Shown: positions 1 through 64,000 of the stretch, in pieces
Layout: every line of letters begins with the position of its first letter
Position numbering within the stretch: the first letter of the stretch is position 1
NCBI GenBank assembly: GCA_038062835.1
Contig: JBBTWH010000005.1
Coordinates: 20,699-84,698 of the forward strand
Source of the DNA: Patescibacteria group bacterium
GTDB lineage: Bacteria > Patescibacteriota > Patescibacteriia > SG8-24 > DYFX01
DNA length: 64,000 nucleotides
Direction of reading: 5' to 3'
Translations under genes and position numbers: made by a program
Notes under the pieces: model-generated
The model's input: only the letters and a program-made list of their open reading frames with translations
The model's database searches: none
What the model was told of the DNA's origin: nothing

Positions 1-593
1 CCATCGGCAACATGGTCGTCGACATCGGCGGCGGCAAGACGGAAATCGCCGTCATCTCGCTGCGCGGCGTCGTCACCTGGAAGTCGCTCGCCGTCGCCGG
101 CGAGGAGATGAACAAGAACATCGTCCAGTACGCCCGCGACACCTTCAACCTGCTGTTGGGCGAGCATGCCGCCGAAATCATCAAATGCGCGATCGGATCG
201 GCCGCCGAACTCGAAGCGCCGCTCGAATACGAGATGCGCGGCCGCGACCTCCTGACCGGCTTGCCGAAGGAAATCATCGTCAACGACGCGCAGATCCGCG
301 AAGCCATCCACCGCTCGGTGCGCGCTGTCGTCGACAACATCAAGGCGACCCTCGAACAGACTCCCCCGGAACTCGTGGCCGACATCTACGAGCGCGGCAT
401 CGTGCTGACCGGCGGCGGCGCCCTTCTCAAGGAACTCGACAAGGTCATCTCCAAATCCGCCGAAATCCCGGTGCGTATCGCCGACGACCCGCTCACCTGC
501 GTCGTCCGCGGCACCGGCATGCTCCTCGATAGCCCGGAACTGCTCAAGACCATCGCTTTGCCATCGGCTTCCGAAGCCACCTCCAGGGTCTAA
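1..593 (+). CDS. mreB: Rod shape-determining protein MreB (actin-like ATPase), 5'-truncated at window edge
   Basis: Translation shows MreB C-terminal subdomains (DIGGG..., ...GIVLTGGGALL...PV..ADDPLTCVVRG). It is followed by mreC and mreD in the canonical order. Confidence 0.9.
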   Translation, partial: IGNMVVDIGGGKTEIAVISLRGVVTWKSLAVAGEEMNKNIVQYARDTFNLLLGEHAAEIIKCAIGSAAELEAPLEYEMRGRDLLTGLPKEIIVNDAQIREAIHRSVRAVVDNIKATLEQTPPELVADIYERGIVLTGGGALLKELDKVISKSAEIPVRIADDPLTCVVRGTGMLLDSPELLKTIALPSASEATSRV

Positions 594-602
594 GAAGGCC
601 GC

Positions 603-1403
603 ATGACGCCGCTCACGCGTTCCCGTCTGACGATCATGACCGTCGCCGCCGGCGGCCTCTTGTTCTTCCTGCACTTGCTCGGCGTCCTGTCCGAAGCGGA
701 GACCTGGATCATGCGGAAACTCTCGGGACAGGAAGCGGCACTGTCCGAGACGGCCGGCTCCATCCGCCAGACGGTCGGCGCCCCGTTCCGCGTCGGAGAG
801 ATCATCAAGGAGAACGAGCGGCTCCGGGCCGACAACGCCGCCCGCGACGTGGAGATCGCGCGGCTGACGTCCATCCGCGAGGAGAACGACGAGCTGCGCG
901 CCATCCTCGGGTTCGCGGAGAAGCGGACGACGGCCCCCGTCGTCGCGCGCGTGCTGGCGCGTACTCCGGAAGCCGGCACGCACACCATCCTCCTGGACCG
1001 CGGCTCCGACGACGGCGTGGCCGTCGAGATGCCGGTCATCGCCGCCGGCGGCGTCCTGATCGGCAAGATCTTCAAGGTGGATCGCGCCAGCTCCATCGCG
1101 CTTCTCCTGACGGACACGCGCAGCCGCGTGGGCGCATCCGTGCAGAACGCGGACCGCACCCAGGGGCTCGTCCAGGGCGAACGCGGCCTTGGCCTGGAGA
1201 TGCGCCTCATCCCGCAGAACGAGGAGATCAGGGTCGGGGACCTGATCGTCACTTCCGGCATCGAGCCGCTTACGCCCCAGGGTCTGGTGCTCGGGCGCGT
1301 CGAGGAGGTCCAGACGCAGGAGAAGAACCCGTTCAAGAAGGCGCTGATCGCGAGTCCGGTCGCGTTCGACCAGGTGAGCGTCGTCGCCATCCCGTTCCCA
1401 TAA
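603..1403 (+). CDS. mreC: Rod shape-determining protein MreC
   Basis: N-terminal TM and coiled-coil region followed by a beta-rich periplasmic domain. Position is between mreB and mreD. Confidence 0.75.
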   Translation: MTPLTRSRLTIMTVAAGGLLFFLHLLGVLSEAETWIMRKLSGQEAALSETAGSIRQTVGAPFRVGEIIKENERLRADNAARDVEIARLTSIREENDELRAILGFAEKRTTAPVVARVLARTPEAGTHTILLDRGSDDGVAVEMPVIAAGGVLIGKIFKVDRASSIALLLTDTRSRVGASVQNADRTQGLVQGERGLGLEMRLIPQNEEIRVGDLIVTSGIEPLTPQGLVLGRVEEVQTQEKNPFKKALIASPVAFDQVSVVAIPFP

Positions 1404-1406
1404 CGT

Positions 1407-1955
1407 ATGCTTCGAGCGCTCATCGTCATCGCGCTGGCCTTCGCGACCGCCGTCTTCCAAGCCTCGTTCTTGTCGCATCTTCCATTCCCTCTTTCCACGA
1501 TTTCGTTCCCGATGCTCGCCGTGGCCTACGGCATCGCCCATGACCGTCCGCTCTTGGCCGTCGGCTGGGCGCTCGTGGCCGGCGCGACGCTCGACCTGCA
1601 CGGAATGCTGGGTTTCGGTTCGGAGATCACGGCGCTCTTCGCCGCCTTCTTCGGCGCGCGTTTCCTCTTCCTGCGCGTGCTGACCAACGCCGGCGCGAGC
1701 GCGCGCTTCCTGCTCGCCGCGGCCGTCGCCATCGTCCACTGGTTCACGCTGGCCGCCATCGACGGCGCGCGCGTCATCTTCGGCGCCGTGCCGATCATCG
1801 TCGATCTCTCGGCCGCCTCCATCCTCGCTCCGCTCCGCCAGGCGCTGGTGAACGGCCTGCTGCTTCTGCTCGTCTTCGCCATCGAGAGCGCCGCCCGCCG
1901 GCGCTTCAGCCGTACGTTCCTCTCCCATGCCTCATCGCCGCACGCTTTTTCCTGA
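1407..1955 (+). CDS. mreD: Rod shape-determining protein MreD (polytopic membrane protein)
   Basis: Hydrophobic multi-TM protein of about 180 aa immediately after mreC. Overlaps the PBP2 start by 29 nt. Confidence 0.6.
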   Translation: MLRALIVIALAFATAVFQASFLSHLPFPLSTISFPMLAVAYGIAHDRPLLAVGWALVAGATLDLHGMLGFGSEITALFAAFFGARFLFLRVLTNAGASARFLLAAAVAIVHWFTLAAIDGARVIFGAVPIIVDLSAASILAPLRQALVNGLLLLLVFAIESAARRRFSRTFLSHASSPHAFS

Positions 1956-3942
1956 CGTCGATGGCGACGGCCACGGCTACGTCGATCAGGTCGTGCTGAC
2001 CATCGACGAGACCGCCGGCGGCCCCGTGACGGAACCGTCGGGCGACCATCCGCTCGGCCATCACGGCTACATCGGCACCTCCTTGTCGGCCAGGAAACTG
2101 GCCGTGTCTTTCGGCGTCTTCTTCCTGATGCTGGCCGGGCTGGCCGCGCGCGCCGGCTACCTCGACCTCCATAAGGGCGTGGAATACCGCTCGTTGGCCG
2201 AGGGCAACCGCCTGCGCATCGTCTCCGTGCCGGCCGAGCGCGGCGTCATCTACGACCGCAACGGCACGCTGCTCGTGCGCAACGTGCCGGACTTCACGCT
2301 GACCGTCACGCCCGCCGACATCCCGCGCGACGGCAAGGAACGAGCTGACCTCGTCGTGCGCATCGCCGAATCCGTCGGCGTCACGCCCGTCGACGTCGAG
2401 AAGGCGCTCCGCAACTATCCCTCGAACCTCGCTTCGGCCGTGCCGATCAAGGAGCACCTGGAGTACGAGCAGGCCGTGCGCCTCGACATCGCCTCAGGCC
2501 ACATGCCGGGCGTCTCGCTCAAGGCGGGCACCAAGCGCGAAATCCTGCTCCAGCCGGAAGGCGCGGATCGACCCATCATGAGCCTCTCGCACGTCATCGG
2601 CTACCAGGGCCGCGTCAACGAGGCGGAATACGCGCGCCTGCGCGAGACCGGCTACCTGCCGACCGACGCCATCGGCAAGACCGGCGTCGAATCGTCGTAC
2701 GAGACCCAGCTCCGCGGAACCTACGGCCGCAAGAAGGTCGAGGTCGACGTCCTTGGCCGCGAGCAGAAGATCATCGCTTCCGACGACCCGACGCAGGGGA
2801 TGGACCTGACGCTCTCGATCGACGCCAAGCTGCAGGCCGAAGCCGAGCGTTCGCTCAAGGCCTCCGCGGGCCTCAACGGCCGAGGCCGCGCCTCCGCCGT
2901 CGCGATGGACCCGAAGACGGGAGAGATCCTCGCGCTCGTCAGCCTTCCAGGCTATGACGCCAACGTATTCGCGCGCGGCATCAGCGCGAAAGAATATCGA
3001 ACCCTGCTTGAGGACCCCAACCAGCCGCTCTATCCGCGCGCCGTCTCCGGCCTCTTCCCGCCTGGTTCGACCGCCAAGCTGATGGTCGCCGCCGCCGCGC
3101 TGGCCGAGGAGGTCGTCTCGCTCGGCACGACCGTGCGCTCGACCGGCGGCATCCGCTACGGCGCCTGGTTCTTCCCGGACTGGAAACCAGGGGGCCACGG
3201 GACGACGAACGTCATCAAGGCCATCGCCGAGTCGGTCAACACCTTCTTCTACGCCGTCGGCGGCGGCTGGGAGCACATCGAGGGCCTCGGCGTCGCCAGG
3301 CTCGGGGAGTACTACCGGAAGTTCGGAGTCGGCGCGCGGCTCGGCATCGACCTGCCCGGCGAGGGCAAAGGCTTCGTGCCCGACGAGGCCTGGAAGGAGC
3401 GCGTGAAGGAAGAACCCTGGTACATCGGCGACACCTACCATGTCTCGATCGGACAGGGCGACCTCCTCTCGACGCCGCTCCAGGTCGCCGCCTGGACCGC
3501 CGTCTTCGCCAACGGGGGAGCCCTCGTACGGCCGCACGTGGTCAAGCAGGTGCGCTCGAACAGGACCATCGAACGCGTCGAGCCGGAGCCCGTCACGCGG
3601 CAGGTCGTCTCGCAGGAAGTCGTCGACATCGTCCGCCGCGGCATGCGCGAGACGGTGCTTTCCGGTTCCGCCCGCAGCCTGCAATCGTCGCCGTGGCCCA
3701 TGGCCGGCAAGACCGGCACCGCCCAGTGGCGGGAGGGGGAGCCGACGCATGCCTGGTTCACCGGCTTCGCTCCATATGACGACCCGCGAATCGTCGTGAC
3801 GGTCCTGATCGAGGCCGGCGGCGAAGGCTCGCGCGCCGCGACGCCGGTCGCCCGCGACATCATGGAAGCTTGGCTGCGGCCCAGGAATGATGCGGTTCCG
3901 GCCGCCGAACCGGTTGACGCGTCGACTTCGACGAGGCTATGA
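1927..3942 (+). CDS. mrdA: Penicillin-binding protein 2 (peptidoglycan D,D-transpeptidase, elongasome)
   Basis: Transpeptidase motifs STAKL (SxxK), SIGQG-like and KTGTA are present. N-terminal membrane anchor. Follows mreBCD. Confidence 0.85.
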   Translation: MPHRRTLFPDVDGDGHGYVDQVVLTIDETAGGPVTEPSGDHPLGHHGYIGTSLSARKLAVSFGVFFLMLAGLAARAGYLDLHKGVEYRSLAEGNRLRIVSVPAERGVIYDRNGTLLVRNVPDFTLTVTPADIPRDGKERADLVVRIAESVGVTPVDVEKALRNYPSNLASAVPIKEHLEYEQAVRLDIASGHMPGVSLKAGTKREILLQPEGADRPIMSLSHVIGYQGRVNEAEYARLRETGYLPTDAIGKTGVESSYETQLRGTYGRKKVEVDVLGREQKIIASDDPTQGMDLTLSIDAKLQAEAERSLKASAGLNGRGRASAVAMDPKTGEILALVSLPGYDANVFARGISAKEYRTLLEDPNQPLYPRAVSGLFPPGSTAKLMVAAAALAEEVVSLGTTVRSTGGIRYGAWFFPDWKPGGHGTTNVIKAIAESVNTFFYAVGGGWEHIEGLGVARLGEYYRKFGVGARLGIDLPGEGKGFVPDEAWKERVKEEPWYIGDTYHVSIGQGDLLSTPLQVAAWTAVFANGGALVRPHVVKQVRSNRTIERVEPEPVTRQVVSQEVVDIVRRGMRETVLSGSARSLQSSPWPMAGKTGTAQWREGEPTHAWFTGFAPYDDPRIVVTVLIEAGGEGSRAATPVARDIMEAWLRPRNDAVPAAEPVDASTSTRL

Positions 3943-4436
3943 TGGCCAGAGCGATCGATGAATCGATCGTCTTTATGTCGTCCTACGCCACCACGAAAGA
4001 AGGGCTCAAGAAGCTGAAAGCGGAGCTGGACGAACTGAAAAGCGTCCGTCGTCTTGAGATCGCCGACCGCATCGCAAAAGCCAAGGAACACGGCGACCTC
4101 TCCGAGAACGCCGAATACCACGACGCCAAGGACGCCATGGCGTTCCTGGAAGGCCGCATCAGCGAACTTACCGATTTCATCACCAAAGCCGTCGTGACCG
4201 AGCCGACCTCGACGGAGTTCGTGAACATCGGATGCAGGGTACGCTGCGAGGCCGGCGACAAGAAGAAGGAGTATCACATCGTCGGTCCGAAGGAGTCCGA
4301 TCCCGGCGCCGGCAAGATCTCCAACGACTCTCCGCTCGGCATCGCTCTCCTCGGCCGCAAGAAAGGCGAGGCCTTCGAATACATGCTGCCGAACGGCGCC
4401 AAGACCGCCTACAGGATCATCGATATCAGCTGCTGA
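3939..4436 (+). CDS. greA: Transcription elongation factor GreA
   Basis: GreA coiled-coil and FKBP-like domain signature (GDLSENAEYHDAKD ...). Size 165 aa. Confidence 0.9.
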   Translation: MMARAIDESIVFMSSYATTKEGLKKLKAELDELKSVRRLEIADRIAKAKEHGDLSENAEYHDAKDAMAFLEGRISELTDFITKAVVTEPTSTEFVNIGCRVRCEAGDKKKEYHIVGPKESDPGAGKISNDSPLGIALLGRKKGEAFEYMLPNGAKTAYRIIDISC

Positions 4437-4437
4437 T

Positions 4438-5928
4438 ATGCTTGAAGAGGAAATCGTCCGCCGCGAAAAGGCCGCCAAGCTCCGTGAAGCCGGCATCGAC
4501 CCGTATCCGCCCGCGACCGCCCGCGACGCCACCTGCGCCGAGGCGGTTTCGCGTTTCGACGCCTGGGGTGCCGAAGGGAAATCCATCACGCTGGCCGGGC
4601 GCCTCCGCTCCATCCGCGCCCACGGCGGCGCGGCCTTCGCCGACCTGACCGACGAATCCGGCAAACTCCAGCTCCACATCAAGAGCGACGTCATCGGCGT
4701 CCCTTCATTCGAGCTGTTCGCGGAGATGATCGACCTCGGCGACTTCATCGAGGTCAGCGGCACGCTCTTCATCACCAAACGCGGCGAGAAGACGCTGGAA
4801 GTCAAATCCTGGCGCTTGCTCGCCAAGGCTCTCCTGCCGCTTCCGGAAAAGTGGCACGGCCTCTCCGACGTCGAAGTCCGCTATCGCAAGCGCCATCTCG
4901 ACCTCGTCGCCAACGAGGAAGTGCGCAACACCTTCCGCACGCGCAGCCGCATCGTCCAGGCCATCCGCGAGGTCCTGCATCGCGAAGGCTTCATGGAAGT
5001 CGAGACGCCCATCCTGCAGACGCAGGCCGGCGGCGCTTCGGCGCGTCCGTTCGTCACGCACCACAACGCGCTCGACCTCGACCTCCAGCTCCGCATCGCG
5101 CCGGAGCTCCACCTGAAGCGCCTCATCGTCGGCGGCTTCGAGAAGGTCTTCGAGGTGGCGCGCTGCTTCCGCAACGAAGGCATCAGTTTCCAGCACAATC
5201 CCGAATTCACCCAGGTCGAGTTCTACTGGGCCTATGCCACCTACGAGGACCTGATGGCGCTCACCGAGCGGATGCTTTCCGAGATCGTCACCAAAGCGCT
5301 CGGCCGCGCGACCGTCGAACGCGATGGCGTCACGCTCGATTTTTCCGGCCCGTTCCCGCGCCGCAAGTTCTACGACCTCGTGAAGGAAAGCACCGGCATC
5401 GATCTCGAGAAGGTCCGCACGGAAGCCGACCTGAGGGACGCCATGGAAGAGAAGAAGCTCAAGATCGACCTCGACGGCCTCTTCGGCTTCGGCGAGATGG
5501 TCGACGCGCTCTACAAGGTATACGTCCGCCCCAAGATCGTCCAGCCGACCTTCGTCATCGACTATCCGGCCGAGATGATCCCGCTCGCCAAGCGCAAGCC
5601 CGACGAGCCGGACCGCATCGCCACCGTGCAGCTGCTCGTCCAGGGCATCGAGGTCACCAAGGCCTACAACGAGCTGAACGATCCGCTCGAACAGGAAGCG
5701 CGCTTCGCCGAGGAGGCCAAGAAGAAGGAAGCCGGTTCCGGCGAGGCCATGCCCGCTGACGCCGATTTCGTCGAGGCCCTGAAGTACGGCATGCCGCCCA
5801 CGGCCGGTTTCGGCATGGGCATCGACCGCCTGACCGCGCTTCTCACCGGCGCGCACTCCATCAAGGAAGTCATCCTCTTCCCGACGCTCCGTCCTGAGCA
5901 GGAATCGCAAGAAGATGCCCAGAGTTAA
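4438..5928 (+). CDS. lysS: Lysyl-tRNA synthetase (class II)
   Basis: N-terminal OB anticodon-binding domain plus class II core motifs (motif 2 FRNEG..., motif 3 GMGIDRL). 496 aa. Confidence 0.95.
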   Translation: MLEEEIVRREKAAKLREAGIDPYPPATARDATCAEAVSRFDAWGAEGKSITLAGRLRSIRAHGGAAFADLTDESGKLQLHIKSDVIGVPSFELFAEMIDLGDFIEVSGTLFITKRGEKTLEVKSWRLLAKALLPLPEKWHGLSDVEVRYRKRHLDLVANEEVRNTFRTRSRIVQAIREVLHREGFMEVETPILQTQAGGASARPFVTHHNALDLDLQLRIAPELHLKRLIVGGFEKVFEVARCFRNEGISFQHNPEFTQVEFYWAYATYEDLMALTERMLSEIVTKALGRATVERDGVTLDFSGPFPRRKFYDLVKESTGIDLEKVRTEADLRDAMEEKKLKIDLDGLFGFGEMVDALYKVYVRPKIVQPTFVIDYPAEMIPLAKRKPDEPDRIATVQLLVQGIEVTKAYNELNDPLEQEARFAEEAKKKEAGSGEAMPADADFVEALKYGMPPTAGFGMGIDRLTALLTGAHSIKEVILFPTLRPEQESQEDAQS

Positions 5929-6793
5929 GACGCTGGTCACGCACGTCATCCCGCATCTCGACGACATCGCCGCGCTGTGGCTGCTTGTCCGGTTCGATCC
6001 GTCCGCGAAGAAGGCGCCGCTCAAGTTCGTCGAGACGTCGCCCGAGGGCGTGAAGCTCGCGAAGGGCGAAGTCGGCGTCGGCGTGGGGCGCGGACGCTAC
6101 GACGAGCATAAGGGCGACTTAAAGGACAGCGCGGTGAGCCTCGTCTGGAAGGACCTGAAGCGCCGCGGCCTTACGCCCGTTTCGCACCGGGGTGCCGCGC
6201 TCGCCGCGCTCGTCGATTTCGTGCGCCGCGGCGACATGGGCGAATACATCGGCAAGGAAGGTCCTGGCATCGCCACGGCCACGACGCTGCGCGCGCTCGC
6301 CAAGCTTCCCGGCGAGAGTTCGAAAAGCGCCACGCTCGTCGGCTTCCGCCTGCTCGACGCCGAACTCGTCCTCTACGAGGAGCGCGCCAAGATCGACGCC
6401 GCCCTCGCGCGCGGGAAGAAGTTCACGACGAAGTGGGGGAGGGGCGTCGGCATCTCGGTCGAAGCCGTCCCCGGCATGGTCTCCGGCCGCATCGCGGAAC
6501 TCGGCTATGCCATGGTCGTCCTGCATTACTCCAAGACCGGCTTCCTGCACGTGCGCGCCACGCCCGGCACGAAGGTCGACCTCTCGAAGCTCGCCAAGCA
6601 GGTGATGAAGGAAGAGCCGCAGGCGCGCTGGTACCTTCACCATTCCAAGAAGATGCTCTTGCAAGGGGATTGGGTCGCGCCGGTCACGACGCGTTCGAAG
6701 TACGGCGTCAAGGAGATGATCACGCTGATCGCCCGTTTATATCCTCCCCTTAAGGTAAGGGGAGGCAGGAGGGGTTATGCACGACTCCGATAA
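5915..6793 (+). CDS. MYG1/UPF0160-family metal-dependent hydrolase-like protein
   Basis: N-terminal THVIPHLDDIAALWLL and GVGVGRGRYDEHKGD resemble the MYG1 HxxxFHCDEALA and VDVGGEYDP..HRYDHH metal-binding motifs. Family assignment is by memory only. Confidence 0.4.
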   Translation: MPRVKTLVTHVIPHLDDIAALWLLVRFDPSAKKAPLKFVETSPEGVKLAKGEVGVGVGRGRYDEHKGDLKDSAVSLVWKDLKRRGLTPVSHRGAALAALVDFVRRGDMGEYIGKEGPGIATATTLRALAKLPGESSKSATLVGFRLLDAELVLYEERAKIDAALARGKKFTTKWGRGVGISVEAVPGMVSGRIAELGYAMVVLHYSKTGFLHVRATPGTKVDLSKLAKQVMKEEPQARWYLHHSKKMLLQGDWVAPVTTRSKYGVKEMITLIARLYPPLKVRGGRRGYARLR

Positions 6794-7262
6794 CTCCCCC
6801 TTGCCCCCTCTTGCTTCAAGAGGGGGGACCAAAAAGTCCATCGCCTTCGGCACCTTCGACGGCTTCCATCCCGGCCACAAGCACTATCTCGACGAAGCCG
6901 CCTCCTATGGCGACCTGACCGTCGTCGTCGGCCGCGACGCCACCGTCTACAAAGTGAAGGGCCGACTGCCGATCCGAAACGAGGACGAGCGCCTCGCCGC
7001 CTTGAAGAAGGCCGGCTATGACGCCCGGCTCGGTTCGCTGACCGACCGCTACGCCGTCTTGGCCGAACTCCGGCCCGATTTCATCTGCCTCGGCTACGAC
7101 CAGCAGGCCTTCACCGGTAAGCTCGACCAGGCCTGTTCAGCCATCGATTTGTCCGCTACCATCGTGCGCATAGGGGCCTATAAGCCCGAAACGTATAAGT
7201 CCTCCCTGCTCGACCGCCATGAAGCTCCTGATCGGGACGTCCAACCCGGGAAAAGCCGCTGA
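6777..7262 (+). CDS. Cytidylyltransferase-like nucleotidyltransferase (FAD synthetase RibL / CTP:glycerol-3-phosphate cytidylyltransferase-like fold)
   Basis: GTFDGFHPGH nucleotidyltransferase (H/T)xGH motif near the N-terminus. About 160 aa. SD AGGAGGGG precedes the ATG. Confidence 0.5.
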   Translation: MHDSDNSPLPPLASRGGTKKSIAFGTFDGFHPGHKHYLDEAASYGDLTVVVGRDATVYKVKGRLPIRNEDERLAALKKAGYDARLGSLTDRYAVLAELRPDFICLGYDQQAFTGKLDQACSAIDLSATIVRIGAYKPETYKSSLLDRHEAPDRDVQPGKSR

Positions 7263-7830
7263 ACTCGCCGGATACGTGGGCGAGCTCGGCTTCGAGATCG
7301 TCACCTTGGCGGACCTCGGCATCGCTTCCGTGGAGGAGACGGGGGAGACCTTCGAGGAGAACGCGGTCCTGAAAGCCAAGGCCTACGCCGCCGCCTCCGG
7401 CCTCCCGACCCTGGCCGATGACGCGGGGCTCGAGGTCGACGTCCTGGGCGGCGCTCCGGGCGTACGCACCCATCGCTGGCTCGGCGAAGACGTCACCGAC
7501 CTCAAGCTGTTCTTCGCCATCCTCGACAAGATGCGCGGCGTGCCGATGCCGAAGCGTTCCGCGCGTCTCAAGGTCGTCCTGGCGCTGGCGACGCCTGGCG
7601 GGAACGTCGTGACGGTCGCCCGCGCGGCCGAAGGCAAGATCGTCGAGGAGCAGGACGCGCGGCCGGACAAAATCCCGCCGGGCTACCCGTTCAAGAGCCT
7701 GCTCATGCTCGACGCCGTCGGCAAGCTCTACTGCGACCTGACTGAGGAAGAGCATCTCGCCATCAATCACCGACGCCTCGCGGTCCAGGACCTCCTGCCG
7801 CATCTCGAAGCCATCGCTCAACACGCCTGA
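7219..7830 (+). CDS. rdgB: Non-canonical purine NTP pyrophosphatase (RdgB/Ham1 family)
   Basis: MKLLIGTSNPGK... Ham1-family N-terminus, about 200 aa. Overlaps the upstream ORF by 44 nt. Confidence 0.8.
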   Translation: MKLLIGTSNPGKAAELAGYVGELGFEIVTLADLGIASVEETGETFEENAVLKAKAYAAASGLPTLADDAGLEVDVLGGAPGVRTHRWLGEDVTDLKLFFAILDKMRGVPMPKRSARLKVVLALATPGGNVVTVARAAEGKIVEEQDARPDKIPPGYPFKSLLMLDAVGKLYCDLTEEEHLAINHRRLAVQDLLPHLEAIAQHA

Positions 7831-7831
7831 T

Positions 7832-9145
7832 ATGCTGGACATCAATCTCATCCGGGAGCATCCCGAGCTCGTGAAGAAAGGCGCGGCCGCCAAGCGGTCC
7901 GACGTCGATATCGACAAGCTCCTGTACGCCGACGAACAGCGCCGCAAGCTCATCGGACAGATCCAGGAATTCCGCGCCGCGCAGAACGTGGCCGGGGAGC
8001 GCATCGCCAAGGAGGCGGACAAGGACGCCAAGACGAAAGCCGTCGAGGAGATGCGCGAGCTGAAGGAGAAGATGAAGACGCTCGAGGCCGAGCTGGCGGA
8101 GGCGGAAACGACCCTCCACGCGCTCTTGTCGCTCCTCCCGAACATGCCGTCGGACGACACGCCGGTCGGTCCGGACGAATCCGGCAACGTCGTCATCCGC
8201 ACGGTGGGGGAGCCGACGAAATTCGATTTCAAACCCAAGGACCACGTCGAGCTCGGCGAGGCGCTCGGCCTCATCGACAACGAGACGGGCTCCGAAGTCG
8301 CCGGCGCGCGTTTCACCTACATCAAGGGCGACCTGGCGCTCCTGCAGAACGCCCTGCACCAACTGGCGCTTTCGATCCTCACGGACGAGGCTTCGCTTTC
8401 GGCCGTCATCAAGGAAGCCGGCCTGGACGTGCCGGCCACGCCGTTCGTGCCGGTCATCCCGCCGCTGATGATCAAGCCGGAAGTCTTCCAGCGCATGGCG
8501 CGCCTCGAACCGCGCGAGGAGCGCTATCACATCCCGTCCGATGACCTCTTCCTGATCGGCAGCGCGGAACACACGCTCGGTCCCATCCACATGGACGAGA
8601 CCTTCGCCGAGAAAGATCTGCCGCGCCGCTACGTCGCCTACACGCCCGCCTTCCGCCGCGAGGCCGGTTCCTACGGCAAGGACACGAAGGGTATCCTGCG
8701 TCTTCACCAGTTCGACAAGATCGAGATGGAATCGTTCTCGCTGCCGGAACAGTCTCGCGCCGAGCAGGATCTCTTCGTCGCCATCCAGGAACACATCCTC
8801 AAGATCCTCGGCGTGCCGTATCAGGCCGTGCAGGTCTGCACCGGCGACATGGGCGGACCGGATTCCCGCCAGATCGACCTCGAATCGTGGATGCCAGGCC
8901 AGGACAAATACCGCGAGACGCACACCGCTGACCTGATGACCGACTACCAGGCGCGCAGGCTGAACACGCGCGTCCGCCGCGACGGAGGCGAGATGCAGTT
9001 CGTGCATATGAACGACGCCACCTGCATCGCCATGGGCCGCCTGCTCATCGCCATCATGGAGAACTTCCAGGAAGCCGACGGCACCATCCGCATCCCGAAG
9101 GTCCTCCAGACCTGGATGGGAGGGAGGACGCATATCGGAAAGTGA
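7832..9145 (+). CDS. serS: Seryl-tRNA synthetase
   Basis: N-terminal coiled-coil arm plus class II catalytic core. 437 aa. Confidence 0.95.
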   Translation: MLDINLIREHPELVKKGAAAKRSDVDIDKLLYADEQRRKLIGQIQEFRAAQNVAGERIAKEADKDAKTKAVEEMRELKEKMKTLEAELAEAETTLHALLSLLPNMPSDDTPVGPDESGNVVIRTVGEPTKFDFKPKDHVELGEALGLIDNETGSEVAGARFTYIKGDLALLQNALHQLALSILTDEASLSAVIKEAGLDVPATPFVPVIPPLMIKPEVFQRMARLEPREERYHIPSDDLFLIGSAEHTLGPIHMDETFAEKDLPRRYVAYTPAFRREAGSYGKDTKGILRLHQFDKIEMESFSLPEQSRAEQDLFVAIQEHILKILGVPYQAVQVCTGDMGGPDSRQIDLESWMPGQDKYRETHTADLMTDYQARRLNTRVRRDGGEMQFVHMNDATCIAMGRLLIAIMENFQEADGTIRIPKVLQTWMGGRTHIGK

Positions 9146-9152
9146 AGAGGGG

Positions 9153-9240
9153 CGGCAGCCAGGCCCCCGTTCGCTGGCGCCGGGAAAGAGGTACGTCACT
9201 GTTTTGAACGGACGCTGCGCTCACGGGGGCCTGGCTGCCG
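9153..9240 (+). repeat. Structured intergenic hairpin element, family A copy 1 (candidate cis-regulatory RNA or sRNA)
   Basis: 17-bp perfect inverted repeat cggcagccaggcccccg / cgggggcctggctgccg flanks a 54-nt core TTCGCTGGCGCCGGGA...GAACGGACGCTGCGC. The same core occurs again at 28314-28400 with different flanks. It ends about 16 nt before the alr start. Confidence 0.5.
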
Positions 9241-9256
9241 AAAAAGGGGAGAACGG

Positions 9257-10417
9257 ATGGAAGGTGTATACTGGGAGCGTATGCCTAAAAATGGTCCCAA
9301 AACTTGGGTCGAGGTTTCGCGTTCGGCGCTTATCGCGAACGCCAAGGCGTTCAAGCGCCGCGTGAAGCCGGGCGTGGCCGTGATGGCCGTCGTGAAATCG
9401 AACGCCTATGGCCACGGCCTCGTCGAGGTCGCCAAGACCGTCCAGCCGCATCTGGACTGGTTCGGCGTCGATAACGTCGATGAAGGGTTAGTACTCAAGA
9501 AGGCCGGCATCAAGAAACCGATCCTCATCCTGGGCTTCACGCCCTCGTGGCGCATGAAGGACGCCGTCCGCGCGGGGCTCCGCATGGTCGTTTCGACCGT
9601 CGAGCAGGTGAAGGCCGCGCGTGCCGCCGCCAAAGGCAAGAAGGCGTATCTCCATGTGAAAGTCGAGACGGGCACCACGCGCCAAGGCACAGGCCTCCGC
9701 GAGCTTCCGGCCGTCGCCCAGGCCATCCGCGTCTCCAAACAGCTCGTATTCGAAGGGCTCTCGACGCACTACGCCAACATCGAGGACGCGACGGAACATT
9801 CGTATGCCGCCGGCCAGCTCGAGGCCTATCAGAACGCGCTCGACATCCTTGACGCGCACGGCATCATGCCGCCCGTGAAGCACACCGCCTGCACGGCGGC
9901 CGCGATGATGTATCCCGACACGCATTTCGACATGGTCCGCGTCGGCATCGGCCTCTACGGCATCTGGCCCTCGCTCGAGACCCGCGTCGAGACGGAAGCC
10001 AAAGGCATCGAGTTCGATCTCAAGCCCGCGCTGGCGTGGAAGACGCTCGTCGCGCAGGTGAAGGACGTGAAACGCGGCACGCCCATCAGCTACGGACTCA
10101 CGGAAAATATGCCGCGCGACGGCAAGATCGCGGTGATCGGTCTTGGCTACTGGGACGGCTTCGACCGCGGACTCTCGTCCGTCGGCGAGGTCTTGGTGCG
10201 CGGCCGCAAGGCGAAAGTCATGGGCCGCGTCTGCATGAACATGTGCATGATCGACGTCAGCGACATCCCTGGCGTGAAGGCCGAGGACGAAGTCATCCTG
10301 ATCGGTGCAAGCGGCAAGCTATCCGTCAGCGCCGACGACATGGCCAAGAAGCTCGGGACCATCGCGTACGAGGTCGTGACGCGCATCAATCCGCTCGCGC
10401 CGCGGGAACTCGTATGA
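9257..10417 (+). CDS. alr: Alanine racemase (PLP-dependent)
   Basis: AVVKSNAYGHG PLP-lysine motif. 386 aa. Upstream of ddl. Confidence 0.9.
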   Translation: MEGVYWERMPKNGPKTWVEVSRSALIANAKAFKRRVKPGVAVMAVVKSNAYGHGLVEVAKTVQPHLDWFGVDNVDEGLVLKKAGIKKPILILGFTPSWRMKDAVRAGLRMVVSTVEQVKAARAAAKGKKAYLHVKVETGTTRQGTGLRELPAVAQAIRVSKQLVFEGLSTHYANIEDATEHSYAAGQLEAYQNALDILDAHGIMPPVKHTACTAAAMMYPDTHFDMVRVGIGLYGIWPSLETRVETEAKGIEFDLKPALAWKTLVAQVKDVKRGTPISYGLTENMPRDGKIAVIGLGYWDGFDRGLSSVGEVLVRGRKAKVMGRVCMNMCMIDVSDIPGVKAEDEVILIGASGKLSVSADDMAKKLGTIAYEVVTRINPLAPRELV

Positions 10418-11385
10418 AGCGCAAGCTCCGCGTCGGCGTCATGTTCGGGGGGCGCTCTTCGGAGCATGAGGTCTCCTTGATGTCGGCCAAGAACGTCATG
10501 GCCGCGATGGACCGCTCGCGTTACGTCATCGTGCCGTTCAAGATCCCCAAGGACGGCAAAGTCGCCTTCGACGGCCTGCGCAAGCTCGACGTCGTCTTTC
10601 CGGTCCTGCACGGCACCTACGGCGAGGACGGCAGCGTCCAGGGCCTGCTCCGCATGCTCGACGTGCCGTTCGTCGGCCCCGACATCACGGGGTCCTCCGT
10701 CGGCATGGATAAGGATGTCGCGAAACGCCTGCTGCGCGACGCTAAAATCCCCGTCGCTGACTTCCTGACGTTCGAGAGAGGGGAGTCCGTCCGTCCGTCC
10801 GCGGTCTGGAAGCGTCTCGGCAAGCCCGTCTTCGTTAAGCCCGCCAACCAAGGTTCATCCGTCGGCGTGCACAAGGCCCGGACCGATGCCGAGCTCAAAA
10901 CCGCCGTGAAGGACGCGTTCCGTTTTGATACCAAGATACTCGTCGAGGAAGCCGTGCCCGGCCGAGAGATCGAAGTCTCCGTCCTGGGCAACGAGACGCC
11001 CGAGGCTTCCGTGCCTGGCGAGGTCATCCCGCACCACGAGTTCTATTCCTATGAAGCCAAGTATCTCGACGAGGACGGGGCGGGTCTCGCCATTCCTGCG
11101 GACATCCCCGCCGCGGCGATGCGGAAAGTCCGCGCGCTGGCCGTCGCCACGTTCAGGACGCTCGGCCTCGAAGGCATGGCGCGCGTGGATTTCTTCATGC
11201 GCAGGAACGGGGGATTCGTCGTCAACGAAGTGAACACCATCCCGGGCTTCACCAGGATCAGCATGTACCCGAAGCTCTGGGCCGCCTCCGGGCTTCCGTA
11301 CCCGAAGCTCATCGACCGCCTGATCGCGCTGGCGCTGGAGCGCCACGCCCGACGTTCGCGCCTCTCCACGAAGCGCGCCGCCTGA
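10414..11385 (+). CDS. ddl: D-alanine--D-alanine ligase
   Basis: ATP-grasp protein MKRKLRVGVMFGGRSSEHEVSL... The ATG overlaps the alr stop (ATGA). The tracked ORF extends upstream to 10036, but the homologous N-terminus begins at 10414. Confidence 0.9.
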   Translation: MKRKLRVGVMFGGRSSEHEVSLMSAKNVMAAMDRSRYVIVPFKIPKDGKVAFDGLRKLDVVFPVLHGTYGEDGSVQGLLRMLDVPFVGPDITGSSVGMDKDVAKRLLRDAKIPVADFLTFERGESVRPSAVWKRLGKPVFVKPANQGSSVGVHKARTDAELKTAVKDAFRFDTKILVEEAVPGREIEVSVLGNETPEASVPGEVIPHHEFYSYEAKYLDEDGAGLAIPADIPAAAMRKVRALAVATFRTLGLEGMARVDFFMRRNGGFVVNEVNTIPGFTRISMYPKLWAASGLPYPKLIDRLIALALERHARRSRLSTKRAA

Positions 11386-11386
11386 T

Positions 11387-12298
11387 ATGGCCTCCTGGCT
11401 CCGGTCAAGACGCGTCCGGCGCGATTATTCGCGCAAGGCATTCAGCAACCCGCTCTTCCGCCCGTCGCGCGAACGCGGCGGCAGCCGATGGCGCGGCCGC
11501 CTGACCGCGCTCGCCGTCGCGGCCGCCCTCGGCGGCTGGCTGTGGTTCATCGGATTTTCGCCGACCTTCCGCATCGACGAGATCGAGATCGCCGGCAACG
11601 AAAGCATTCCAGACTGGGAGGTCCGCGACGCGGTCACGGACGCCTTGAAGGCGCGCCGCTGGCTCATCATGCCGCAGACCAGCCTGCTCTTCGCCTCTGA
11701 AGACGGCATCGCGGCGGCGCTGAACGAGCGCTACGTCCTTGAATCGCTCACGGTCTCCAAGCACCCTCCGAGCAAGCTGAAGATCGAGCTCAGTGAGCGC
11801 GTCTCGGCCATCCTCCTGCAGATGCCCAACGGCCGCCAAGGCCTGGTGGACCTCCAGGGTACCGTGACCCGTCTCTACCGCCCCGAAGAGTCCTTGGAGG
11901 TCACGAAGAAGCTCGGGCCGTCGCTGAAGGAGGTGGGCGCGCCGAAGGTCCGATACCCCGTACTCTTTGACGAACGCGATGAGACGCTGGAACTGCGCGA
12001 AGAAGCGCTCAGCCCGAGCGTCGTACAGGCCGCTATCGATCTTCCCAAGCTCTTCGAGGAACGCTTCGGCCGCGCGCCGTACTTCGAGGAGGCGCGCATC
12101 GACGGCAAGGACGCGCTGACCATCCGCCTGCGTACCTCCGAGGGCTGGTCCATCTATCTCGACGCCTCCCAAGACCTCGGGGGACAGCTGATGAACGCCG
12201 AAGTCGTCCTCAAGACGAAAGTCGGCGCACAGCGCAAGTCCTTGGACTACATCGACGTGCGCTTCGGTGAAAAGGTCTTCTTCAAACTCCGCGGCTGA
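11387..12298 (+). CDS. ftsQ: Cell division protein FtsQ/DivIB-like (POTRA domain)
   Basis: Single N-terminal TM then a POTRA-like region (FRIDEIEIAGNESIP...). Immediately after ddl as in dcw clusters. Confidence 0.7.
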   Translation: MASWLRSRRVRRDYSRKAFSNPLFRPSRERGGSRWRGRLTALAVAAALGGWLWFIGFSPTFRIDEIEIAGNESIPDWEVRDAVTDALKARRWLIMPQTSLLFASEDGIAAALNERYVLESLTVSKHPPSKLKIELSERVSAILLQMPNGRQGLVDLQGTVTRLYRPEESLEVTKKLGPSLKEVGAPKVRYPVLFDERDETLELREEALSPSVVQAAIDLPKLFEERFGRAPYFEEARIDGKDALTIRLRTSEGWSIYLDASQDLGGQLMNAEVVLKTKVGAQRKSLDYIDVRFGEKVFFKLRG

Positions 12299-12330
12299 TC
12301 CGTCCAGTCCACACAATGTACGACACTCAT

Positions 12331-12360
12331 GGTCCGGATCGTCCGGACCTTTCCGTTTTC
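12331..12360 (+). terminator. Rho-independent terminator-like hairpin after the ftsQ-like gene
   Basis: ggtccgga-tcg-tccggacc, an 8-bp stem, followed by tttccgttttcc. Confidence 0.45.
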
Positions 12361-12368
12361 CCGCCCAA

Positions 12369-12484
12369 GGCCCAGGTCCGCCATGACGAAGCGAGGACTG
12401 TCTGAGGCAGGCGAGCGCGTAATGATGCGCGAGCCGGTGCCGTAGGCAGCCGAGTTCCGCAGCGAGGAATGGCGGGCCTGGGCC
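12369..12484 (+). repeat. Intergenic repeat element, family B copy 1
   Basis: Core CGAGGACTGTCTGAGGCAGGCGAGCGCG..TGATGCGCGAGCCGGT...AGCCGAGTTCCGCAGCGAGG is shared with 17229-17359. It is flanked by a copy-specific inverted repeat ggcccaggtccgccat / atggcgggcctgggcc. Confidence 0.5.
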
Positions 12485-12673
12485 GCCCTCTATTGTGTCG
12501 CATAAGATACATTGTCAGACACATCTTAAGGCGAAATCCCTGACCTGCTCATACTCCCCTCCGGCTTGTTCGATTGGGCATTCCGATGTAGGATGGCGTG
12601 TCAGCGCGCGACGGACGGCGCATGCGTCGTCGAAAATGCCGCTGATGAAGAACCTTGAACGGAAGGATTTTGA

Positions 12674-13276
12674 ATGTCGGAATACGATGATGGCACTCCC
12701 CGACCGCCGAAGCGGTTCGAAGAGCGCGTGAACGGGGAGACGGCCAGTCGCACGGCCGCCCACGAGGCAGGGCACATCCTGACGGCTTGGCTCTCGTGGG
12801 CCGTGGCTTCCGTCGACGGCACGGTCTTCATCACGGGCGACGACGATACGAGGGTCGAGGTCAAAATGACCTACCGCCGTCCCTACCAGCCGATCCAGCT
12901 CTGGGAAGCTCTCGTGATCTCGAGCGCAGGCATGGCCGGAGAAGTCGTGACTCATCATGCCTTCAAGACCAGGAACGCCCGCGTCGACATCCAGAACATG
13001 CGTACGCAGATCGAACAGCTTACGAGGTGGTTCGGCACCGCGCTCAAGCCGCCTTGGCCGGAACCGACCGCACGCGACGCTCCGCCGTTCGAGACGTACT
13101 TCAAAGACAACCTGCCGGACGGATGGGGCGGGCTCATGCGTTCCGTCTATCGCCGCGCCAGGGACATCATCCTGTCCAATCGAGGGGCTTTCGAACGCCT
13201 GCGCACCGCCATGCTCGTGAAGATCGAGCTGACGACTGCCGAGATCGAAGCCGCTCTCCGGATGCCGAAGGCCTGA
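12674..13276 (+). CDS. Standalone FtsH-type zinc metallopeptidase (peptidase M41) domain protein, no AAA+ or TM domains
   Basis: Matches the FtsH protease domain along its whole length: AAHEAGHILTAWL (HEXXH zinc site, compare FtsH VAYHEAGHALVGWL), SAGMAGE (compare LYGGRLAEE), ARVDIQNMRTQIEQLTRWFG (compare [20 protein letters not shown]), and a C-terminal helical region like the FtsH C-terminus. SD GGAAGGA sits 6 nt upstream. Confidence 0.7.
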   Translation: MSEYDDGTPRPPKRFEERVNGETASRTAAHEAGHILTAWLSWAVASVDGTVFITGDDDTRVEVKMTYRRPYQPIQLWEALVISSAGMAGEVVTHHAFKTRNARVDIQNMRTQIEQLTRWFGTALKPPWPEPTARDAPPFETYFKDNLPDGWGGLMRSVYRRARDIILSNRGAFERLRTAMLVKIELTTAEIEAALRMPKA

Positions 13277-13277
13277 C

Positions 13278-13823
13278 ATGCTCATCGATGACTTCGCGAA
13301 CGTCGTCGTGGTGATCGCCCACGAGGCCGGCCACGCGGTGACGGCCTGGGCCTCGCCCATGATCTCGCCTCCGATGGCCATCCGCTTCTTCCCCCTCTAC
13401 GGAGGGGCCGAATGCGAAGTCGTATCCCTGCCTGAACCGAACTCAACGACCGACTGTCTCGAGTTCGCCAGCCTGTTCCTCGGCGGCATCGCCGGCGAGA
13501 CCGCGGTCTTCGGCGGCTTCAACCGGCTGGCCGGTAATGACCTGTCCCTCGCTCTCGCGATGGCCGTCTGGGTGCGGAAGCTGCGCGGCGCGCCGAAGCG
13601 CCGCGCTCGACGCACGTACTTCCTCTCAAAGATCCATCCTTCCATCAGCCGCGAACTGCACGGATTCCTCGACCAATCCTACGACCTGGCCGTCAGCCGC
13701 GTCACGGCCCATAAGGCCGCCCATGACGAACTGAGGAACCTGCTCGCGCGCGGGTACGCCTCAGGAAAGATCGAATGGAAGGAGGCGGAACTCGCCGCCT
13801 GCCTCGGACCGAAACCTCCATGA
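13278..13823 (+). CDS. Second standalone FtsH-type (M41) metallopeptidase domain paralog
   Basis: IAHEAGHAVTAW HEXXH, LFLGGIAGETAVFG, GNDLSLALAMAVWVRKLRG. Same domain order as the upstream ORF. Starts 1 nt after the upstream stop. Confidence 0.65.
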   Translation: MLIDDFANVVVVIAHEAGHAVTAWASPMISPPMAIRFFPLYGGAECEVVSLPEPNSTTDCLEFASLFLGGIAGETAVFGGFNRLAGNDLSLALAMAVWVRKLRGAPKRRARRTYFLSKIHPSISRELHGFLDQSYDLAVSRVTAHKAAHDELRNLLARGYASGKIEWKEAELAACLGPKPP

Positions 13824-13848
13824 ATCCCCTCCTCGCGGGGATTTTTTC
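13824..13848 (+). terminator. Rho-independent terminator after the M41 pair
   Basis: atcccc-tcctcgc-ggggat followed by tttttt. A second hairpin ccgcct..aggcgg with an A-run on the plus strand reads as a terminator for the convergent minus-strand gene. Confidence 0.6.
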
Positions 13849-13964
13849 GCACGCACGAAAAAAACCGCCTACCAGGAGGCGGCTCCTCGGACGTAGTCCG
13901 AGACGATGCCAGCGCGGCGACGCAAGGGGCACTGATGGAACACCGCGTGAAAAAGGTCAAGGTC

Positions 13965-14342
13965 TCAGCGAAGGACAAGGGCCGTCAGGATGGCCAACAG
14001 GGCGAGCGTGAAGATCAGCTGCGGGTGGCGGTGCGGGTTCTGCAGCGTGTCCTTCACCCGGCGGGACGGCAGGAGTTGGTCGTACCGCTTCCGGCAGGCG
14101 CTGCACTTCAGGCGCCTCCCATAGCCGGCCTCGTGCGCGACGGTGAATCCTCCGTTCGGACGGATCTTGCACGGCGGACACCAGATGAGATACGTCGGAA
14201 TGGCGCCGGTCCAATCAGGACGCTGTAGGTTCCCCAGGAAAATGGGGCGCCCACGCGGAGCGGCCCGGGCTTCGGCACCATGCGCCGCGATGAACTCTTC
14301 GTCGGTCCAAAGATCTCGGGGTTTCTGGACTTCTATCGTCAT
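13965..14342 (-). CDS. Tail-anchored zinc-ribbon membrane protein (CPPC...CSAC), unknown function
   Basis: Good SD (GGAGG, 6 nt, ATG). Two CxxC pairs 19 residues apart. C-terminal hydrophobic helix LIFTLALLAILTALVL. Convergent with the M41 pair. Confidence 0.55.
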   Translation of the reverse strand: MTIEVQKPRDLWTDEEFIAAHGAEARAAPRGRPIFLGNLQRPDWTGAIPTYLIWCPPCKIRPNGGFTVAHEAGYGRRLKCSACRKRYDQLLPSRRVKDTLQNPHRHPQLIFTLALLAILTALVLR

Positions 14343-14348
14343 CGATGG

Positions 14349-14385
14349 CCTCCGTCCGGACTATCGCAAAAGCCCGCGCTTCTAG
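14349..14385 (-). terminator. Terminator hairpin for the M23 peptidase gene
   Basis: gcccgcgc...gcgcgggc, an 8-bp stem, followed on the minus strand by ttttgcg. Confidence 0.5.
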
Positions 14386-14399
14386 CAAGAGCGCGGGCC

Positions 14400-15689
14400 T
14401 TACAACGACAAGTAATTGAGAGGGTTGACCGGAATGCCGCCGACGCGGAATTCCAGGTGAAGGTGGGCGCCGGTCGTCAGATTGCCGGCGCCGGGCGTGC
14501 CCGGAGCGCCGCCGGAGTAAGCTATGACGTCGCCTTTCTCGACGTAGGTATCCTCCGCTACGACGATACGCGAGACATGGCCGTAAACCGTCGAGATGTC
14601 ACCGTCGTGGATCAGCATGACGTAGCTGTAGCCCATGCCGGCGTTCTTGGCGCGGGCGACGTAGCCGCCCTTAGGCGCGCGGATGGCGGTCCCCTGCGCG
14701 GCCCGAACGTCGATGGCGGGGTGCTCGAAGACGTGGCGGAACGGGTAGTCGGGGTCGTGGAAATACGCGGTGATGCCACGCGACGGATCGACCGGCCAGC
14801 CCCAGCCGCCGCTGCCGCCGGAGAGCTTCCGCAAGCGATCTTCGTCGAGCGTCTTGCGGAGCCGCCGCTCCGTCGCCGCGATGTCGGCGTTGATGTTCTG
14901 GACCTCCTTCTGCAGTTGCGCCAGTTCGTAGCGGTAGCGCGTCTCCGAAGAACGGATCTGATCGGAAAGCACGGTTTGGGCGACCTTCTGCTCGCCGAGC
15001 TGGGACTTCGCGGCGTCGAGCTGTTTCCCGATTTCCTCGAGGTGCGACTTCTTGAGCGCCTCTTCGCGCTCGCGCTTCTCCAGGTCGGCCTTGAGCGCGG
15101 CGACCGTATCGAGCGCCTTCTTCAGCTCGCGCTGTGAATCCTCCAAGAACTGCACGTCGTTGAAGAAATCGGAAAGCGTCTTCTGCGTGAGGAAGAGGTC
15201 GATGGCCGTGCGCTGATCCGTCTTGTGCAAGGCGCGGATGAATTCGCCGATGAGGCCGCGCTGGCGCATCATCTTGAGCGACTTCTCCTGGATCTTGGAG
15301 GTGAGTTCGCTGATCTCGAGTCCGGTCGCTTCGATCTCCAGCTCGTTGGCGGATATGTCGAGTTCCGTCTTGGCGATGCGGTTCTGGACGATGGCCAGCT
15401 CGTTCTGCACGCTGACCGCTTCCTTGCGCTTCGTCTCGATGGCGCGCTGGTATGCCTCCATCTGCGCCTTGATCTGCGTGATCTCGCCCTTCTTCTTGCC
15501 GATCTGGTCGTTGAGCTGGTCGATGACTTTCTTCAGGTCGTCCGAGTCTTCGAGCTCGGCCGCATCGGCCGACGACTCCGCTCCCTGCGCGACCGCGAAA
15601 GGAGGCATCGCCGCCGAGAACGCGAAAACCGCCGCCAGCACGGCGGCCAGCGCCGGTTCGAATATCCTCCTTTTGGCGCGTTCAGGCAT
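14400..15689 (-). CDS. M23-family peptidoglycan DD-metalloendopeptidase with long N-terminal coiled coil (EnvC-like)
   Basis: Signal peptide, about 250 aa coiled coil, C-terminal M23 LytM domain (...HDGDISTVYGHVSRI..., ...GAHLHLEF...). Confidence 0.85.
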   Translation of the reverse strand: MPERAKRRIFEPALAAVLAAVFAFSAAMPPFAVAQGAESSADAAELEDSDDLKKVIDQLNDQIGKKKGEITQIKAQMEAYQRAIETKRKEAVSVQNELAIVQNRIAKTELDISANELEIEATGLEISELTSKIQEKSLKMMRQRGLIGEFIRALHKTDQRTAIDLFLTQKTLSDFFNDVQFLEDSQRELKKALDTVAALKADLEKREREEALKKSHLEEIGKQLDAAKSQLGEQKVAQTVLSDQIRSSETRYRYELAQLQKEVQNINADIAATERRLRKTLDEDRLRKLSGGSGGWGWPVDPSRGITAYFHDPDYPFRHVFEHPAIDVRAAQGTAIRAPKGGYVARAKNAGMGYSYVMLIHDGDISTVYGHVSRIVVAEDTYVEKGDVIAYSGGAPGTPGAGNLTTGAHLHLEFRVGGIPVNPLNYLSL

Positions 15690-17211
15690 TCAGTCGGTTC
15701 TTCGCCGCTTCAAGGCGGCGTATCACCTTCATTTTACCCAAAACGGACATGATTTCAAAGGGGCCAGGAGATTTCTCGCGCCCTGAGAGGGCGACGCGGA
15801 GCGGCCAGAGGGTGTCGCCATTGCCCCAGCCGTTGCCTGTGATGAGCGATTTGACGCGCTCCTCGGCGTCTTTCGGCGTGAAATCCGCCTCGTCCATCGC
15901 GCCGACGACCTCGAGCAGCGCATCGAGACGAGCCAGGGCTTCGCCGATGGGCTGGCCCTTCCAGCGCAGGCTTTCGGCCGGATATTCCAGGACGTCTTCC
16001 AGCAGGAAGGAAACCGCTTCCGGAAGCTCCGCGAGCGTCTTCACGCGCTCGCGCTCGAGCGAGACGATCCTGCCGATGTCTTCGATGGTCAGTTTCTCCC
16101 CTCCCCGAGCGACGCGCCAACCGTCGGATTCCTTGGTGACGAGTCCGGCGCGCTCAAGGAACGGCGCGGCGCGTTCGGCCAGGCGCTCGATCGGCATCAT
16201 CCTGAGATACTTGCCGTTCAGCCAATCGAGCTTCTCGCGGTTGAAGACGGCTCCGGCGGAGTTGATGTCTTTCAGCTCGAAAGCGTCGATAAGCTCACGC
16301 AGTTCGTAGATCTCCTTCTCGTCGGACGGGTTCCAGCCGAGCAGGGCGACGAAATTGATCAGCGCTTCCGGCAGGTATCCGTTCGCGAGATAGTCTTCTA
16401 CGGCGACGTCGCCCTGGCGCTTCGAAAGCTTGGAGCGGTCGGGGTTCAGGAGCAGAGGCATGTGCGCGAACTGCGGCGGCGTCCAGCCGAACGCCTTATA
16501 GAGCAGGAGGTGCTTCGGAGTGGAAGAAAGCCACTCTTCTCCGCGGATGACGTGCGTCGTCTCCATCATGTGATCGTCGATGACGTTCGCGAGATGGTAC
16601 GTCGGATAACCGTCGCCCTTGAGGAGCACGTAGTCGTCGAGCAGGTCATGGCGGAACTTCACCGGCCCGCGCACGGCGTCGTGGAACTCCGTCTCTCCTT
16701 CATCCGGCATCTTGGCGCGGACGACATGGCGCTCGCCGGAGATGATGCGCGACCTCGTCTCATCCGCGGAAAGCGTCCGGCAGCGGCGGTCGTAGCCGGT
16801 CGGCTTCTTCATGGCCTCCTGCTCGGTTCGAAGCGCGTCCAAGCGCTCCGGCGTGCAGAAGCACGGATACGCGTCGCCGTTCTCCAGCAGCTGCTCGATC
16901 CTGGCGCGGTAGATTTCGAGACGCTCGGACTGCACGTACGGGCCCATGGAGCCGCGCTGGACCACGCTGCCGTCCTCGTTCAGGAACGGTCCTTCCTCGT
17001 AGGAGATGCCCATCGAGGCCAGGGTTCGGAGGATGTTCTCGACGCCGTTATCGACCAGGCGGGAGCGATCGGTATCCTCGATGCGTACGAAAAACACGCC
17101 CCCGTGCTTACGAGCGAAGAGGTAGTTATAGAGAGCCGAACGGAAGTTGCCGATGTGCATCCTCCCTGTCGGGCTGGGGGCGAATCGTACGCGTACGCTG
17201 TCCATATCCAC
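15682..17211 (-). CDS. gltX: Glutamyl-tRNA synthetase
   Basis: N-terminus RFAPSPTGRMHIGNFRSALYNYLFAR (HIGH region). KLSKR KMSKS-type motif present. 509 aa. Confidence 0.95.
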   Translation of the reverse strand: MDMDSVRVRFAPSPTGRMHIGNFRSALYNYLFARKHGGVFFVRIEDTDRSRLVDNGVENILRTLASMGISYEEGPFLNEDGSVVQRGSMGPYVQSERLEIYRARIEQLLENGDAYPCFCTPERLDALRTEQEAMKKPTGYDRRCRTLSADETRSRIISGERHVVRAKMPDEGETEFHDAVRGPVKFRHDLLDDYVLLKGDGYPTYHLANVIDDHMMETTHVIRGEEWLSSTPKHLLLYKAFGWTPPQFAHMPLLLNPDRSKLSKRQGDVAVEDYLANGYLPEALINFVALLGWNPSDEKEIYELRELIDAFELKDINSAGAVFNREKLDWLNGKYLRMMPIERLAERAAPFLERAGLVTKESDGWRVARGGEKLTIEDIGRIVSLERERVKTLAELPEAVSFLLEDVLEYPAESLRWKGQPIGEALARLDALLEVVGAMDEADFTPKDAEERVKSLITGNGWGNGDTLWPLRVALSGREKSPGPFEIMSVLGKMKVIRRLEAAKNRLNA

Positions 17212-17228
17212 TCCACTCTTTATAGCGT

Positions 17229-17359
17229 AAATAGGTCCGAGGATTTCGCGAAACGAGGACTATCTGAGGCAGGCGAGCGCGCGCTGATGCGCGAGCCGGT
17301 TCCCCGGCGAAGGCCGGGGAAGCCGAGTTCCGCAGTGAGCGAAAGACTCGGACCTATTT
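17229..17359 (+). repeat. Intergenic repeat element, family B copy 2 (between tagA and gltX)
   Basis: Same conserved core as 12369-12484. It has an extra internal hairpin ccccggcgaaggccgggg and its own 13-bp flanking inverted repeat aaataggtccgag / ctcggacctattt. Confidence 0.5.
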
Positions 17360-18115
17360 TACGCTTTTCACCCTTTTCTTCAAGACCATGGCCAGGAACA
17401 CGAATGTCGCCTCAAATATGCGGAAAAAACGCCATGGTTCTATGACGAGCCGCCAGAGCCACTCGAGATGCAGGCGGCGCAGGATGAGGGGGGCGCGCCA
17501 GACATGGCCAGCCAGGAAGTCGAGGGTACCGCCGATGCCCATCGCGACCTTCACGGACGGTAGTTTCGGCAGATGGTCGCGGATCCAACGCTCCTGCTTG
17601 CCGTGTCCGAGCGCCACCAGAAGGATGTCCGGCTTGGCGACGTCGATGCGCGTGGCAAGGTCGGGCGCCTCTTGCCACGCGCCGGCGATCCAGCGAATCG
17701 AACCGCCCTGCTCCGCTCCCGCTATTTTCAATTTCGGAAAGTTCAGCGTCAGATTCCTGGCGGCTTCTTCGGCTATTCCCCTCCCCGCTCCGAGCAGATA
17801 GACCGAACAACCTTTTTGTTCGGCGAGACGCGCCAAACGCAAGGTGAATTCCGCGCCCGTCACCGTCGCCGGAACGCGCTTTCCTTCGATGACAGCCGCG
17901 ATGCGAAGTCCGAATCCGTCCGCGAGCGCCAGGTCCGAAGCTTCAAGGATCTTGCGGAATCCTGGGTCGCGATCGGCAAGGACGGACATCTCCGGATTCG
18001 GCGTGACGACGAGGTGCTGGCAGCCATCGCCAAGAAAACCCTCGGCCCGGACTTCGGCTTCCTCAATCGTGACGGGATCGACCGGAACTCCGGCGATCGA
18101 AATACGCTCCCTCAT
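17354..18115 (-). CDS. tagA: WecB/TagA/CpsF-family glycosyltransferase (N-acetylmannosaminyltransferase-like)
   Basis: About 250 aa. IAGVPVDPVTIEEA... N-terminus and DILLVALG..PKQE motif typical of the family. Confidence 0.8.
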   Translation of the reverse strand: MRERISIAGVPVDPVTIEEAEVRAEGFLGDGCQHLVVTPNPEMSVLADRDPGFRKILEASDLALADGFGLRIAAVIEGKRVPATVTGAEFTLRLARLAEQKGCSVYLLGAGRGIAEEAARNLTLNFPKLKIAGAEQGGSIRWIAGAWQEAPDLATRIDVAKPDILLVALGHGKQERWIRDHLPKLPSVKVAMGIGGTLDFLAGHVWRAPLILRRLHLEWLWRLVIEPWRFFRIFEATFVFLAMVLKKRVKSVK

Positions 18116-18183
18116 ATCATCATCTTGCCTTGAACGCCGCGTACGGGCAAGATGGAGACATATAACGTCTTATTCATCTCGTT

Positions 18184-18684
18184 ATGCGTATGCGCTTGTC
18201 CGCGTTCGGCCCCATGCTCCTCGCCGCTTTGATTACCATCGGTGCAGGCTGTGCCGCCACCGAACCCACCCCTGTCGAACAAGGCATGCCCGTGCCCGGA
18301 ACGCAGACGCCTGAAACGGAAGCGAACGGTTCCGCCGCTGGAACCCAACTGGAAGGCACGCCGGCGGAAAATGACGCGCCGGAAGCGCCCATCGACCTCG
18401 AAGCGGCTTCCGTAAAGACCTTCATCGTGACCGGCAGCAGCTTCTCGTTCGACGTGAAGGAGATGAGGGTGAAGAAGGGCGACAAGGTCCGAATCGTCTT
18501 CAAGAACGCCGAAGGCTTCCATGACTGGGTCGTGGACGAGTTCAACGCCCGCAGCGCCAAGCTTCAGGCCGGCGGCACGGAAACCGTCGAATTCACCGCC
18601 GACAAGTCCGGCACCTTCGAATACTACTGCTCCGTCGGACAGCATCGCGCCAACGGCATGAAGGGAAACCTGATCGTCGAATAA
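18184..18684 (+). CDS. Cupredoxin (plastocyanin/azurin-like blue copper) lipoprotein
   Basis: Signal peptide with lipobox (TIGAGC). Copper ligands H...C..H..M in FHDW...YYCSVGQHRANGM. Confidence 0.75.
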   Translation: MRMRLSAFGPMLLAALITIGAGCAATEPTPVEQGMPVPGTQTPETEANGSAAGTQLEGTPAENDAPEAPIDLEAASVKTFIVTGSSFSFDVKEMRVKKGDKVRIVFKNAEGFHDWVVDEFNARSAKLQAGGTETVEFTADKSGTFEYYCSVGQHRANGMKGNLIVE

Positions 18685-18697
18685 GAAAAAGCGCGGC

Positions 18698-20011
18698 ATG
18701 CGGAAGATCGCGATCTACGCGCTGTTCGTCGCGAACCTGGCCTTCATCATCGGGTCCTGGTGGGTCTCTTCAGGCGACCTCGTCGCCGCTGAGCCTGCGG
18801 GGACCCTTTTGGCGTTCGGGCGGCTTGCCGGCCTCTTAGCCGTCTTCTTCGTGCTCATGCAGTTCGTCCTCATCGGCCGAGCCGCATGGATCGAACGAGT
18901 CTTCGGTCTCGACAAACTCTCACGCGTCCACCGACTGAACGGCTACGCCGCCCTCGGGTTCGTCCTCCTGCACGCTTCGCTCATCGTCGCGTCGTACTCG
19001 ATGTACGCGAAGGTCGGCTTCTTCCGGGAGTACGCGAATCTCATCGCGAGCGAGGACGCCCTGCTTGGCGCCGCCGCCGCCGTATGGCTGCTCGTCTTCA
19101 TCGTCTTCCTGTCGATCGCCATCGTCCGACGCAGGATGAAATACGAGACCTGGCGTTTCGTGCACCTCTTCACCTACCTCGCCGTCGTCCTGGCGTTCGA
19201 GCATCAGATGAAGCTCGGCCATGACCTGACGGACCGCCGCTTCGCCGCCTACTGGACGCTGCTGTACGCCTTCGTCTTCGGCAACCTGGCCATCTTCCGC
19301 TTCCTGCGCCCGCTCTGGAACCTGTGGAGGTTCCGCTTCAAGGTCGCGGCCGTCGTTCCGGAAACCGCCGACACCTCGTCCGTCTATATCGAAGGTGCCC
19401 GCATGGAGAAATTCCGGGTCAAGCCTGGACAATTCTTCATCTTGCGATTCCTAGCGAAGGGGTTCTGGCGGCAAGCGCATCCATTCTCGCTCTCATACGT
19501 GCCGAAGGACGGCCGCCTGCGCGTCACCATCAAGGCCTGCGGAGATTTCACGAGTACGATTCCATCGCTGCCAGTCGGCGCGCCCGTGCTGATCGACGGA
19601 CCGCACGGCGTCTTCACCGCCGAACCGAAGCCCGGAGCGAAGCTGCTGTTCATCGCCGGAGGAGTCGGCATCACGCCCATCCGCGCGATCATCGAACAGC
19701 ATGCGCCGACCGGCGACATCGCGCTGATCTACGGCAACCGGGATACGAGCGGCATCATCTTCAAGCAGGAGCTCGACGAACTGTCCGCGCGGCACCCGTT
19801 CCCCATCCATCACGTGATGAGCGCTGACCCCGTCTTTGCCGGTGAGAAAGGGTACATCGACAAGGAGCGCGTCCTTCGCCTCGTGCCAGACGTCATGGAA
19901 CGAGAGGTCTTCCTGTGCGGCCCGCCCGTCATGATGAGGGGCGTGCGCAAGGCCCTGCGAGAGGCGGGCATGAAAACGGCACGCGTCCGTTACGAGGAAT
20001 TCGCGCTGTAA
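18698..20011 (+). CDS. Ferric-reductase-like transmembrane oxidoreductase with FAD/NAD(P)-binding domain
   Basis: Six TM helices with conserved His pairs, then HPFS FAD motif and GGVGITP NAD motif. Confidence 0.75.
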   Translation: MRKIAIYALFVANLAFIIGSWWVSSGDLVAAEPAGTLLAFGRLAGLLAVFFVLMQFVLIGRAAWIERVFGLDKLSRVHRLNGYAALGFVLLHASLIVASYSMYAKVGFFREYANLIASEDALLGAAAAVWLLVFIVFLSIAIVRRRMKYETWRFVHLFTYLAVVLAFEHQMKLGHDLTDRRFAAYWTLLYAFVFGNLAIFRFLRPLWNLWRFRFKVAAVVPETADTSSVYIEGARMEKFRVKPGQFFILRFLAKGFWRQAHPFSLSYVPKDGRLRVTIKACGDFTSTIPSLPVGAPVLIDGPHGVFTAEPKPGAKLLFIAGGVGITPIRAIIEQHAPTGDIALIYGNRDTSGIIFKQELDELSARHPFPIHHVMSADPVFAGEKGYIDKERVLRLVPDVMEREVFLCGPPVMMRGVRKALREAGMKTARVRYEEFAL

Positions 20012-20058
20012 GTGATTCAGGAAAAGAAAAGGCCCCGCTTGAGAAGGCAGGGCTTCGT

Positions 20059-20334
20059 TCATCCGAACTGCTGGACGACCTGCGTCCAATAAGCCGCGTA
20101 GATCTCCATCGTGCGACGGAGCGACTTATCCTTGTAGCCGACGGCGGCGCGCACGGTCTTGCGCATCTTCTTGACCTCGCCGACCACGCGCGAGTCGGGA
20201 TGACACTCGAGGGAGTCGAGCATCGTCTGCGCCCGGTTGAAGGCGGCCCGCGCGGTCGCGTGACACTTCGCCGTCGTGAGCGTGCGGAACGCCTCTTGGA
20301 AAAGACTCGCTATCTGTCGGATTTCATCTTCCAT
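20059..20334 (-). CDS. Small helical hypothetical protein (paralog of upstream ORF)
   Basis: 91 aa, MEDEIRQIASLFQEAFR.... Aligns at the N-terminus with the adjacent 121-aa ORF (ME-x-x-L/I-x-x-L/I-x-x-L-I/F-x-EA-x-R...). Confidence 0.4.
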   Translation of the reverse strand: MEDEIRQIASLFQEAFRTLTTAKCHATARAAFNRAQTMLDSLECHPDSRVVGEVKKMRKTVRAAVGYKDKSLRRTMEIYAAYWTQVVQQFG

Positions 20335-20689
20335 GTCTTCCCCATTTGTTCAGGCCATACCTTCCCAGCTCGTAGCCGAGCTCATAGTGCTTAGCGGCAT
20401 CGATGGGATGGGTGCGTTCAAAGAACCCGTCCTCGAACCCGCTCCAGAACTTGACCAAGAAGCTCAGGACGACTTCCCACTTCTTCTGCCTCCGGCAGAA
20501 GCGTTCGGAAAAATCGCAGGCGGCGCGGACGCGCTTCTCTTCATCTTCATCGACGGCGTGGTCCGAGAGACGCCGCGCAGCTTTTTCGGCCAGCGCGAGA
20601 TATGCGCGGGTCGTGATAAGGCAGTCGGACTTGAACCCACGCGCCGCCTCCCAGATGAGTCCGTGGAGGTCCTCGAGCGCTTCTTCCAT
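20324..20689 (-). CDS. Small helical hypothetical protein
   Basis: Start placed at MEEALEDLHG with the strong SD AAAGGAGGT. The tracked ORF begins further upstream at 20719. Divergent from clpB. Confidence 0.4.
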   Translation of the reverse strand: MEEALEDLHGLIWEAARGFKSDCLITTRAYLALAEKAARRLSDHAVDEDEEKRVRAACDFSERFCRRQKKWEVVLSFLVKFWSGFEDGFFERTHPIDAAKHYELGYELGRYGLNKWGRHGR

Positions 20690-20822
20690 ACGACCTCCTT
20701 TCGAAAGGGCTGTATACATGATGGATACCAGGAAACGGGGCTGAAGTCAATCACCCGAACGCCTCCAATCTTCGATGACGCCGTCACCGATGCGCGGCAG
20801 TTCCGACCGGCTCCTCACGAGC

Positions 20823-20851
20823 TTGACACGCCCCATTAGCACTCTTATTAT
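20823..20851 (+). promoter_or_regulatory. Sigma-70-type promoter of clpB (TTGACA, 17 nt, TATTAT)
   Basis: Near-consensus -35 and -10 with a 17-nt spacer, 24 nt upstream of the clpB ATG. The -10 lies inside the CIRCE spacer. Confidence 0.7.
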
Positions 20852-20862
20852 GAGAGTGCTAA
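20836..20862 (+). promoter_or_regulatory. CIRCE operator (HrcA binding site) TTAGCACTC-N9-GAGTGCTAA
   Basis: ttagcactc ttattatga gagtgctaa is a perfect match to the CIRCE consensus. It overlaps the clpB promoter. Confidence 0.85.
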
Positions 20863-20874
20863 TCGTATTTTGTT

Positions 20875-23493
<2,619 letters not shown>

Positions 23494-23588
23494 TACCACC
23501 CCGGCGGAGGCCGGGGCCCAGCGCTCAACGTCGTCATCCACCCGATTGTCATTCCCGCGCAGGCGGGAATCCGGAACCGGACGAACAC

Positions 23589-23618
23589 AAAAGAAGGCCT
23601 CACGGCCTTCTTTTGTGT
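23589..23618 (+). terminator. Rho-independent terminator of clpB
   Basis: aaaagaaggcc-tcac-ggccttctttt followed by gtgt. Confidence 0.8.
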
Positions 23619-23623
23619 AACGA

Positions 23624-24400
23624 TTACGGTCGAGTGGATTCTCCTAATAGTGGGAAGGCGTAGCGCGCATCTTTTTCAGTGGCGGCTGAAATTCCCACGG
23701 GCGGCCTTGCGAACGAGCCCGCAAATTTTGCGATAGAGACACGGCCAAGGAAGACGGCGACGATGTTCACGCAGGTCAGAAGGTTATTACGCCTCCCCGT
23801 ATCCGTTTTTACGTTGTAACCGAGCGTGTGGTATTTCACGTCTTCATTCCAAGCCAAGGCATCAAGATAGTGCAAGAAGGCTTCTAGGGGCATCCCGTAG
23901 GCGCTGGGGACTGTCTTTGAAATTTCATCGACGACTTCCTGCGGCGGTTCATACCTCCAAATTCCACTCGCGACTTCCTTGTGGTCGAGTACATAGGCGG
24001 ATCTGAACAGCAGACTACCGAGCAACTCCAAAGTCATTTCATCCTCTCTTCCGATTTTCTGAAGCTCTTCGAACACGTCGCGGAACGATGCGGGCGTTCC
24101 CACAATGGCCCCCTTTTGCTCAAGACAAGGGAGCATGTCGTTGGGGTTATTCCCGATGTGCCCATCCTTATACTTGCATCTGTCGTAATCTGGCGCAGCC
24201 TCCTTGCCGGGTTTTCCAAGCAAAATCCTATTATCACCTTTGGTCCAAACGGGTTGATAGGACTTTGCTTCTTGTGATGTGCCTGTCGGCCAAGAAATCG
24301 CCTCTTCAACCATGGCCAAGCGGACGAGCCCGCTGCGCTTCTTATCAATCTTGCCGGTTTCCAACAGTTGAGCAAGCCTATTTTCGCGTGCATCAGTCAT
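23624..24400 (-). CDS. Hypothetical protein on low-GC island, divergent from the DNA methyltransferase (candidate restriction endonuclease or other partner)
   Basis: The tracked ORF runs to 24655, but its first roughly 85 codons are antisense to the MTase start and promoter. Likely start is MTDARENRL... near 24400. About 52% GC versus about 65% in flanks. No recognisable family. Possible D..(18 residues)..DHK PD-(D/E)xK-like spacing. Confidence 0.45.
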   Translation of the reverse strand: MTDARENRLAQLLETGKIDKKRSGLVRLAMVEEAISWPTGTSQEAKSYQPVWTKGDNRILLGKPGKEAAPDYDRCKYKDGHIGNNPNDMLPCLEQKGAIVGTPASFRDVFEELQKIGREDEMTLELLGSLLFRSAYVLDHKEVASGIWRYEPPQEVVDEISKTVPSAYGMPLEAFLHYLDALAWNEDVKYHTLGYNVKTDTGRRNNLLTCVNIVAVFLGRVSIAKFAGSFARPPVGISAATEKDARYAFPLLGESTRP

Positions 24401-24517
24401 GTTTGTATGGTAACTTGATCTTCCTGTCCGTGTGGGATATATTATCAACAGGCCCGTTTTGACACGTTCGCCTGCAGTCATACTACCATTCTCACACCAT
24501 TGCAATATCAACTCTAT

Positions 24518-26260
24518 ATGGCAAAGCAATTGAGGGCAATCGACTTCTTCTGCGGTGCGGGCGGTTGGTCCGAAGGGCTCAGGCAACAGGGAATCAAGGT
24601 CGTGATGGGCATCGACAACTGGCGCCCGGCCGTCGAGACCCACAACATCAACCACGGCCTCAACGACGTCGTCGGTGACGTCTTGTCGTTGGAGGGCGAT
24701 GTCGATGCGACTATCGAGAAGCTTCCTGATACCGAAATTATCGTCGGCAGCCCGCCGTGCATCTCTTTCTCGATGTCGAACAAAGCAGGTAAAGCTGACA
24801 AGTCACTCGGTATCCGCCTAATCGAGGCCTACTTGCGCTTCGTCGCCGTGAAGAAGCACAAGAAACGTTCCATTCTGCAAGCTTGGTACATGGAGAATGT
24901 CCCGAACTCCAGGAATTTCGTGCAGAAGACGTACACGTTTGCTGATTTGAATCTTTCAGCTTGGGCCAAGAAGAACGGCAAGAATCCGAAGGCTGTCGCA
25001 CTGAACGTCCAGGACAACGGCGGGATTCTCTGCGCGGCGGACTATGGATCACCCCAGAGTCGTGAACGTTTCGTTTGTGGCGAAATGACAAAGCGCAACG
25101 GTTCCGTAAAGGTCGGTGAATTCTTGGCTCCGAAAGTGACCAACGCGAACAGCCGCGTAACGTTGGAGGACATCAAGGGAAAGATGCCGAAGCCGACGGA
25201 GAAGCCTGGGAACAAGGCTTGGGCAGATCCGAACTACCCGAATTTGAAATTGAAGGTCCAAGACATCACGGATCATTTCTACGACCCCGGTGTCTACCGT
25301 TCCGAATGGGAAAGCGCGAAAGCCGCCAAGGTGAATCACCCGTTCATGGGCAGAATGTCCTTCCCAGAGGACCGGAAGCGGCCGAGTCGGACGATTATGG
25401 CAACAAGGTCTGGAAGCACGCGCGAGGCCATCATCTACCCTTCCGAATGGGGTCATGTCGGCGACGGTCAGTATCGCCTCCCCACGATTCGTGAGGCGGC
25501 TTCCCTGATGGGTTTCCCTATCACCTACCAGTTCACGGGTGGTGAAGGATCTAAATGGCGGCAAATCGGCAATGCCGTCTGCCCGCACATGAGCGCCGCT
25601 ATCGGCGCGGCTCTCCGAAAGGCATTCGGCATGCGGCCGATTCCGGTCGCAAAAATCATGTTTGACGCCAAGCACGTGAAGGATGAGCGTATCCTGAATC
25701 TCAATACTTTTGCGCCGCGTTCCTACGACAAGCCGCCTCTTAGAAAGGCTGGGGCGAAGTTCCGACGTCAGCCATTCAAGTCTGGCAACATGACCGTAGC
25801 CCTGATGAATTTCGATCCTAGGGTGAGCATCGGTGCGGCTGTAGCCTCAGATTGGCGCGCTGTCGTCTTCGTGGGTGCCGGGAAAGTGTATGATACGGTC
25901 GAGCTGGGCCTTGATGACCTCCGGGTGCTAGAAACGAGCCTGGCCTCCCGAAAAGAAGGTCGCACATTCATTGCCGAGTTTGAGAAGAAGTTCGATGGTA
26001 AAGTCGCTCCTACCGCCGAGCTCCAAACCATCTTCGAAACGAACCAGCCTGGCACGAAGGCGCTCGCGCCCTCCGAACTCGTTCAGGCGGTTGCAGATCT
26101 CGCTGAGAAGGTCGGTAGCGGTCCTGCTCCGGTCACCAATCCCATCATGACGAGGGTCCGGAAGGCAGAAGTGCCCCATCAGCAACTGCTTGCCATGTAC
26201 GCCCTTGCGCGCATCTCAGCAGAAATCAAGCGCGCCGCGGCCGTTCCGGAGCCGGCTTGA
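24518..26260 (+). CDS. DNA (cytosine-5)-methyltransferase with about 200-aa C-terminal extension
   Basis: Motif I FFCGAGGWSEG, motif IV GSPPCISFS (PC catalytic Cys), motif VI ENVPN, motif X QIGNAV. Residues about 380-586 extend beyond the catalytic domain with no recognisable motif. Confidence 0.9.
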   Translation: MAKQLRAIDFFCGAGGWSEGLRQQGIKVVMGIDNWRPAVETHNINHGLNDVVGDVLSLEGDVDATIEKLPDTEIIVGSPPCISFSMSNKAGKADKSLGIRLIEAYLRFVAVKKHKKRSILQAWYMENVPNSRNFVQKTYTFADLNLSAWAKKNGKNPKAVALNVQDNGGILCAADYGSPQSRERFVCGEMTKRNGSVKVGEFLAPKVTNANSRVTLEDIKGKMPKPTEKPGNKAWADPNYPNLKLKVQDITDHFYDPGVYRSEWESAKAAKVNHPFMGRMSFPEDRKRPSRTIMATRSGSTREAIIYPSEWGHVGDGQYRLPTIREAASLMGFPITYQFTGGEGSKWRQIGNAVCPHMSAAIGAALRKAFGMRPIPVAKIMFDAKHVKDERILNLNTFAPRSYDKPPLRKAGAKFRRQPFKSGNMTVALMNFDPRVSIGAAVASDWRAVVFVGAGKVYDTVELGLDDLRVLETSLASRKEGRTFIAEFEKKFDGKVAPTAELQTIFETNQPGTKALAPSELVQAVADLAEKVGSGPAPVTNPIMTRVRKAEVPHQQLLAMYALARISAEIKRAAAVPEPA

Positions 26261-26672
26261 TTCCAGAAAGTGTCAGGAAGTTGAATATCTTGCCGGTCAC
26301 CTTTAGGCGATCGGTTTTGATTTCATGTTCCCAAACGCGTATATATTTCCAACCGAGCCTCCGCAGCTTCGCAAAATTACGACGGTCCCGGCGTCGGTTT
26401 CTCTCGATCTTATCTCGCCAGAACTTCTGACGAAGCTTGTGCCTCCAGGCCGGGTAGCGATACCCGTGCCAGAAATCGCCGTCTACGAAAATCGCGAGCT
26501 TTCGGCTCGGAATGGCGAGGTCGGGTGAGCCAGGCGCTTTCTTGTAGTGTTTCTGAAAGTGCACCTTACGCCTCCGCAACTCACGAAAAACAAATATCTC
26601 AAGGCTCGTGTTCTTACCGCGCACCCGCGACATGATGCGGCTACGGATTTCTTTGGAGAACTTGTCGGGCAT
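26226..26672 (-). CDS. vsr: Very-short-patch repair endonuclease (Vsr)
   Basis: FVDGDFWHG signature, basic about 148-aa protein. Convergent with the MTase and overlaps its end by 35 nt. Confidence 0.9.
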   Translation of the reverse strand: MPDKFSKEIRSRIMSRVRGKNTSLEIFVFRELRRRKVHFQKHYKKAPGSPDLAIPSRKLAIFVDGDFWHGYRYPAWRHKLRQKFWRDKIERNRRRDRRNFAKLRRLGWKYIRVWEHEIKTDRLKVTGKIFNFLTLSGIKPAPERPRRA

Positions 26673-26749
26673 ACGCCTCGATACTGTAACAAATCGCAGA
26701 CTCCCGCGTCTTTATCATTGGAGGTTGCTCCACCAAAATATATTTCCCT

Positions 26750-26962
26750 ATGTCCCACCACAACGATGCGCCCGGCATGAAAGGTTACCGCTCTCGTAAC
26801 GATGATGGCCAGCTGCGCGACAAGCGCGACGACACCCACATGGGCACGATCGAAAAGCAATATAACCGTGATTTCGACGTCCGATCTGACATGGAACTCG
26901 GAAATTTCCTCAAGCGCGAGGGGTTTAAGTCGCTAAATGACCTGCTCCGCAACGAGCGCTAA
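26750..26962 (+). CDS. Small hypothetical protein with C-terminal SAP/Rho_N-like helix-hairpin-helix motif
   Basis: 70 aa, charged N-terminal region, C-terminal DMELGNFLKREGFKSLNDLLRN. No SD seen. Sits in the lower-GC island. Confidence 0.35.
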   Translation: MSHHNDAPGMKGYRSRNDDGQLRDKRDDTHMGTIEKQYNRDFDVRSDMELGNFLKREGFKSLNDLLRNER

Positions 26963-27375
26963 TACAACCACTCTTCTACCCCGCCGTGATGGGAACAGGT
27001 GCCTCGGCGGTTCTGACTGAAGCTGTAGGTACCATCACGACATCGGGCCGAGGCGCCTGCAGGGCTTGAAGGTGCGTAATATGGGCTTGGTACCTCGTTG
27101 CCATCGACATTCGTGTACGTGCCGCTTGGCGCGTAGTCCGTAGTTGGCTCTTGCGTCTCAGGGGCCCATTTTATCGGTGTGTCGTCCTTCGCCGGTGCGA
27201 TTTCAGATACCTCTTCTACTGGTTTGATGGCTGGTTCAAGTTGAAACTGTGGCTGGACAATTGGTGCGGGCACCGGTGTCGAACTGGGACTCGGAACGTC
27301 AGCAACGCAACCTTGGCCAACAAGCGCCAGTGTTGCGAATAAAAAAGCTGTTTTTCTCCAAAAGCAAGGCATCAA
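26959..27375 (-). CDS. Lipoprotein with C-terminal DUF3761-like domain
   Basis: Signal peptide with lipobox (LVGQGC), Pro/Ser-rich linker, C-terminal CRDGTYSFSQNRRGTCSHHGGV matching the C.DG..S.S.....G.CS.HGGV pattern remembered for DUF3761. Confidence 0.6.
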   Translation of the reverse strand: MMPCFWRKTAFLFATLALVGQGCVADVPSPSSTPVPAPIVQPQFQLEPAIKPVEEVSEIAPAKDDTPIKWAPETQEPTTDYAPSGTYTNVDGNEVPSPYYAPSSPAGASARCRDGTYSFSQNRRGTCSHHGGVEEWLY

Positions 27376-27577
27376 AGTAGACGTCTTAGCGCAAATCCAA
27401 GAATACGGCGCGAGATATTTTTTGGATTACGTATGATTCCAATGAGTATTACGAGTGGAAGAATGGGTCCCAGAATCTCCCAAACAATTTTACGTGCCTC
27501 AAACCTGGCCCCTAACATTTGTGGAATGAGTGTCCATAGCATTTCTTGTGCCTGTCGCGAATCGAATTCAATCATAG
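27372..27577 (-). CDS. Small putative membrane protein
   Basis: Internal start MIEFDSRQAQEMLWTL... with one hydrophobic helix ILGPILPLVILIGII. About 42% GC locally. The tracked ORF's N-terminal extension overlaps the pirin gene. Confidence 0.3.
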
Positions 27578-27588
27578 GGTTACAAAAA

Positions 27589-35057: not shown

Positions 35058-37676
35058 TCAGCGGATGAGATCGAATACGTCGCCCGGATTCAGCCAGAGC
35101 ACGGCTTCGGATTTCGCGGCGTCGTAGGCCCAGGCGCCGGGCGCCAGTTCGGGCAGTCCGACTTTCGCGACCGTCGTCCCACTGGACCGCACTGAGGCGC
35201 CGAGGCCGGCGGACAAGCGCACCTGGAGCGGCTTCGTGAAGCCGTCGTACTCTACCCGCACCGAAGGCACGTTCGGGATGGAGGCCTTGTACGCGCCGCC
35301 TTCGGCCACGTTGGCGTAGGCGTATTCTCCGTCGAAGGCGCTGCCTGGTTTCAGCGTGACGGAACCGCCCGTGACGAGGTTCGTGAAGGTGACGTTCTTG
35401 TCGCCGGGACTATCGCGCAGGGCCAATACCAGCTGGGCGTAGAGGTCGGCGCAGCGCATCACGCCGGCTTCGGGGTCGTCATCGCAGGTGCCGAGGAAAG
35501 GAGACCTCGCCGCGACCGTCTCGCCGGCGTCGATGTCGCGCACGACGGACATGGCGTCGCCGGAGGTGACCGGTTCGGGCGCCCTCCACGGCACGGCGTC
35601 GATGAACATGACGCGTCGCAGGCTGTTGCGCGGGTCCGGCAGGCGCGGATTCTCCCGCTCGAAGCCGAGCGCGGAGGAATCGCCTTCGAAGCGGCGGAAA
35701 GTCACGTCCATCAGGCTGACGGGGCCGTCATGGTAGGTGAAGCCGCGCCTCGCGTCCTTCGGATCATCGGAACCGGCGAGCTTGCCTTCGATGACTGAAT
35801 CCTTGAGCGACGCGCCGAAAGCGGCGAACGTGCCGCCGATGCCGTTCTCGGACAGGTACGCGCCGCGCACTTCCATGCCCGCGCCGCGGATCCAGAATCC
35901 TCTCTCCCCGTTCATGACGGCGGTGAGACCCGTGAAGACCGCCGTGTCGTCCGGGATGTAGTTCATCATGCCTTTGTCGTTGTCGTCGACGTACAGCCCG
36001 GTCTTCCTGGCGCCGCGCACAGAATTACCGTCAAAGGAGAGCAGCATCGCCTCGCGAGGCTTGAGCCGCGTACCGCTGTTCTTGACGGCGTTCTCCGGCA
36101 GGAAATACCAGTACCCGAAGCCGGACGAGGCGACGACGGCGTTGCCGCGCAGCGCGTTGCCTGGATGCTTGATGAGGAAACCCGACGGCACCTCGTCCCC
36201 TGGCAAGGCGCCGGCGCGGACGTCAGCGACGAGATTGCCGGAGAAGGCGTTGTCCGTCTCGGCGCCGTCTTCGGTGGCGAAGCAGTGTCCGTAGACGCCG
36301 AAGGCGGCGTTTCCTTCGATCTTCGCGCCGGTCGTCTGACGAAGAGTCGCGCAGCGGTTGCCGGACGCGCGGATGACGCTCTCGCGCAGGATCGGCGCCG
36401 TGAGCCCGTCGAAGAGGAGCGGATACTGGCCGAAGGCGCCCTTGCGTCCGAGCTTCGCGAATTCGACGTTCGACACGTCGATCTTGGCGCGGTTGATGCC
36501 GCGCACGTAGCTGCCGAATCCGTCGCCCGTGCCGCTGACCGCGACATTGCGGTCGAGCAGGACGACTTCCGTCCGCAGCCCTTGTTCGGAGCGGTGCGCG
36601 TCCTCAAGCGGAGAATCGAGCGTCATGATGGCGCCCTCGACGGCTTTGATGACGCGTATCTCGTGCGCGTCGGCGTGCGTCGCGCCGAGGACGGCGACCT
36701 CGGAACCGACCGGCCAAGCGACGGCGTCGGAGAGCGTTATCTTGGCCGCGCCTGACTTCGTCGGCGCCGCGAGATTCGACCAGGCCTGTCCGACCGAAGC
36801 GCCGTGGAGCGAAAGCACACCGCCGTCGACGGTCAGTCCGTCGTCGCCGACCGCCGTCGATGCGGCACCCGTAAGGAATATCTCCGCGGACTTGCCGCGC
36901 GCGACGGGCGCGTCGGGCGTACCTGCCGTCAGGGAGCCGCGGACGGTGATCTGCCGCGCGGCGAGCTTCGTCGACGTCTCCGTATAGAATTCCAGCGTGC
37001 CGAAAATCTCCAGCGTCTTCAGGCTGGGCGACGATTCCATGTCATAGATGACCTTGATGCCGGCTGGAATCTTCACCTGCGCGCCGGTTCCCGGGCGCGA
37101 ACCGCCCCAGACCGTCGCGTCGCTCCAGGCGCCGGACTTCCGCGCGCTGAACTCCTTCGAAACGACGCCGCCAGCTCGGAGCGAGATGTCGTCGGCGATG
37201 GTCGGAAGCATCAGTTCAGAAGCCTTGTCGAAATCGGCGGCCGAAGCGACCGGTTCTCCTTCCTTGTACGTGAAAAAGAAGGCGTCCGGGATGTCGTCTA
37301 CCTTATGGTTCCAGTCGGTGCCGTAAAGCGCGCTCGCGGCCTGCTCGGTAGCGATCCAGCGGAGGCGCCCGCCCGAACCGACGGCGTAGACGCGCGGATC
37401 CGTCTGGATCTTCACGAGCTTCAAACCGGGGCGGTACGTGACGTTGCCGCCGATCGGGTACGAGGCGAGCGTCTCGGCCGAGACGGTCTCGACGCCGTCG
37501 AAGCCTTGGTACCAGCTGAAATAGACTTTCTCGTTGGGGAAGACATAGCGCTTGCCCTCGTCGACGTAGTAGACGGCGGACGCAGGGCCTTTGATGAGCG
37601 GCCCGGAGGCGGTCGCGGCGGATGGAAGAAGGGCCGCGAAGAAAGCCGCGGCGGCGATGAGGCGGAATCTCGTCAT
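35058..37676 (-). CDS. Large secreted right-handed parallel beta-helix repeat protein
   Basis: 872 aa, signal peptide, multiple Gly/Asn-rich beta-helix-like repeats (NAFSGN..., GNAVVASSGFGY..., NSVRGA...). Confidence 0.55.
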   Translation of the reverse strand: MTRFRLIAAAAFFAALLPSAATASGPLIKGPASAVYYVDEGKRYVFPNEKVYFSWYQGFDGVETVSAETLASYPIGGNVTYRPGLKLVKIQTDPRVYAVGSGGRLRWIATEQAASALYGTDWNHKVDDIPDAFFFTYKEGEPVASAADFDKASELMLPTIADDISLRAGGVVSKEFSARKSGAWSDATVWGGSRPGTGAQVKIPAGIKVIYDMESSPSLKTLEIFGTLEFYTETSTKLAARQITVRGSLTAGTPDAPVARGKSAEIFLTGAASTAVGDDGLTVDGGVLSLHGASVGQAWSNLAAPTKSGAAKITLSDAVAWPVGSEVAVLGATHADAHEIRVIKAVEGAIMTLDSPLEDAHRSEQGLRTEVVLLDRNVAVSGTGDGFGSYVRGINRAKIDVSNVEFAKLGRKGAFGQYPLLFDGLTAPILRESVIRASGNRCATLRQTTGAKIEGNAAFGVYGHCFATEDGAETDNAFSGNLVADVRAGALPGDEVPSGFLIKHPGNALRGNAVVASSGFGYWYFLPENAVKNSGTRLKPREAMLLSFDGNSVRGARKTGLYVDDNDKGMMNYIPDDTAVFTGLTAVMNGERGFWIRGAGMEVRGAYLSENGIGGTFAAFGASLKDSVIEGKLAGSDDPKDARRGFTYHDGPVSLMDVTFRRFEGDSSALGFERENPRLPDPRNSLRRVMFIDAVPWRAPEPVTSGDAMSVVRDIDAGETVAARSPFLGTCDDDPEAGVMRCADLYAQLVLALRDSPGDKNVTFTNLVTGGSVTLKPGSAFDGEYAYANVAEGGAYKASIPNVPSVRVEYDGFTKPLQVRLSAGLGASVRSSGTTVAKVGLPELAPGAWAYDAAKSEAVLWLNPGDVFDLIR

Positions 37677-37696
37677 ACGTCCCCTATTCTAGCACA

Positions 37697-39073
37697 TCAG
37701 AGCCCGGCGAGCGGAGAAGGACGCAGCAGTACGAGCGTCTGGCGGAGCTTCTTGACGTAGGAAATGGTCTCATCGCGGAGAGTGGCGTTCTTCATCTGCG
37801 TGACGGCCAGGCTCCTGGAGCCTTTCTTCTTCGACAAGGCGGCGATCTCGGCGGCGTGCGGCTCGGACCATGCGTCGCCCCACATCTTCACGGCGCGGCG
37901 GATGCGGGTCCCTCCGCCGTTATAGGCGGCGGCCAGGTATTCGATGACGCGGTCGTTGTTGACGTAATAGAGGTCCTTCACGGCCAGCGGCATGCCGGCA
38001 AGCTCGGCGTCGAGATACGCGACCGCGGCCTTGATGGCGTTGACCGGATGGGCCATGCCGCTCTCGAAATCAGGATCGAGGCCCAGTTCCTTCCGCGCGG
38101 CCATCAGCTTGTATGTGCTGGGGATGAACTGGAAGATGCCTTTCGCGCCCATCGACGAGCGCGAATAGGCGTAGGCGTCGTCTTGGTTGGCGCCGAGCAC
38201 GACGTAGACCGATTCCATGACGGATCGCGCGTTCGATCCCAGAAGCGAACCTTCGCTCAAGTGCTCGATGATGGCGATGGCTTCGAGCTGTTCCGGCTTG
38301 ATGACGTCGACGAGCAGGCGGTCCGGAAAGGCCCGCGAACGTATGCCGGCGGCGCGATACGCGTCGTAGGCTTCCTTGACGTCGGCGTCGAGCGTCTCGC
38401 GCCCCCAAGCGACCGTTTCCGGAGCGTGCAGGCGCTTGGAGTACGGCGCATAGACGACGTCATGCAGTTCGTAGCGCGGCTTGCGCTTCGTGACGGTCAC
38501 GTCCTTGAAGATCGGGTAGCGGACGCCGACGGCGATGTCTTCCGGATCGTCGAGGATGAACTCGGAATTCACTCCGTTGTTGCGCTTCACGCTCACGGGG
38601 ACGGGCGCATCGATCTTGAAGCCGCTCTTCTTCGCCTCGATGAGGCGTATCTCGCCGGTCTTTTCGTTCCAGACCGCGAGCGTGATGTCGACCCAGATGT
38701 CGTAGCTCGAGACGATTTCAGGCTTCTTGCCATCGTTCAATTCCTTGATGCGCGCCTGAAGCATCGTCCTCGCTCGTCCGACGGCGTCGCGCATCGGATA
38801 GGCGGACGAGGGCGGCGCGGGCGGGATTTCCGGCGCGGGCTGAGGCGCCGGAGCTTCTTCGACTATCGGCGTCGGACCTGCTTCGAGCAAGCGCGCCAGT
38901 TGCGGGCACGCCGGGGCTTTCAATCCGCTGGAGACGTGGAAGTACATGCCGTCCGCCATCTCGAAGACGTCGGAGCGGCCGCATCCCTCGGCGCGCGCCG
39001 ATAGTCCGGCCAGCATCGAGGCGGCGGCGAAAGCGACGGCGAGCAGGCGTTTCCGGTCGCGCATAGTGTCCAT
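37697..39073 (-). CDS. Secreted lytic transglycosylase (SLT domain) protein
   Basis: Signal peptide. C-terminal SLT motifs (...GIFQFIPSTY..., ...AAYNGGGTR...). Confidence 0.65.
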   Translation of the reverse strand: MDTMRDRKRLLAVAFAAASMLAGLSARAEGCGRSDVFEMADGMYFHVSSGLKAPACPQLARLLEAGPTPIVEEAPAPQPAPEIPPAPPSSAYPMRDAVGRARTMLQARIKELNDGKKPEIVSSYDIWVDITLAVWNEKTGEIRLIEAKKSGFKIDAPVPVSVKRNNGVNSEFILDDPEDIAVGVRYPIFKDVTVTKRKPRYELHDVVYAPYSKRLHAPETVAWGRETLDADVKEAYDAYRAAGIRSRAFPDRLLVDVIKPEQLEAIAIIEHLSEGSLLGSNARSVMESVYVVLGANQDDAYAYSRSSMGAKGIFQFIPSTYKLMAARKELGLDPDFESGMAHPVNAIKAAVAYLDAELAGMPLAVKDLYYVNNDRVIEYLAAAYNGGGTRIRRAVKMWGDAWSEPHAAEIAALSKKKGSRSLAVTQMKNATLRDETISYVKKLRQTLVLLRPSPLAGL

Positions 39074-39103
39074 GATGACTTAGACGTTCCTGCGGCTGAT
39101 ACC

Positions 39104-40375
39104 TTACCGCGCGTCGGACGAGCGCGACAGGTTGAAATCTCGATAGACGTTGCGCGCGTTCCAGAGCAGGAAGCCGCCGCCTCCTCGGTCGCGTACGGCC
39201 CGGATCTGGGCATCGATCTCGTCGGCGGCGTAGGTCGCGCCGATGTCGAACGCCTGGATCCACGGCCGCTGCTGCGCAAGTTCGACGCCGCATGGCATCA
39301 GGAGAGCGGACGTGGCGCTACGGACGCCGCTCGCGACTTCGGCGCACTGCTTCTCGCGAGTCGCGTAGAGCTTGTTGGCCTTCATCAGGCTGTCGGAGAC
39401 GATCTCGTAAGGATGCTCGGCGGGATTGTCGAAGCCGAGCGTGCCGTCCCCGTAATGCGAAGGATAGACCATCGCGGAGACCGCCGTGGCGTTCGGCAAG
39501 GCGTCGACGAGGAGCTGGCCGATGCCGAGGTCGTAGTCGACATACCAAGTGACGTATCCGAAGAGGTCGAAGGAAATCGGGATGCCGGCCTTTTTTTCGA
39601 GCTCGCGATTCATGAAGGAGAAGAACTCGCGGATGACCTCGTGTTTCGGCTTCGCGCCGTCGTGGTGCAGGTAGACTACGCTCGCCATGTTCCCGTCGCT
39701 CGGGAAGCGGACGTAGTCGAACTGGATCTCGTCGAAGCCGCGCGCGTAGACGTCCTTGGCGACCTCGACATTATACCGCCAGGCGGCCTTCGACGCCGGG
39801 TCGACCCACGTCACGCCCTTGTAATCCGCCCAGACGCCTCCGCCGGAGCGATGGATGGCCTCGTCCGGAAACCGCTTCACGTACATCGGGTCCTGGAAGA
39901 CGAAGACGCGCGCGATGCGGTAAAGGCCCGCCTCCCCCGCCTCAGTGAGCACCGCGTCGATGTCGGGAATCGTGGACTTCTCCGGCGCGTGCGCCCTGAG
40001 CGTCTCGCGCTGCGGCATGAACGAAAGCAGGCCGTCGCCGTCCTTCACGTCGATGACGACAGCGTTCAGCCCGTTGCGCCTGGCATAAGCGAAAAGATCC
40101 GCGCGGATCTTTGGAGAGGCGGCGCTGTGGGCCGTCATGTAGAATCCGCGCACTTCCTCCGGCATCTGGACGTGACGCACGCTGGAGCCTCCCGACTCGC
40201 CGGCGGAGGCCGGGAGCCAGACCTGGGCCAAGTCCGCCGGCGTCTCCGTCAGGTAAAGCCCGGTCAGCGTCGACGTGCCGATGATGAGGAACCAGCCGAT
40301 GGCGAGGATCGGCGTCTTCCAGCGCGCCTCGAGCGAAGCGATCTTTTTCGAGATGGGGCTCCCGAGAGGCCTCAT
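39104..40375 (-). CDS. Putative glycoside hydrolase, TIM-barrel (PF13200/GHL-type) with N-terminal membrane anchor
   Basis: ...LNAVVIDVKDGDG..., ...DEIQFDYVRFP... as in the putative glycosyl hydrolase domain family. Confidence 0.55.
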   Translation of the reverse strand: MRPLGSPISKKIASLEARWKTPILAIGWFLIIGTSTLTGLYLTETPADLAQVWLPASAGESGGSSVRHVQMPEEVRGFYMTAHSAASPKIRADLFAYARRNGLNAVVIDVKDGDGLLSFMPQRETLRAHAPEKSTIPDIDAVLTEAGEAGLYRIARVFVFQDPMYVKRFPDEAIHRSGGGVWADYKGVTWVDPASKAAWRYNVEVAKDVYARGFDEIQFDYVRFPSDGNMASVVYLHHDGAKPKHEVIREFFSFMNRELEKKAGIPISFDLFGYVTWYVDYDLGIGQLLVDALPNATAVSAMVYPSHYGDGTLGFDNPAEHPYEIVSDSLMKANKLYATREKQCAEVASGVRSATSALLMPCGVELAQQRPWIQAFDIGATYAADEIDAQIRAVRDRGGGGFLLWNARNVYRDFNLSRSSDAR

Positions 40376-41511
40376 GGTCGGCGTCCGTACGGAGGATGCG
40401 CGTCAAGCGTGGCGCGGAGCTCGATCGTCGTACCGGCGCGCGCGATCTTCAGCCGCGCGACGTCGCCGACCGACAGGGACTGGACGGCCTTGGCCAGCGT
40501 CCACTTGCCTTCGAGCTTCTTGCCGTTGACCTCGAGGATGACGTCGCCTTCGAGGAGTCCTGCCGCCGCGGCCGGGCTGTTCGGAAGGACGACCGCGTCC
40601 GACGGATCCTCTCCGCCGACCAGCGCGCCGTAGCCGTACGCCAAGGAGCGTTCGATCTTCAGTTCCGGCGTGATGGTGAAATAACGGACGCCGAGACGCG
40701 GCCGCGCGATGGCGCCGTAGCGGCGGTACGAGGTCAGGACCTTGCGGACTTCGGAAACGGGAATCGCGAAACCGAGGCCTTGCGCGTCCTGTTCGACCGC
40801 CGTATTGACGCCGATGACCTTGCCGTCCAGATTCAGGAGCGGCCCGCCGGAGTTTCCGCCGTTGATGGCGGCGTCGGTCTGGAGGAGCTCTTCGAGACGC
40901 TCGAGGTCGCCGGTCACGTTGTTGGCCGCCTCGACATCGCGCCCGACGCCCGAAAGGATGCCGCTCGTGACGGTGTTGGCGTACTTGCCGAGCGCGTTGC
41001 CGATGGCGACGGTCGTCTGGCCGAGTCTCAGCCTGTCGTCCGCCTCGAGCGCGAGGAACGGCAGGCCCTTGGCGTCGATCTTCAGGAGCGCGAGGTCGTT
41101 GACCGGATCGATGTCGATGACCTTCGCGCTGAAGGATCGGCCGTCCGTCAGAAGGGCCGTCAGGACCGCGTCGCGCTCGAAAGCGACATGGCGGTTGGTG
41201 ATGACGAGTCCGTCGGCGTCGATGAGGAATCCGGTACCCTTGCCGATCTCGATGAGCGCTTCCTGTTGTCCGCGCTGCTGGACCAGGATGGAGACGACGG
41301 CCGGCGAAGCGGTGGAGACAAGCTTGATGATGCGGTCTTCCTCGCTGAGAGAACCGGCCGGCGTCTTCACGGCGGCGGCGCCGGCTGGGCGCGCGAGCGA
41401 CGACCAGGCCAAGTGGACCGATACGGCCACGATGACGTTCAAGACGAGCAGTCCAAAAACGCGAAAATGTCGGGATGCGGAGGTAGCTTCCATAGTGAGC
41501 CTATTGTACAT
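40372..41511 (-). CDS. htrA: HtrA/DegP-family trypsin-like serine protease with C-terminal PDZ domain
   Basis: Catalytic triad context (...ITNRHV..., ...D.ALLKI..., GNSGGPLLN) and a PDZ domain. Start placed at MYNRLTMEAT before the TM anchor. The tracked ORF has a roughly 94-codon upstream extension. Confidence 0.8.
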   Translation of the reverse strand: MYNRLTMEATSASRHFRVFGLLVLNVIVAVSVHLAWSSLARPAGAAAVKTPAGSLSEEDRIIKLVSTASPAVVSILVQQRGQQEALIEIGKGTGFLIDADGLVITNRHVAFERDAVLTALLTDGRSFSAKVIDIDPVNDLALLKIDAKGLPFLALEADDRLRLGQTTVAIGNALGKYANTVTSGILSGVGRDVEAANNVTGDLERLEELLQTDAAINGGNSGGPLLNLDGKVIGVNTAVEQDAQGLGFAIPVSEVRKVLTSYRRYGAIARPRLGVRYFTITPELKIERSLAYGYGALVGGEDPSDAVVLPNSPAAAAGLLEGDVILEVNGKKLEGKWTLAKAVQSLSVGDVARLKIARAGTTIELRATLDAHPPYGRRP

Positions 41512-41536
41512 CAAGACACGGCACGAAAAAAGCAGG

Positions 41537-42079
41537 CTAGGAAGCCTGCTGACATCCCTCGCTGATGCTGAAGAGGATGCGGGTGACTGGCGTAGAGTTG
41601 CCGACGTCGAGGAGATCATCGCCGCGGATCTTGCGGTAGCAGAGATTGCCGCCGACGACGAATTCACCGTACCGAAGTCCGTGGTTCGGGATGAATGTCC
41701 CAGAAAAGAGCATCTGGAAGCGCTCGAGGGTGGCCATGCATCCATCCCTGGGGCCGACGCGCACGGCATCATAGAGCCCGATGCACGGGTCACGCAGCGT
41801 CAAGGCATACTTGGCTGTCCGCGTCTGGAGATGAAAGGTCTGGCCGACTTCGAGCTGGGCCGTCAGGAGCGAGCCTTCGGGCGGCGCGTCCTGAGGCGGA
41901 TTGGCTTCTCGGGCGGGTGCGGCCGCCGCTATCGCCGCCGCCTTCGGAGACTCCGCCGGACGATCCGCCGAAGCGTCGCCTGAGGACGATCCTTCGTCCT
42001 TGCGCCAGATGACCGCGCAGACCGCGACCGCGAGTAGGACGGCCGTGGCCGCCATGATGCAAGCGAGAATGACTGGCAT
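41537..42079 (-). CDS. Hypothetical membrane-anchored protein
   Basis: Start placed at MPVILACIMAATAVLLAVAV... (TM anchor), then an Ala/Pro-rich linker and a Cys-containing domain. Confidence 0.35.
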   Translation of the reverse strand: MPVILACIMAATAVLLAVAVCAVIWRKDEGSSSGDASADRPAESPKAAAIAAAAPAREANPPQDAPPEGSLLTAQLEVGQTFHLQTRTAKYALTLRDPCIGLYDAVRVGPRDGCMATLERFQMLFSGTFIPNHGLRYGEFVVGGNLCYRKIRGDDLLDVGNSTPVTRILFSISEGCQQAS

Positions 42080-42170
42080 AGGGACTCCTTCGCTCGATGC
42101 GTCCGGCCTACCGTAGCCGCTTTCCGGCCGATTGTCAATGGCGCGGACGCGTGGTACGCTTGGGGCGCAT

Positions 42171-43577
42171 ATGAAGAGATTTTCCCTTATTTTGCTCTTG
42201 ATTTCGATGTGTACGAGCGCGCTCCCGGCGCGCTCGGCGGAGTTGAACCCTGACGTCATCCTCTCGGACAAGGAACTCACGTCCGCCGACGTCCCATCCG
42301 GTTTCTCCCAGGCCTTCCTGGAGTCCCGCGGCGGCGCGCTGGCCAGGATGACGTTCCGCGACGAGCTGATCGACGGATCGATGAGGAAGCCTGGCGACAT
42401 CATCGACCTGTACGGGAAAATCTTCGGAGTAAATCCGCGCTATCTGCTTGCGCTCATCCAGAAGGAGCAGAGCCTCGTCACCGACAAGAATCCTTCCAAG
42501 TGCCAGCTCGACTGGGCCGCCGGCTACGGCCGTCCGGACGGTTCGACCTGCGACACATGGCACCTGTCGCGCGGATTCTCCCAGCAAATCGCGAACGCCG
42601 CCGCCTTCGTGCAGTGCTTCTACTCGGATTCGACCGACAAATGCGGCAGCCGACGATTTTTCGGACTATTTCCGGGGCGCGCGACATCGATCGACGGTCA
42701 GACCGTCATTCCTGGCAACGTCGCGACGGCCATGCTCTACACGTATACGCCGCATGTCCATGGCAACCAGAACCTGGTGAAGCTCTGGAGCGGCTGGTTC
42801 TCGATGGGCTATCCCGACGGCTCGGCCCTGCAGTCCCCCGCTGGCGACGTCTACCTCATCCAGGGCGGCTTGAAACGCCGCTTCGCCAACAAAGGCGCGT
42901 TGAAGACGCGCATCGACGGCACGCGCGTCATTCCCGTCTCCGAGTCGATCCTGGCTGGGTTCCAGGAAGGCGCGTCCATCAAGTTCTCCGATTACGCGCT
43001 GGTCCGCATACCGTCCGGCGCGGTCTACCTGCTTTCCGGCGACCGCAAGCGCCCCATCGAATCGATGGAGGTCTTCCGCTCGATCGGTTTCAACCCAGAG
43101 GAGATCGACGACGTGGCCGAGGAAGACCTTGAACCTTACGCCGAGGGCGACATGATCACGCTGAAGAGCGCGTATCCGACGGGCGCCTTGCTGCAGGACA
43201 ACAAGACCGGCGGCGTGTACTTCGTCGAGAACGGCGTGAAGCGCCCGATCGTCTCGGCCGAGATCATGAAGACCAACTACCCGAACAAGAAAATCTCCGC
43301 CATCTCCCCTTCCGCGCTCGAGAAATACGCCGGCGCCGAGCCGGTAAAGTTCCGCGACGGCGAATTGATCACGAGCCCGGGCTCCGATCGGGCGATATTC
43401 GCGGTTTCCAACGGCCAGCGACGCCCCATCGTCTCTGGCGCGGTCTTCGAGCAGCTCGGCTACTCGTGGAAGCGCGTCATCTACACGTCCGACGCAGCCG
43501 TCAACCTGCACCCGCTGGGTGAAGCCATCACCGGGCTACCGACGGCGACCGGATCGCAAACCGCGCTTTCACGCTGA
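42171..43577 (+). CDS. Secreted protein with tandem roughly 60-aa repeats
   Basis: Signal peptide MKRFSLILLLISMCTSALPARSA. At least four repeats of the pattern G.VY.(V/I)..G.KR.I.S..VF...G(F/Y) (GGLKRRF / SGDRKRPI / NGVKRPI / NGQRRPI). Confidence 0.5.
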   Translation: MKRFSLILLLISMCTSALPARSAELNPDVILSDKELTSADVPSGFSQAFLESRGGALARMTFRDELIDGSMRKPGDIIDLYGKIFGVNPRYLLALIQKEQSLVTDKNPSKCQLDWAAGYGRPDGSTCDTWHLSRGFSQQIANAAAFVQCFYSDSTDKCGSRRFFGLFPGRATSIDGQTVIPGNVATAMLYTYTPHVHGNQNLVKLWSGWFSMGYPDGSALQSPAGDVYLIQGGLKRRFANKGALKTRIDGTRVIPVSESILAGFQEGASIKFSDYALVRIPSGAVYLLSGDRKRPIESMEVFRSIGFNPEEIDDVAEEDLEPYAEGDMITLKSAYPTGALLQDNKTGGVYFVENGVKRPIVSAEIMKTNYPNKKISAISPSALEKYAGAEPVKFRDGELITSPGSDRAIFAVSNGQRRPIVSGAVFEQLGYSWKRVIYTSDAAVNLHPLGEAITGLPTATGSQTALSR

Positions 43578-43578
43578 T

Positions 43579-44373
43579 ATGCCTATCGTTTTCGCGGCGG
43601 TCGTCCCGCATTCGCCCATACTCATCCCGTCGGTCGGCAAGGAGCACCTGAAGAAGCTCAAGAAGACCGTGGCGGCCATGAAGCGCCTGGAACAGGAGCT
43701 TTACGCCGCGCACCCTGACACCATCCTCGTCATCTCGCCGCACGGCCCCGTCGAGGCCGACCACTTCACGCTGGATCTCAACGAGAAGTACGTCTGCGAC
43801 TTGAAGGACTTCGGCGTGTTCGACGTCTCGGTGGACTGCCGCGCCGACATGAAGCTCATCAGCGCGCTCAAGGAGCACGTCGAAGACCGCGGCGTGCCGT
43901 TCATGCTGCGGACGGAGCGCGCGCTGGACTACGGCGTGGTCGTGCCGCTCATCTACCTGACCGAGCACATCCAGAGATATTCCGTCCTGCCGATCTATCC
44001 ATCGCTCCTCCCGGCCAAGAGTCATTTCGAATTCGGTCAGGCCATCCAGGAGGTGCTGCTGCATTCCGAGCGGCGCGTGGCCGTCATCGCCTCCGCGGAC
44101 CTCTCGCACCGGCTGACGCGTTCGGCGCCGGCCGGCTATTCGCCGTACGGCAGGAAGTTCGACGACAAGATCGTCACGCTGCTTACGGAGCGGAAATACC
44201 AGGCGCTCCTCACGTTCGAGCCCGAACTGGCCTCCAAGGCCGCGCAATGCGGACTGCCGCCGCTCACCATCTTCGCCGGCATCCTGGACGGCATGCATGC
44301 GGTGCCGGAGGTCATTTCGTATGAGAGTCCTTTCGGCATCGGATCGCTCACGGTCCATTACTCTTTCATATGA
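43579..44373 (+). CDS. Class III extradiol dioxygenase (LigB/DODA-type) family protein
   Basis: N-terminus AAVVPHSPILIP...ISPHGP and ...ASADLSHRL... resemble the conserved His clusters of the LigB family. Confidence 0.5.
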   Translation: MPIVFAAVVPHSPILIPSVGKEHLKKLKKTVAAMKRLEQELYAAHPDTILVISPHGPVEADHFTLDLNEKYVCDLKDFGVFDVSVDCRADMKLISALKEHVEDRGVPFMLRTERALDYGVVVPLIYLTEHIQRYSVLPIYPSLLPAKSHFEFGQAIQEVLLHSERRVAVIASADLSHRLTRSAPAGYSPYGRKFDDKIVTLLTERKYQALLTFEPELASKAAQCGLPPLTIFAGILDGMHAVPEVISYESPFGIGSLTVHYSFI

Positions 44374-44636
44374 CGGCCATGGAAGGCATCGGCGGCGTCA
44401 TCAGGAAGAGGTCCGAATCGAAACCGAACACGCGCATCCACTCTGAAGCGCACGCCCTGGCCGACGAGATCAGCGCTCATTTCAACGAGCGCCAGCGGTT
44501 CGCGATGTACCTCGGCGTCATCAAGCGCGTCGGCGTCCCGGCGGCGCGAGCGATCTTCGCGGAGATCAAGTCCGAGAGCAACGCCCGGAACCCGCGTAAG
44601 CTGTTCATGTGGCTTGCCAAGAACCCCAAAAAGTGA
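44370..44636 (+). CDS. Small basic hypothetical protein
   Basis: 88 aa, start overlaps the upstream stop (ATGA). No family recognised. Confidence 0.3.
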   Translation: MTAMEGIGGVIRKRSESKPNTRIHSEAHALADEISAHFNERQRFAMYLGVIKRVGVPAARAIFAEIKSESNARNPRKLFMWLAKNPKK

Positions 44637-44652
44637 TAGCCTGAACGATCCT

Positions 44653-45123
44653 ATGGCCAATCTCCCGATACTGACGCTTCCGAATCCGCAGCTCCGCCGG
44701 CGCTCGGAAGACGTCGATCCTAAACTCATCAGGACCCAGGAATTCCAGGCCTGGCTCGACGACCTCATCGAGACCATGTGGAAAGCCGACGGCGTCGGCA
44801 TCGCCGCCCCTCAGGTCGGCCGCTCCGTCCGGGTATTCATCGCGGTCGACGGCAAGACGCCCTACGTCGTCATCAACCCGGTCGTGACCGGGAAGTCTTG
44901 GCGCATGGAAGATAGCGAGGAAGGCTGCCTCTCGGTACCGGGCAGGTACGGCGTCGTCCGCCGCTATCGCGCCTTCAAGATCAAATGCCTCGATCGCGAG
45001 GGCAAAAAGGCCGTTCACGAACCGTCCGGATTCTTCGCCCGCGTGCTCCAGCACGAACTCGACCATCTCGACGGCGTGCTCTTCGTGGATCGCGCCAAGA
45101 AGATCGTCGACATCCAGCCGTAA
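44653..45123 (+). CDS. def: Peptide deformylase
   Basis: GIAAPQVG, EGCLSVPG and QHELDHLDG motifs. Followed by fmt. Confidence 0.9.
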   Translation: MANLPILTLPNPQLRRRSEDVDPKLIRTQEFQAWLDDLIETMWKADGVGIAAPQVGRSVRVFIAVDGKTPYVVINPVVTGKSWRMEDSEEGCLSVPGRYGVVRRYRAFKIKCLDREGKKAVHEPSGFFARVLQHELDHLDGVLFVDRAKKIVDIQP

Positions 45124-45130
45124 CCTTCCT

Positions 45131-46102
45131 ATGCCGCAGAAGCCCTATCGAATCGCGTTCTTCGGCACTTCTGATTTCGCCGTCCCGATCCTCGAACGCC
45201 TGAAGGCCGACGGAGACTTTTCGATCGTCGAAGTCGTCACCCAGCCTGACCGTCCGGTCGGGCGCCGTCGCATCATGACCGCCACGGCGGTGAAGCGCTC
45301 CGCCGAAGGGCTCGGACTCAAGGTCTGGCAGCCTGAAACCTTGAAGGATGAGGAGGCGTTCTCTCATCTCTCCGGACTCGGCGCCGTCGCCTATGTCGTC
45401 GTGGCGTACGGGAAGATCCTGCCTAAGCGCGTCCTCGAGATCCCCCGACTTGGAGGCGTGAACGTGCACGGCTCCATCCTTCCGGCGTATCGCGGAGCCT
45501 CGCCGATCGGAGCAGCCATCGCCGCAGGCGAAAAGGAGACCGGCATCACCGTCATGAAGATGGACGAGAAGCTCGATGAAGGACCCGTCCTGTCGATCGA
45601 GAAGATCGAGATCGGCGACGAAGACACGACCGAGGCGCTTTCTCGCAAGCTTTCCGCGCTCGCGGCCGGCATGATCGCTCCGACCCTGAAGCTCTACGTC
45701 GAAGGCCACGTCCAGCCGATGCCGCAGGACCACTCCAAGGCCACCTACACGAAAATCCTCGCGCGCGAAGACGGGCGCGTGGACTGGTCCAGATCCGCCG
45801 TCGAAATCGAGCGATTCGTCAGGGCGATGTCCCCGTGGCCGGGGGCGCACGCGGCCTGGACGCGCAAAGGGGCCGATCTCAAGCTGACCATCAAGAAGGC
45901 GTCCGTCCTGCATCCTGGCAGCAAATGCGACGCCGCCGGCAAGGCCGGTACCGTCTGCCGCCTGGCGGACGGCACGCTCGGCGTGAACTGCGGAGAAGGC
46001 TCGCTCCTGCTCGATGAAATCCAGCTCGAAGGCAAGAATGCCTCGGACGCCAAAAGCTTCCTGAACGGCTACCGCGACTTCGTCGGCGCGGAACTGTCAT
46101 AG
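45131..46102 (+). CDS. fmt: Methionyl-tRNA formyltransferase
   Basis: RIAFFGTSDFAVPILERL N-terminus, formyltransferase core (..HGSILP.YRG..P..) and C-terminal domain. Confidence 0.9.
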   Translation: MPQKPYRIAFFGTSDFAVPILERLKADGDFSIVEVVTQPDRPVGRRRIMTATAVKRSAEGLGLKVWQPETLKDEEAFSHLSGLGAVAYVVVAYGKILPKRVLEIPRLGGVNVHGSILPAYRGASPIGAAIAAGEKETGITVMKMDEKLDEGPVLSIEKIEIGDEDTTEALSRKLSALAAGMIAPTLKLYVEGHVQPMPQDHSKATYTKILAREDGRVDWSRSAVEIERFVRAMSPWPGAHAAWTRKGADLKLTIKKASVLHPGSKCDAAGKAGTVCRLADGTLGVNCGEGSLLLDEIQLEGKNASDAKSFLNGYRDFVGAELS

Positions 46103-46143
46103 CGAAAAATGCCGCCCCGGCCTACGCCGTGGTGGTTTTCGTT

Positions 46144-47658
46144 TCAAATCAATCGCGGCGGTTCCGCATGTTCAGGCGGCTCCTGCTCTTGCGCCGCGTG
46201 CAGGCCGATGACGACGAGCGCCAGGAAGCCCCAGCCGAGCGGATGATTGACGTAAGGCGTGAAGATGTTCGCGACGATGAAGGCGAGGAAGGAGAGCATC
46301 AATCCGGCCGCCAGCAGGCGATCGGTGCCGCGGGCCGTACCGATCGTCTTCCAGAAGAAGAGGCCGACGCGCCACCAGAGCCAGACGACGGCAAGAAGGC
46401 CGATGAGGCCCGTCTTCAGCCAGATCTCCAGGTACTGCCATTCGATGGCGCCCGTCGTCACGATGCCGCCGGGGTGCAGCTCGATGACGCGCGGGTCATC
46501 GGAGCGGTAGGTGATCGTCGAGCCGAAACCCGATCCGAGGATCGGCGACTTGGCGATGCCCTTCTTCAGAGGCTCGAGCTGGTTCCAGCGGCTCGTGACC
46601 GCGGCGTCGGAGGCGTCCGTGACGCGTCCGCCGTACGCGCTCCACGCGAAAGCGTCCGAGACTCGAGGCGGCAGCGGAAAGATCGCGAGGAACGCGAGCG
46701 CGCCGCCGGCGACGGCGAGAGCCGCTATGCCCGTGCCGAAGAAGCCGCCGATGCGGCGTAGCGGCACGATCTCATTGCGCACGAAGACCGGCAGCATGAA
46801 AGCCGACGACACGGCGGCTCCGAGCCATAAGCTGCGGGACAGGCTGAGCAGGAACGCGGCGGACGCAAGCGCGGTCCAGAGCAGTATCTTGCGTCGACCG
46901 TATGACCAGGAGAGCATCGTCCCGATGAAGACGGCAGGCAGCAGGAAGACGTCGGAGGCGGAGAAGACGCGGACCGCGCCGCCAGGGAGCAACGTGATTT
47001 CCCCGAGGCGCAGGACGCGCTGCCAGTCGAAGACGTCCTTCAGGACCGGCCCGAAATCGTGCGAGAAGAGGTAGAGCAGGATGAGGCTCTTGGCGGAAAG
47101 CCAGGCGACCGCGCCGACGAGCGGCCTGGTCAGCCAGGCGAATGCCTCGCGTCCGGCGAAGAGGTCGAGGCCGATCGGAATGAGCAGGAGGAAGGCGTAC
47201 CCGTTGGCGTCGTCGAATACCGACCTGAAAGAGGCGCCCTCGGCCAGTCCGCGCGTGGCGGCCAGGGTCAGCGCGGCGATGAAGAGAAGCAGGGGTGCCG
47301 AGACGTTCGCGTGGCGGAAGTGCAGGACGCGCGAACAGCCGCGCATGGCGTGGATGATCCAGCCGACGACGAGCGTCGCGAACAGGACCATACGGATCGA
47401 CAGGGCGAATCCGAAGATTTCCGCCGTAAACAGGCGCCCATGCGTGCCGATGACCATCTCGACCATCAAGAGCGCGAAGAGCCAGCGCAGGTCCGTCAGC
47501 GCGAAAGCCGCGGCGACGGCGGCCAGGACGACGAACGCCGCGACCCTGACGCCTGGCGCGAGAAAACCGAGGAACGACAAGCACTCGACCGCCATGCAAA
47601 GCATGAAGACGGTGGAGGGCAGGCGGACCGTCAGCGCTTGTCTCGGACTGATTTCCAT
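46144..47658 (-). CDS. O-antigen ligase/polymerase-like (Wzy/WaaL family) polytopic membrane protein
   Basis: 504 aa, at least 10 TM helices with a large periplasmic loop. Located in a glycan cluster. Confidence 0.5.
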   Translation of the reverse strand: MEISPRQALTVRLPSTVFMLCMAVECLSFLGFLAPGVRVAAFVVLAAVAAAFALTDLRWLFALLMVEMVIGTHGRLFTAEIFGFALSIRMVLFATLVVGWIIHAMRGCSRVLHFRHANVSAPLLLFIAALTLAATRGLAEGASFRSVFDDANGYAFLLLIPIGLDLFAGREAFAWLTRPLVGAVAWLSAKSLILLYLFSHDFGPVLKDVFDWQRVLRLGEITLLPGGAVRVFSASDVFLLPAVFIGTMLSWSYGRRKILLWTALASAAFLLSLSRSLWLGAAVSSAFMLPVFVRNEIVPLRRIGGFFGTGIAALAVAGGALAFLAIFPLPPRVSDAFAWSAYGGRVTDASDAAVTSRWNQLEPLKKGIAKSPILGSGFGSTITYRSDDPRVIELHPGGIVTTGAIEWQYLEIWLKTGLIGLLAVVWLWWRVGLFFWKTIGTARGTDRLLAAGLMLSFLAFIVANIFTPYVNHPLGWGFLALVVIGLHAAQEQEPPEHAEPPRLI

Positions 47659-48518
47659 AGGGAGTTGGCGGAAGCGGCCAGGAGGCCGACGAGCATCGGC
47701 AGGGCGAGGACGGCGAGCGACCAGGCGCCGCGGTGCTTCCTGAAATATTTCGCCATGCTGGACGTGAAGTAGCGCTGCTTCCTAAGCGTCATCGCCTGGG
47801 CGAAGCTGGCGCCGCCGTGATGGATGACCTGGACCGTCGGCAGGTAGACGACGCCCCAGCCGGCAGCCTTGGCGCGCTTGCAGAAATCGACGTCCTCGAA
47901 CCAGATGAAGAAGCGCTCGTCGAGCAGGCCGACGCTCTCGAAGACCTTACGGCGGACGAAGAGGGCCGCGCCCATCAGCTGATCGACATCCTGTTCCTTG
48001 CCGTAGTCGAGATCCTTGGCGAGATACGTCCTGAACGGCGGCGCTGACGGCCAGACATGCTGCAGCTTGAGCAGGATGAGAGCCTGGTCGATGAGGCCCG
48101 GGAACTTGCGGACGGACTCCTGCAGCGATCCGTCATGGTTCAGGAGCTTAGGACCGATGATGCCGACGTCGGGACGCGCCGCCATCCATTCCAGCGTCCG
48201 CTTCAGGGCGCCTTTGGTGACGCGGGTATCCGGATTCAGCAGCGCTACGACGCGGCCGGAACAGCGGCGGATGGCCTGGTTGTTGGCTTTGGCGAAGCCG
48301 AGATTACGGTCGTTCCTGATGAGCGTGACGGGCACGTCAGAACGGGCGCGGAACTTGGCGACGACGTCCTCGATATGATCCTTGGAGTCATTATCGACGA
48401 TGTAGACCTCGAGCGCCAGGTCTTCCTTGTTGGAGGCGATGGAACCCAAAAGTTCGCCGACGAGATCGGCGACTTTCCAGTTGACTGTGACGATGCTTAG
48501 GTCGGCGGGACGACTCAT
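47631..48518 (-). CDS. Family 2 glycosyltransferase
   Basis: SIVTVNWKVADL...VYIVDNDSKD GT-A fold with DxD. Confidence 0.8.
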   Translation of the reverse strand: MSRPADLSIVTVNWKVADLVGELLGSIASNKEDLALEVYIVDNDSKDHIEDVVAKFRARSDVPVTLIRNDRNLGFAKANNQAIRRCSGRVVALLNPDTRVTKGALKRTLEWMAARPDVGIIGPKLLNHDGSLQESVRKFPGLIDQALILLKLQHVWPSAPPFRTYLAKDLDYGKEQDVDQLMGAALFVRRKVFESVGLLDERFFIWFEDVDFCKRAKAAGWGVVYLPTVQVIHHGGASFAQAMTLRKQRYFTSSMAKYFRKHRGAWSLAVLALPMLVGLLAASANSLWKSVRDKR

Positions 48519-49219
48519 GTCTGCAATTGATGTTTCTTCCTGATGACTGCGGCGGCGTCCTCGTACTCGCGTATGCGCTTAGGCATCCAGCCGATGCGCT
48601 TCCACGGGATGCGGTAGACGATTTTCGGCATCCAGTTCGAGATGTTGCGGCGCTTGGTGAGCACGCGGCAGAGGACTTCAGGCACCCATACGCCGACGTC
48701 TCCCCTTTCGAGCATCGTGAGCCAAAGATCCCAGTCCTGGAAGCGCTTGAGAGATTCGTCGAAGCCCGGGAAGCGCTCTCGGCGGATGAGCGAACCCGTC
48801 TGCATGTAATTATGCTTCTTCAAACGCTCCGCATCGAACGGCCAGAGGCGGAAGAGCTTCCAGCCGAATCGGAACGAGGCGTAGGCGTAGGCCGCTTCGG
48901 GGCGCTCGGCGAGCGCGGCGGCGAGCTTGGCGAGAGCGTCCTTCCGCCAGACGATGTCGGCGTCGCTGAAGATGACGAGGCTGCCGGAACTTTCGCGGAA
49001 ACCGCGGTTGCGGGCCGACGGGCCTCCCCTATTCTCCTGGCGCACCAGTCGGCAGCGCCCACGATACGGAGCGAGCGCGGCATCGAGATCGTCGGTCGAG
49101 CCGTCATCGACCACGACGATCTCGAGGTCGCGATGCGTCTGCGCCAAAAGGCCGTCCAGCGTCCTGCCGATGGTGGCGGCGTGATCGTAGCACGGGATGA
49201 TGACGGAGATGCGGCTCAT
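48515..49219 (-). CDS. Family 2 glycosyltransferase
   Basis: ISVIIPCYDHAATIGRTLDGLLAQTH...VVDDGSTD. Confidence 0.8.
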   Translation of the reverse strand: MSRISVIIPCYDHAATIGRTLDGLLAQTHRDLEIVVVDDGSTDDLDAALAPYRGRCRLVRQENRGGPSARNRGFRESSGSLVIFSDADIVWRKDALAKLAAALAERPEAAYAYASFRFGWKLFRLWPFDAERLKKHNYMQTGSLIRRERFPGFDESLKRFQDWDLWLTMLERGDVGVWVPEVLCRVLTKRRNISNWMPKIVYRIPWKRIGWMPKRIREYEDAAAVIRKKHQLQT

Positions 49220-50340
49220 AGCGTCTCAAGCCGCGCGCGAAGCTTCGCGGCCTGTTTCGGCCAGTTGAACTCCGAGTTGGCGCGCCGTCGGCCCGCTTCG
49301 CCGTAGGCGGCGGCGCGGGTCCGATCCGTCAGCATGCGGCAGACTTCGTCGGCCAAAAGATCGTCGCCCGCGTCCTCGGAGAGCACCGTGGCCGTCGCGC
49401 CGCCGACCACCGCTTCAGGAATGCCGCCCACGCGCGTCGTGACGATCGGCAGGCCGTGCGCCTGGGCTTCGACCAGCACGATGCCGAAACCCTCGACGTC
49501 GCCGGCGACCTCGCGCGCGGGCAGGACGAACGCGTCCGCCGCGCCGAAATAATAATGCAGCTTCTCGCGCGGCACGGACGCATGGAACATCACGTACGGT
49601 TTGAGGGCGTGGCGCGCGGCTTCACGCTCCAACGCTTCACGTTCCGGACCGGAGCCGACCAGAAGATAGACCACGTCGCCGCAGGATTTGCGCAGGCGGA
49701 AGAGGGCCCGGATCATCCGATCGAATCCCTTGCGGCGCGCCAGACGCCCCACCGAGAGCACCACCAGCCGCCGATCGAAACCGAGTTCACGCTTAGCTTC
49801 CGCCTTGTCGTCCATCGCCGAGTGGCCAAGGCCCGGGCAAGGGAAAACGACTTCCGTCCTTTCGCGCGGCGCGCCGGCGGCCACCGCCAAGGCGCGGGTA
49901 TATTCGCTGTTGGCCACGACCAGGTCGGCGTTCCGAAGCACGTGGCGCGCGCAAAGACGCTTCCATGGCGAGCGGGCGGCGAAATGAAGATCAGTCCCGT
50001 GCGTGAAAACGACGTACGGCAGCTTCCACAGTCGCTTCAGCATGAGCGCGACATACCCCATCGGCAGGAGATGCGAGACGGCCAGCGCCTCGGCGCGTTC
50101 CTCGCGGACGGCGCTCACGACCGGACCGAGAGCCGCGAGCCAGCGCCACGGTAAGCGGCGTGGACCGAGCAGGCGCGCGTGCCGGATCGGATACATGGCC
50201 GGCGGCGTCTCCCCTTTCGCGGCATCCGTCAGCACCGCGACGCGATCATGCGGAAGCGCGGAGAAGAGGCCATAGAGGTACTCGGCTACGCCGCCGCGCA
50301 TCGGCGGAAACTCAAGGGTGGCGAGCAGGATCTTCTTCAT
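49216..50340 (-). CDS. Family 4 (GT-B) glycosyltransferase
   Basis: Start placed at MKKILLATLEFPPMRGGVAEY. C-terminal EAQAHGLPIVTTRVGGIPE motif. The tracked ORF has a 71-codon Arg-rich upstream extension. Confidence 0.8.
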   Translation of the reverse strand: MKKILLATLEFPPMRGGVAEYLYGLFSALPHDRVAVLTDAAKGETPPAMYPIRHARLLGPRRLPWRWLAALGPVVSAVREERAEALAVSHLLPMGYVALMLKRLWKLPYVVFTHGTDLHFAARSPWKRLCARHVLRNADLVVANSEYTRALAVAAGAPRERTEVVFPCPGLGHSAMDDKAEAKRELGFDRRLVVLSVGRLARRKGFDRMIRALFRLRKSCGDVVYLLVGSGPEREALEREAARHALKPYVMFHASVPREKLHYYFGAADAFVLPAREVAGDVEGFGIVLVEAQAHGLPIVTTRVGGIPEAVVGGATATVLSEDAGDDLLADEVCRMLTDRTRAAAYGEAGRRRANSEFNWPKQAAKLRARLETL

Positions 50341-51773
50341 ACGGAACGGGTGCGCACGCCGACGAGCAGTCCCTTGAGATCGGCGACCGTGACGGCGCGC
50401 AGGGCGAAAGCGGCGGCCGGATACAGGGCGACGCCGGCGAGCACCGCGATCGGGAACGGCACGTAGGTCTTGGCAAGCGTGACGCCGACGAACATCGCGG
50501 CCGCGGCGAGCGAAGCGCGGATCGCGACGCCGAAGAACTTCAAGGCAGGCCATTCGAGGAACTTCCCGACGGCGATGAAGCCGCCGACGAGGAGCGCCGT
50601 ATGGCTGACGATCGAAGCGACGACGACGCCGGTCAATCCGAGCGCCGGGATGAGCGCGACGTTCAGGACGACCGAGATGACGGTCGCCATGCCCATGAGC
50701 TTCGTCTGCGTCATCTGACGGTCGGAGGCGTTGAGCAGCGAGCCGATCGGGAAGTCGAGGAAGATCGGCAAGACGGAAAGGATGAGGAGCTGGACGGCGG
50801 CGACGGCAGGCAGATAGTCCTTGCCATACACGAAATCCACGAGTTCCGGCGCGAGCGCCATGATGCCGGCGGCGATCGGAGCGGCGATGAGCATGAGCGC
50901 CCAGAGCGCCTTGTAGAAGAGGTCGCCCAACGCCTTCTTGTCGGCGGCCCAGGCGCGGCTCATGGCCGGATAGAAGGCGGCCGTGAAGGCCATCGGCACG
51001 AACTGGAAGGCGAAGGTGAGCTTGTACGGCACGCTATAGAGTCCGGCGGCGGCCTCGCCCTTGAAGTGCGTCAGGAGCACCGCGTCGGCGCTGGTATAGA
51101 CCTTCACGAAGGCGCCCGCCAGCGCGAACGGGACGGCCATGCGCAGGATCTTCTTGGCGAAGCTCCAGTCCCACGAGAGGCGCGCGCGGATGCCGAGGCG
51201 CTTCCGGACGATCCACATCGAAGCCAGCGCGTTCCAGAAACTGCCGGCGATAAGGGCGACGACGAGGACGCCGAGCGGCGCGCCGAGCTTGAGCGCCGTC
51301 AGGCCGACGGCCATCGTGATGGACTGCCCCGCGATGAGGCCGAGGCCTTCGTATTTCAGGACGTGGTGCGCGCGCAGGACGCCGTAGAACGTGAGCGAGA
51401 TGGCGTCGAGCGAGATGACGATCGCCGCCAGCATCACGAGCACGCGCGTCCCCGGCGCGATATGGAAGAGCCACGCGCCGACGACGGCGGCGAGGACCGC
51501 GACGGCCGTGAGCGGGAGCTTCAGCGCGAGCGTCTGGTTGAGGTACTTCTCGGTCTGCAGCTTGTCCTTGGCCGCCTCGCGGATCAGGACGGGCGTAAGC
51601 CCCATGTCGGTGATGGTCGTGAACATCAAGGTCCACGACAGCGCGAAGAAGTAGGAACCCGTGTCCTCGACGCCGGCCCAGCGCGCGATGAGCGCGAAGT
51701 ACACGAAGGCGATGGCCTTCTGGAGGACCGAGGAGGTCAGCAGATGAAAGATGTTGGTCGCAACCCCGGGCAT
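50337..51773 (-). CDS. wzx: Oligosaccharide flippase (Wzx, MOP superfamily)
   Basis: 478 aa, about 14 TM helices. N-terminus resembles polysaccharide biosynthesis protein / Wzx. Confidence 0.75.
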   Translation of the reverse strand: MPGVATNIFHLLTSSVLQKAIAFVYFALIARWAGVEDTGSYFFALSWTLMFTTITDMGLTPVLIREAAKDKLQTEKYLNQTLALKLPLTAVAVLAAVVGAWLFHIAPGTRVLVMLAAIVISLDAISLTFYGVLRAHHVLKYEGLGLIAGQSITMAVGLTALKLGAPLGVLVVALIAGSFWNALASMWIVRKRLGIRARLSWDWSFAKKILRMAVPFALAGAFVKVYTSADAVLLTHFKGEAAAGLYSVPYKLTFAFQFVPMAFTAAFYPAMSRAWAADKKALGDLFYKALWALMLIAAPIAAGIMALAPELVDFVYGKDYLPAVAAVQLLILSVLPIFLDFPIGSLLNASDRQMTQTKLMGMATVISVVLNVALIPALGLTGVVVASIVSHTALLVGGFIAVGKFLEWPALKFFGVAIRASLAAAAMFVGVTLAKTYVPFPIAVLAGVALYPAAAFALRAVTVADLKGLLVGVRTRSV

Positions 51774-51965
51774 ATCGACCTAATTTTGCCTTATCCGGGC
51801 CAAAAAAACAACCCGCGGCCGGCGGGTCCTGTCCCCTGCGGCCGCCCCTCCGCTGCGCTCGCTTCGCTGCGCGGTCGGAGGGACGTCCTCCGGTGCCACC
51901 CGCCTACCACGGCGTGAAAATCGCCTTGACCAGGCCACGCGGCCTCGATATGCTCGAGGTGCTCT

Positions 51966-52376
51966 TTGTGGAAGAAAAAAGTGGAGGAAAAAATGAAGAT
52001 GATCGCCACGACCACCGAGCAGATGCTCGAGACCGTCCTGTTCCATATCCACGCGTCCGGCTGGGTGAAGGCTGAGGTCGAGAAGCTTGTCGACGTCTGC
52101 CTCGCCTTCCTGGGCTGCACGCGGCGCTGCATCTACCGGCAGCCGAGCGGTCCGGACCTGCGCGACCGTCTGCGCGCCTGCGTCGAGGCCGACATCGCCG
52201 CGCTCGTCGCCAAGGGCTACGCCCAGCGCACCGTCAGCTGCGTCCTGCTCACCTCCGTGGGCGTCCAGCAGGCCTACTACCTGAAGCCCGAGCAGGCCAT
52301 GTACGGCTCGCTCCTGCCGGTCACCTCCGTCATCTTCCCTCCCCGACCCGCACCCCTCACGGCCGCCAGGCCGTGA
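51966..52376 (+). CDS. Hypothetical protein
   Basis: 136 aa, no family recognised. Possible promoter TTGACC, 17 nt, TATGCT at about 51922-51950. Confidence 0.3.
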   Translation: MWKKKVEEKMKMIATTTEQMLETVLFHIHASGWVKAEVEKLVDVCLAFLGCTRRCIYRQPSGPDLRDRLRACVEADIAALVAKGYAQRTVSCVLLTSVGVQQAYYLKPEQAMYGSLLPVTSVIFPPRPAPLTAARP

Positions 52377-52423
52377 GTTTTTTCCAAAACCAAAATACCG
52401 CCATACGGCGGTATTTCTTGTCC

Positions 52424-52681
52424 TTACCTAGCATCCCTCATGAACTCCTCCTCGCTACAAATCTTGTGTTTTTCCAGCCATTCAGCCAGTCCTTTCACAA
52501 TGAAGAGATTGGCTTCGCGGTGCGACAGCGGAATCGGGTAAGAATCCATTCCATTTTTTAGCTCAACTTTCCAGTGGCGCCCCTCATCAGTGAGGTCGAT
52601 CAGTTCTTTCTTTGCCAGGCGCTTGAGTGCCCGTTTAACAGTCCGGGACTTGATGAGCCCCCATGGATTCTTCCCCATAGG
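52424..52681 (-). CDS. HicA-like (YcfA family) toxin candidate
   Basis: Start placed at MGKNPWGLIK.... ...DEGRHWKVELKNGMDSYPIPLSHREANLFIVKGL... resembles the HicA GSH..K.P....VTVP.H..DL..GT..SI pattern. Low-GC region (about 48%). Confidence 0.4.
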   Translation of the reverse strand, partial: PMGKNPWGLIKSRTVKRALKRLAKKELIDLTDEGRHWKVELKNGMDSYPIPLSHREANLFIVKGLAEWLEKHKICSEEEFMRDAR

Positions 52682-52683
52682 TT

Positions 52684-53055
52684 TTACGCTTTGACGACCT
52701 GCAGGTGAGACTGGAAGGCGCTCATTTGCACCTTGCCATCGTTCAACTTCACCCATTCATCCTGAGGCGGCCGATAGGAGCGGACATGGAGCATCTTCTC
52801 CTTGTGTCGCGCTTTGATCCCGTACGCAGTGTAAAGGCAGTCGTTGACCATCAAGAAGAGGTCCTCGGCGTCCTTGCCCTGAGTGCGGTACTCCTTCCCA
52901 TCAGCAACAATTTTGGCGACGATATATCCAGAATCACGAAACCAATCGACCCTCAAATTCTGAGGAAGCTTGTGGAAGTAAGCTTCAGCCACCTCAGCAA
53001 AAAAGTCGTCGGGTTCGAACCTCTCCTTCAACTTCTGGATAAGACGCATAAACAT
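52684..53055 (-). CDS. HicB-like antitoxin candidate
   Basis: 123 aa. ...DSGYIVAKIVADGKEYRTQGKDAEDLFLMVNDCLYTAYG... resembles the HicB N-terminal GY.A.....G...G.T.EEA pattern. Directly upstream of and co-oriented with the HicA-like ORF. Confidence 0.4.
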   Translation of the reverse strand: MFMRLIQKLKERFEPDDFFAEVAEAYFHKLPQNLRVDWFRDSGYIVAKIVADGKEYRTQGKDAEDLFLMVNDCLYTAYGIKARHKEKMLHVRSYRPPQDEWVKLNDGKVQMSAFQSHLQVVKA

Positions 53056-53179
53056 ACAATCGTGTGAAGATTATGGTCGTTTCCCATTATTTTGTCAATG
53101 GGCGGTGGCGAAGCCATGATACCCCAGGACACTGGCTTAGGTACAGACGGACTTCCCACGTTTTCGTTACTTCTTAACA

Positions 53180-53208
53180 ACAAACCCCACCAATTAAGGT
53201 GGGGTTTG
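53180..53208. terminator. Bidirectional rho-independent terminator (rpsI 3' end and HicAB islet)
   Basis: ccccacc-aattaa-ggtgggg with tttgggg on the plus strand and tttgttgtt on the minus strand. Confidence 0.7.
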
Positions 53209-53217
53209 GGGTGTCCG

Positions 53218-53733
53218 TTAGCGCTTGGCCCACTGCGGGCTCTTGCGGGCCTTCTTCAAGCCGTACTTCTTGCGTTCCTTTTCGCGTGGGTCGCGGGTGA
53301 GGACGCCGAGGGGCTTCAGGGTGGTGCGGAGGTCGGGGTTGTGGACGAGGAGGGCGCGGGCGATGCCGAGCTTGACGGCATCGGCCTGGCCGCGGATGCC
53401 GCCGCCCTTGGCGCGGACGACGACGTCGGCGGTCTCGCTGACGCCGGCGGCCTTCAGCGGAACGAGGATCGCGTCCTGGAGGTCGGCGACGGGGAAGTAG
53501 TCCGCCATGGCCTTATCGTTGACGACGATCTTGCCTGAGCCCTGGAGGTACAGGCGCACCTGGGCGGTGCCGCTCTTGCGGCGTCCGAGCGCGTAGTGGT
53601 ACGCGCCGGTGGCCTCGTGGACGGGAGCCTTCTTCGGCTTCTCATCATGCGCCTTGGCGGCCTTCCCCTCGGCTTTGCTCGGGGCATGCTTGGCTGCGGG
53701 CTTCTTGACGGTGGTCGGTTTCTTGGTCGTCAT
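53218..53733 (-). CDS. rpsI: 30S ribosomal protein S9 (with Lys/Ala/Pro-rich N-terminal extension)
   Basis: C-terminal ...GGGIRGQADAVKLGIARAL......RDPREKERKKYGLKKARKSPQWAKR. Confidence 0.95.
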   Translation of the reverse strand: MTTKKPTTVKKPAAKHAPSKAEGKAAKAHDEKPKKAPVHEATGAYHYALGRRKSGTAQVRLYLQGSGKIVVNDKAMADYFPVADLQDAILVPLKAAGVSETADVVVRAKGGGIRGQADAVKLGIARALLVHNPDLRTTLKPLGVLTRDPREKERKKYGLKKARKSPQWAKR

Positions 53734-53737
53734 AGGC

Positions 53738-54103
53738 TTACTTCACGACCGTCAGGCGCTTCATGCGGCGCGCGCGGAGGGTATTCTTGGGGAGCATGCG
53801 GTCGACGGCCGACTTCAGGATGCGGGTCGGGTTCTTCTCCATGACGTCGCGGGCGCGGCGGGCCTTCATGCCGCCCGGGTAGCCGGAGTAGTTGAAGTAG
53901 TGCTTCTGATCGAGCTTGTTGCCGGTGAAACGGATCTTCGAGGCGTTCTTGACGCGGACGAGGTCACCGGAGTCGACGTTCGGCGCGTAGGTCGCCTTGT
54001 GCTTCCCCATGAGGAGGCGGGCGATCTCCGACGCCAGGCGGCCGACGACTTTGCCTTCGGCGTCGATCTCGACGATCTTGCGGTTGATGGGAGCATGCGG
54101 CAT
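53738..54103 (-). CDS. rplM: 50S ribosomal protein L13
   Basis: IDAEGKVVGRLAS.IA..L.GKHK..Y.P..D.GD.VVVINA. Confidence 0.95.
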   Translation of the reverse strand: MPHAPINRKIVEIDAEGKVVGRLASEIARLLMGKHKATYAPNVDSGDLVRVKNASKIRFTGNKLDQKHYFNYSGYPGGMKARRARDVMEKNPTRILKSAVDRMLPKNTLRARRMKRLTVVK

Positions 54104-54104
54104 A

Positions 54105-54455
54105 TCAGACGAGTTCGATCATCACCATCTCGGCGGCGTCGCCTTCGCGGCGTTTGAGCGGCGTGATGCGGGTATAGCCGCCCTTGCGGTCCTTGTACTT
54201 CGGGCCGATCTCCGTGACGATCTTCTTCACGGCGTTGTTCACCATGAGCATCTTGTGGAGCTGGCGGCGCGAGTTCAGAGTCGGGGTGCGGCCCACCGTG
54301 ATCGCCTTCTCCACCAGGGAGCGGACGAACTTGGCCTTGGCCTTGGTCGTCTTCACCTTCTCGTAGAGGATGATGGAGGTCGCCAAATTCTGGAGCAGCG
54401 CTTCGCGCGGTCCTTTGGTGCGGCCCAGGATGGCTTTCTTGACGCGGTGGCGCAT
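54105..54455 (-). CDS. rplQ: 50S ribosomal protein L17
   Basis: MRHRVKKAILGRTKGPREALLQNLATSIILYEKVKTT.AKAK. Confidence 0.95.
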   Translation of the reverse strand: MRHRVKKAILGRTKGPREALLQNLATSIILYEKVKTTKAKAKFVRSLVEKAITVGRTPTLNSRRQLHKMLMVNNAVKKIVTEIGPKYKDRKGGYTRITPLKRREGDAAEMVMIELV

Positions 54456-54457
54456 AT

Positions 54458-64000: not shown

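Follow-up and report, generated by a model that had tools for sequence, protein, structure and literature searches.

Two hairpins of about 88 nt, alike at the core and different in the arms, stand upstream of two unrelated genes in the 64-kb stretch of Patescibacteria DNA analyzed here (the window), and they raise the question of whether such an element is a leader RNA of the gene that follows it, a free-standing small RNA, or a repeat that has spread through the genome. Copy 1 (9153–9240) lies between the serS stop codon (9145) and the promoter and start of alr, and copy 2 (28314–28400) lies between a TATAAT hexamer (28407–28402) and the pirin Shine-Dalgarno sequence. An earlier note on this DNA read copy 1 on the + strand and copy 2 on the − strand; we call this the reading strand and its complement (− for copy 1, + for copy 2) the putative folding strand. 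In copy 1, the copy-specific 5′ arm (9153–9172) pairs with the 3′ arm (9221–9240), and the arms enclose the invariant core block GCTGGCGCCGGGA (9173–9185; CCCGGCGCCAGC on the folding strand; identical in 25 of 25 aligned copies of the family), an apical loop (9186–9205) of 18–20 nt that is purine-rich on the + strand and differs among copies, and the invariant core block GAACGGACGCTGCGC (9206–9220). In copy 2, read on the − strand, the arm GGGGCCGGGCGCGTCCGTTCGC (28379–28400) is followed by GCTGGCGCCGGGA (28368–28380), GAACGGACGCTGCGC (28334–28348), and the second arm (28314–28335); the inner GCGTCCGTTC of the first arm is complementary also to the core block GAACGGACGC. Exactly two matches in the 64 kb were found both for the 16-mer TTCGCTGGCGCCGGGA, at 9170–9185 (+) and 28368–28383 (−), and for the 15-mer GAACGGACGCTGCGC, at 9206–9220 (+) and 28334–28348 (−), and all remaining matches to either in the window needed two to three mismatches, which is the chance level. 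The arms form perfect inverted repeats of 18 bp in copy 1 (9153–9170 with 9223–9240) and 22 bp in copy 2 (28314–28335 with 28379–28400), the two best inverted repeats in the 64 kb. The predicted RNA folding energies were −63.5 and −68.8 kcal/mol for copies 1 and 2, with z-scores of −6.7 and −8.2 against shuffled sequences, and a covariance model of the family scored copy 1 at 90.7 bits on the − strand and copy 2 at 96.8 bits on the + strand. The sequence matches and inverted repeats thus bear out the earlier note's description of two ∼88-nt hairpins with identical core blocks and differing, perfectly paired arms. Its statement that the arms are completely different holds between the window copies outside a common inner CCGTTCGC, but not for the family as a whole, in which the arms of 25 copies are distantly homologous and fall into subfamilies.

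The genes and signals around the two copies differ in how closely the hairpin is tied to them. The seryl-tRNA synthetase gene serS (7832–9145, + strand; Pfam Seryl_tRNA_N and tRNA-synt_2b on the identical gene in loci L042–L045) stops 7 nt before copy 1. The alanine racemase ORF, alr (9257–10417, + strand), opens at 9257, but its most likely start, by homology, is the ATG at 9281, positioned 8 nt past a −10-like TATACT (9267–9272) as in relatives. With alr starting at this ATG behind its own TATACT, the Shine-Dalgarno sequence that had been noted at 9246–9251 is probably not a real one. Hairpins of this family can mislead start-codon and Shine-Dalgarno calls, as at alr, and they also disturb assemblies (L042 being a case). 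The pirin gene (27589–28311, − strand) has a probable ATG start at 28296 and GGAGGAGGG at 28306–28298, and copy 2 is placed 1 nt past the TATAAT read at 28402–28407 (− strand) and 7 nt ahead of GGAGGAGGG. If this hexamer is the pirin −10 element, the hairpin would form the 5′ end of the pirin mRNA; a consensus promoter scan did not call a full promoter at 28402–28407. A terminator-like hairpin with a T-run (28481–28506, − strand), ∼80 nt upstream of copy 2, is read as the terminator of the preceding − strand gene. Both window copies point toward the downstream gene, the reading strand being the sense strand. The reported placement directly upstream of a Shine-Dalgarno sequence thus stands for pirin, where the hairpin ends at 28314, and is doubtful for alr.

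We sought further copies of the element, called Family A here, beyond the window. A scan of one genome per species with the core pattern returned 41 loci, mostly chance matches in GC-rich genomes, together with 10 true copies in three MAGs, in which a long inverted repeat of its own encloses each core. Metagenome contigs from groundwater and soil, scanned more strictly, yielded 13 further loci. After deduplication, the total was 25 distinct core-pattern copies (the window's 2 plus 23), to which are added two copies reached through DnaJ protein homology (L068 and L070) and one interrupted copy (L012); the census is biased in that the exact core pattern retrieved most copies. At least six copies are present on one 259-kb contig and two in the 64-kb window, and from the 259-kb contig we estimate a density of roughly one copy per 30–40 kb, or ∼25–30 per Mb. 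Genes identical to alr were found on groundwater contigs from Hainich well H41 in both the 0.1 and 0.2 μm filter fractions, and the alr and DnaJ homologues, where a source is named, are mostly labeled Patescibacteria, Uhrbacteria, or Parcubacteria. Family A is a non-coding element of ∼88–100 nt that is confined to a narrow clade of high-GC Patescibacteria, bacteria of ultra-small size that live in groundwater. The covariance model, built on the 25 copies, detected no extra or degenerate copy in 217 kb of related loci, 54 kb of relatives, or the window searched with all filters off, and viral contigs, plasmids, and phages gave no Family A match. The complete genome CP129476, of the same clade, lacked an exact core match, and the 21 kb of it that were examined contained no Family A copy. 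A scan of the 64 kb against Rfam 15 at gathering thresholds returned no matches, and permissive scans returned only generic long-hairpin noise (e.g., miRNA precursors) at no more than 25 bits against thresholds of 50–150. The Rfam check for a known terminator or REP class therefore assigned no family, in agreement with the earlier failure to match the element to any known RNA, and neither Rfam nor full-text literature on Patescibacteria repeats and structured RNAs yielded a previous description of Family A. No tRNA or tmRNA was found in the window or 19 loci, and a tRNA-like reading of the flank was dropped. A peptide encoded from the loop ATG (MSLLERTLR...) was also rejected; other copies have ACG, TTG, or ATT in place of this ATG, which is thus not conserved, and the frame extends into the variable arm.

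The alignment of copies showed an outer stem of 19–28 bp that is GC-rich and arbitrary in sequence yet paired. With the arms kept in register, 23 outer and 6 inner pairs describe all copies; 93% of the stem cells were paired compared to 70% with shuffled partners (none of 500 shuffles reached the observed value), and pairing fell to 31–39% when the partner columns were slid by one to three columns. Both sides change in 22 of the 23 outer pairs, and RNAalifold predicted the same fold. The covariation statistics that had been proposed as a check therefore show a strongly covarying stem. The inner six pairs and the adjoining nucleotides, by comparison, are invariant in all copies, giving a fixed core of ∼26 nt. 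On the folding strand, the apex reads GCGCAGCGUCCGUUC, a loop of ∼20 nt, and CCCGGCGCCAGYG, and it folds into two 3-bp helices with a bulged U/T between them and a small asymmetric internal loop beneath; the 5′ half of the apical loop varies, and its 3′ half is C/U-rich (purine-rich on the reading strand). As a control for ascertainment, L068 and L070, from two further species, were retrieved only via DnaJ homologues (89% and 85% identity), with no use of the core sequence. Across the four orthologous copies downstream of dnaJ (L053, L032, L068, and L070), both core blocks were 100% identical, the loop 50%, the arms 75% and 68%, and the flanks 82–83%, and the arm differences were matched by the partner arm. 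The dnaJ-downstream copy has thus been inherited vertically, with its core under purifying selection and its stem evolving by compensated changes. Given the strong covariation of the stem and the invariance of the core, both are under selection. The covariation, the core that is invariant even in L068 and L070, and the lack of an Rfam match uphold the earlier claim of a selected single-strand structure as opposed to the relic of a decaying mobile element.

Mismatches in the stems distinguish the two strands. On the reading strand they comprise 22 A·C versus 5 G·U, so that on the complementary strand most become G·U (or G·T) wobbles, and L068 and L070 supply two further wobbles of the same kind. 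Comparison of outer-stem stability favored the complementary strand in 16 copies and the reading strand in 6, and by our own tally the mismatch bias is seen in copies of either gene-relative orientation. For the core and loop of perfect-stem copies, it is the reading strand that is better, by ∼7.5 kcal/mol, owing to a G·U pair and pairs within the loop. The A·C excess on the reading strand points to its complement as the strand that must pair, a conclusion drawn from comparison of the outer variable stem only. Mutational skew as the source of the A·C excess was considered and rejected, since the flanks are skewed oppositely; the asymmetry is contrary in direction to the local GC skew, and the polarity therefore belongs to the element itself.

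No copy was seen inside a gene, and all copies examined are intergenic. Their orientation relative to the flanking genes, judged by codon-position GC and readable ORFs, divides about half and half. The reading strand is sense for both window copies, L012, L029, L040b, and L040c; the complementary strand is sense at the dnaJ locus and in L037, L049, and L033, downstream of a 213-aa ORF; L054 and L055 lie between divergent genes. The neighbors (alr, pirin, dnaJ, dnaE, and the 213-aa ORF, which is Wzz-like by eye only) are functionally unrelated. At three loci (L037, L049, and L050), a canonical terminator, made up of a hairpin and a T-run, comes before the element, and a promoter-like sequence of the form TTGACA/TTGCCA, 17 nt, and a −10-like hexamer (e.g., TTGACA-17-TTTACT) comes after it; this interval between terminator and promoter is the least likely to be transcribed. 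Relative to promoters, the position of the element ranges from +1 to about −100. Both flanks are rich in G and poor in C on the reading strand, with C at −1 and with T at +1 in 16 of 25 copies. An upstream TGTCAA recurs on the reading strand and at some loci is the reverse complement of the TTGACA −35 element of the neighboring promoter; in L055 it overlaps part of a small terminator stem. A promoter belonging to the element was rejected, as no consistent −10/−35 was seen on either strand. Orientation set by replication was likewise rejected, because copies in both orientations lie less than 8 kb apart in L040 and because copies 1 and 2 face opposite ways although they share one side of the skew switch.

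Several observations speak to how the element came to occupy these spacers. In L012, an entire copy, arms included, is inserted in the apical loop of a second one, and GGGAAGAGG flanks the insert at either end. L057 and L059b have the same S1 arm, GGCGGCGGGCAGGCGTCCGCTCGC; the arm of L051a departs from it at one position, and those of L056 and L055 are near relatives of it. The serS-alr spacer measures 3 nt in CP129476 (77% alr identity), contains a terminator and TATAAT in a relative with 88% alr identity, carries other small hairpins in relatives with 89–90% identity, and holds a different long hairpin in one with 82% identity. Because the spacer differs among relatives, copy 1 is best explained as a lineage-specific insertion into a hypervariable spacer; a clean empty site for copy 1 at nucleotide resolution was not found, the serS-alr spacer being different in every relative. 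The region of copy 2 shares two short motifs with L059, but the MAFFT alignment was unconvincing and synteny was not accepted. Judging by their flawless stems, as expected of recent insertions, both window copies are probably young. The flanks of the same copy are slightly more similar to each other than flanks of different copies (11.8 versus 10.7; permutation p = 0.013, a weak sign of target-site duplication), the clearest repeat being the GGGAAGAGG at the nested copy. Insertion of the core into pre-existing hairpins was rejected on the grounds that near-identical arms occur at different loci and that the nested copy brought its own arms. Nested insertion, the absence of copy 1 from close relatives, and near-identical stems at separate loci are features of a spreading repeat, a possibility that the earlier note had set aside. 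No autonomous element with the same ends was seen in ∼350 kb of fetched loci.

The closest likeness is to the REP/REPIN-RAYT elements, which are also short intergenic hairpin repeats that occur in either orientation and persist at orthologous loci, whose hairpins are kept by matched arm changes, and whose active form is thought to be single-stranded. Family A is extragenic and multi-copy, occurs in both orientations, and shows matched changes in the same manner. The two are nonetheless mirror images, with conserved arms and a variable loop in REP/REPIN but an invariant apex and variable arms in Family A. REP/REPIN copies number tens to hundreds, and the REP unit is an imperfect palindrome of 20–40 nt whose arms form part of the conserved unit; the genome also carries a RAYT (Y1 transposase) gene, which REPs typically flank. 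The Family A hairpin, by contrast, is 88–100 nt long with arms that differ, and it is less numerous, at the ∼25–30 copies per Mb estimated above. According to PMC3733652, one end of the REP palindrome bears a conserved tetranucleotide, either GTAG or CGTC. In the 25 Family A copies, no fixed tetranucleotide was present among the bases at the foot of the stem or in the flanks, which showed only a composition bias (G-rich, C at −1, and T at +1). CGTC does occur inside the Family A core (AGCGTCCG), away from the foot. Other small palindromic repeats, namely ERIC, Correia/NEMIS, the mycobacterial TRIT motif, Rickettsia RPEs, and MITEs, share with Family A a small non-coding size, inverted ends, residence in promoter/terminator spacers, occasional nesting, and restriction to a lineage. 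These elements keep terminal repeats and a whole-element consensus and decay after insertion, whereas Family A fixes only the ∼26-nt core and yielded no decayed copies. Mitochondrial GC clusters and repetitive hairpin-forming elements such as the sponge RHEs (PMC2800124) resemble Family A as GC-rich mobile hairpins that invade spacers and loops by a mechanism that is not known, but their hosts are organellar, and they are not known to have an invariant apex with covarying stems. TIGR-Tas arrays, which are present in Patescibacteria, have their units lined up in tandem next to a tas gene, and each unit contains box C/D motifs and two hypervariable spacers of 8–12 nt. Like a Family A copy, such a unit combines short conserved motifs with a stem that varies in sequence but is always palindromic (PMC12045711). 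Family A occurs as dispersed single copies, however; K-turn and box C/D motifs are absent, UGAUGA/CUGA is found on neither core strand, and the loop is not spacer-like. An imperfect hairpin of highly variable sequence is also seen in integron attC sites, which are recognized as one folded DNA strand. The attC sites carry R″/L″...L′/R′ boxes (RYYYAAC / GTTRRRY) at the foot, have a variable center, and lie in cassette arrays next to intI; in Family A the foot is variable, the center conserved, and the copies dispersed, and the only attC-related Rfam match, to sRNA-Xcc1, reached 19 bits, well below its threshold of 53.

These findings bear directly on the alternatives. A cis-acting 5′-leader RNA on the reading strand, similar to a riboswitch or attenuator and controlling the downstream gene, is what the earlier note implied, and it draws some support from the two window copies, which both face the downstream gene and of which copy 2 lies between TATAAT and the pirin Shine-Dalgarno sequence, from the greater stability of the core and loop on the reading strand, and from ∼40% of copies in which the core-adjacent arm can pair with either of two GAACGGAC-like segments, a possible alternative structure. 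The constant 5′ UTR position, constant orientation, and related genes of riboswitches and other leaders were not found, however: about half of the copies are antisense to both neighbors or occupy the interval from a terminator to the promoter that follows it, the neighboring genes are unrelated, alr probably starts at 9281 with its own promoter downstream of the hairpin, one copy is nested within another, and the dominant mismatches on the reading strand are A·C, which disrupt RNA helices. We consequently give a leader role scarcely any credence. Only slightly more can be said for an ordinary MITE mobilized by a DDE transposase, or for a double-stranded site or cruciform recognized by a regulator or nucleoid protein. 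The small size, multiple copies, bounding inverted repeats, and intergenic location in every copy examined would all fit, as would the weak direct-repeat signal in the flanks and the GGCGCC and CCGG palindromes read in the core, but the position relative to promoters varies, and a cruciform or double-stranded site would leave the strand-asymmetric mismatch spectrum unexplained. The MITE signs that had been suggested for a wider census appeared in part, in that the copies are many, but the flanking arms covary, the terminal repeats are not conserved among copies, and no decayed copies were found in the 217 kb of loci or the window; this pair of readings is highly improbable.

Small structured RNAs made from the folding strand and excised from carrier transcripts (e.g., by RNase III), with the loop ACCUCUUCCC serving as an anti-Shine-Dalgarno seed or a protein-binding module, would accord with the tolerance of that strand for G·U wobbles, the strong covariation and the compensatory changes in vertically inherited copies, the retention of a C/U-rich 3′ half in a loop whose 5′ half varies, the sense orientation of the folding strand in the dnaJ-locus copies and in those that follow the Wzz-like ORF, and the coexistence of a second family of the same design. 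We consider this reading unlikely on balance, because the flanks that were read contain no consistent promoter upstream on the folding strand, about half of the copies would require antisense transcription, and some lie downstream of a strong terminator. A REP-like hairpin exapted from a repeat for a host function, such as a terminator, insulator, or mRNA-end protector, seems quite unlikely as the main explanation, although it is compatible as a secondary role. Copies are often located at the end of a transcription unit and never, among those examined, outside intergenic DNA; the stems are very stable, 16 of 25 copies have a T at +1 on the reading strand, the first 8 nt of which contain 3.0 T on average, and the dnaJ-downstream copy is kept across species. 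As to termination in particular, the hairpin followed by a U-tract that defines an intrinsic terminator is lacking in the window copies, which continue into AAAAAGGGG and CAATGTTGG with no T-run and were not called by a terminator scan; among the other copies, about half show four or more T within the first 8 nt of the reading strand. Furthermore, a terminator would not need an invariant ∼26-nt core, canonical terminators adjoin some copies, and the orientation relative to genes is mixed.

The explanation that we favor, with about even confidence, is that Family A is a lineage-specific, dispersed hairpin repeat of the REP/REPIN kind that folds as a single strand and whose apex is read by a putative protein. 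The element would have multiplied in its host genomes by inserting in either orientation into G-rich, promoter-proximal spacers, and its copies would then have persisted over long spans of time, during which the core stayed as it was and the stem changed by compensated substitutions. The retention of the hairpin by matched changes implies a single-stranded active form; the complement of the reading strand, as ssDNA or RNA, presumably folds, and the element would act, and probably spread, as that single strand. The stem may serve as a clamp presenting the invariant apex, including the bulged T/U, to a sequence-specific protein that mobilizes the element, uses it, or both, comparable to the Y1 (RAYT) transposases or REP-binding host factors of REP/REPIN. 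The single-stranded intermediate, the protein partner, and the host function are inferred. Because the core is intact in old copies, each copy is probably useful to the host or guarded by the partner protein, and the element may plausibly have a secondary role in protecting the ends of transcripts or insulating them. With copy 2 in place, the pirin mRNA would begin with a hairpin of about −69 kcal/mol that leaves the Shine-Dalgarno sequence uncovered, and copy 1 splits the serS-alr junction just upstream of the alr promoter; any effects on alr or pirin are presumably by-products rather than ligand-sensing regulation. Several points weigh against the favored explanation as stated. The architecture is reversed relative to REP/REPIN, with the apex conserved and the arms variable, and the foot of the hairpin has no GTAG/CGTC tag; the sign of target-site duplication is weak, and the core with its loop folds better on the reading strand; the census is biased toward exact core matches. 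Moreover, the constancy of the core in old copies passed on by vertical descent is easier to reconcile with a function for the host at each locus than with a purely selfish element.

The second family of the same design, with a long closing stem around a conserved core, occurs at 17236–17355 and 12362–12480. Together, the two families raise the tentative possibility, to which we give a minority share of our confidence, of a new type of element: a propagating structured ssDNA or RNA module with an invariant recognition apex on a variable clamp stem, under purifying selection at each locus. Such a module may be a hairpin-borne mobile RNA/ssDNA system with a dedicated enzyme, or it may be a group of small RNAs that RNase III releases and that have an anti-Shine-Dalgarno loop rich in C. 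Family A belongs to a known kind, the dispersed palindromic repeats, and with the second family there is a real chance that it may be something more distinctive. Patescibacteria have tiny, tightly packed genomes, and almost nothing is known of their regulation; in such genomes, 90-base non-coding repeats with an untouched core are unlikely to be junk. Family A offers an unusually clean case of selection on structure, and identification of the partner that reads its apex would reveal a new mobilization system or a new post-transcriptional layer in these bacteria.

A second repeat family was identified in the window, with copies at positions 17236-17355 and 12362-12480 and in three related loci (L048, 5580-5700; L012, 2248-2339; and L060, 50-131). 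The copies share a conserved core of ∼75 nt (GAGGACUNUCUGAGGCAGGCGAGCGCG...CGCGAGCCGG...GCCGAGUUCCGCAG) that is predicted to form several stems, and their long closing stems differ from copy to copy. This family has the same design as the Family A hairpin repeat, a conserved core with long copy-specific closing stems. The plus strand is the better-folding strand, and Rfam provided no match for this family. The copy near 17.2 kb occupies an intergenic spacer of ∼155 nt between genes for tRNA-synt_1c and Glyco_tran_WecG (names called in the colinear locus L061); the spacer matching this site is only ∼10 to 35 nt in L061, L063, and L064. The two families also occur together, with ∼45 nt separating a second-family copy from a Family A copy in L048. 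Two Family A copies are nested in L012 (337-523), where a complete inner copy splits the apical loop of the outer one.

Spacer hairpins of multiple types seem to be abundant across these genomes. A third long hairpin was observed at the serS-alr junction of the relative with 82% alr identity (L063, 1-95); its arms (ACCCCGGCGGAGGC / GCCTCCGCCGGGGT) enclose an unrelated interior of ∼50 nt. In L053 and L032, dnaJ is followed by small CCCCGG(N)CCGGGG hairpins. Two public assemblies of the serS-alr locus (L042, 2750-2850, and L043, 2295-2335) display N-runs, G/C homopolymers, and clusters of T-to-C or T-to-G differences around or inside the Family A hairpin; long GC-rich hairpins of this kind are probably a source of sequencing or assembly errors.

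The Family A copy upstream of the pirin gene (28314-28400) lies ∼1.6 kb from a stretch of low GC content (23624-26672; 0.54-0.57 versus ∼0.64 elsewhere). This stretch looks like a restriction-modification island: it encodes a C-5 cytosine DNA methyltransferase (24500-26260, plus strand), a fusion of a Vsr-type mismatch endonuclease with an REase_MTES_1575 domain (26226-26672, minus strand), and a 343-residue ORF without a Pfam hit (23624-24655, minus strand). Just 5' of the same hairpin is the 15-mer CGTAGGAGGGCGGTT (28411-28425, minus strand), which in the related locus L059 (3880-3894) forms the final codons of a 124-residue gene; a further Family A copy lies at a distance of 30 nt from this gene. 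Both regions additionally contain the motif GTGTCAA(N)CAAT(N)GCGGG. These shared sequences may mark a rearrangement breakpoint at the pirin-proximal copy, with the alignment of the two regions being unconvincing. At ∼30 to 32 kb the GC skew flips sign and its cumulative value is lowest; this switch (∼30000-32000) may correspond to a replication origin or terminus, or simply to a change in gene orientation.

A TATACT/TATAAT box seems to lie just 6 to 9 nt 5' of the ATG in many genes of this clade, including cases in the window (9257-9283, with the box at 9267-9272), L061 (9980-10003), L063 (95-112), L053 (11790-11815), and L054 (∼8395-8412). The window alr probably starts at 9281 rather than 9257, which would remove eight codons from the longest ORF. 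The short box-to-ATG distance suggests that the mRNAs of many genes in this clade are leaderless or near-leaderless.

Follow-up and report, generated by a model that had tools for sequence, protein, structure and literature searches.

A palindromic intergenic repeat of Patescibacteria with an invariant central loop, private closing stems, and exchangeable heads

REP/BIME/REPIN sequences and MITEs of the Correia/ERIC type are the described systems whose behavior is closest to that of the intergenic element analyzed here. REP/BIME/REPIN sequences are extragenic, non-coding, palindromic, and multi-copy; they occur in either orientation, often after stop codons or between cistrons, are co-transcribed as stable hairpins, and are believed to act as folded single strands. 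A REP is 20–40 nt long, with a conserved 5′ tetranucleotide (GTAG-type) and stems that are conserved within a genome, and REPINs are mobilized by RAYT transposases (IS200-like Y1). MITEs, such as Correia/NEMIS of Neisseria, ERIC/IRU of enterobacteria, and RUP/BOX of Streptococcus, are non-autonomous insertions of 100–200 nt that form long hairpins. Those of the Correia/ERIC/RUP type are present or absent between relatives, lie near genes, and can overlap stop codons or supply expression signals. The terminal inverted repeats of MITEs are conserved and match those of a parent IS.

Two further groups are relevant. Integron attC sites and the ends of IS200/IS605 elements are recognized as folded single strands with a strand bias, and have variable hairpins with conserved unpaired or bulged features. 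In attC sites, conserved R and L boxes (RYYYAAC/GTTRRRY) at the foot of the hairpin enclose a variable center, and IS200/IS605 elements insert beside a fixed tetranucleotide; the PATEs derived from them insert 3′ of a fixed tetra- or pentanucleotide without duplication and have two subterminal hairpins. Small RNA classes (hammerhead and twister; K-turn RNAs) combine an invariant loop with variable helices and optional stems, and they are patchily spread and multi-copy.

The DNA analyzed here is a 64-kb stretch of a Patescibacteria genome (the window), corresponding in reverse to positions 888–64887 of an 85.6-kb contig from Hainich groundwater well H41. A preliminary description had pointed to two look-alike intergenic segments, and both are genuine copies of one element (family B), located where it had placed them on the + strand: copy 1 at 12369–12484 and copy 2 at 17225–17364. 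The element is ~115–140 nt long and non-coding. In a gapped alignment, the two copies have 77% column identity over 188 columns, with the long identical blocks CGAGGACT(G/A)TCTGAGGCAGGCGAGCGCG, GATGCGCGAGCCGGT, and AGCCGAGTTCCGCAG; the best ungapped segment common to both is 55 nt long and 89% identical (family D15). The window contains the 18-mer CTGAGGCAGGCGAGCGCG exactly two times, and a two-block search of it with mismatches allowed detected no third copy of family B. An 11-nt indel within the common region rules out a common reading frame, and a reading of the element as a small ORF was dropped because the indels are not multiples of 3. Two elements of family A, which have another head, are also found in the window, one between the serS stop and the alr start (9153–9240, + strand) and the other at 28314–28400 (− strand), giving two family B and two family A copies in these 64 kb.

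Copy 1 is located 3′ of a terminator-like hairpin after ftsQ (12331–12349 plus a T-rich tail) and 5′ of two weak Peptidase_M41-like ORFs, to which neighbors it is sense; the annotation of the window matches the placement first proposed, after the ftsQ terminator and before the M41 pair. Copy 2 separates tagA from gltX, with the tagA stop codon (as its complement) at 17354–17356 and the gltX start codon at 17205–17203. The overlap with the tagA stop had been correctly noticed, but the strand had to be corrected: tagA and gltX are both on the − strand, and copy 2 is antisense to them. A tRNA scan revealed no tRNA genes in the window, and the gene tables of its source contig contain only housekeeping genes, with no transposase, integrase, or reverse transcriptase.

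The core of the element is a two-strand internal loop, 5′-GAGGACUGUCUGAGG / GAGUUCCGCAG-3′, between a private closing stem (P1) and a variable inner domain. In copy 1 (all parts on the + strand), the 5′ arm of P1, GGCCCAGGTCCGCCAT (12369–12384), forms 16 bp, one G–U pair included, with the 3′ arm, ATGGCGGGCCTGGGCC (12469–12484). The stems found at this locus in L024/L089 and L083 are diverged homologs of the 5′ arm. The last two bases (GC) of the 5′ junction GACGAAGC (12385–12392) pair with the final G of GCAG and the next C, and the −2/+1 pair at this junction covaries, switching between GC and AU across the subfamily. The 5′ strand of the invariant internal loop, GAGGACTGTCTGAGG (12393–12407), is identical at all but three positions in 65 of 67 matches, a count biased by the use of the pattern itself to find the matches. 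Inside the loop are two hairpins, P2b (GGCGAGCGCG..CGCGAGCC, with a tandem G–A/A–G; 12410–12435) and a short form of P3 (GGTGCC GTA GGCAGCC; 12436–12451). They are followed by the 3′ strand of the loop, GAGTTCCGCAG (12452–12462), and the 3′ junction CGAGGA (12463–12468).

In copy 2 (also + strand), the 5′ arm of P1, GCGTAAATAGGTCCGAG (17225–17241), pairs with the 3′ arm, CTCGGACCTATTTTACGC (17347–17364), with one bulge, and an inner helix is formed by TTTCGC (17244–17249) and GCGAAA (17339–17344). The inner AGGTCCG of the 5′ arm is common to copy 1. The 5′ strand of the loop, GAGGACTATCTGAGG (17255–17269), has A in place of G8, and its 3′ strand is again GAGTTCCGCAG (17325–17335). P2b is at 17272–17297, and a long form of P3 (GGTT CCCCGGC GAAG GCCGGGG AAGCC; 17298–17324) takes the position of the short P3 of copy 1. 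Each copy had been credited with its own inverted repeat of 13–16 bp. Each does have a private stem, but that of copy 2 is longer than originally proposed. The clean hairpin noted in the variable insert of copy 2 was also found, and a 3-bp version occupies the corresponding position in copy 1.

Both copies fold far more stably than shuffled sequence (z = −7.2 for copy 1 and −7.4 for copy 2). The P1 complementarity score of a copy's own 5′ and 3′ flanks is 12.9, versus 5.4 for flanks taken from different copies (95th percentile, 8). Covariation was analyzed with a hand-drawn structure comprising the two innermost P1 pairs, P2b, and P3 on an alignment of 21 sequences of the Patescibacteria type. 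The structure is paired in 89.6% of the cells, and double changes are seen in 12 of its 22 pairs (5/9 in P2b and 6/11 in P3). None of 500 shuffles matched the observed pairing or double changes, and sliding the 3′ partners by 1–3 columns reduced the pairing to 30–40%. The tandem G–A of P2b is replaced by Watson–Crick pairs in six or seven sequences. Covariation also fixes the register of P1, in which the final G of GCAG is the partner of the base preceding GAGGAC and the next pair is GC or AU. The internal loop is invariant and its own pairing is thereby beyond the reach of covariation; energy minimization suggests a 5-bp GGACU/AGUUC helix with a GUCUGA bulge. The covarying stems support the original view of the family as a conserved core with copy-specific stems.

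The two strands of the element are not equivalent. The fold energies of the + and − strands are −77.4 versus −62.0 kcal/mol for copy 1 and −77.3 versus −69.7 kcal/mol for copy 2, and the motif strand is the better-folding one in 43 of 56 copies. In the P1 stems, G–U pairs on the motif strand outnumber those on the opposite strand by 22 to 6 overall and by 11 to 0 in the Patescibacteria type, where they fall at different positions in different copies. The usual deamination biases are expected to give the opposite asymmetry, and we therefore read it as selection on the folded single strand that bears the motif.

The history of copy 2 can be followed by comparison with relatives. The distance between the tagA stop and the gltX ATG is 6–7 nt in L087, L088, L089, and L090, whose TagA proteins are 63–79% identical to that of the window, and 148 nt in the window. 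Copy 2 is a lineage-specific insertion. A spacer with a Shine–Dalgarno-like GGAG just before the gltX ATG (TATAAAGAGTGGAGTGGAT on the − strand; 17206–17224) is new with the insertion and missing from the short spacers of these relatives; similar purine-rich tails border many Patescibacteria copies. The 3′ end of tagA in the window (…AGC GTA AAA TAG) matches that of the four element-free relatives in length, is collinear with it, and thus predates the insertion. This ancestral end, GCGTAAAATAG, provides one side of the stem (17354–17364 is the complement of the last tagA codons and the stop), and CTATTTACGC on the far side of the element, corresponding to the outer 10–11 nt of the 5′ arm, is its inverted copy, which adds 10–11 bp. 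The outer stem of copy 2 consists of the pre-existing tagA 3′ end and an inverted copy of it.

These observations bear on a possible role of copy 2 as leader or attenuator of gltX, raised in the preliminary description. A gltX-specific 5′ leader, with copy 1 regulating the M41-like genes, would be supported only by location: the gap ahead of gltX is filled by copy 2, and the M41-like pair is downstream of copy 1. However, gltX has no leader at all in the four relatives, the motif is on the strand antisense to it, and the same element is found beside topA/relA, groEL, prfA, recA, clpP, and hypD. No match to a T-box or any other leader was obtained either, and we consider this explanation extremely improbable.

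Filled and empty sites were found at two loci besides tagA/gltX. At the prfA/nucleotidyltransferase site, the element is present in L017, L038, and L052, and the two genes overlap by ATGA in L093 and L094. At the groEL site, it lies between the groEL stop and the terminator in L013 and L071 and is missing in L065. Direct target duplications gave no general signal, the score over 20 copies being 6.1 for own flanks versus 5.8 for mismatched ones; the lone candidate is GAGGAATGA versus GAGGAATAA (8/9 match) at the prfA-site copy in L038.

At the ftsQ locus, the element is bordered by the same conserved blocks and built on homologous stems, and its head is sense to ftsQ in the window, L089, and L074 and antisense in L083. 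The copy has been kept across genomes with 60% FtsQ identity, its core unchanged and its stems remodeled by compensatory changes. In L087 and L090, a sequence of similar length without the core takes its place, with stem-like remnants in L087, and the element has apparently decayed there.

The head itself can be replaced. L095 and L087 come from one genome, that of the nearest relative in the sample. At the prfA site, L095 has the same stem as L052 (GGGTACGGGAGCGCG versus GGGTGTGGCAGCGCG) and the same downstream tail, but its head is the family A core, with the chimeric junction TCCGCTC|GCTGGCGCC. A homologous stem at one site thus carries the family B core in L017, L038, and L052 and the family A core in L095. 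The resemblance to family A noted in the preliminary description is stronger than was guessed, and family A is a sister head type of family B. During the divergence of related Patescibacteria, the element was gained, apparently lost, inverted in place, and fitted with another head, and it drew a stem from its target.

Part of this evidence could also be explained by a structured RNA that acts in cis between cistrons to the benefit of the host and has spread by duplication. Such an RNA might shield the upstream mRNA from 3′ exonucleases, serve as a target for RNase III, or decouple or adjust translation, its loop binding a conserved RNA-binding protein. The placement of the copies, 0–7 nt after stop codons and before a Shine–Dalgarno-like purine tract, or between a stop codon and a terminator, agrees with this explanation, as does the identical placement of family A. 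So does the retention of orthologous copies with an identical core and compensatory stem changes, which resembles the in-place purifying selection expected of a functional RNA; a similar pattern could arise by gene conversion among copies. On the other hand, the strand that tolerates G–U pairs is antisense to the operon in most Patescibacteria copies, where the mRNA strand has A–C mismatches instead. Moreover, close relatives manage with a 6–7-nt spacer or with overlapping genes, the core has been lost at the ftsQ locus in L087 and L090, and the head at a given locus can be inverted (L083) or swapped for an unrelated one (L095). Because head A can replace head B on one stem and the head can also be inverted, whatever the host may gain at one locus must be independent of the head and of the way it faces. 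We regard a cis-acting RNA as unlikely.

The two window copies are a Patescibacteria variant of a wider family. A genome scan with a strict core pattern yielded four true relatives, L009, L013, L017, and L024. The first three are Patescibacteria MAGs or genomes; L024 is labeled as Gammaproteobacteria, yet it is syntenic with the window, with 60% identity in FtsQ. A metagenome scan for GAGGACTNTCTGAGG and GTTCCGCAG separated by 35–65 nt gave 53 loci, most loci of the family being on short contigs. In 52 of the 53, the exception being L057, a private P1 lies outside both blocks and a P2 hairpin domain inside. P2 is split into P2b and P3 in the Patescibacteria type, and many other loci have one hairpin of unrelated sequence. 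Variation in the loop is limited to four or five positions, an invariance partly due to finding by pattern; as all relatives were detected by exact core patterns, the diversity of the family is underestimated and its conservation overestimated. The suspicion of a larger population of such elements is borne out, since the core recurs with its structure in four genome and 52 metagenome loci, and further copies are probably present in the genome. The family is neither a known REP family nor a local two-copy duplication, the two outcomes that had been named as evidence against the original view.

The hosts are diverse. One 71-kb contig from the same aquifer (groundwater) has at least four family B copies and one family A copy. 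Betaproteobacteria-like hosts are indicated by a UgpC beside the motif that is 97% identical to a protein of a betaproteobacterial MAG. In the betaproteobacterial context, the motif is within a composite repeat of ~330 nt, often in divergent inverted pairs, and one betaproteobacterial MAG has at least three copies, some of them in inverted pairs. The unrelated 3′ module of this composite repeat matched Ralstonia and Burkholderia megaplasmids. Low-GC contigs also host the motif, and one of them carries Clostridiales-1 RNA too. The 26 core nucleotides are nearly identical in Patescibacteria and these unrelated bacteria. The adjacent genes are unrelated to each other, including sbcB and a histidine kinase besides those listed above, among others, and clustering of neighbor genes detected no conserved neighbor or associated enzyme, only the synteny of orthologous loci. 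Both orientations relative to the flanking genes occur, the calls outside Pfam-supported loci being based on crude ORF scoring. GC skew, used to look for a replication-strand bias of the copies, is positive in 9 cases and negative in 19, too even a split to be decisive.

Searches for a known identity were negative. At the gathering score, Rfam 15 had no match in the window or in 20 related loci, and nothing relevant appeared at E values up to 10 for two copies and up to 5 for six minimal members. No match was obtained for copy 1 in a plasmid BLAST or for the motif in scans of viral contigs with three gap-length settings, and literature searches by sequence string and by topic found no description of the motif. 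Several candidate identities were considered and dropped. In L066, a copy has an ISAs1-type transposase gene as neighbor, but the hairpin is ~360 nt past the gene, among other repeats, and is not an IS end. The likeness to the hammerhead, the hairpin ribozyme, and group II domain V was discarded, GAGC...GUUC being confined to the Patescibacteria subtype and accompanied by an extra bulge. SRP, 6S, Y RNA, 5S, and RNase P CR-I (11/15 matches, judged coincidental) were dropped as well. DGR template/variable repeats and DnaA boxes in the TCCAC flank were dropped after inspection of the sequences.

The wide distribution raises another explanation, in which the motif strand would be transcribed into a small RNA present in multiple copies or into a new RNA motif capable of self-cleavage or self-processing, the 15+11-nt loop being catalytic or ligand- or protein-binding and the helices a scaffold. 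The invariant loop, the covarying stems of variable length, the optional hairpins, and the multiple copies fit this idea, and so do the lack of gene association, the occurrence of both orientations, the spread across phyla, and the restriction of G–U pairs to the motif strand in the Patescibacteria type. But neither window copy has a promoter-like site preceding it on the motif strand, most Patescibacteria copies are antisense inside operons, no Rfam ribozyme or RNA model matched at E values up to 10, and the head is interchangeable with that of family A. Judged on these comparisons, a small RNA or ribozyme seems quite unlikely. For a selfish repeat, it is unusual that the 26-nt core is nearly identical in Patescibacteria and Betaproteobacteria-like contigs, which may reflect a conserved molecular function of the core. 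Since the core is kept at orthologous sites and is identical across phyla, both RNA-based explanations stay alive.

The element can now be compared with the described systems. It shares the REP/BIME/REPIN characteristics given above, but it differs in its length of 115–140 nt, its private stems, its conserved internal loop in the middle of the hairpin, and a core common across phyla. It has no conserved 5′ tetranucleotide, the stems of the two window copies differ, and no RAYT gene is present in the source contig of the window, which is part of one genome. Like MITEs, it is short (< ~600 bp), non-coding, multi-copy, and present or absent between relatives. In MITEs, however, the termini are conserved, whereas here they are variable and the center is invariant: the stems are copy-specific, with only a loose GGGYRYGG start in some copies, and no parent element was found. 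It resembles attC and the IS200/IS605 ends in its predicted recognition as a folded single strand with strand bias, in its variable hairpins, and in its conserved unpaired features. The arrangement of attC is nevertheless reversed; no attC boxes are present, and GTTCCGC and GCGGAAC of the element, as read from the sequence, do not fit the core-site consensus. In contrast to the two subterminal hairpins of IS200/IS605-derived PATEs, the element is one nested hairpin. No conserved nucleotides were seen abutting the stems, and no integrase or TnpA gene was found near the copies. Its similarity to the small RNA classes is in the invariant loop with variable helices, optional stems, patchy spread, and multiple copies. 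One way of drawing the loop places a tandem G–A next to P2 together with a bulge, which we take to resemble a K-turn, but the K-turn bulge has 3 nt and that of the element would have 5–6 nt of invariant sequence. To our knowledge, the loop sequence fits no ribozyme consensus. The element thus behaves most like REP/BIME/REPIN sequences and Correia/ERIC-type MITEs, yet it departs from each in defining features, having neither conserved termini nor a REP head; target duplication could not be demonstrated, and neither a RAYT gene nor a parent transposase was found. It is a palindromic intergenic repeat of an unusual modular build, with an invariant center, private stems, and exchangeable heads.

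Here, we propose that family B represents a palindromic mobile element that is non-autonomous and whose heads can be exchanged, a model to which we assign a probability of roughly 0.55. Each copy consists of a locus-specific closing stem, an invariant head around GAGGACUGUCUGAGG / GAGUUCCGCAG, and a variable inner domain. The strand bearing the motif would fold, as RNA or single-stranded DNA, into the form in which the element spreads, and the invariant loop would be recognized in trans by a hypothetical enzyme encoded elsewhere. Palindrome-templated copying, together with compensatory change, would keep the long private stems near-perfect and could lengthen them. Heads would be swapped by recombination at short sequences that the two head types share at their base (CGCTCRCTG and TCGCG). 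After insertion, the element would be a passive passenger in operon transcripts as a stable hairpin, which may alter mRNA stability or translation at the adjacent stop codon.

The insertion at tagA/gltX, the origin of its stem, the empty sites, the head exchange, the inversion, and the apparent decay together fit the behavior of a mobile palindromic repeat, and the element is not a dedicated regulator of ftsQ, tagA, or gltX. Several points speak against the mobile-element model: neither the window nor the surroundings of any copy examined encode a transposase, reverse transcriptase, or HUH nuclease; the closing stems differ between copies, unlike the terminal repeats of classical MITEs; direct target duplications gave no general signal; and the core is kept unchanged at orthologous sites and is nearly identical across phyla. 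A bolder version would make the loop (15+11 nt) the active core of an undescribed RNA or ssDNA machine, either a self-processing ribozyme or the module by which a reverse transcriptase or nuclease recognizes the element. This machine would drive a SINE-like or ssDNA hairpin element that makes its stem by snap-back copying from the target and has been passed between Patescibacteria and cohabiting bacteria. We offer this version as speculation and think it improbable.

Patescibacteria genomes are roughly 1 Mb in size and have almost no intergenic space. The present findings mean that these ultra-small organisms tolerate, and long retain, hairpins of ~120 nt wedged between essential genes. The modular stem/head build is unlike that of classical REPs and MITEs and shows how long perfect palindromes can be made from target sequence. 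In assemblies of such organisms, the elements explain contig breaks and odd "leaders," and masking them is advised before riboswitch or sRNA prediction. The 26 core nucleotides, shared across phyla and absent from Rfam, provide a handle for finding the partner enzyme or RNA activity, and the core may mark genetic exchange between episymbionts and their hosts.

The family B hairpin near ftsQ occurs with its head, the conserved core of the element, in both orientations. L083 (1205–1342), L089 (9290–9506), and copy 1 of the window (12369–12484, + strand) represent one locus with homologous stems, and the head of L083 is oriented to ftsQ oppositely to the other two. Because opposite heads are carried on homologous stems at one locus, the sequence comparison suggests a flip-flop inversion via recombination between the stem arms. 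A similar difference in head orientation was found downstream of topA (L062 versus L009 and L047), but the stems there are not clearly homologous. The metagenome-assembled genome contig carrying L024 and L089 (CAYOJH010000013.1) is titled "uncultured Gammaproteobacteria bacterium". It has the synteny alr-ddl-ftsQ/M23 peptidase/gltX/tagA in common with the Patescibacteria window, and its proteins are 60 to 63% identical to those of the window. On these sequence grounds, the Gammaproteobacteria label is probably wrong.

Copy 1 is flanked by AATGTACGACAC upstream (window 12316–12327) and TTGTGTCGCATAAGATACATTGTCAGACACATCTTAAGGCGAAATCC downstream (window about 12488–12545), both of which are almost invariant across four related genomes. 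The two flanks are also partly inverted repeats of each other, and copy 1 therefore lies within a larger conserved palindrome, which may be an operator or promoter region of the M41-like gene pair.

The heads of family A, the sister element, are likewise conserved (GCTGGCGCCGGG ... GAACGGACGCTGCG) in 88-nt hairpins with near-perfect private stems of 17 to 22 bp. Copies are located at 9153–9240 (+ strand) and 28314–28400 (core on the − strand) in the window, at about 5450–5570 (− strand) in locus L035, and at 2887–2976 in L095, each with a stop codon on one side and a Shine–Dalgarno sequence/ATG on the other. The family A copy of L035 directly adjoins a family B copy. In L095, the stem that bears family B in related genomes holds the family A head instead. 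About 550 nt of non-coding sequence in the window (28440–29000) contain several strong hairpins (e.g., 28484–28504, 28577–28625, which is followed by T-rich sequence, and 28823–28957), and no tRNA or Rfam match was found there.

In betaproteobacterial contigs (L060, L064, L067, L069, L080, L081, and L043), the motif hairpin lies within a composite repeat about 330 nt long (e.g., L069 1195–1900). These repeats are usually arranged as divergent inverted pairs, 220 to 300 nt apart. The flanks of their closing stem P1 are conserved, and the stem itself exists in a small set of discrete variants. The repeat's 3′ module, GGGGTCGCCTTTCTTTG...GGCGAAGCAAAGAAAG, is also present, unannotated, in Ralstonia and Burkholderia megaplasmids. 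On the low-GC contig L059, a Clostridiales-1 RNA (RF01699, 100 bits, 2715–2885) is located about 230 nt upstream of the motif hairpin (core 3111–3172).

At the stem foot of copy 2, the tagA 3′ end makes up a sigma-70-like match (TTGAAG, 16 nt, TAAAAT; window 17356–17383, − strand), which is a consensus match only. If active, this predicted site would give a transcript through copy 2 into gltX.

Follow-up and report, generated by a model that had tools for sequence, protein, structure and literature searches.

In FtsH, the protease sites are fed by an AAA+ ring. The protease domain of FtsH, AFG3L2 and YME1 (M41, PF01434) carries HEXXH on its first long helix, the Glu of a Gly-rich helix (GxAAE), an Asp third ligand on the next helix, and a C-terminal helical bundle. 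The two small proteins described here, A and B, share this arrangement. They differ from the FtsH group in having no transmembrane/periplasmic domain, AAA+ module or AAA lid, in the family-specific Trp and Pro-Pro-Trp motifs of A, and in an identity of 14-23% to FtsH protease domains.

Diverged M41 domains are also present in the chloroplast FtsHi proteins of the Ycf2-FtsHi motor, which are members of hetero-oligomeric rings and are among the top structural matches. FtsHi proteins keep AAA+ and have lost HEXXH, whereas A and B show the reverse, with the ATPase lost and the catalytic site kept. FtsHi proteins have been described as 'proteolytically inactive' (PMC6460958) and as 'pseudo-proteases' (PMC8197885). 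Short M41 proteins with HEAGH and no AAA P-loop domain occur in cultured Rhizobiaceae, where they are named truncated 'ATP-dependent Zn protease' (~248 aa; P0221 and P0236). On reading their sequences, these appear to keep an AAA-lid-like segment (LTGADVERIV...). They have no HEAGHxxxAW or PPW signature and match the profile of the family described below at ~E 1e-13, worse than many FtsH fragments; they are a separate truncation lineage. In large phages, FtsH-like genes have been reported as gp107 of the Pseudomonas jumbo phage MIJ3 and gp342 of PA5oct (PMC6892783). These are a precedent for genes related to FtsH in phages of large size, and tblastn of GenBank phages with A or with the phage-contig member P0022 gave no match at E ≤ 1e-3. 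M78 (ImmA/IrrE) and other small HEXXH peptidases resemble A and B in being small, soluble and HEXXH-bearing, often in mobile contexts, but have no profile match to either, and fold searches return only FtsH-type domains at high score.

Results

Two adjacent genes for M41-like domains

The window, a 64-kb stretch of DNA from a groundwater bacterium of the Patescibacteria (CPR), contains the following genes of interest.

12674-13276, plus strand: ORF A, 200 aa, stand-alone FtsH-protease-domain (M41-like) protein; HEAGH at 30-34, E90, D105
GGAAGGA, 7 nt 5' of A: Shine-Dalgarno sequence of A
13278-13823, plus strand: ORF B, 181 aa, second stand-alone M41-like protein; HEAGH at 15-19, E74, D88
13965-14342, minus strand: ORF C, 125 aa, predicted tail-anchored protein with four conserved Cys (WCxxC...CxxC)

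All three ORFs were confirmed at these positions. The start codon of B lies 1 nt past the stop codon of A, and this junction (TGAcATG) suggests that translation of the two is coupled. Peptidase_M41 (PF01434) was the best Pfam match for each protein, as had been anticipated in a preliminary description of the locus. B scored 31.8 bits, above the gathering score of 29.9; A scored 19.7 bits and fell under it, though M41 remained its best match. Profile searches for M78/ImmA (Peptidase_M78, DUF955) gave no match for A or B at E ≤ 1. A family profile, built from 146 distant short homologues, aligned residues 10-195 of A with 150.6 bits, residues 12-180 of B with 71.9 bits, and the E. coli FtsH protease domain with 51 bits, in all three cases across the full domain. 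The domains of A and B are complete, each beginning a few residues before HEAGH.

Alignment to FtsH identified D105 of A and D88 of B as the candidate third zinc ligand, and E90 and E74 as the FtsH-type Glu of GxAAE. Across 52 diverse members, with a mean column identity of ~20%, H30, E31, H34, G86 and D105 do not vary and E90 scarcely varies. Profile alignment and invariant residues thus bear out the preliminary description of both ORFs as full-length, stand-alone M41-type domains with HEXXH intact. Its xNDxxxA...W(F)G segment held in part: the third-ligand Asp is present in both proteins, but A has VD and not ND at that position, and B is without the WFG segment.

The high-scoring matches in fold searches were all FtsH-type domains, and the fold found is that of the FtsH protease domain, kept whole with its C-terminal helices. 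Structure prediction of B from its single sequence reached only pLDDT 40, and the fold of B is therefore assigned from sequence profiles only. The dN/dS ratios of A (0.29-0.35) and B (0.48-0.54) indicate purifying selection on both. The 200-aa form of A is kept in at least 12 homologues with 40-78% identity. Between A and B identity is only 20-25%, and A is 27-33% identical to members on phage-like contigs. Since A and B are no closer to each other than to those members, the pair is not a recent tandem duplication.

Neither A nor B contains a hydrophobic stretch of transmembrane grade or a profile match to an AAA or FtsH_ext domain. Against TIGR01241, the NCBIfam equivalog of FtsH, they scored 15.9 and 19.2 bits, respectively, compared with a cutoff of 600. 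In the 64 kb, tblastn found FtsH-like sequence only in AAA segments of ClpB (21487-21717 and 22690-22743) and in ORF B, and no AAA+ remnant was detected 5' of A in the window by the same search. The combination found in FtsH proper, a transmembrane/periplasmic region and AAA+ in the same polypeptide, is absent from both proteins; tblastn and hydrophobicity analysis agree here with the preliminary description, which had seen neither an ATPase nor a membrane anchor.

A large family of short M41-like proteins

Free-standing copies of this domain had been thought unusual. An exhaustive HMMER search recovered 537 clusters (50% identity) at E ≤ 1e-3, with 174 at E ≤ 1e-10. The best 150 of the 537 representatives are all 178-278 aa long, 149 of these 150 have HExxH, and many members lie on phage-like contigs. 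Stand-alone M41 copies are therefore not rare. Membership was defined by a length of ~180-280 aa, a full-length profile match, and the signature elements HEAGHxxxAW, W77, GxAxE, D105 and PPW; the whole signature reads HEAGHxxxAW ... W ... LAGxAAE ... SGxxxxDL ... PPW ... AYxxAR ... LGxR. Pfam M41 matched 51 of 52 members at E ≤ 0.01. A has the full signature, including W77 and PPW. B has HEAGHAVTAW, GIAGE and D88, is missing W77 and PPW, and is a diverged member. A hydrophobic helix at the N-terminus is present in about half of the members. Phage-contig members often have an N-terminal membrane helix, and the chromosomal CPR copies are without one.

Apparent relatives from Pirellula/Planctomycetota (L023-L028) proved to be full-length FtsH of 632-724 aa and were set aside. 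A scan of GTDB genomes with a first pattern gave 599 matches, none of which was confirmed; a second pattern found at least two true stand-alone loci, from a taxonomic spread that is poorly sampled. Literature searches on stand-alone prokaryotic M41 proteins returned nothing relevant.

Three contigs of 183-246 kb (L014, L034 and L035) carry family members amid dense arrays of small unknown ORFs, together with genes for ThyX, DNA pol B, GP88, a Tad2-like protein, integrase and HNH. Relatives were found on five IMG/VR contigs, with stand-alone forms on two of the five, and BFVD holds a 214-aa 'Peptidase M41 domain-containing protein' of an uncultured phage. Judged from gene content and IMG/VR membership only, the long member-bearing contigs look phage-like. 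PADLOC-DB contained no family matching A, B or C at E ≤ 1, and PHROG no convincing match for the genes.

The slot between ftsQ and the M23 peptidase gene

The genes of the window are arranged as serS-alr-ddl-ftsQ ... M23-gltX, and A and B had been placed in the slot of a dcw cluster tail where ftsA-ftsZ normally follow ftsQ. The absence of those genes stood: ftsZ, ftsA and canonical ftsH were not found in the 64-kb window (~44-64 kb of which was searched for FtsZ, FtsA and FtsH by tblastn only), and none of the three was called in the 10 kb preceding it. The neighbourhood itself is not a canonical dcw tail, and in L022, a distant relative, the slot holds ftsH.

Every related ddl-ftsQ...M23 locus holds one or two M41-like genes. 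These fall in three deeply diverged clades (A, A'' and B) with mutual identities of 20-26%, and the clades substitute for each other even where FtsQ is 84% identical (L029 versus the window). In the close relatives L009-L012, L030 and L032, the B-type gene is missing and the A-type gene is kept. Because B is often absent where A is kept, B is not an obligate partner in general, and the hetero-oligomeric ring that had been proposed is unlikely as an obligate A3B3 assembly.

In L022 the order is ftsQ-ftsH-M41like-M41like, with a canonical ftsH (FtsH_ext, AAA, lid and M41). The M41-like gene of L021, which is 38% identical to L022_1, has a canonical ftsH 4 kb downstream. Adjacency to ftsH was seen in these two loci only and is absent in L037 and in the window. 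Other insertions occupy the slot in L006 (a 5-kb block whose single PHROG match, a weak one, is to 'head morphogenesis') and in L009 (a SET-domain gene and a 245-aa gene without assigned function). The GC content of the slot equals that of its flanks (0.63), and no integrase, att-like duplication or composition shift was found at it. Slot, promoter and upstream element together span a lineage deep enough for Ddl identity to fall to only 48%. In the CPR lineage, the family is found in a fixed chromosomal slot between ftsQ (or ftsH) and the M23 peptidase gene.

The M23 peptidase gene (14400-15689, minus strand) is followed after 57 nt by ORF C, the last gene on its downstream side. In four homologues, C55, C58, C80 and C83 are invariant and the C-terminal hydrophobic helix (residues 106-124, Kyte-Doolittle mean 2.02) is kept. 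With two CxxC pairs and a predicted C-terminal transmembrane helix, C would be a tail-anchored protein of the zinc-ribbon type; it matched no curated family in Pfam or NCBIfam. A role for C as a membrane tether or substrate adaptor of A and B had been suggested. C is encoded on the opposite strand 3' of M23, has its own hairpin, is divided from B by two convergent terminator-like hairpins, and is missing in L022, where two M41-like genes remain. These features do not support C as part of the A-B unit; it is apparently a member of the gltX-M23 unit on the other strand. Co-occurrence of A and C homologues was observed, as expected in the preliminary description, but for C this is indistinguishable from plain synteny.

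Predicted transcription unit of A and B

Inspection of the flanking and intergenic sequences identified these elements.

12313..12326, strand not assigned: site 1, ACAATGTACGACAC, immediately 3' of the ftsQ stop codon
12331..12359, plus strand: hairpin resembling a terminator, 3' of ftsQ, GGTCCGGATCGTCCGGACC and then a T-rich tail, called by a consensus scan
12493..12533, plus strand: site 2, conserved non-coding element TTGTGTCGCATAAGATACATTGTCAGAC(ACATCTTAAGGCG), with the dyad TGTGTC-N18-GACACA
12553-60: conserved block ACTCCCCT, 5' of the putative A-B promoter
12566..12594, plus strand: putative sigma70-type promoter of A-B, -35 TTGTTC (12566-71), 17-nt spacer, -10 TAGGAT (12589-94)
13823..13847, plus strand: hairpin AATCCCC-N7-GGGGATT with a T-run, likely intrinsic terminator of A-B, read from sequence
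13858..13882, minus strand: hairpin CCGCCT-N6-AGGCGG with T7, likely terminator of gltX-M23-C, read from sequence

The hairpin, site 2 and the promoter-like region all lie in the 375-nt spacer between ftsQ and A. Hairpins of other sequence stand at the place of the ftsQ hairpin in L031, L009, L029 and L006. All related loci of the ftsQ-M23 type contain site 2 with at most five mismatches, whereas chance alone would give zero matches in the window. It lies 5' of the first slot gene in most loci, and in L022 between ftsH and the first M41-like gene. This conserved 28-nt element may serve the M41-like operon as an operator or as a regulatory site upstream of it. Site 1 carries the two half-motifs of site 2 (GTGTCG / ACATTGT) in reverse complement and is kept 3' of ftsQ in eight of nine aligned loci; the pattern GTGTCG-N(0-12)-AYATTGT occurs twice in the window, compared with 0.02 copies expected by chance. 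Possible pairing of the two sites in RNA was considered. As read from the alignment, it is kept in seven of eight loci, in every case by invariant bases or G-U pairs, and is lost in L011; no Rfam family matches site 2.

A sigma70-like sequence, TTGAC[ACT]-16/17-TAnnnT, recurs in seven of nine loci at a constant distance from site 2 (68-80 nt) and is the predicted promoter of the A-B operon; the window copy matches less well and was missed by the consensus scan. The predicted transcription start is near 12601. Neither of the two hairpins downstream of B was called by that scan. Taken together, these elements suggest an operon of two genes, A and B, coupled in translation, with its own predicted promoter, a strongly conserved upstream element and a terminator-like end.

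Discussion

We think it reasonably likely that A and B belong, as functional proteins, to a distinct, uncharacterised family of stand-alone M41-like zinc metallopeptidases acting by the following mechanism. Zinc would be coordinated by both HEAGH His residues together with the conserved Asp, and the proteins would assemble through the surfaces that form the protease disk in FtsH. Their substrates, unfolded proteins or peptides, would be cut with no ATPase in cis. Cleavage could be autonomous, or the proteins could dock to the FtsH of the cell or to another unfoldase, or form mixed assemblies with it. They are probably ATP-independent or partner-dependent zinc peptidases. The fast turnover of paralogues, in a family shared with phage-like contigs, suggests substrates in phage-host interaction or in the envelope and division, and not a part in bulk proteolysis; the M41-like proteins may possibly be linked to FtsH or to phage-host conflict.

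Another origin for the two genes would be the disruption of a full-length ftsH, of which A and B would be remnants, or descent from another HEXXH family such as M78 (ImmA/IrrE), as the preliminary description had also considered. FtsH-related sequence is indeed present, and L022 has a full ftsH in the same slot. Yet the domains are complete, no AAA+ remnant lies upstream, and the spacer before A carries the hairpin, conserved element and promoter-like region described above. Furthermore, A and B score 150 and 72 bits against the short-family profile, compared with 51 for FtsH, and the 180-200-aa form recurs in at least 12 homologues under purifying selection (dN/dS ~0.3). The lack of an M78 match at E ≤ 1 and the exclusively FtsH-type top fold matches count against any other HEXXH family. 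So far as sequence analysis reaches, both versions are already refuted, and we regard them as extremely improbable. A further reading is a role as FtsH modulators. Rather than acting alone, the stand-alone domains would enter or cap the protease ring of canonical membrane FtsH, or compete for it, and thereby alter its activity or its selection of substrates, the cellular copies acting as regulators and the phage-contig copies hijacking or inhibiting host FtsH. Lambda CIII likewise hijacks or inhibits host FtsH, by a route other than the one proposed here. The two M41-like genes of L022 lie directly 3' of a canonical ftsH, L021 has one 4 kb downstream, the complete protease-domain fold with its C-terminal helices is kept, and the N-terminal hydrophobic helix that about half of the members carry would bring the domain to the membrane, where FtsH is. 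On the other hand, the catalytic residues are all invariant, which a pure scaffold or decoy would not need, and chromosomal CPR copies are without the membrane helix. No ftsH lies near the genes in the window, in the preceding 10 kb or in L037, and the two cases of adjacency may be non-independent, given the 38% identity of L022_1 and the L021 protein. This role is unlikely in our estimate.

A reading that we also hold to be improbable, if a little less so, takes the slot for a variable island of phage-derived or exchanged M41-like genes, each encoding a defence, superinfection-exclusion or counter-defence protease that cleaves an opponent's proteins. The swapping of clades A, A'' and B in genomes as close as the window and L029 fits this reading, as do the similar distances of A to phage-contig members and to its neighbour B, the copy number of one or two, the other insertions in L006 and L009, the fast evolution of B (dN/dS ~0.5), and the many members on contigs resembling huge phages. 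Against it, PADLOC gave no match, GenBank phages have no tblastn-detectable homologue, and the slot bears no integrase, att-like duplication or composition shift; slot, promoter and element persist down to a Ddl identity of 48%, which resembles a resident, regulated host function. The conflict reading concerns biological role and is compatible with the biochemistry of the preferred explanation.

If A and B are zinc peptidases of a stand-alone M41-like family, they bear on how this class of protease works. In the accepted view, FtsH-type proteolysis depends strictly on an AAA+ unfoldase in cis, which passes substrates into a secluded protease ring. Hundreds of sequence clusters keep the complete catalytic domain with the motor lost, which raises a testable question: does the M41 disk assemble and cut alone, or does it borrow a motor such as FtsH or ClpB in trans? 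A broader proposal, which we put forward as an unlikely one, is that an ATPase-less, FtsH-derived class is exchanged between huge phages and their CPR (and other) hosts and turned by each against the other, or reprograms the host FtsH ring. The resident CPR copies would then be a regulated, rapidly diversifying module under an ultra-conserved operator beside ftsQ and M23. The presence on contigs resembling huge phages, the fixed and separately regulated slot beside ftsQ, ftsH and an M23 peptidase gene in CPR bacteria, and the rapid turnover of paralogues point to the family as a candidate for a part in phage-host interaction, or in division and envelope control, in organisms with almost no experimental record, and the conserved 28-nt element would offer a handle for finding the regulator.

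A and B as stand-alone FtsH-type protease domains

Inspection of the tandem locus confirmed the three ORFs of the preliminary description exactly as it had placed them:

12674-13276, plus strand, ORF A, 200 aa
13278-13823, plus strand, ORF B, 181 aa
13965-14342, minus strand, ORF C, 125 aa

Proteins identical to A and B are the hypothetical proteins AAB554_01395 and AAB554_01400 of the MAG 'Patescibacteria group bacterium', and were found again on several Hainich groundwater metagenome contigs, the largest of 85.6 kb. The genes follow the order mreB-mreC-(182 aa)-PBP2-greA-(class II aaRS)-...-serS-alr-ddl-ftsQ. Past them, the other strand carries C-M23 peptidase-gltX-wecG, with cupredoxin, ferric reductase and ClpB genes beyond.

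Peptidase_M41 was the best Pfam match of both proteins, with B (31.8 bits) above and A (19.7 bits) below the gathering score of 29.9, and neither matched M78/ImmA in the Pfam profile search. Residues 275-365 of Thermotoga FtsH aligned with B, covering HEAGH and the 'NDxxxA' helix. A profile built from 146 distant short homologues, from which close relatives of A were left out, matched A over residues 10-195 (150.6 bits) and B over residues 12-180 (71.9 bits), and covered the protease domain of E. coli FtsH end to end (51 bits). The AlphaFold2 model of A, made from the A alignment, was confident (pLDDT 82, pTM 0.82), and its best 50 PDB matches in Foldseek were all protease domains of FtsH, AFG3L2, YME1 or FtsHi; prediction of B from its single sequence gave no usable model (pLDDT 40). 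HEAGH lies at residues 30-34 of A and 15-19 of B, the Glu of the Gly-rich helix is E90 in A and E74 in B, and the Asp aligned to the third zinc ligand of FtsH is D105 and D88, respectively. H30, E31, H34, G86 and D105 were invariant across 52 diverse members aligned at a mean column identity of 20%. Profiles and alignment for both proteins, and the fold for A, thus agree that these are FtsH-type M41 domains with intact catalytic residues, and M78 or another HEXXH family is ruled out.

Profile searches found no AAA, AAA-lid or FtsH_ext domain in A or B, and the FtsH equivalog model gave them 16-19 bits (cutoff 600). Both also lack hydrophobic stretches of TM grade, so that the reported absence of ATPase and membrane anchor holds. 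We considered whether A and B are pieces of a broken ftsH. No AAA+ remnant was found upstream of A by tblastn with E. coli FtsH, the 375-nt spacer 3' of ftsQ contains a terminator-like hairpin and regulatory-looking sequence, and A and B evolve under purifying selection, with dN/dS against relatives of 0.29-0.35 and 0.48-0.54, respectively (0.22 for FtsQ). These observations rule out a disrupted ftsH and, judged from the sequences, mark A and B as constrained, stand-alone genes.

Turnover of M41-like genes between ftsQ and M23

The interval between ftsQ and the M23 peptidase gene, hereafter the slot, held at least one M41-like gene in every related ddl-ftsQ...M23 locus retrieved. Its content varied among loci, and included a third clade, A''.

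Content of the slot in the window and related loci
Window, L031, L006-L008: A and B
L029: A'' (HECGH) and B; FtsQ 84% identical to window FtsQ
L032: A'' alone
L033: A'' over two overlapping ORFs (406-1105) of 127 aa (HECGH) and 144 aa
L009, L010, L030: A alone, a SET-domain gene where B would be, and an extra 245-aa gene
L011, L012: A alone

The split A'' gene of L033 is either a pseudogene or a sequencing or assembly frameshift error. The A, A'' and B clades are mutually only 20-26% identical, no closer than to members on phage-like contigs (27-33% for A), so a recent tandem duplication did not give rise to A and B. In addition, B is dispensable in several lineages, being missing from L009-L012, L030 and L032, which keep an A-type or A'' gene. 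Both results argue against an obligate form of the A3B3 hetero-oligomeric ring that had been proposed.

Several features of the neighbourhood were also recorded. The M23 peptidase gene (14400-15689, minus strand), whose product combines a signal-like N-terminus with a long coiled coil, always adjoins the slot; given a weak match of its homologue in L022, a syntenic MAG locus, to the PcsB coiled-coil model, it would be EnvC/PcsB-like, and its LytM catalytic motifs (HxxxD, HxH) appear intact on reading. Ten unknown genes form a 5-kb block in L006 (4999-10017) that separates the conserved element described below, on the ftsQ side, from the A homologue; one 307-aa product weakly matches PHROG 'head morphogenesis' (E 1e-5), and a remnant of a phage or satellite is a possible origin. 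GC content falls to 0.54 at 24000-28000 of the window against about 0.63 elsewhere, in a stretch that encodes a DNA cytosine methylase (~24.5-26.3 kb) and a Vsr-like endonuclease and was possibly acquired as a restriction-modification or mobile island. A cluster of Mrp-antiporter-like and NiFe-hydrogenase/complex-I-like subunit genes (L036, 1-5122) was noted on this Patescibacteria-attributed contig, some 5-10 kb ahead of the first window position.

Adjacency to ftsH

The most informative locus was that of a distant relative, L022 (MAG 'bacterium nzgw370', JAHFIV010000002.1; Ddl 48% identical to window Ddl), with the order serS-alr-ddl-ftsQ, canonical ftsH, two M41-like genes, opposite-strand M23-gltX-wecG, then ClpB. 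Its 595-aa FtsH has the canonical FtsH_ext, AAA, lid and M41 domains (195 bits), and the stand-alone proteins are of 255 and 215 aa (slot region, 5441-9335). In L021, from a MAG labelled Gammaproteobacteria, a stand-alone copy lies 4 kb from canonical ftsH. The two adjacencies favour some functional tie of the M41-like proteins to FtsH. In L022, the spacer that parts M23 from the second M41-like gene (9360-9640) yields the peptide MSFRAVTRN from both strands, which indicates palindromic repeat elements.

Transcription units and the conserved upstream element

A Shine-Dalgarno sequence, GGAAGGA, precedes A, and a single nucleotide separates the A stop from the B start (TGAcATG). Two hairpins, read from the sequence and not called by the consensus scan, lie between B and C:

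13823-13847, plus strand, hairpin and T-run 3' of B
13858-13882, minus strand, hairpin and T-run, likely end of the C transcript

Because these separate B from C, while C starts 57 nt from the M23 stop codon with no terminator-like hairpin called in between by the consensus scan, we assigned C to a gltX-M23-C unit. C is conserved (dN/dS 0.25-0.41) and tail-anchored, with four Cys, and matched no family in profile searches. Its place in the opposite-strand unit and its absence from L022 speak against the suggested role as tether or adaptor of A and B; a link is possible, with support no better than for plain synteny.

The most conserved DNA of the locus, more so than the flanking proteins, is a non-coding 28-nt element, TTGTGTCGCATAAGATACATTGTCAGAC (12493-12520, within the conserved site 12493-12533). 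It was found in 9 of 9 lineages with at most five mismatches, in most of them upstream of the first slot gene. This holds also where that gene is A'' (L029, L032, L033) and in L006 (4923-4950), with the 5-kb block intervening; in L022 its place (7698-7725) is 3' of ftsH, ahead of the first M41-like gene, and L031, L009 and L011 carry it as well. An inverted compact copy, ACAATGTACGACAC (12313-12326), also conserved beyond the flanking proteins, lies just 3' of the ftsQ stop codon, and these two are the only copies in the 64-kb window, against 0.02 expected. In 7 of 9 loci a sigma70-like promoter, TTGAC[ACT]-16/17-TAnnnT, follows 68-80 nt downstream of the element, the window counterpart in this offset pattern being:

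12566-12594, putative sigma70-like promoter TTGTTC-17-TAGGAT

We infer that the slot genes would have a regulated promoter of their own, with the element as an operator upstream of it. The element itself may act as operator, as upstream activating site or through an RNA helix; no compensatory changes between the two sites supported a helix, and no Rfam family matched.

A wider family on chromosomes and phage-like contigs

Free-standing M41 domains, described as unusual, proved less so. When 1.84 billion representatives were searched exhaustively with HMMER for matches to the A-family profile, 537 proteins came within E<=1e-3 and, of these, 174 within E<=1e-10; the top 150 all measure 178-278 aa. 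Among these 150, HExxH is present in 149 and preceded by an N-terminal hydrophobic helix in 74; 51 of 52 sampled members matched Pfam M41. HEAGHxxxAW, a Trp ahead of the Gly-rich helix and Pro-Pro-Trp are specific to the family and not found in FtsH. Sources name its members 'hypothetical protein', 'ATP-dependent Zn protease' or 'cell division protease FtsH'. Our literature search found no paper on stand-alone M41 proteins, the nearest item being an unexplained 'FtsH-like' gene of Pseudomonas jumbo phages MIJ3 and PA5oct (PMC6892783). Rhizobiaceae proteins of ~248 aa also carry M41 but, unlike the A/B family, have an AAA-lid-like segment (by reading) and lack the family signature; they are a separate truncation lineage.

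The three distant members that could be placed on long contigs (202, 183 and 246 kb) lie in dense, mainly one-directional arrays of small unknown ORFs that include ThyX, family-B DNA polymerase, GP88, Tad2-like, integrase, HNH and TnpB-like genes, a setting that is phage-like by gene content. Relatives were present on five IMG/VR contigs: two (L016, L019) have stand-alone forms, L020 encodes a 564-aa AAA+M41 protein, and L017 and L018 (60.8 kb) encode one 801-aa protein (5869-8274) whose M41-like domain (residues 20-181 and 741-782) is split by a ~560-aa insert. The insert had no Pfam match and could be intein-like or a novel inserted domain. BFVD holds one 214-aa 'Peptidase M41 domain-containing protein' of an uncultured phage; tblastn of GenBank phages with A and with a phage-contig member gave no match at E<=1e-3. 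An N-terminal TM helix is present in the L014 and L016 members and absent from chromosomal CPR copies. In L037, also a cellular locus, one copy lies amid housekeeping genes.

Possible function

The preliminary observation is confirmed, and its interpretation is partly supported. A and B would be active zinc peptidases that may oligomerise in the manner of the FtsH protease disk. With no motor in cis, they would either cleave peptide or unfolded substrates by themselves or work in partnership with an unfoldase, be it FtsH or another. The invariance of the catalytic residues argues against a purely structural decoy role. A part in phage-host conflict is suggested by the fast turnover of paralogues and by the members on phage-like contigs; PADLOC defence-system and PHROG phage-family searches gave no match supporting such a role. 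The A/B family is a sizeable, unstudied group consisting of the FtsH protease domain minus its ATPase; members are found both on CPR chromosomes, where a conserved, putative regulatory element accompanies the slot, and on phage-like contigs. The identity of the family is solid, and its biology is directly testable.

Follow-up and report, generated by a model that had tools for sequence, protein, structure and literature searches.

The window analysed here, a stretch of 64,000 nucleotides from a Patescibacteria group bacterium, carries a three-gene cassette that is probably a horizontally acquired Type II restriction-modification (R-M) system of the Sau3AI kind, with GATC as its most likely target and a protein we call X as the putative restriction enzyme. 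The cassette has low GC, lies right after the clpB terminator, and comprises X (23624–24400, minus strand), a DNA cytosine-5 methyltransferase, M (24518–26260, plus strand), and Vsr (26226–26672, minus strand). By its family context, M would methylate the cytosine of the site, giving GAT(5mC), and X would attack unmethylated sites on incoming DNA. Members of the Vsr family nick at the T:G mismatches left by 5-methylcytosine deamination, and the Vsr of the cassette would do the same at deaminated sites.

All the features that the first-pass annotation described, namely a divergent open reading frame, an m5C methyltransferase and a convergent Vsr after the clpB terminator, are present in the sequence. 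The clpB gene (20875–23493, plus strand) converges with X, and the gap between them holds a hairpin (23585–23618; arms ACACAAAAGAAGGCC and GGCCTTCTTTTGTGT) with a 15-bp stem, arms that are 100% complementary, a 4-nt loop and T-runs on both strands, which is likely a bidirectional terminator serving both genes. The open reading frame of X extends over 23624–24655 on the minus strand, with the real start at the internal ATG at 24398–24400, so that the protein (MTDARENRL...GESTRP) has 258 aa. The open reading frame of M extends over 24500–26260, with the real ATG at 24518, and encodes 580 aa. Vsr (148 aa) is convergent with M, and their 3′ ends overlap by 35 bp. The annotation had also placed the module on sequence of clearly lower GC than its flanks, and the direction of this difference holds, while its size is somewhat smaller than had been stated (0.50–0.58 over 23600–27600 versus 0.58–0.68 in the flanks). 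By gene, GC is 0.52 for X, 0.57 for M and 0.54 for Vsr versus 0.63 for clpB, and at third positions 0.58, 0.68 and 0.65, respectively, versus 0.875 for clpB. This low third-position GC and the patchy host range of X are signs of mobility; as for hallmarks of integration around the cassette, we found no nearby tRNA gene and no flanking repeats. X and M are separated by a divergent promoter region of 117 bp (24401–24517), which is 88–93% identical to its counterpart in a relative, although the X genes of the two share only 70% DNA identity. The single GATC in this region (24417–24420) is 17 nt from the start codon of X, on its upstream side, and overlaps a −35-like TTGATC (24415–24420); this hexamer and the TATATT that follows it (24438–24443) are oriented towards M. 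A regulatory role for this GATC would be speculative.

The identity of the two accompanying genes is well supported by profiles. The catalytic part of M (24518–25633, residues 1–372) contains motifs I (DFFCGAGG), IV (SPPC), VI (ENV), VIII (QSRERF, of the form QxRxR) and X (GNAV), and M belongs to the m5C methyltransferases by its match to PF00145 over residues 6–366 (E 8e-35, 121 bits against a Pfam gathering cutoff of 22). It also matches the PADLOC profile MTase_II (E 1e-44), and its score against TIGR00675 (84 bits) is below the cutoff of 100.65, which indicates a divergent m5C lineage. M had been called a canonical m5C methyltransferase, and this is accurate for catalytic motifs I, IV, VI and X; what had been missed is an additional C-terminal domain of ~208 residues (25634–26260), conserved across the methyltransferase family, with the invariant pattern PP..R..P.K.G..TV.L.N...W...GK and no relative in Pfam or among PDB sequences. 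Homologues of M span 97–98% of the 580 aa, this domain included. Vsr, which had been recognised by its FVDGDFWHG motif, scores 99.4 bits against TIGR00632 (cutoff 97.85) and 65.6 bits against PF03852 (cutoff 27).

Sau3AI is a GATC enzyme that is blocked by cytosine methylation of GATC, and several observations connect the cassette to enzymes of this type. Three homologues of M (P0279, P0294 and P0300; 53–57% identity, ~98% coverage) are each divergent from an endonuclease of ~460 aa of the MutH/Sau3AI type (PF02976), with Vsr beside the methylase or the endonuclease. The gene set of these cassettes is that of the window with X replaced, and the layout is identical in two of the three. M could have been an orphan whose homologues lack a conserved neighbour, but they keep both a divergent endonuclease and Vsr. 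X thus appears to sit where a Sau3AI-like gene stands beside orthologous methylases elsewhere, and this sequence context points to non-orthologous replacement of a Sau3AI-type enzyme. Moreover, the commonest methyltransferase partner of X, a second m5C family of ~420 aa, has plasmid homologues (43–48% identical) that lie beside, or two genes from, a gene labelled 'MutH/Sau3AI family endonuclease'; one of them is on a 4.8-kb plasmid that also carries a 'BglII/BstYI family' enzyme, with a GATC core.

A different kind of link comes from the X proteins themselves. Nine members of the family are longer (~460 aa) and carry an extra C-terminal domain matching that of Sau3AI (7xm0, 2reu, 4pxg residues 253–432; E ~4e-22), with a weaker match to MutH (E 4e-7). 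The same domain aligns with the C-terminal half of a Sau3AI-like restriction enzyme from one of the related cassettes (L056; E 7e-14). In Sau3AI the C-terminal domain has no catalytic role and acts as an effector, binding a first GATC (bioRxiv 10.64898/2026.04.21.719898). In some organisms X is fused to this effector in place of the MutH-like catalytic domain, although the specificity of the Sau3AI-like domain in the long forms could be altered.

X itself is identical to database protein P0001 ('hypothetical protein AAB554_01450') from a Patescibacteria MAG. The first-pass annotation had described a divergent reading frame of about 260 aa with no recognisable family, and indeed the 258-aa protein has no match in Pfam (E ≤ 0.1), NCBIfam, PADLOC or PDB sequences by phmmer and profile searches; the lone hit of these searches, a subunit of mitochondrial ATP synthase, was dismissed as chance. 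It is nevertheless a real gene, because a word-index search returned 218 homologues at E ≤ 1e-3 and a full HMM scan recovered 488 representative clusters at 50% identity. These are scattered over CPR, DPANN, Asgard, Methanosarcinales, Bacteroidales, Bacillota, Nitrospirae and others; the homologues in Bacteroides and Phocaeicola are labelled 'hypothetical protein' in RefSeq. No annotated plasmid or phage relatives were found by tblastn, and literature searches for PbrTI, for fusions of LexA with methylases and for new folds of restriction enzymes turned up nothing specific to the family.

The predicted fold of X is alpha/beta and of high confidence (AF2 pLDDT 94.9, pTM 0.92), and the model appears to have no solved relative in the PDB (best Foldseek E 0.67); in BFVD it has only a weak match, to an uncharacterised Streptomyces phage protein. 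A confident non-nuclease fold or annotation, which would have spoken against a restriction partner, did not emerge. Known enzyme classes were considered in turn. The MutH-like catalytic domain of the Sau3AI/MutH family (PF02976) was not recognisable in X by sequence, profile or fold, with an hhalign probability of 0.1%, and the absence of any Pfam family at E ≤ 0.1 extends to PF04556, which we take to be the DpnII/MboI family of GATC restriction enzymes. X would therefore be separate from the two recognised GATC sequence families tested. The characteristic folds or motifs of HNH, GIY-YIG, PLD and PabI half-pipe enzymes were absent, and a HEPN RNase reading of R133-x6-H140 was ruled out by secondary structure and fold scores. 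On the structural model, a very diverged PD-(D/E)xK core may be present; the specific proposal of a PD-(D/E)xK site in the spacing D..18 residues..DHK fails, as the motif is not conserved across the family. The residues that are invariant are K63, G65, K66, E67, N85, D88, P91, F106, R133, N185, E186, D187, L193, G202, N205, T209 and G236, while D139, H140, K189 and R203 are near-invariant. Judging from this conservation, a metal-dependent phosphodiesterase site might draw on E67, D88, D139, E186 and D187, together with K63, K66, K189, R133, R203 and H140.

The chemistry might also be of another kind, and we regard it as rather improbable that X restricts by base excision (as a glycosylase/AP-lyase, PabI-like) or by single-strand nicking in place of phosphodiester hydrolysis. 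The modelled fold matches no phosphodiesterase superfamily of restriction enzymes, and restriction glycosylases exist that were found by the same logic of co-mobility with methylases (PMC10273834), but X is unlike the PabI half-pipe or any glycosylase fold, and its invariant acidic cluster and lysines are typical of metal-dependent nucleases. This alternative touches the chemistry alone and is compatible with an R-M system.

As in type II R-M systems, a methyltransferase with intact motifs lies beside a candidate endonuclease, and the linkage extends across distant hosts. In every complete locus examined, a DNA methyltransferase adjoins X or lies within a few kb, in divergent (L001, L004, L006), convergent (L026, L031, L035) or tandem (L014, L039, L043) orientation, or with Vsr in between (L008). 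Counting against this association, X in L002 and L003 is separated from the nearest methyltransferase by 3.5 kb that include a DndB-like gene. The partners come from unrelated families and include m5C enzymes of ~410–445 aa and of 545–586 aa (the family of M), and N6_N4 enzymes of 253 aa, 387 aa, 620–640 aa and fused to LexA, which suggests that several modifications can protect. The plasmid homologues of the small N6_N4 partner, YhdJ-like enzymes at only ~39% identity, were uninformative as to its specificity. In all loci where X is accompanied by Vsr, namely the window, L008, L015, L033, L034 and L049, the methyltransferase partner is of the m5C type. The proposal of an R-M-type module with the divergent reading frame as restriction partner is thereby supported, as X is found with a methyltransferase in every complete locus and M is not an orphan. 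The methylase and Sau3AI context, from which we infer nuclease activity for X, makes the competing suggestion of a novel effector with no part in restriction unlikely.

The presence of Vsr, a repair enzyme, raises the question of whether X serves the methylase and Vsr in a housekeeping role, for instance as a reader of methylation, a regulator or a MutH-like nickase for strand discrimination, with M effectively an orphan. Some X proteins carry a fused MutH-like domain and LexA/S24 domains recur near X genes, as this explanation would have it. We nonetheless consider it very unlikely: most X loci lack Vsr, X pairs with interchangeable methyltransferase families and takes the position of a bona fide restriction-enzyme family, and no HTH or regulator domain was found in it with Pfam. 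Furthermore, X is rare and patchy, being present in 38 of 185,579 species genomes, which argues against a core gene of repair.

The assignment of GATC as the target of a restricting X agrees with the composition of its hosts. Depletion was computed on X-bearing loci only, and there GATC was below Markov expectation in 41/41 non-redundant loci, and in 29 of them no other palindromic tetramer was more depleted. Pooled over these loci, 969 copies were observed against 1807 expected (O/E 0.54, z = −19.7), with observed/expected counts in individual loci of, for example, 0/40, 0/39, 1/30 and 2/44. All three partner methyltransferase classes showed depletion (O/E 0.28, 0.74 and 0.56). Avoidance of the target site by hosts, a further trait of type II R-M systems, is thus found for GATC within the X-bearing loci, and avoidance this strong implies lethal cutting, which also speaks against a housekeeping role. 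Prokaryotes commonly avoid GATC, and other GATC systems in X-bearing genomes could play a part. CTAG was rejected as a target: although no tetramer in the window is more strongly depleted (12 versus 54 expected), its depletion is inconsistent across X loci, and many bacteria are generally poor in CTAG.

In the window, GATC depletion is moderate (376 versus 483 ± 20 in shuffles, O/E ~0.8) and AGATCT is low too (11 versus 25 expected). Both would fit an X that restricts at something other than plain GATC, whether a site built around a GATC core but longer or degenerate (of the RGATCY or AGATCT type) or one with no relation to GATC, and possibly not the same in all clades, as would the BglII/BstYI-family enzyme that shares the 4.8-kb plasmid. 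We think this unlikely, since several hosts have as few as 0–2 GATC per 12 kb, a scarcity beyond what a 6-bp target could cause, the window-type methyltransferase partners two-domain Sau3AI-like enzymes, and the effector fused to X is like the C-terminal domain of Sau3AI. Genomic context therefore leaves X as a probable family of GATC-specific Type II restriction enzymes of unsolved fold.

Restriction enzymes fall into a handful of catalytic superfamilies (PMC10273834). More tentatively, X might be a further structural and catalytic class beyond PD-(D/E)xK, HNH, GIY-YIG, PLD and the PabI half-pipe, a compact module of ~250 residues that recognises and breaks GATC DNA by a new active site and has been swapped into Sau3AI-type systems and onto the Sau3AI effector, a proposal that is plausible even though we lean slightly against it. 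Widespread, compact and of unmatched predicted fold, X is tied by several independent lines to one of the best-studied sites and is a candidate DNA-cleaving fold of a new kind that can be put to the test directly, and its presence on the Sau3AI effector domain would amount to a natural domain-swap experiment. The assignment would also provide an annotation for the hypothetical proteins of the 488 clusters in gut Bacteroidales, CPR bacteria and DPANN/Asgard archaea, which bears on how readily those hosts can be manipulated genetically, and the LexA-methylase fusions beside X hint at SOS-linked control of R-M.

Among known systems, the closest are the Sau3AI-type cassettes (L056–L063, with MutH-family, m5C and Vsr genes), which share with the window the methylase family at 53–57% over its full length, the arrangement of divergent restriction and methylase genes with convergent Vsr (in two of the three compared) and presumably the target. 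The effector domain of Sau3AI also occurs on long-form X proteins, but the window's X is without it, and catalysis in Sau3AI belongs to a MutH-like PD-(D/E)xK N-terminal domain (PF02976) that X does not resemble in sequence, profile or fold. The DpnII/MboI enzymes (~280 aa) are similar to X in size, in their pairing with GATC methylases and presumably in their site, although X is not a member by sequence (no Pfam match at E ≤ 0.1). R.PabI and the half-pipe glycosylases have no structural similarity to X; they are a precedent for enzymes outside the four classical nuclease superfamilies that were recognised through methylase co-mobility (PMC10273834). Finally, Dcm/Vsr and other m5C and Vsr pairs have in common with the window a vsr gene overlapping the end of the methylase gene, but the methylase there is solitary, whereas the pair in the window would belong to a restriction cassette.

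The cassette that the first-pass annotation had placed after clpB was confirmed by locating its three genes and their motifs. Beyond clpB (20875-23493, plus strand) and a perfect hairpin with a 15-bp stem (23585-23618) follow, in this order, X (23624-24400, minus strand), the unnamed 258-aa candidate restriction enzyme; M (24518-26260, plus strand), a 580-aa m5C methyltransferase; and V (26226-26672, minus strand), a 148-aa Vsr repair nuclease whose gene shares 35 bp with the end of M. The reading frame of X extends mechanically to 24655, and its start at MTDARENRL is fixed by the homologue alignment and by an identical 258-aa database protein (P0001). The identities proposed for the canonical methylase and the Vsr also held: in M, PF00145 covers residues 6-366 (E = 8e-35) and the full set of classical m5C motifs is present, and V scores 99.4 bits against the curated TIGR00632 cutoff of 97.85. 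Searches with X of Pfam, NCBIfam, PADLOC and PDB sequences gave no match. The cassette is foreign in composition, with GC contents of 0.52 (X), 0.57 (M) and 0.54 (V) against 0.63 in clpB, and third-position values of 0.58, 0.68 and 0.65 against 0.875; neither a tRNA gene nor flanking repeats mark an insertion site. A relative whose clpB DNA is 84% identical (L064) carries the same clpB-X-M-Vsr arrangement, and the acquisition is therefore older than that split. Nucleotide identity between the two is 70% for X, the fastest-diverging cassette gene, 81% for M and 83% for V. The 117-bp divergent promoter region between X and M (window 24401-24517, L064:2772-2887) is 88-93% identical, more conserved than every flanking gene. 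The conservation takes in its one GATC, which lies 17 nt before the start codon of X and overlaps a -35-like hexamer; speculatively, this site could make expression methylation-sensitive. The low-GC stretch runs on beyond the Vsr gene (26750-27665, with GC down to 0.45 at 27200-27599) and contains three ORFs: one of 70 aa on the plus strand, one for a 138-aa DUF3761 protein on the minus strand (26962-27375, E = 1e-23) and one of 97 aa. This flank is variable, since L064 has a different 179-aa ORF there.

X belongs to a real and mobile family. A word-index search returned 218 homologues, all unnamed or "hypothetical", and 488 clusters emerged when all 1.84 billion representatives were scanned with a profile; among 185,579 species genomes only 38 carry the family, in a scattered distribution that includes CPR bacteria, DPANN, Asgard and methanogenic archaea, Bacteroidales, Bacillota, Nitrospirae, Chloroflexia and further groups. 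Distant members with N-terminal extensions were also seen (P0257, 658 aa; P0215, 377 aa; P0187 and P0240, about 340 aa), one of them with a weak, below-cutoff match to GmrSD_C (HNH-type, E = 0.0026) in its C-terminal region. Across the family, K63-P-G-K66-E67, N85-x-x-D88, R133, N185-E186-D187, G202/N205/T209 and G236 are invariant, and K189 (after D187), D139-H140 and R203 nearly so. The D..18..DHK motif, offered earlier as a possible PD-(D/E)xK site, did not survive this comparison: K141 and D120 vary, and we rejected it as the catalytic site. AlphaFold2, given a 52-sequence alignment, produced a model of nine helices and three beta hairpins (pLDDT 94.9, pTM 0.92), which Foldseek matched to none of 350,542 PDB chains with an E-value better than 0.67. 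Against BFVD, the model (m13deee25d108) gave one weak match, its sole structure-level match with any support, to A0A2L1IVY4, a 198-aa uncharacterised protein from Streptomyces phage BillNye (E = 4e-3, TM 0.44-0.55). Restriction enzymes fall into the PD-(D/E)xK, HNH, GIY-YIG, PLD and PabI half-pipe superfamilies (PMC10273834), none of which is among the fold matches listed for X. As modelled, X thus has an unsolved fold with no fold relative, although it may be a permuted, very remote PD-(D/E)xK core.

We then called ORFs in all fetched loci, scored them with neighbour-built HMMs and ran unexplained neighbours against Pfam. In every locus with sufficient flank, X has a DNA methyltransferase for a neighbour (3.5 kb distant in L002 and L003), but these partners belong to unrelated families and lie in every orientation: a tight m5C family of about 410-445 aa in most loci, a 545-586-aa m5C family in the window, L022, L034 and L040, N6_N4 enzymes of 253, 387 or 620-640 aa, and, in CPR bacteria, N6_N4 methylases to which a complete LexA is fused. 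Vsr accompanies X only where the partner is an m5C enzyme. What is constant near X is a methylase of any kind and no particular one, the pattern typical of a restriction gene. The LexA fusions (LexA_DNA_bind and Peptidase_S24 with the methylase, 481-488 aa; TIGR00498 180 bits, above cutoff) lie on the minus strand at L027:6699-8165, L018:1363-2808, L024:1643-3097, L017:1179-2630 and L037:5724-6827, with a split form at L044:2038-2658, also minus; no description of them was found in the literature searched, and they could be SOS-cleavable or self-repressing methylases of R-M systems. A second link between the X family and S24 domains is P0138 (393 aa, on a 2.5-kb JGI metagenome contig and labelled "LexA" by JGI), in which an X domain (3-244) precedes a LexA/UmuD-type Peptidase_S24 (264-382). 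DndB-like genes directly follow X in one clade (L002:6910-7995 and L003:4177-5217, both plus), and on a Paraclostridium plasmid with no annotated endonuclease another comes after an m5C methylase of Sau3AI type (L052:4619-5839, plus); such proteins may be alternative partners in GATC cassettes.

The methylases also tie X to Sau3AI. M belongs to a large family with members spanning all 580 residues, and in the three homologues that we looked up (53-57% identity) the divergent neighbour is an approximately 460-aa PF02976 (MutH) protein of Sau3AI architecture, with a Vsr adjoining the methylase or the endonuclease. The gene set is the same as in the window in all three and the layout, R left, M right and V convergent, in two (L057/L059 and L061); in the window, X takes the place of the Sau3AI-like gene. 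Plasmid homologues of the 420-aa m5C family (43-48% identical), the commonest partner of X, adjoin or lie near "MutH/Sau3AI family endonuclease" genes, and one is encoded on a small plasmid together with a "BglII/BstYI family" enzyme, whose site has a GATC core. On a Haladaptatus plasmid three such genes adjoin one another, one of them MutH/Sau3AI, one for a Sau3AI-type methylase and one for a methylase of the window type (37% identity). Residues 373-580 of M (window 25634-26260) form a conserved C-terminal domain of about 200 residues with an invariant PP..R..P.K.G..TV.L.N..W..GK, common to the Sau3AI-associated homologues examined; a search for Pfam and PDB-sequence relatives found none.

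Moreover, nine X-family members of about 460 aa carry some 210 extra C-terminal residues, whose profile matches the Sau3AI C-terminal domain (7xm0, 2reu; 4pxg residues 253-432; E about 4e-22), MutH (E = 4e-7) and, in the L056 enzyme that resembles Sau3AI, the C-terminal half (E = 7e-14). In a by-eye alignment with MutH, the position of the catalytic Glu is taken by V, T, P, N, A, K or Y, which fits an inactive effector. In Sau3AI the nuclease is the N-terminal MutH-like domain, and the C-terminal domain is a non-catalytic effector through which binding of a first GATC opens the catalytic cleft (bioRxiv 10.64898/2026.04.21.719898). The long forms resemble Sau3AI in this effector but not in the N-terminal module, where the X domain sits in the position of the catalytic domain; no relationship between X and the MutH fold was detected (hhalign probability 0.1%).

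Site avoidance points to GATC as the target. For each of the 16 palindromic tetramers we set the counts in 41 non-redundant loci with X against a maximal-order Markov expectation, and GATC was under expectation in all 41 and the most depleted tetramer in 29. Pooled over these loci, 969 sites were observed against 1807 expected (O/E 0.54, z -19.7), followed by CTAG (O/E 0.68), and several hosts are nearly purged (observed/expected 0/40, 0/39, 1/30, 2/30 and 2/44). GATC avoidance is common, and the depletion could be owed partly to other GATC systems of the hosts. It extends across all three partner classes (O/E 0.28 for m5C-420, 0.74 for m5C-580 and 0.56 for N6_N4), which argues for one shared specificity. 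That GATC has both an A and a C would account for adenine/N4-type and C5 methylases being interchangeable as partners. The window itself is moderately depleted: it has 376 GATC sites, where dinucleotide shuffles give 483 +/- 20. Its most depleted palindromic tetramer is CTAG (12 observed; 54 expected by Markov, 217 by base composition), and TCGA, GCGC and AGCT are over-represented. Elsewhere, the scarcity of GGCC (0/25 in L033, 6/34 in L045), TCGA (2/30 in L025) and CATG (11-25 against 42-62 in the Bacteroidales loci L026, L030 and L039) suggests further active restriction systems in the hosts of X.

The analysis showed the gene content and motifs, the methylase linkage of X, the replacement of a Sau3AI-type gene, the domain fusion, the GATC avoidance and the missing fold relative. 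The original restriction-modification reading is supported and sharpened. X is very probably the restriction component, and GATC its likely target. M would methylate host DNA to GAT(5mC), and X would bind incoming DNA at unmethylated GATC and break it, its acidic cluster probably serving a Mg2+-dependent phosphodiesterase activity; the window's short form would act without the effector domain, and Vsr would repair the T:G mismatches left by deamination of 5mC. Compared with the Sau3AI-type cassettes, the gene set is the same and the Sau3AI-like endonuclease is exchanged for X. The system is a Type II cassette with Vsr, a kind already known; its restriction component belongs to a previously unnamed family of unsolved fold that stands in for Sau3AI.
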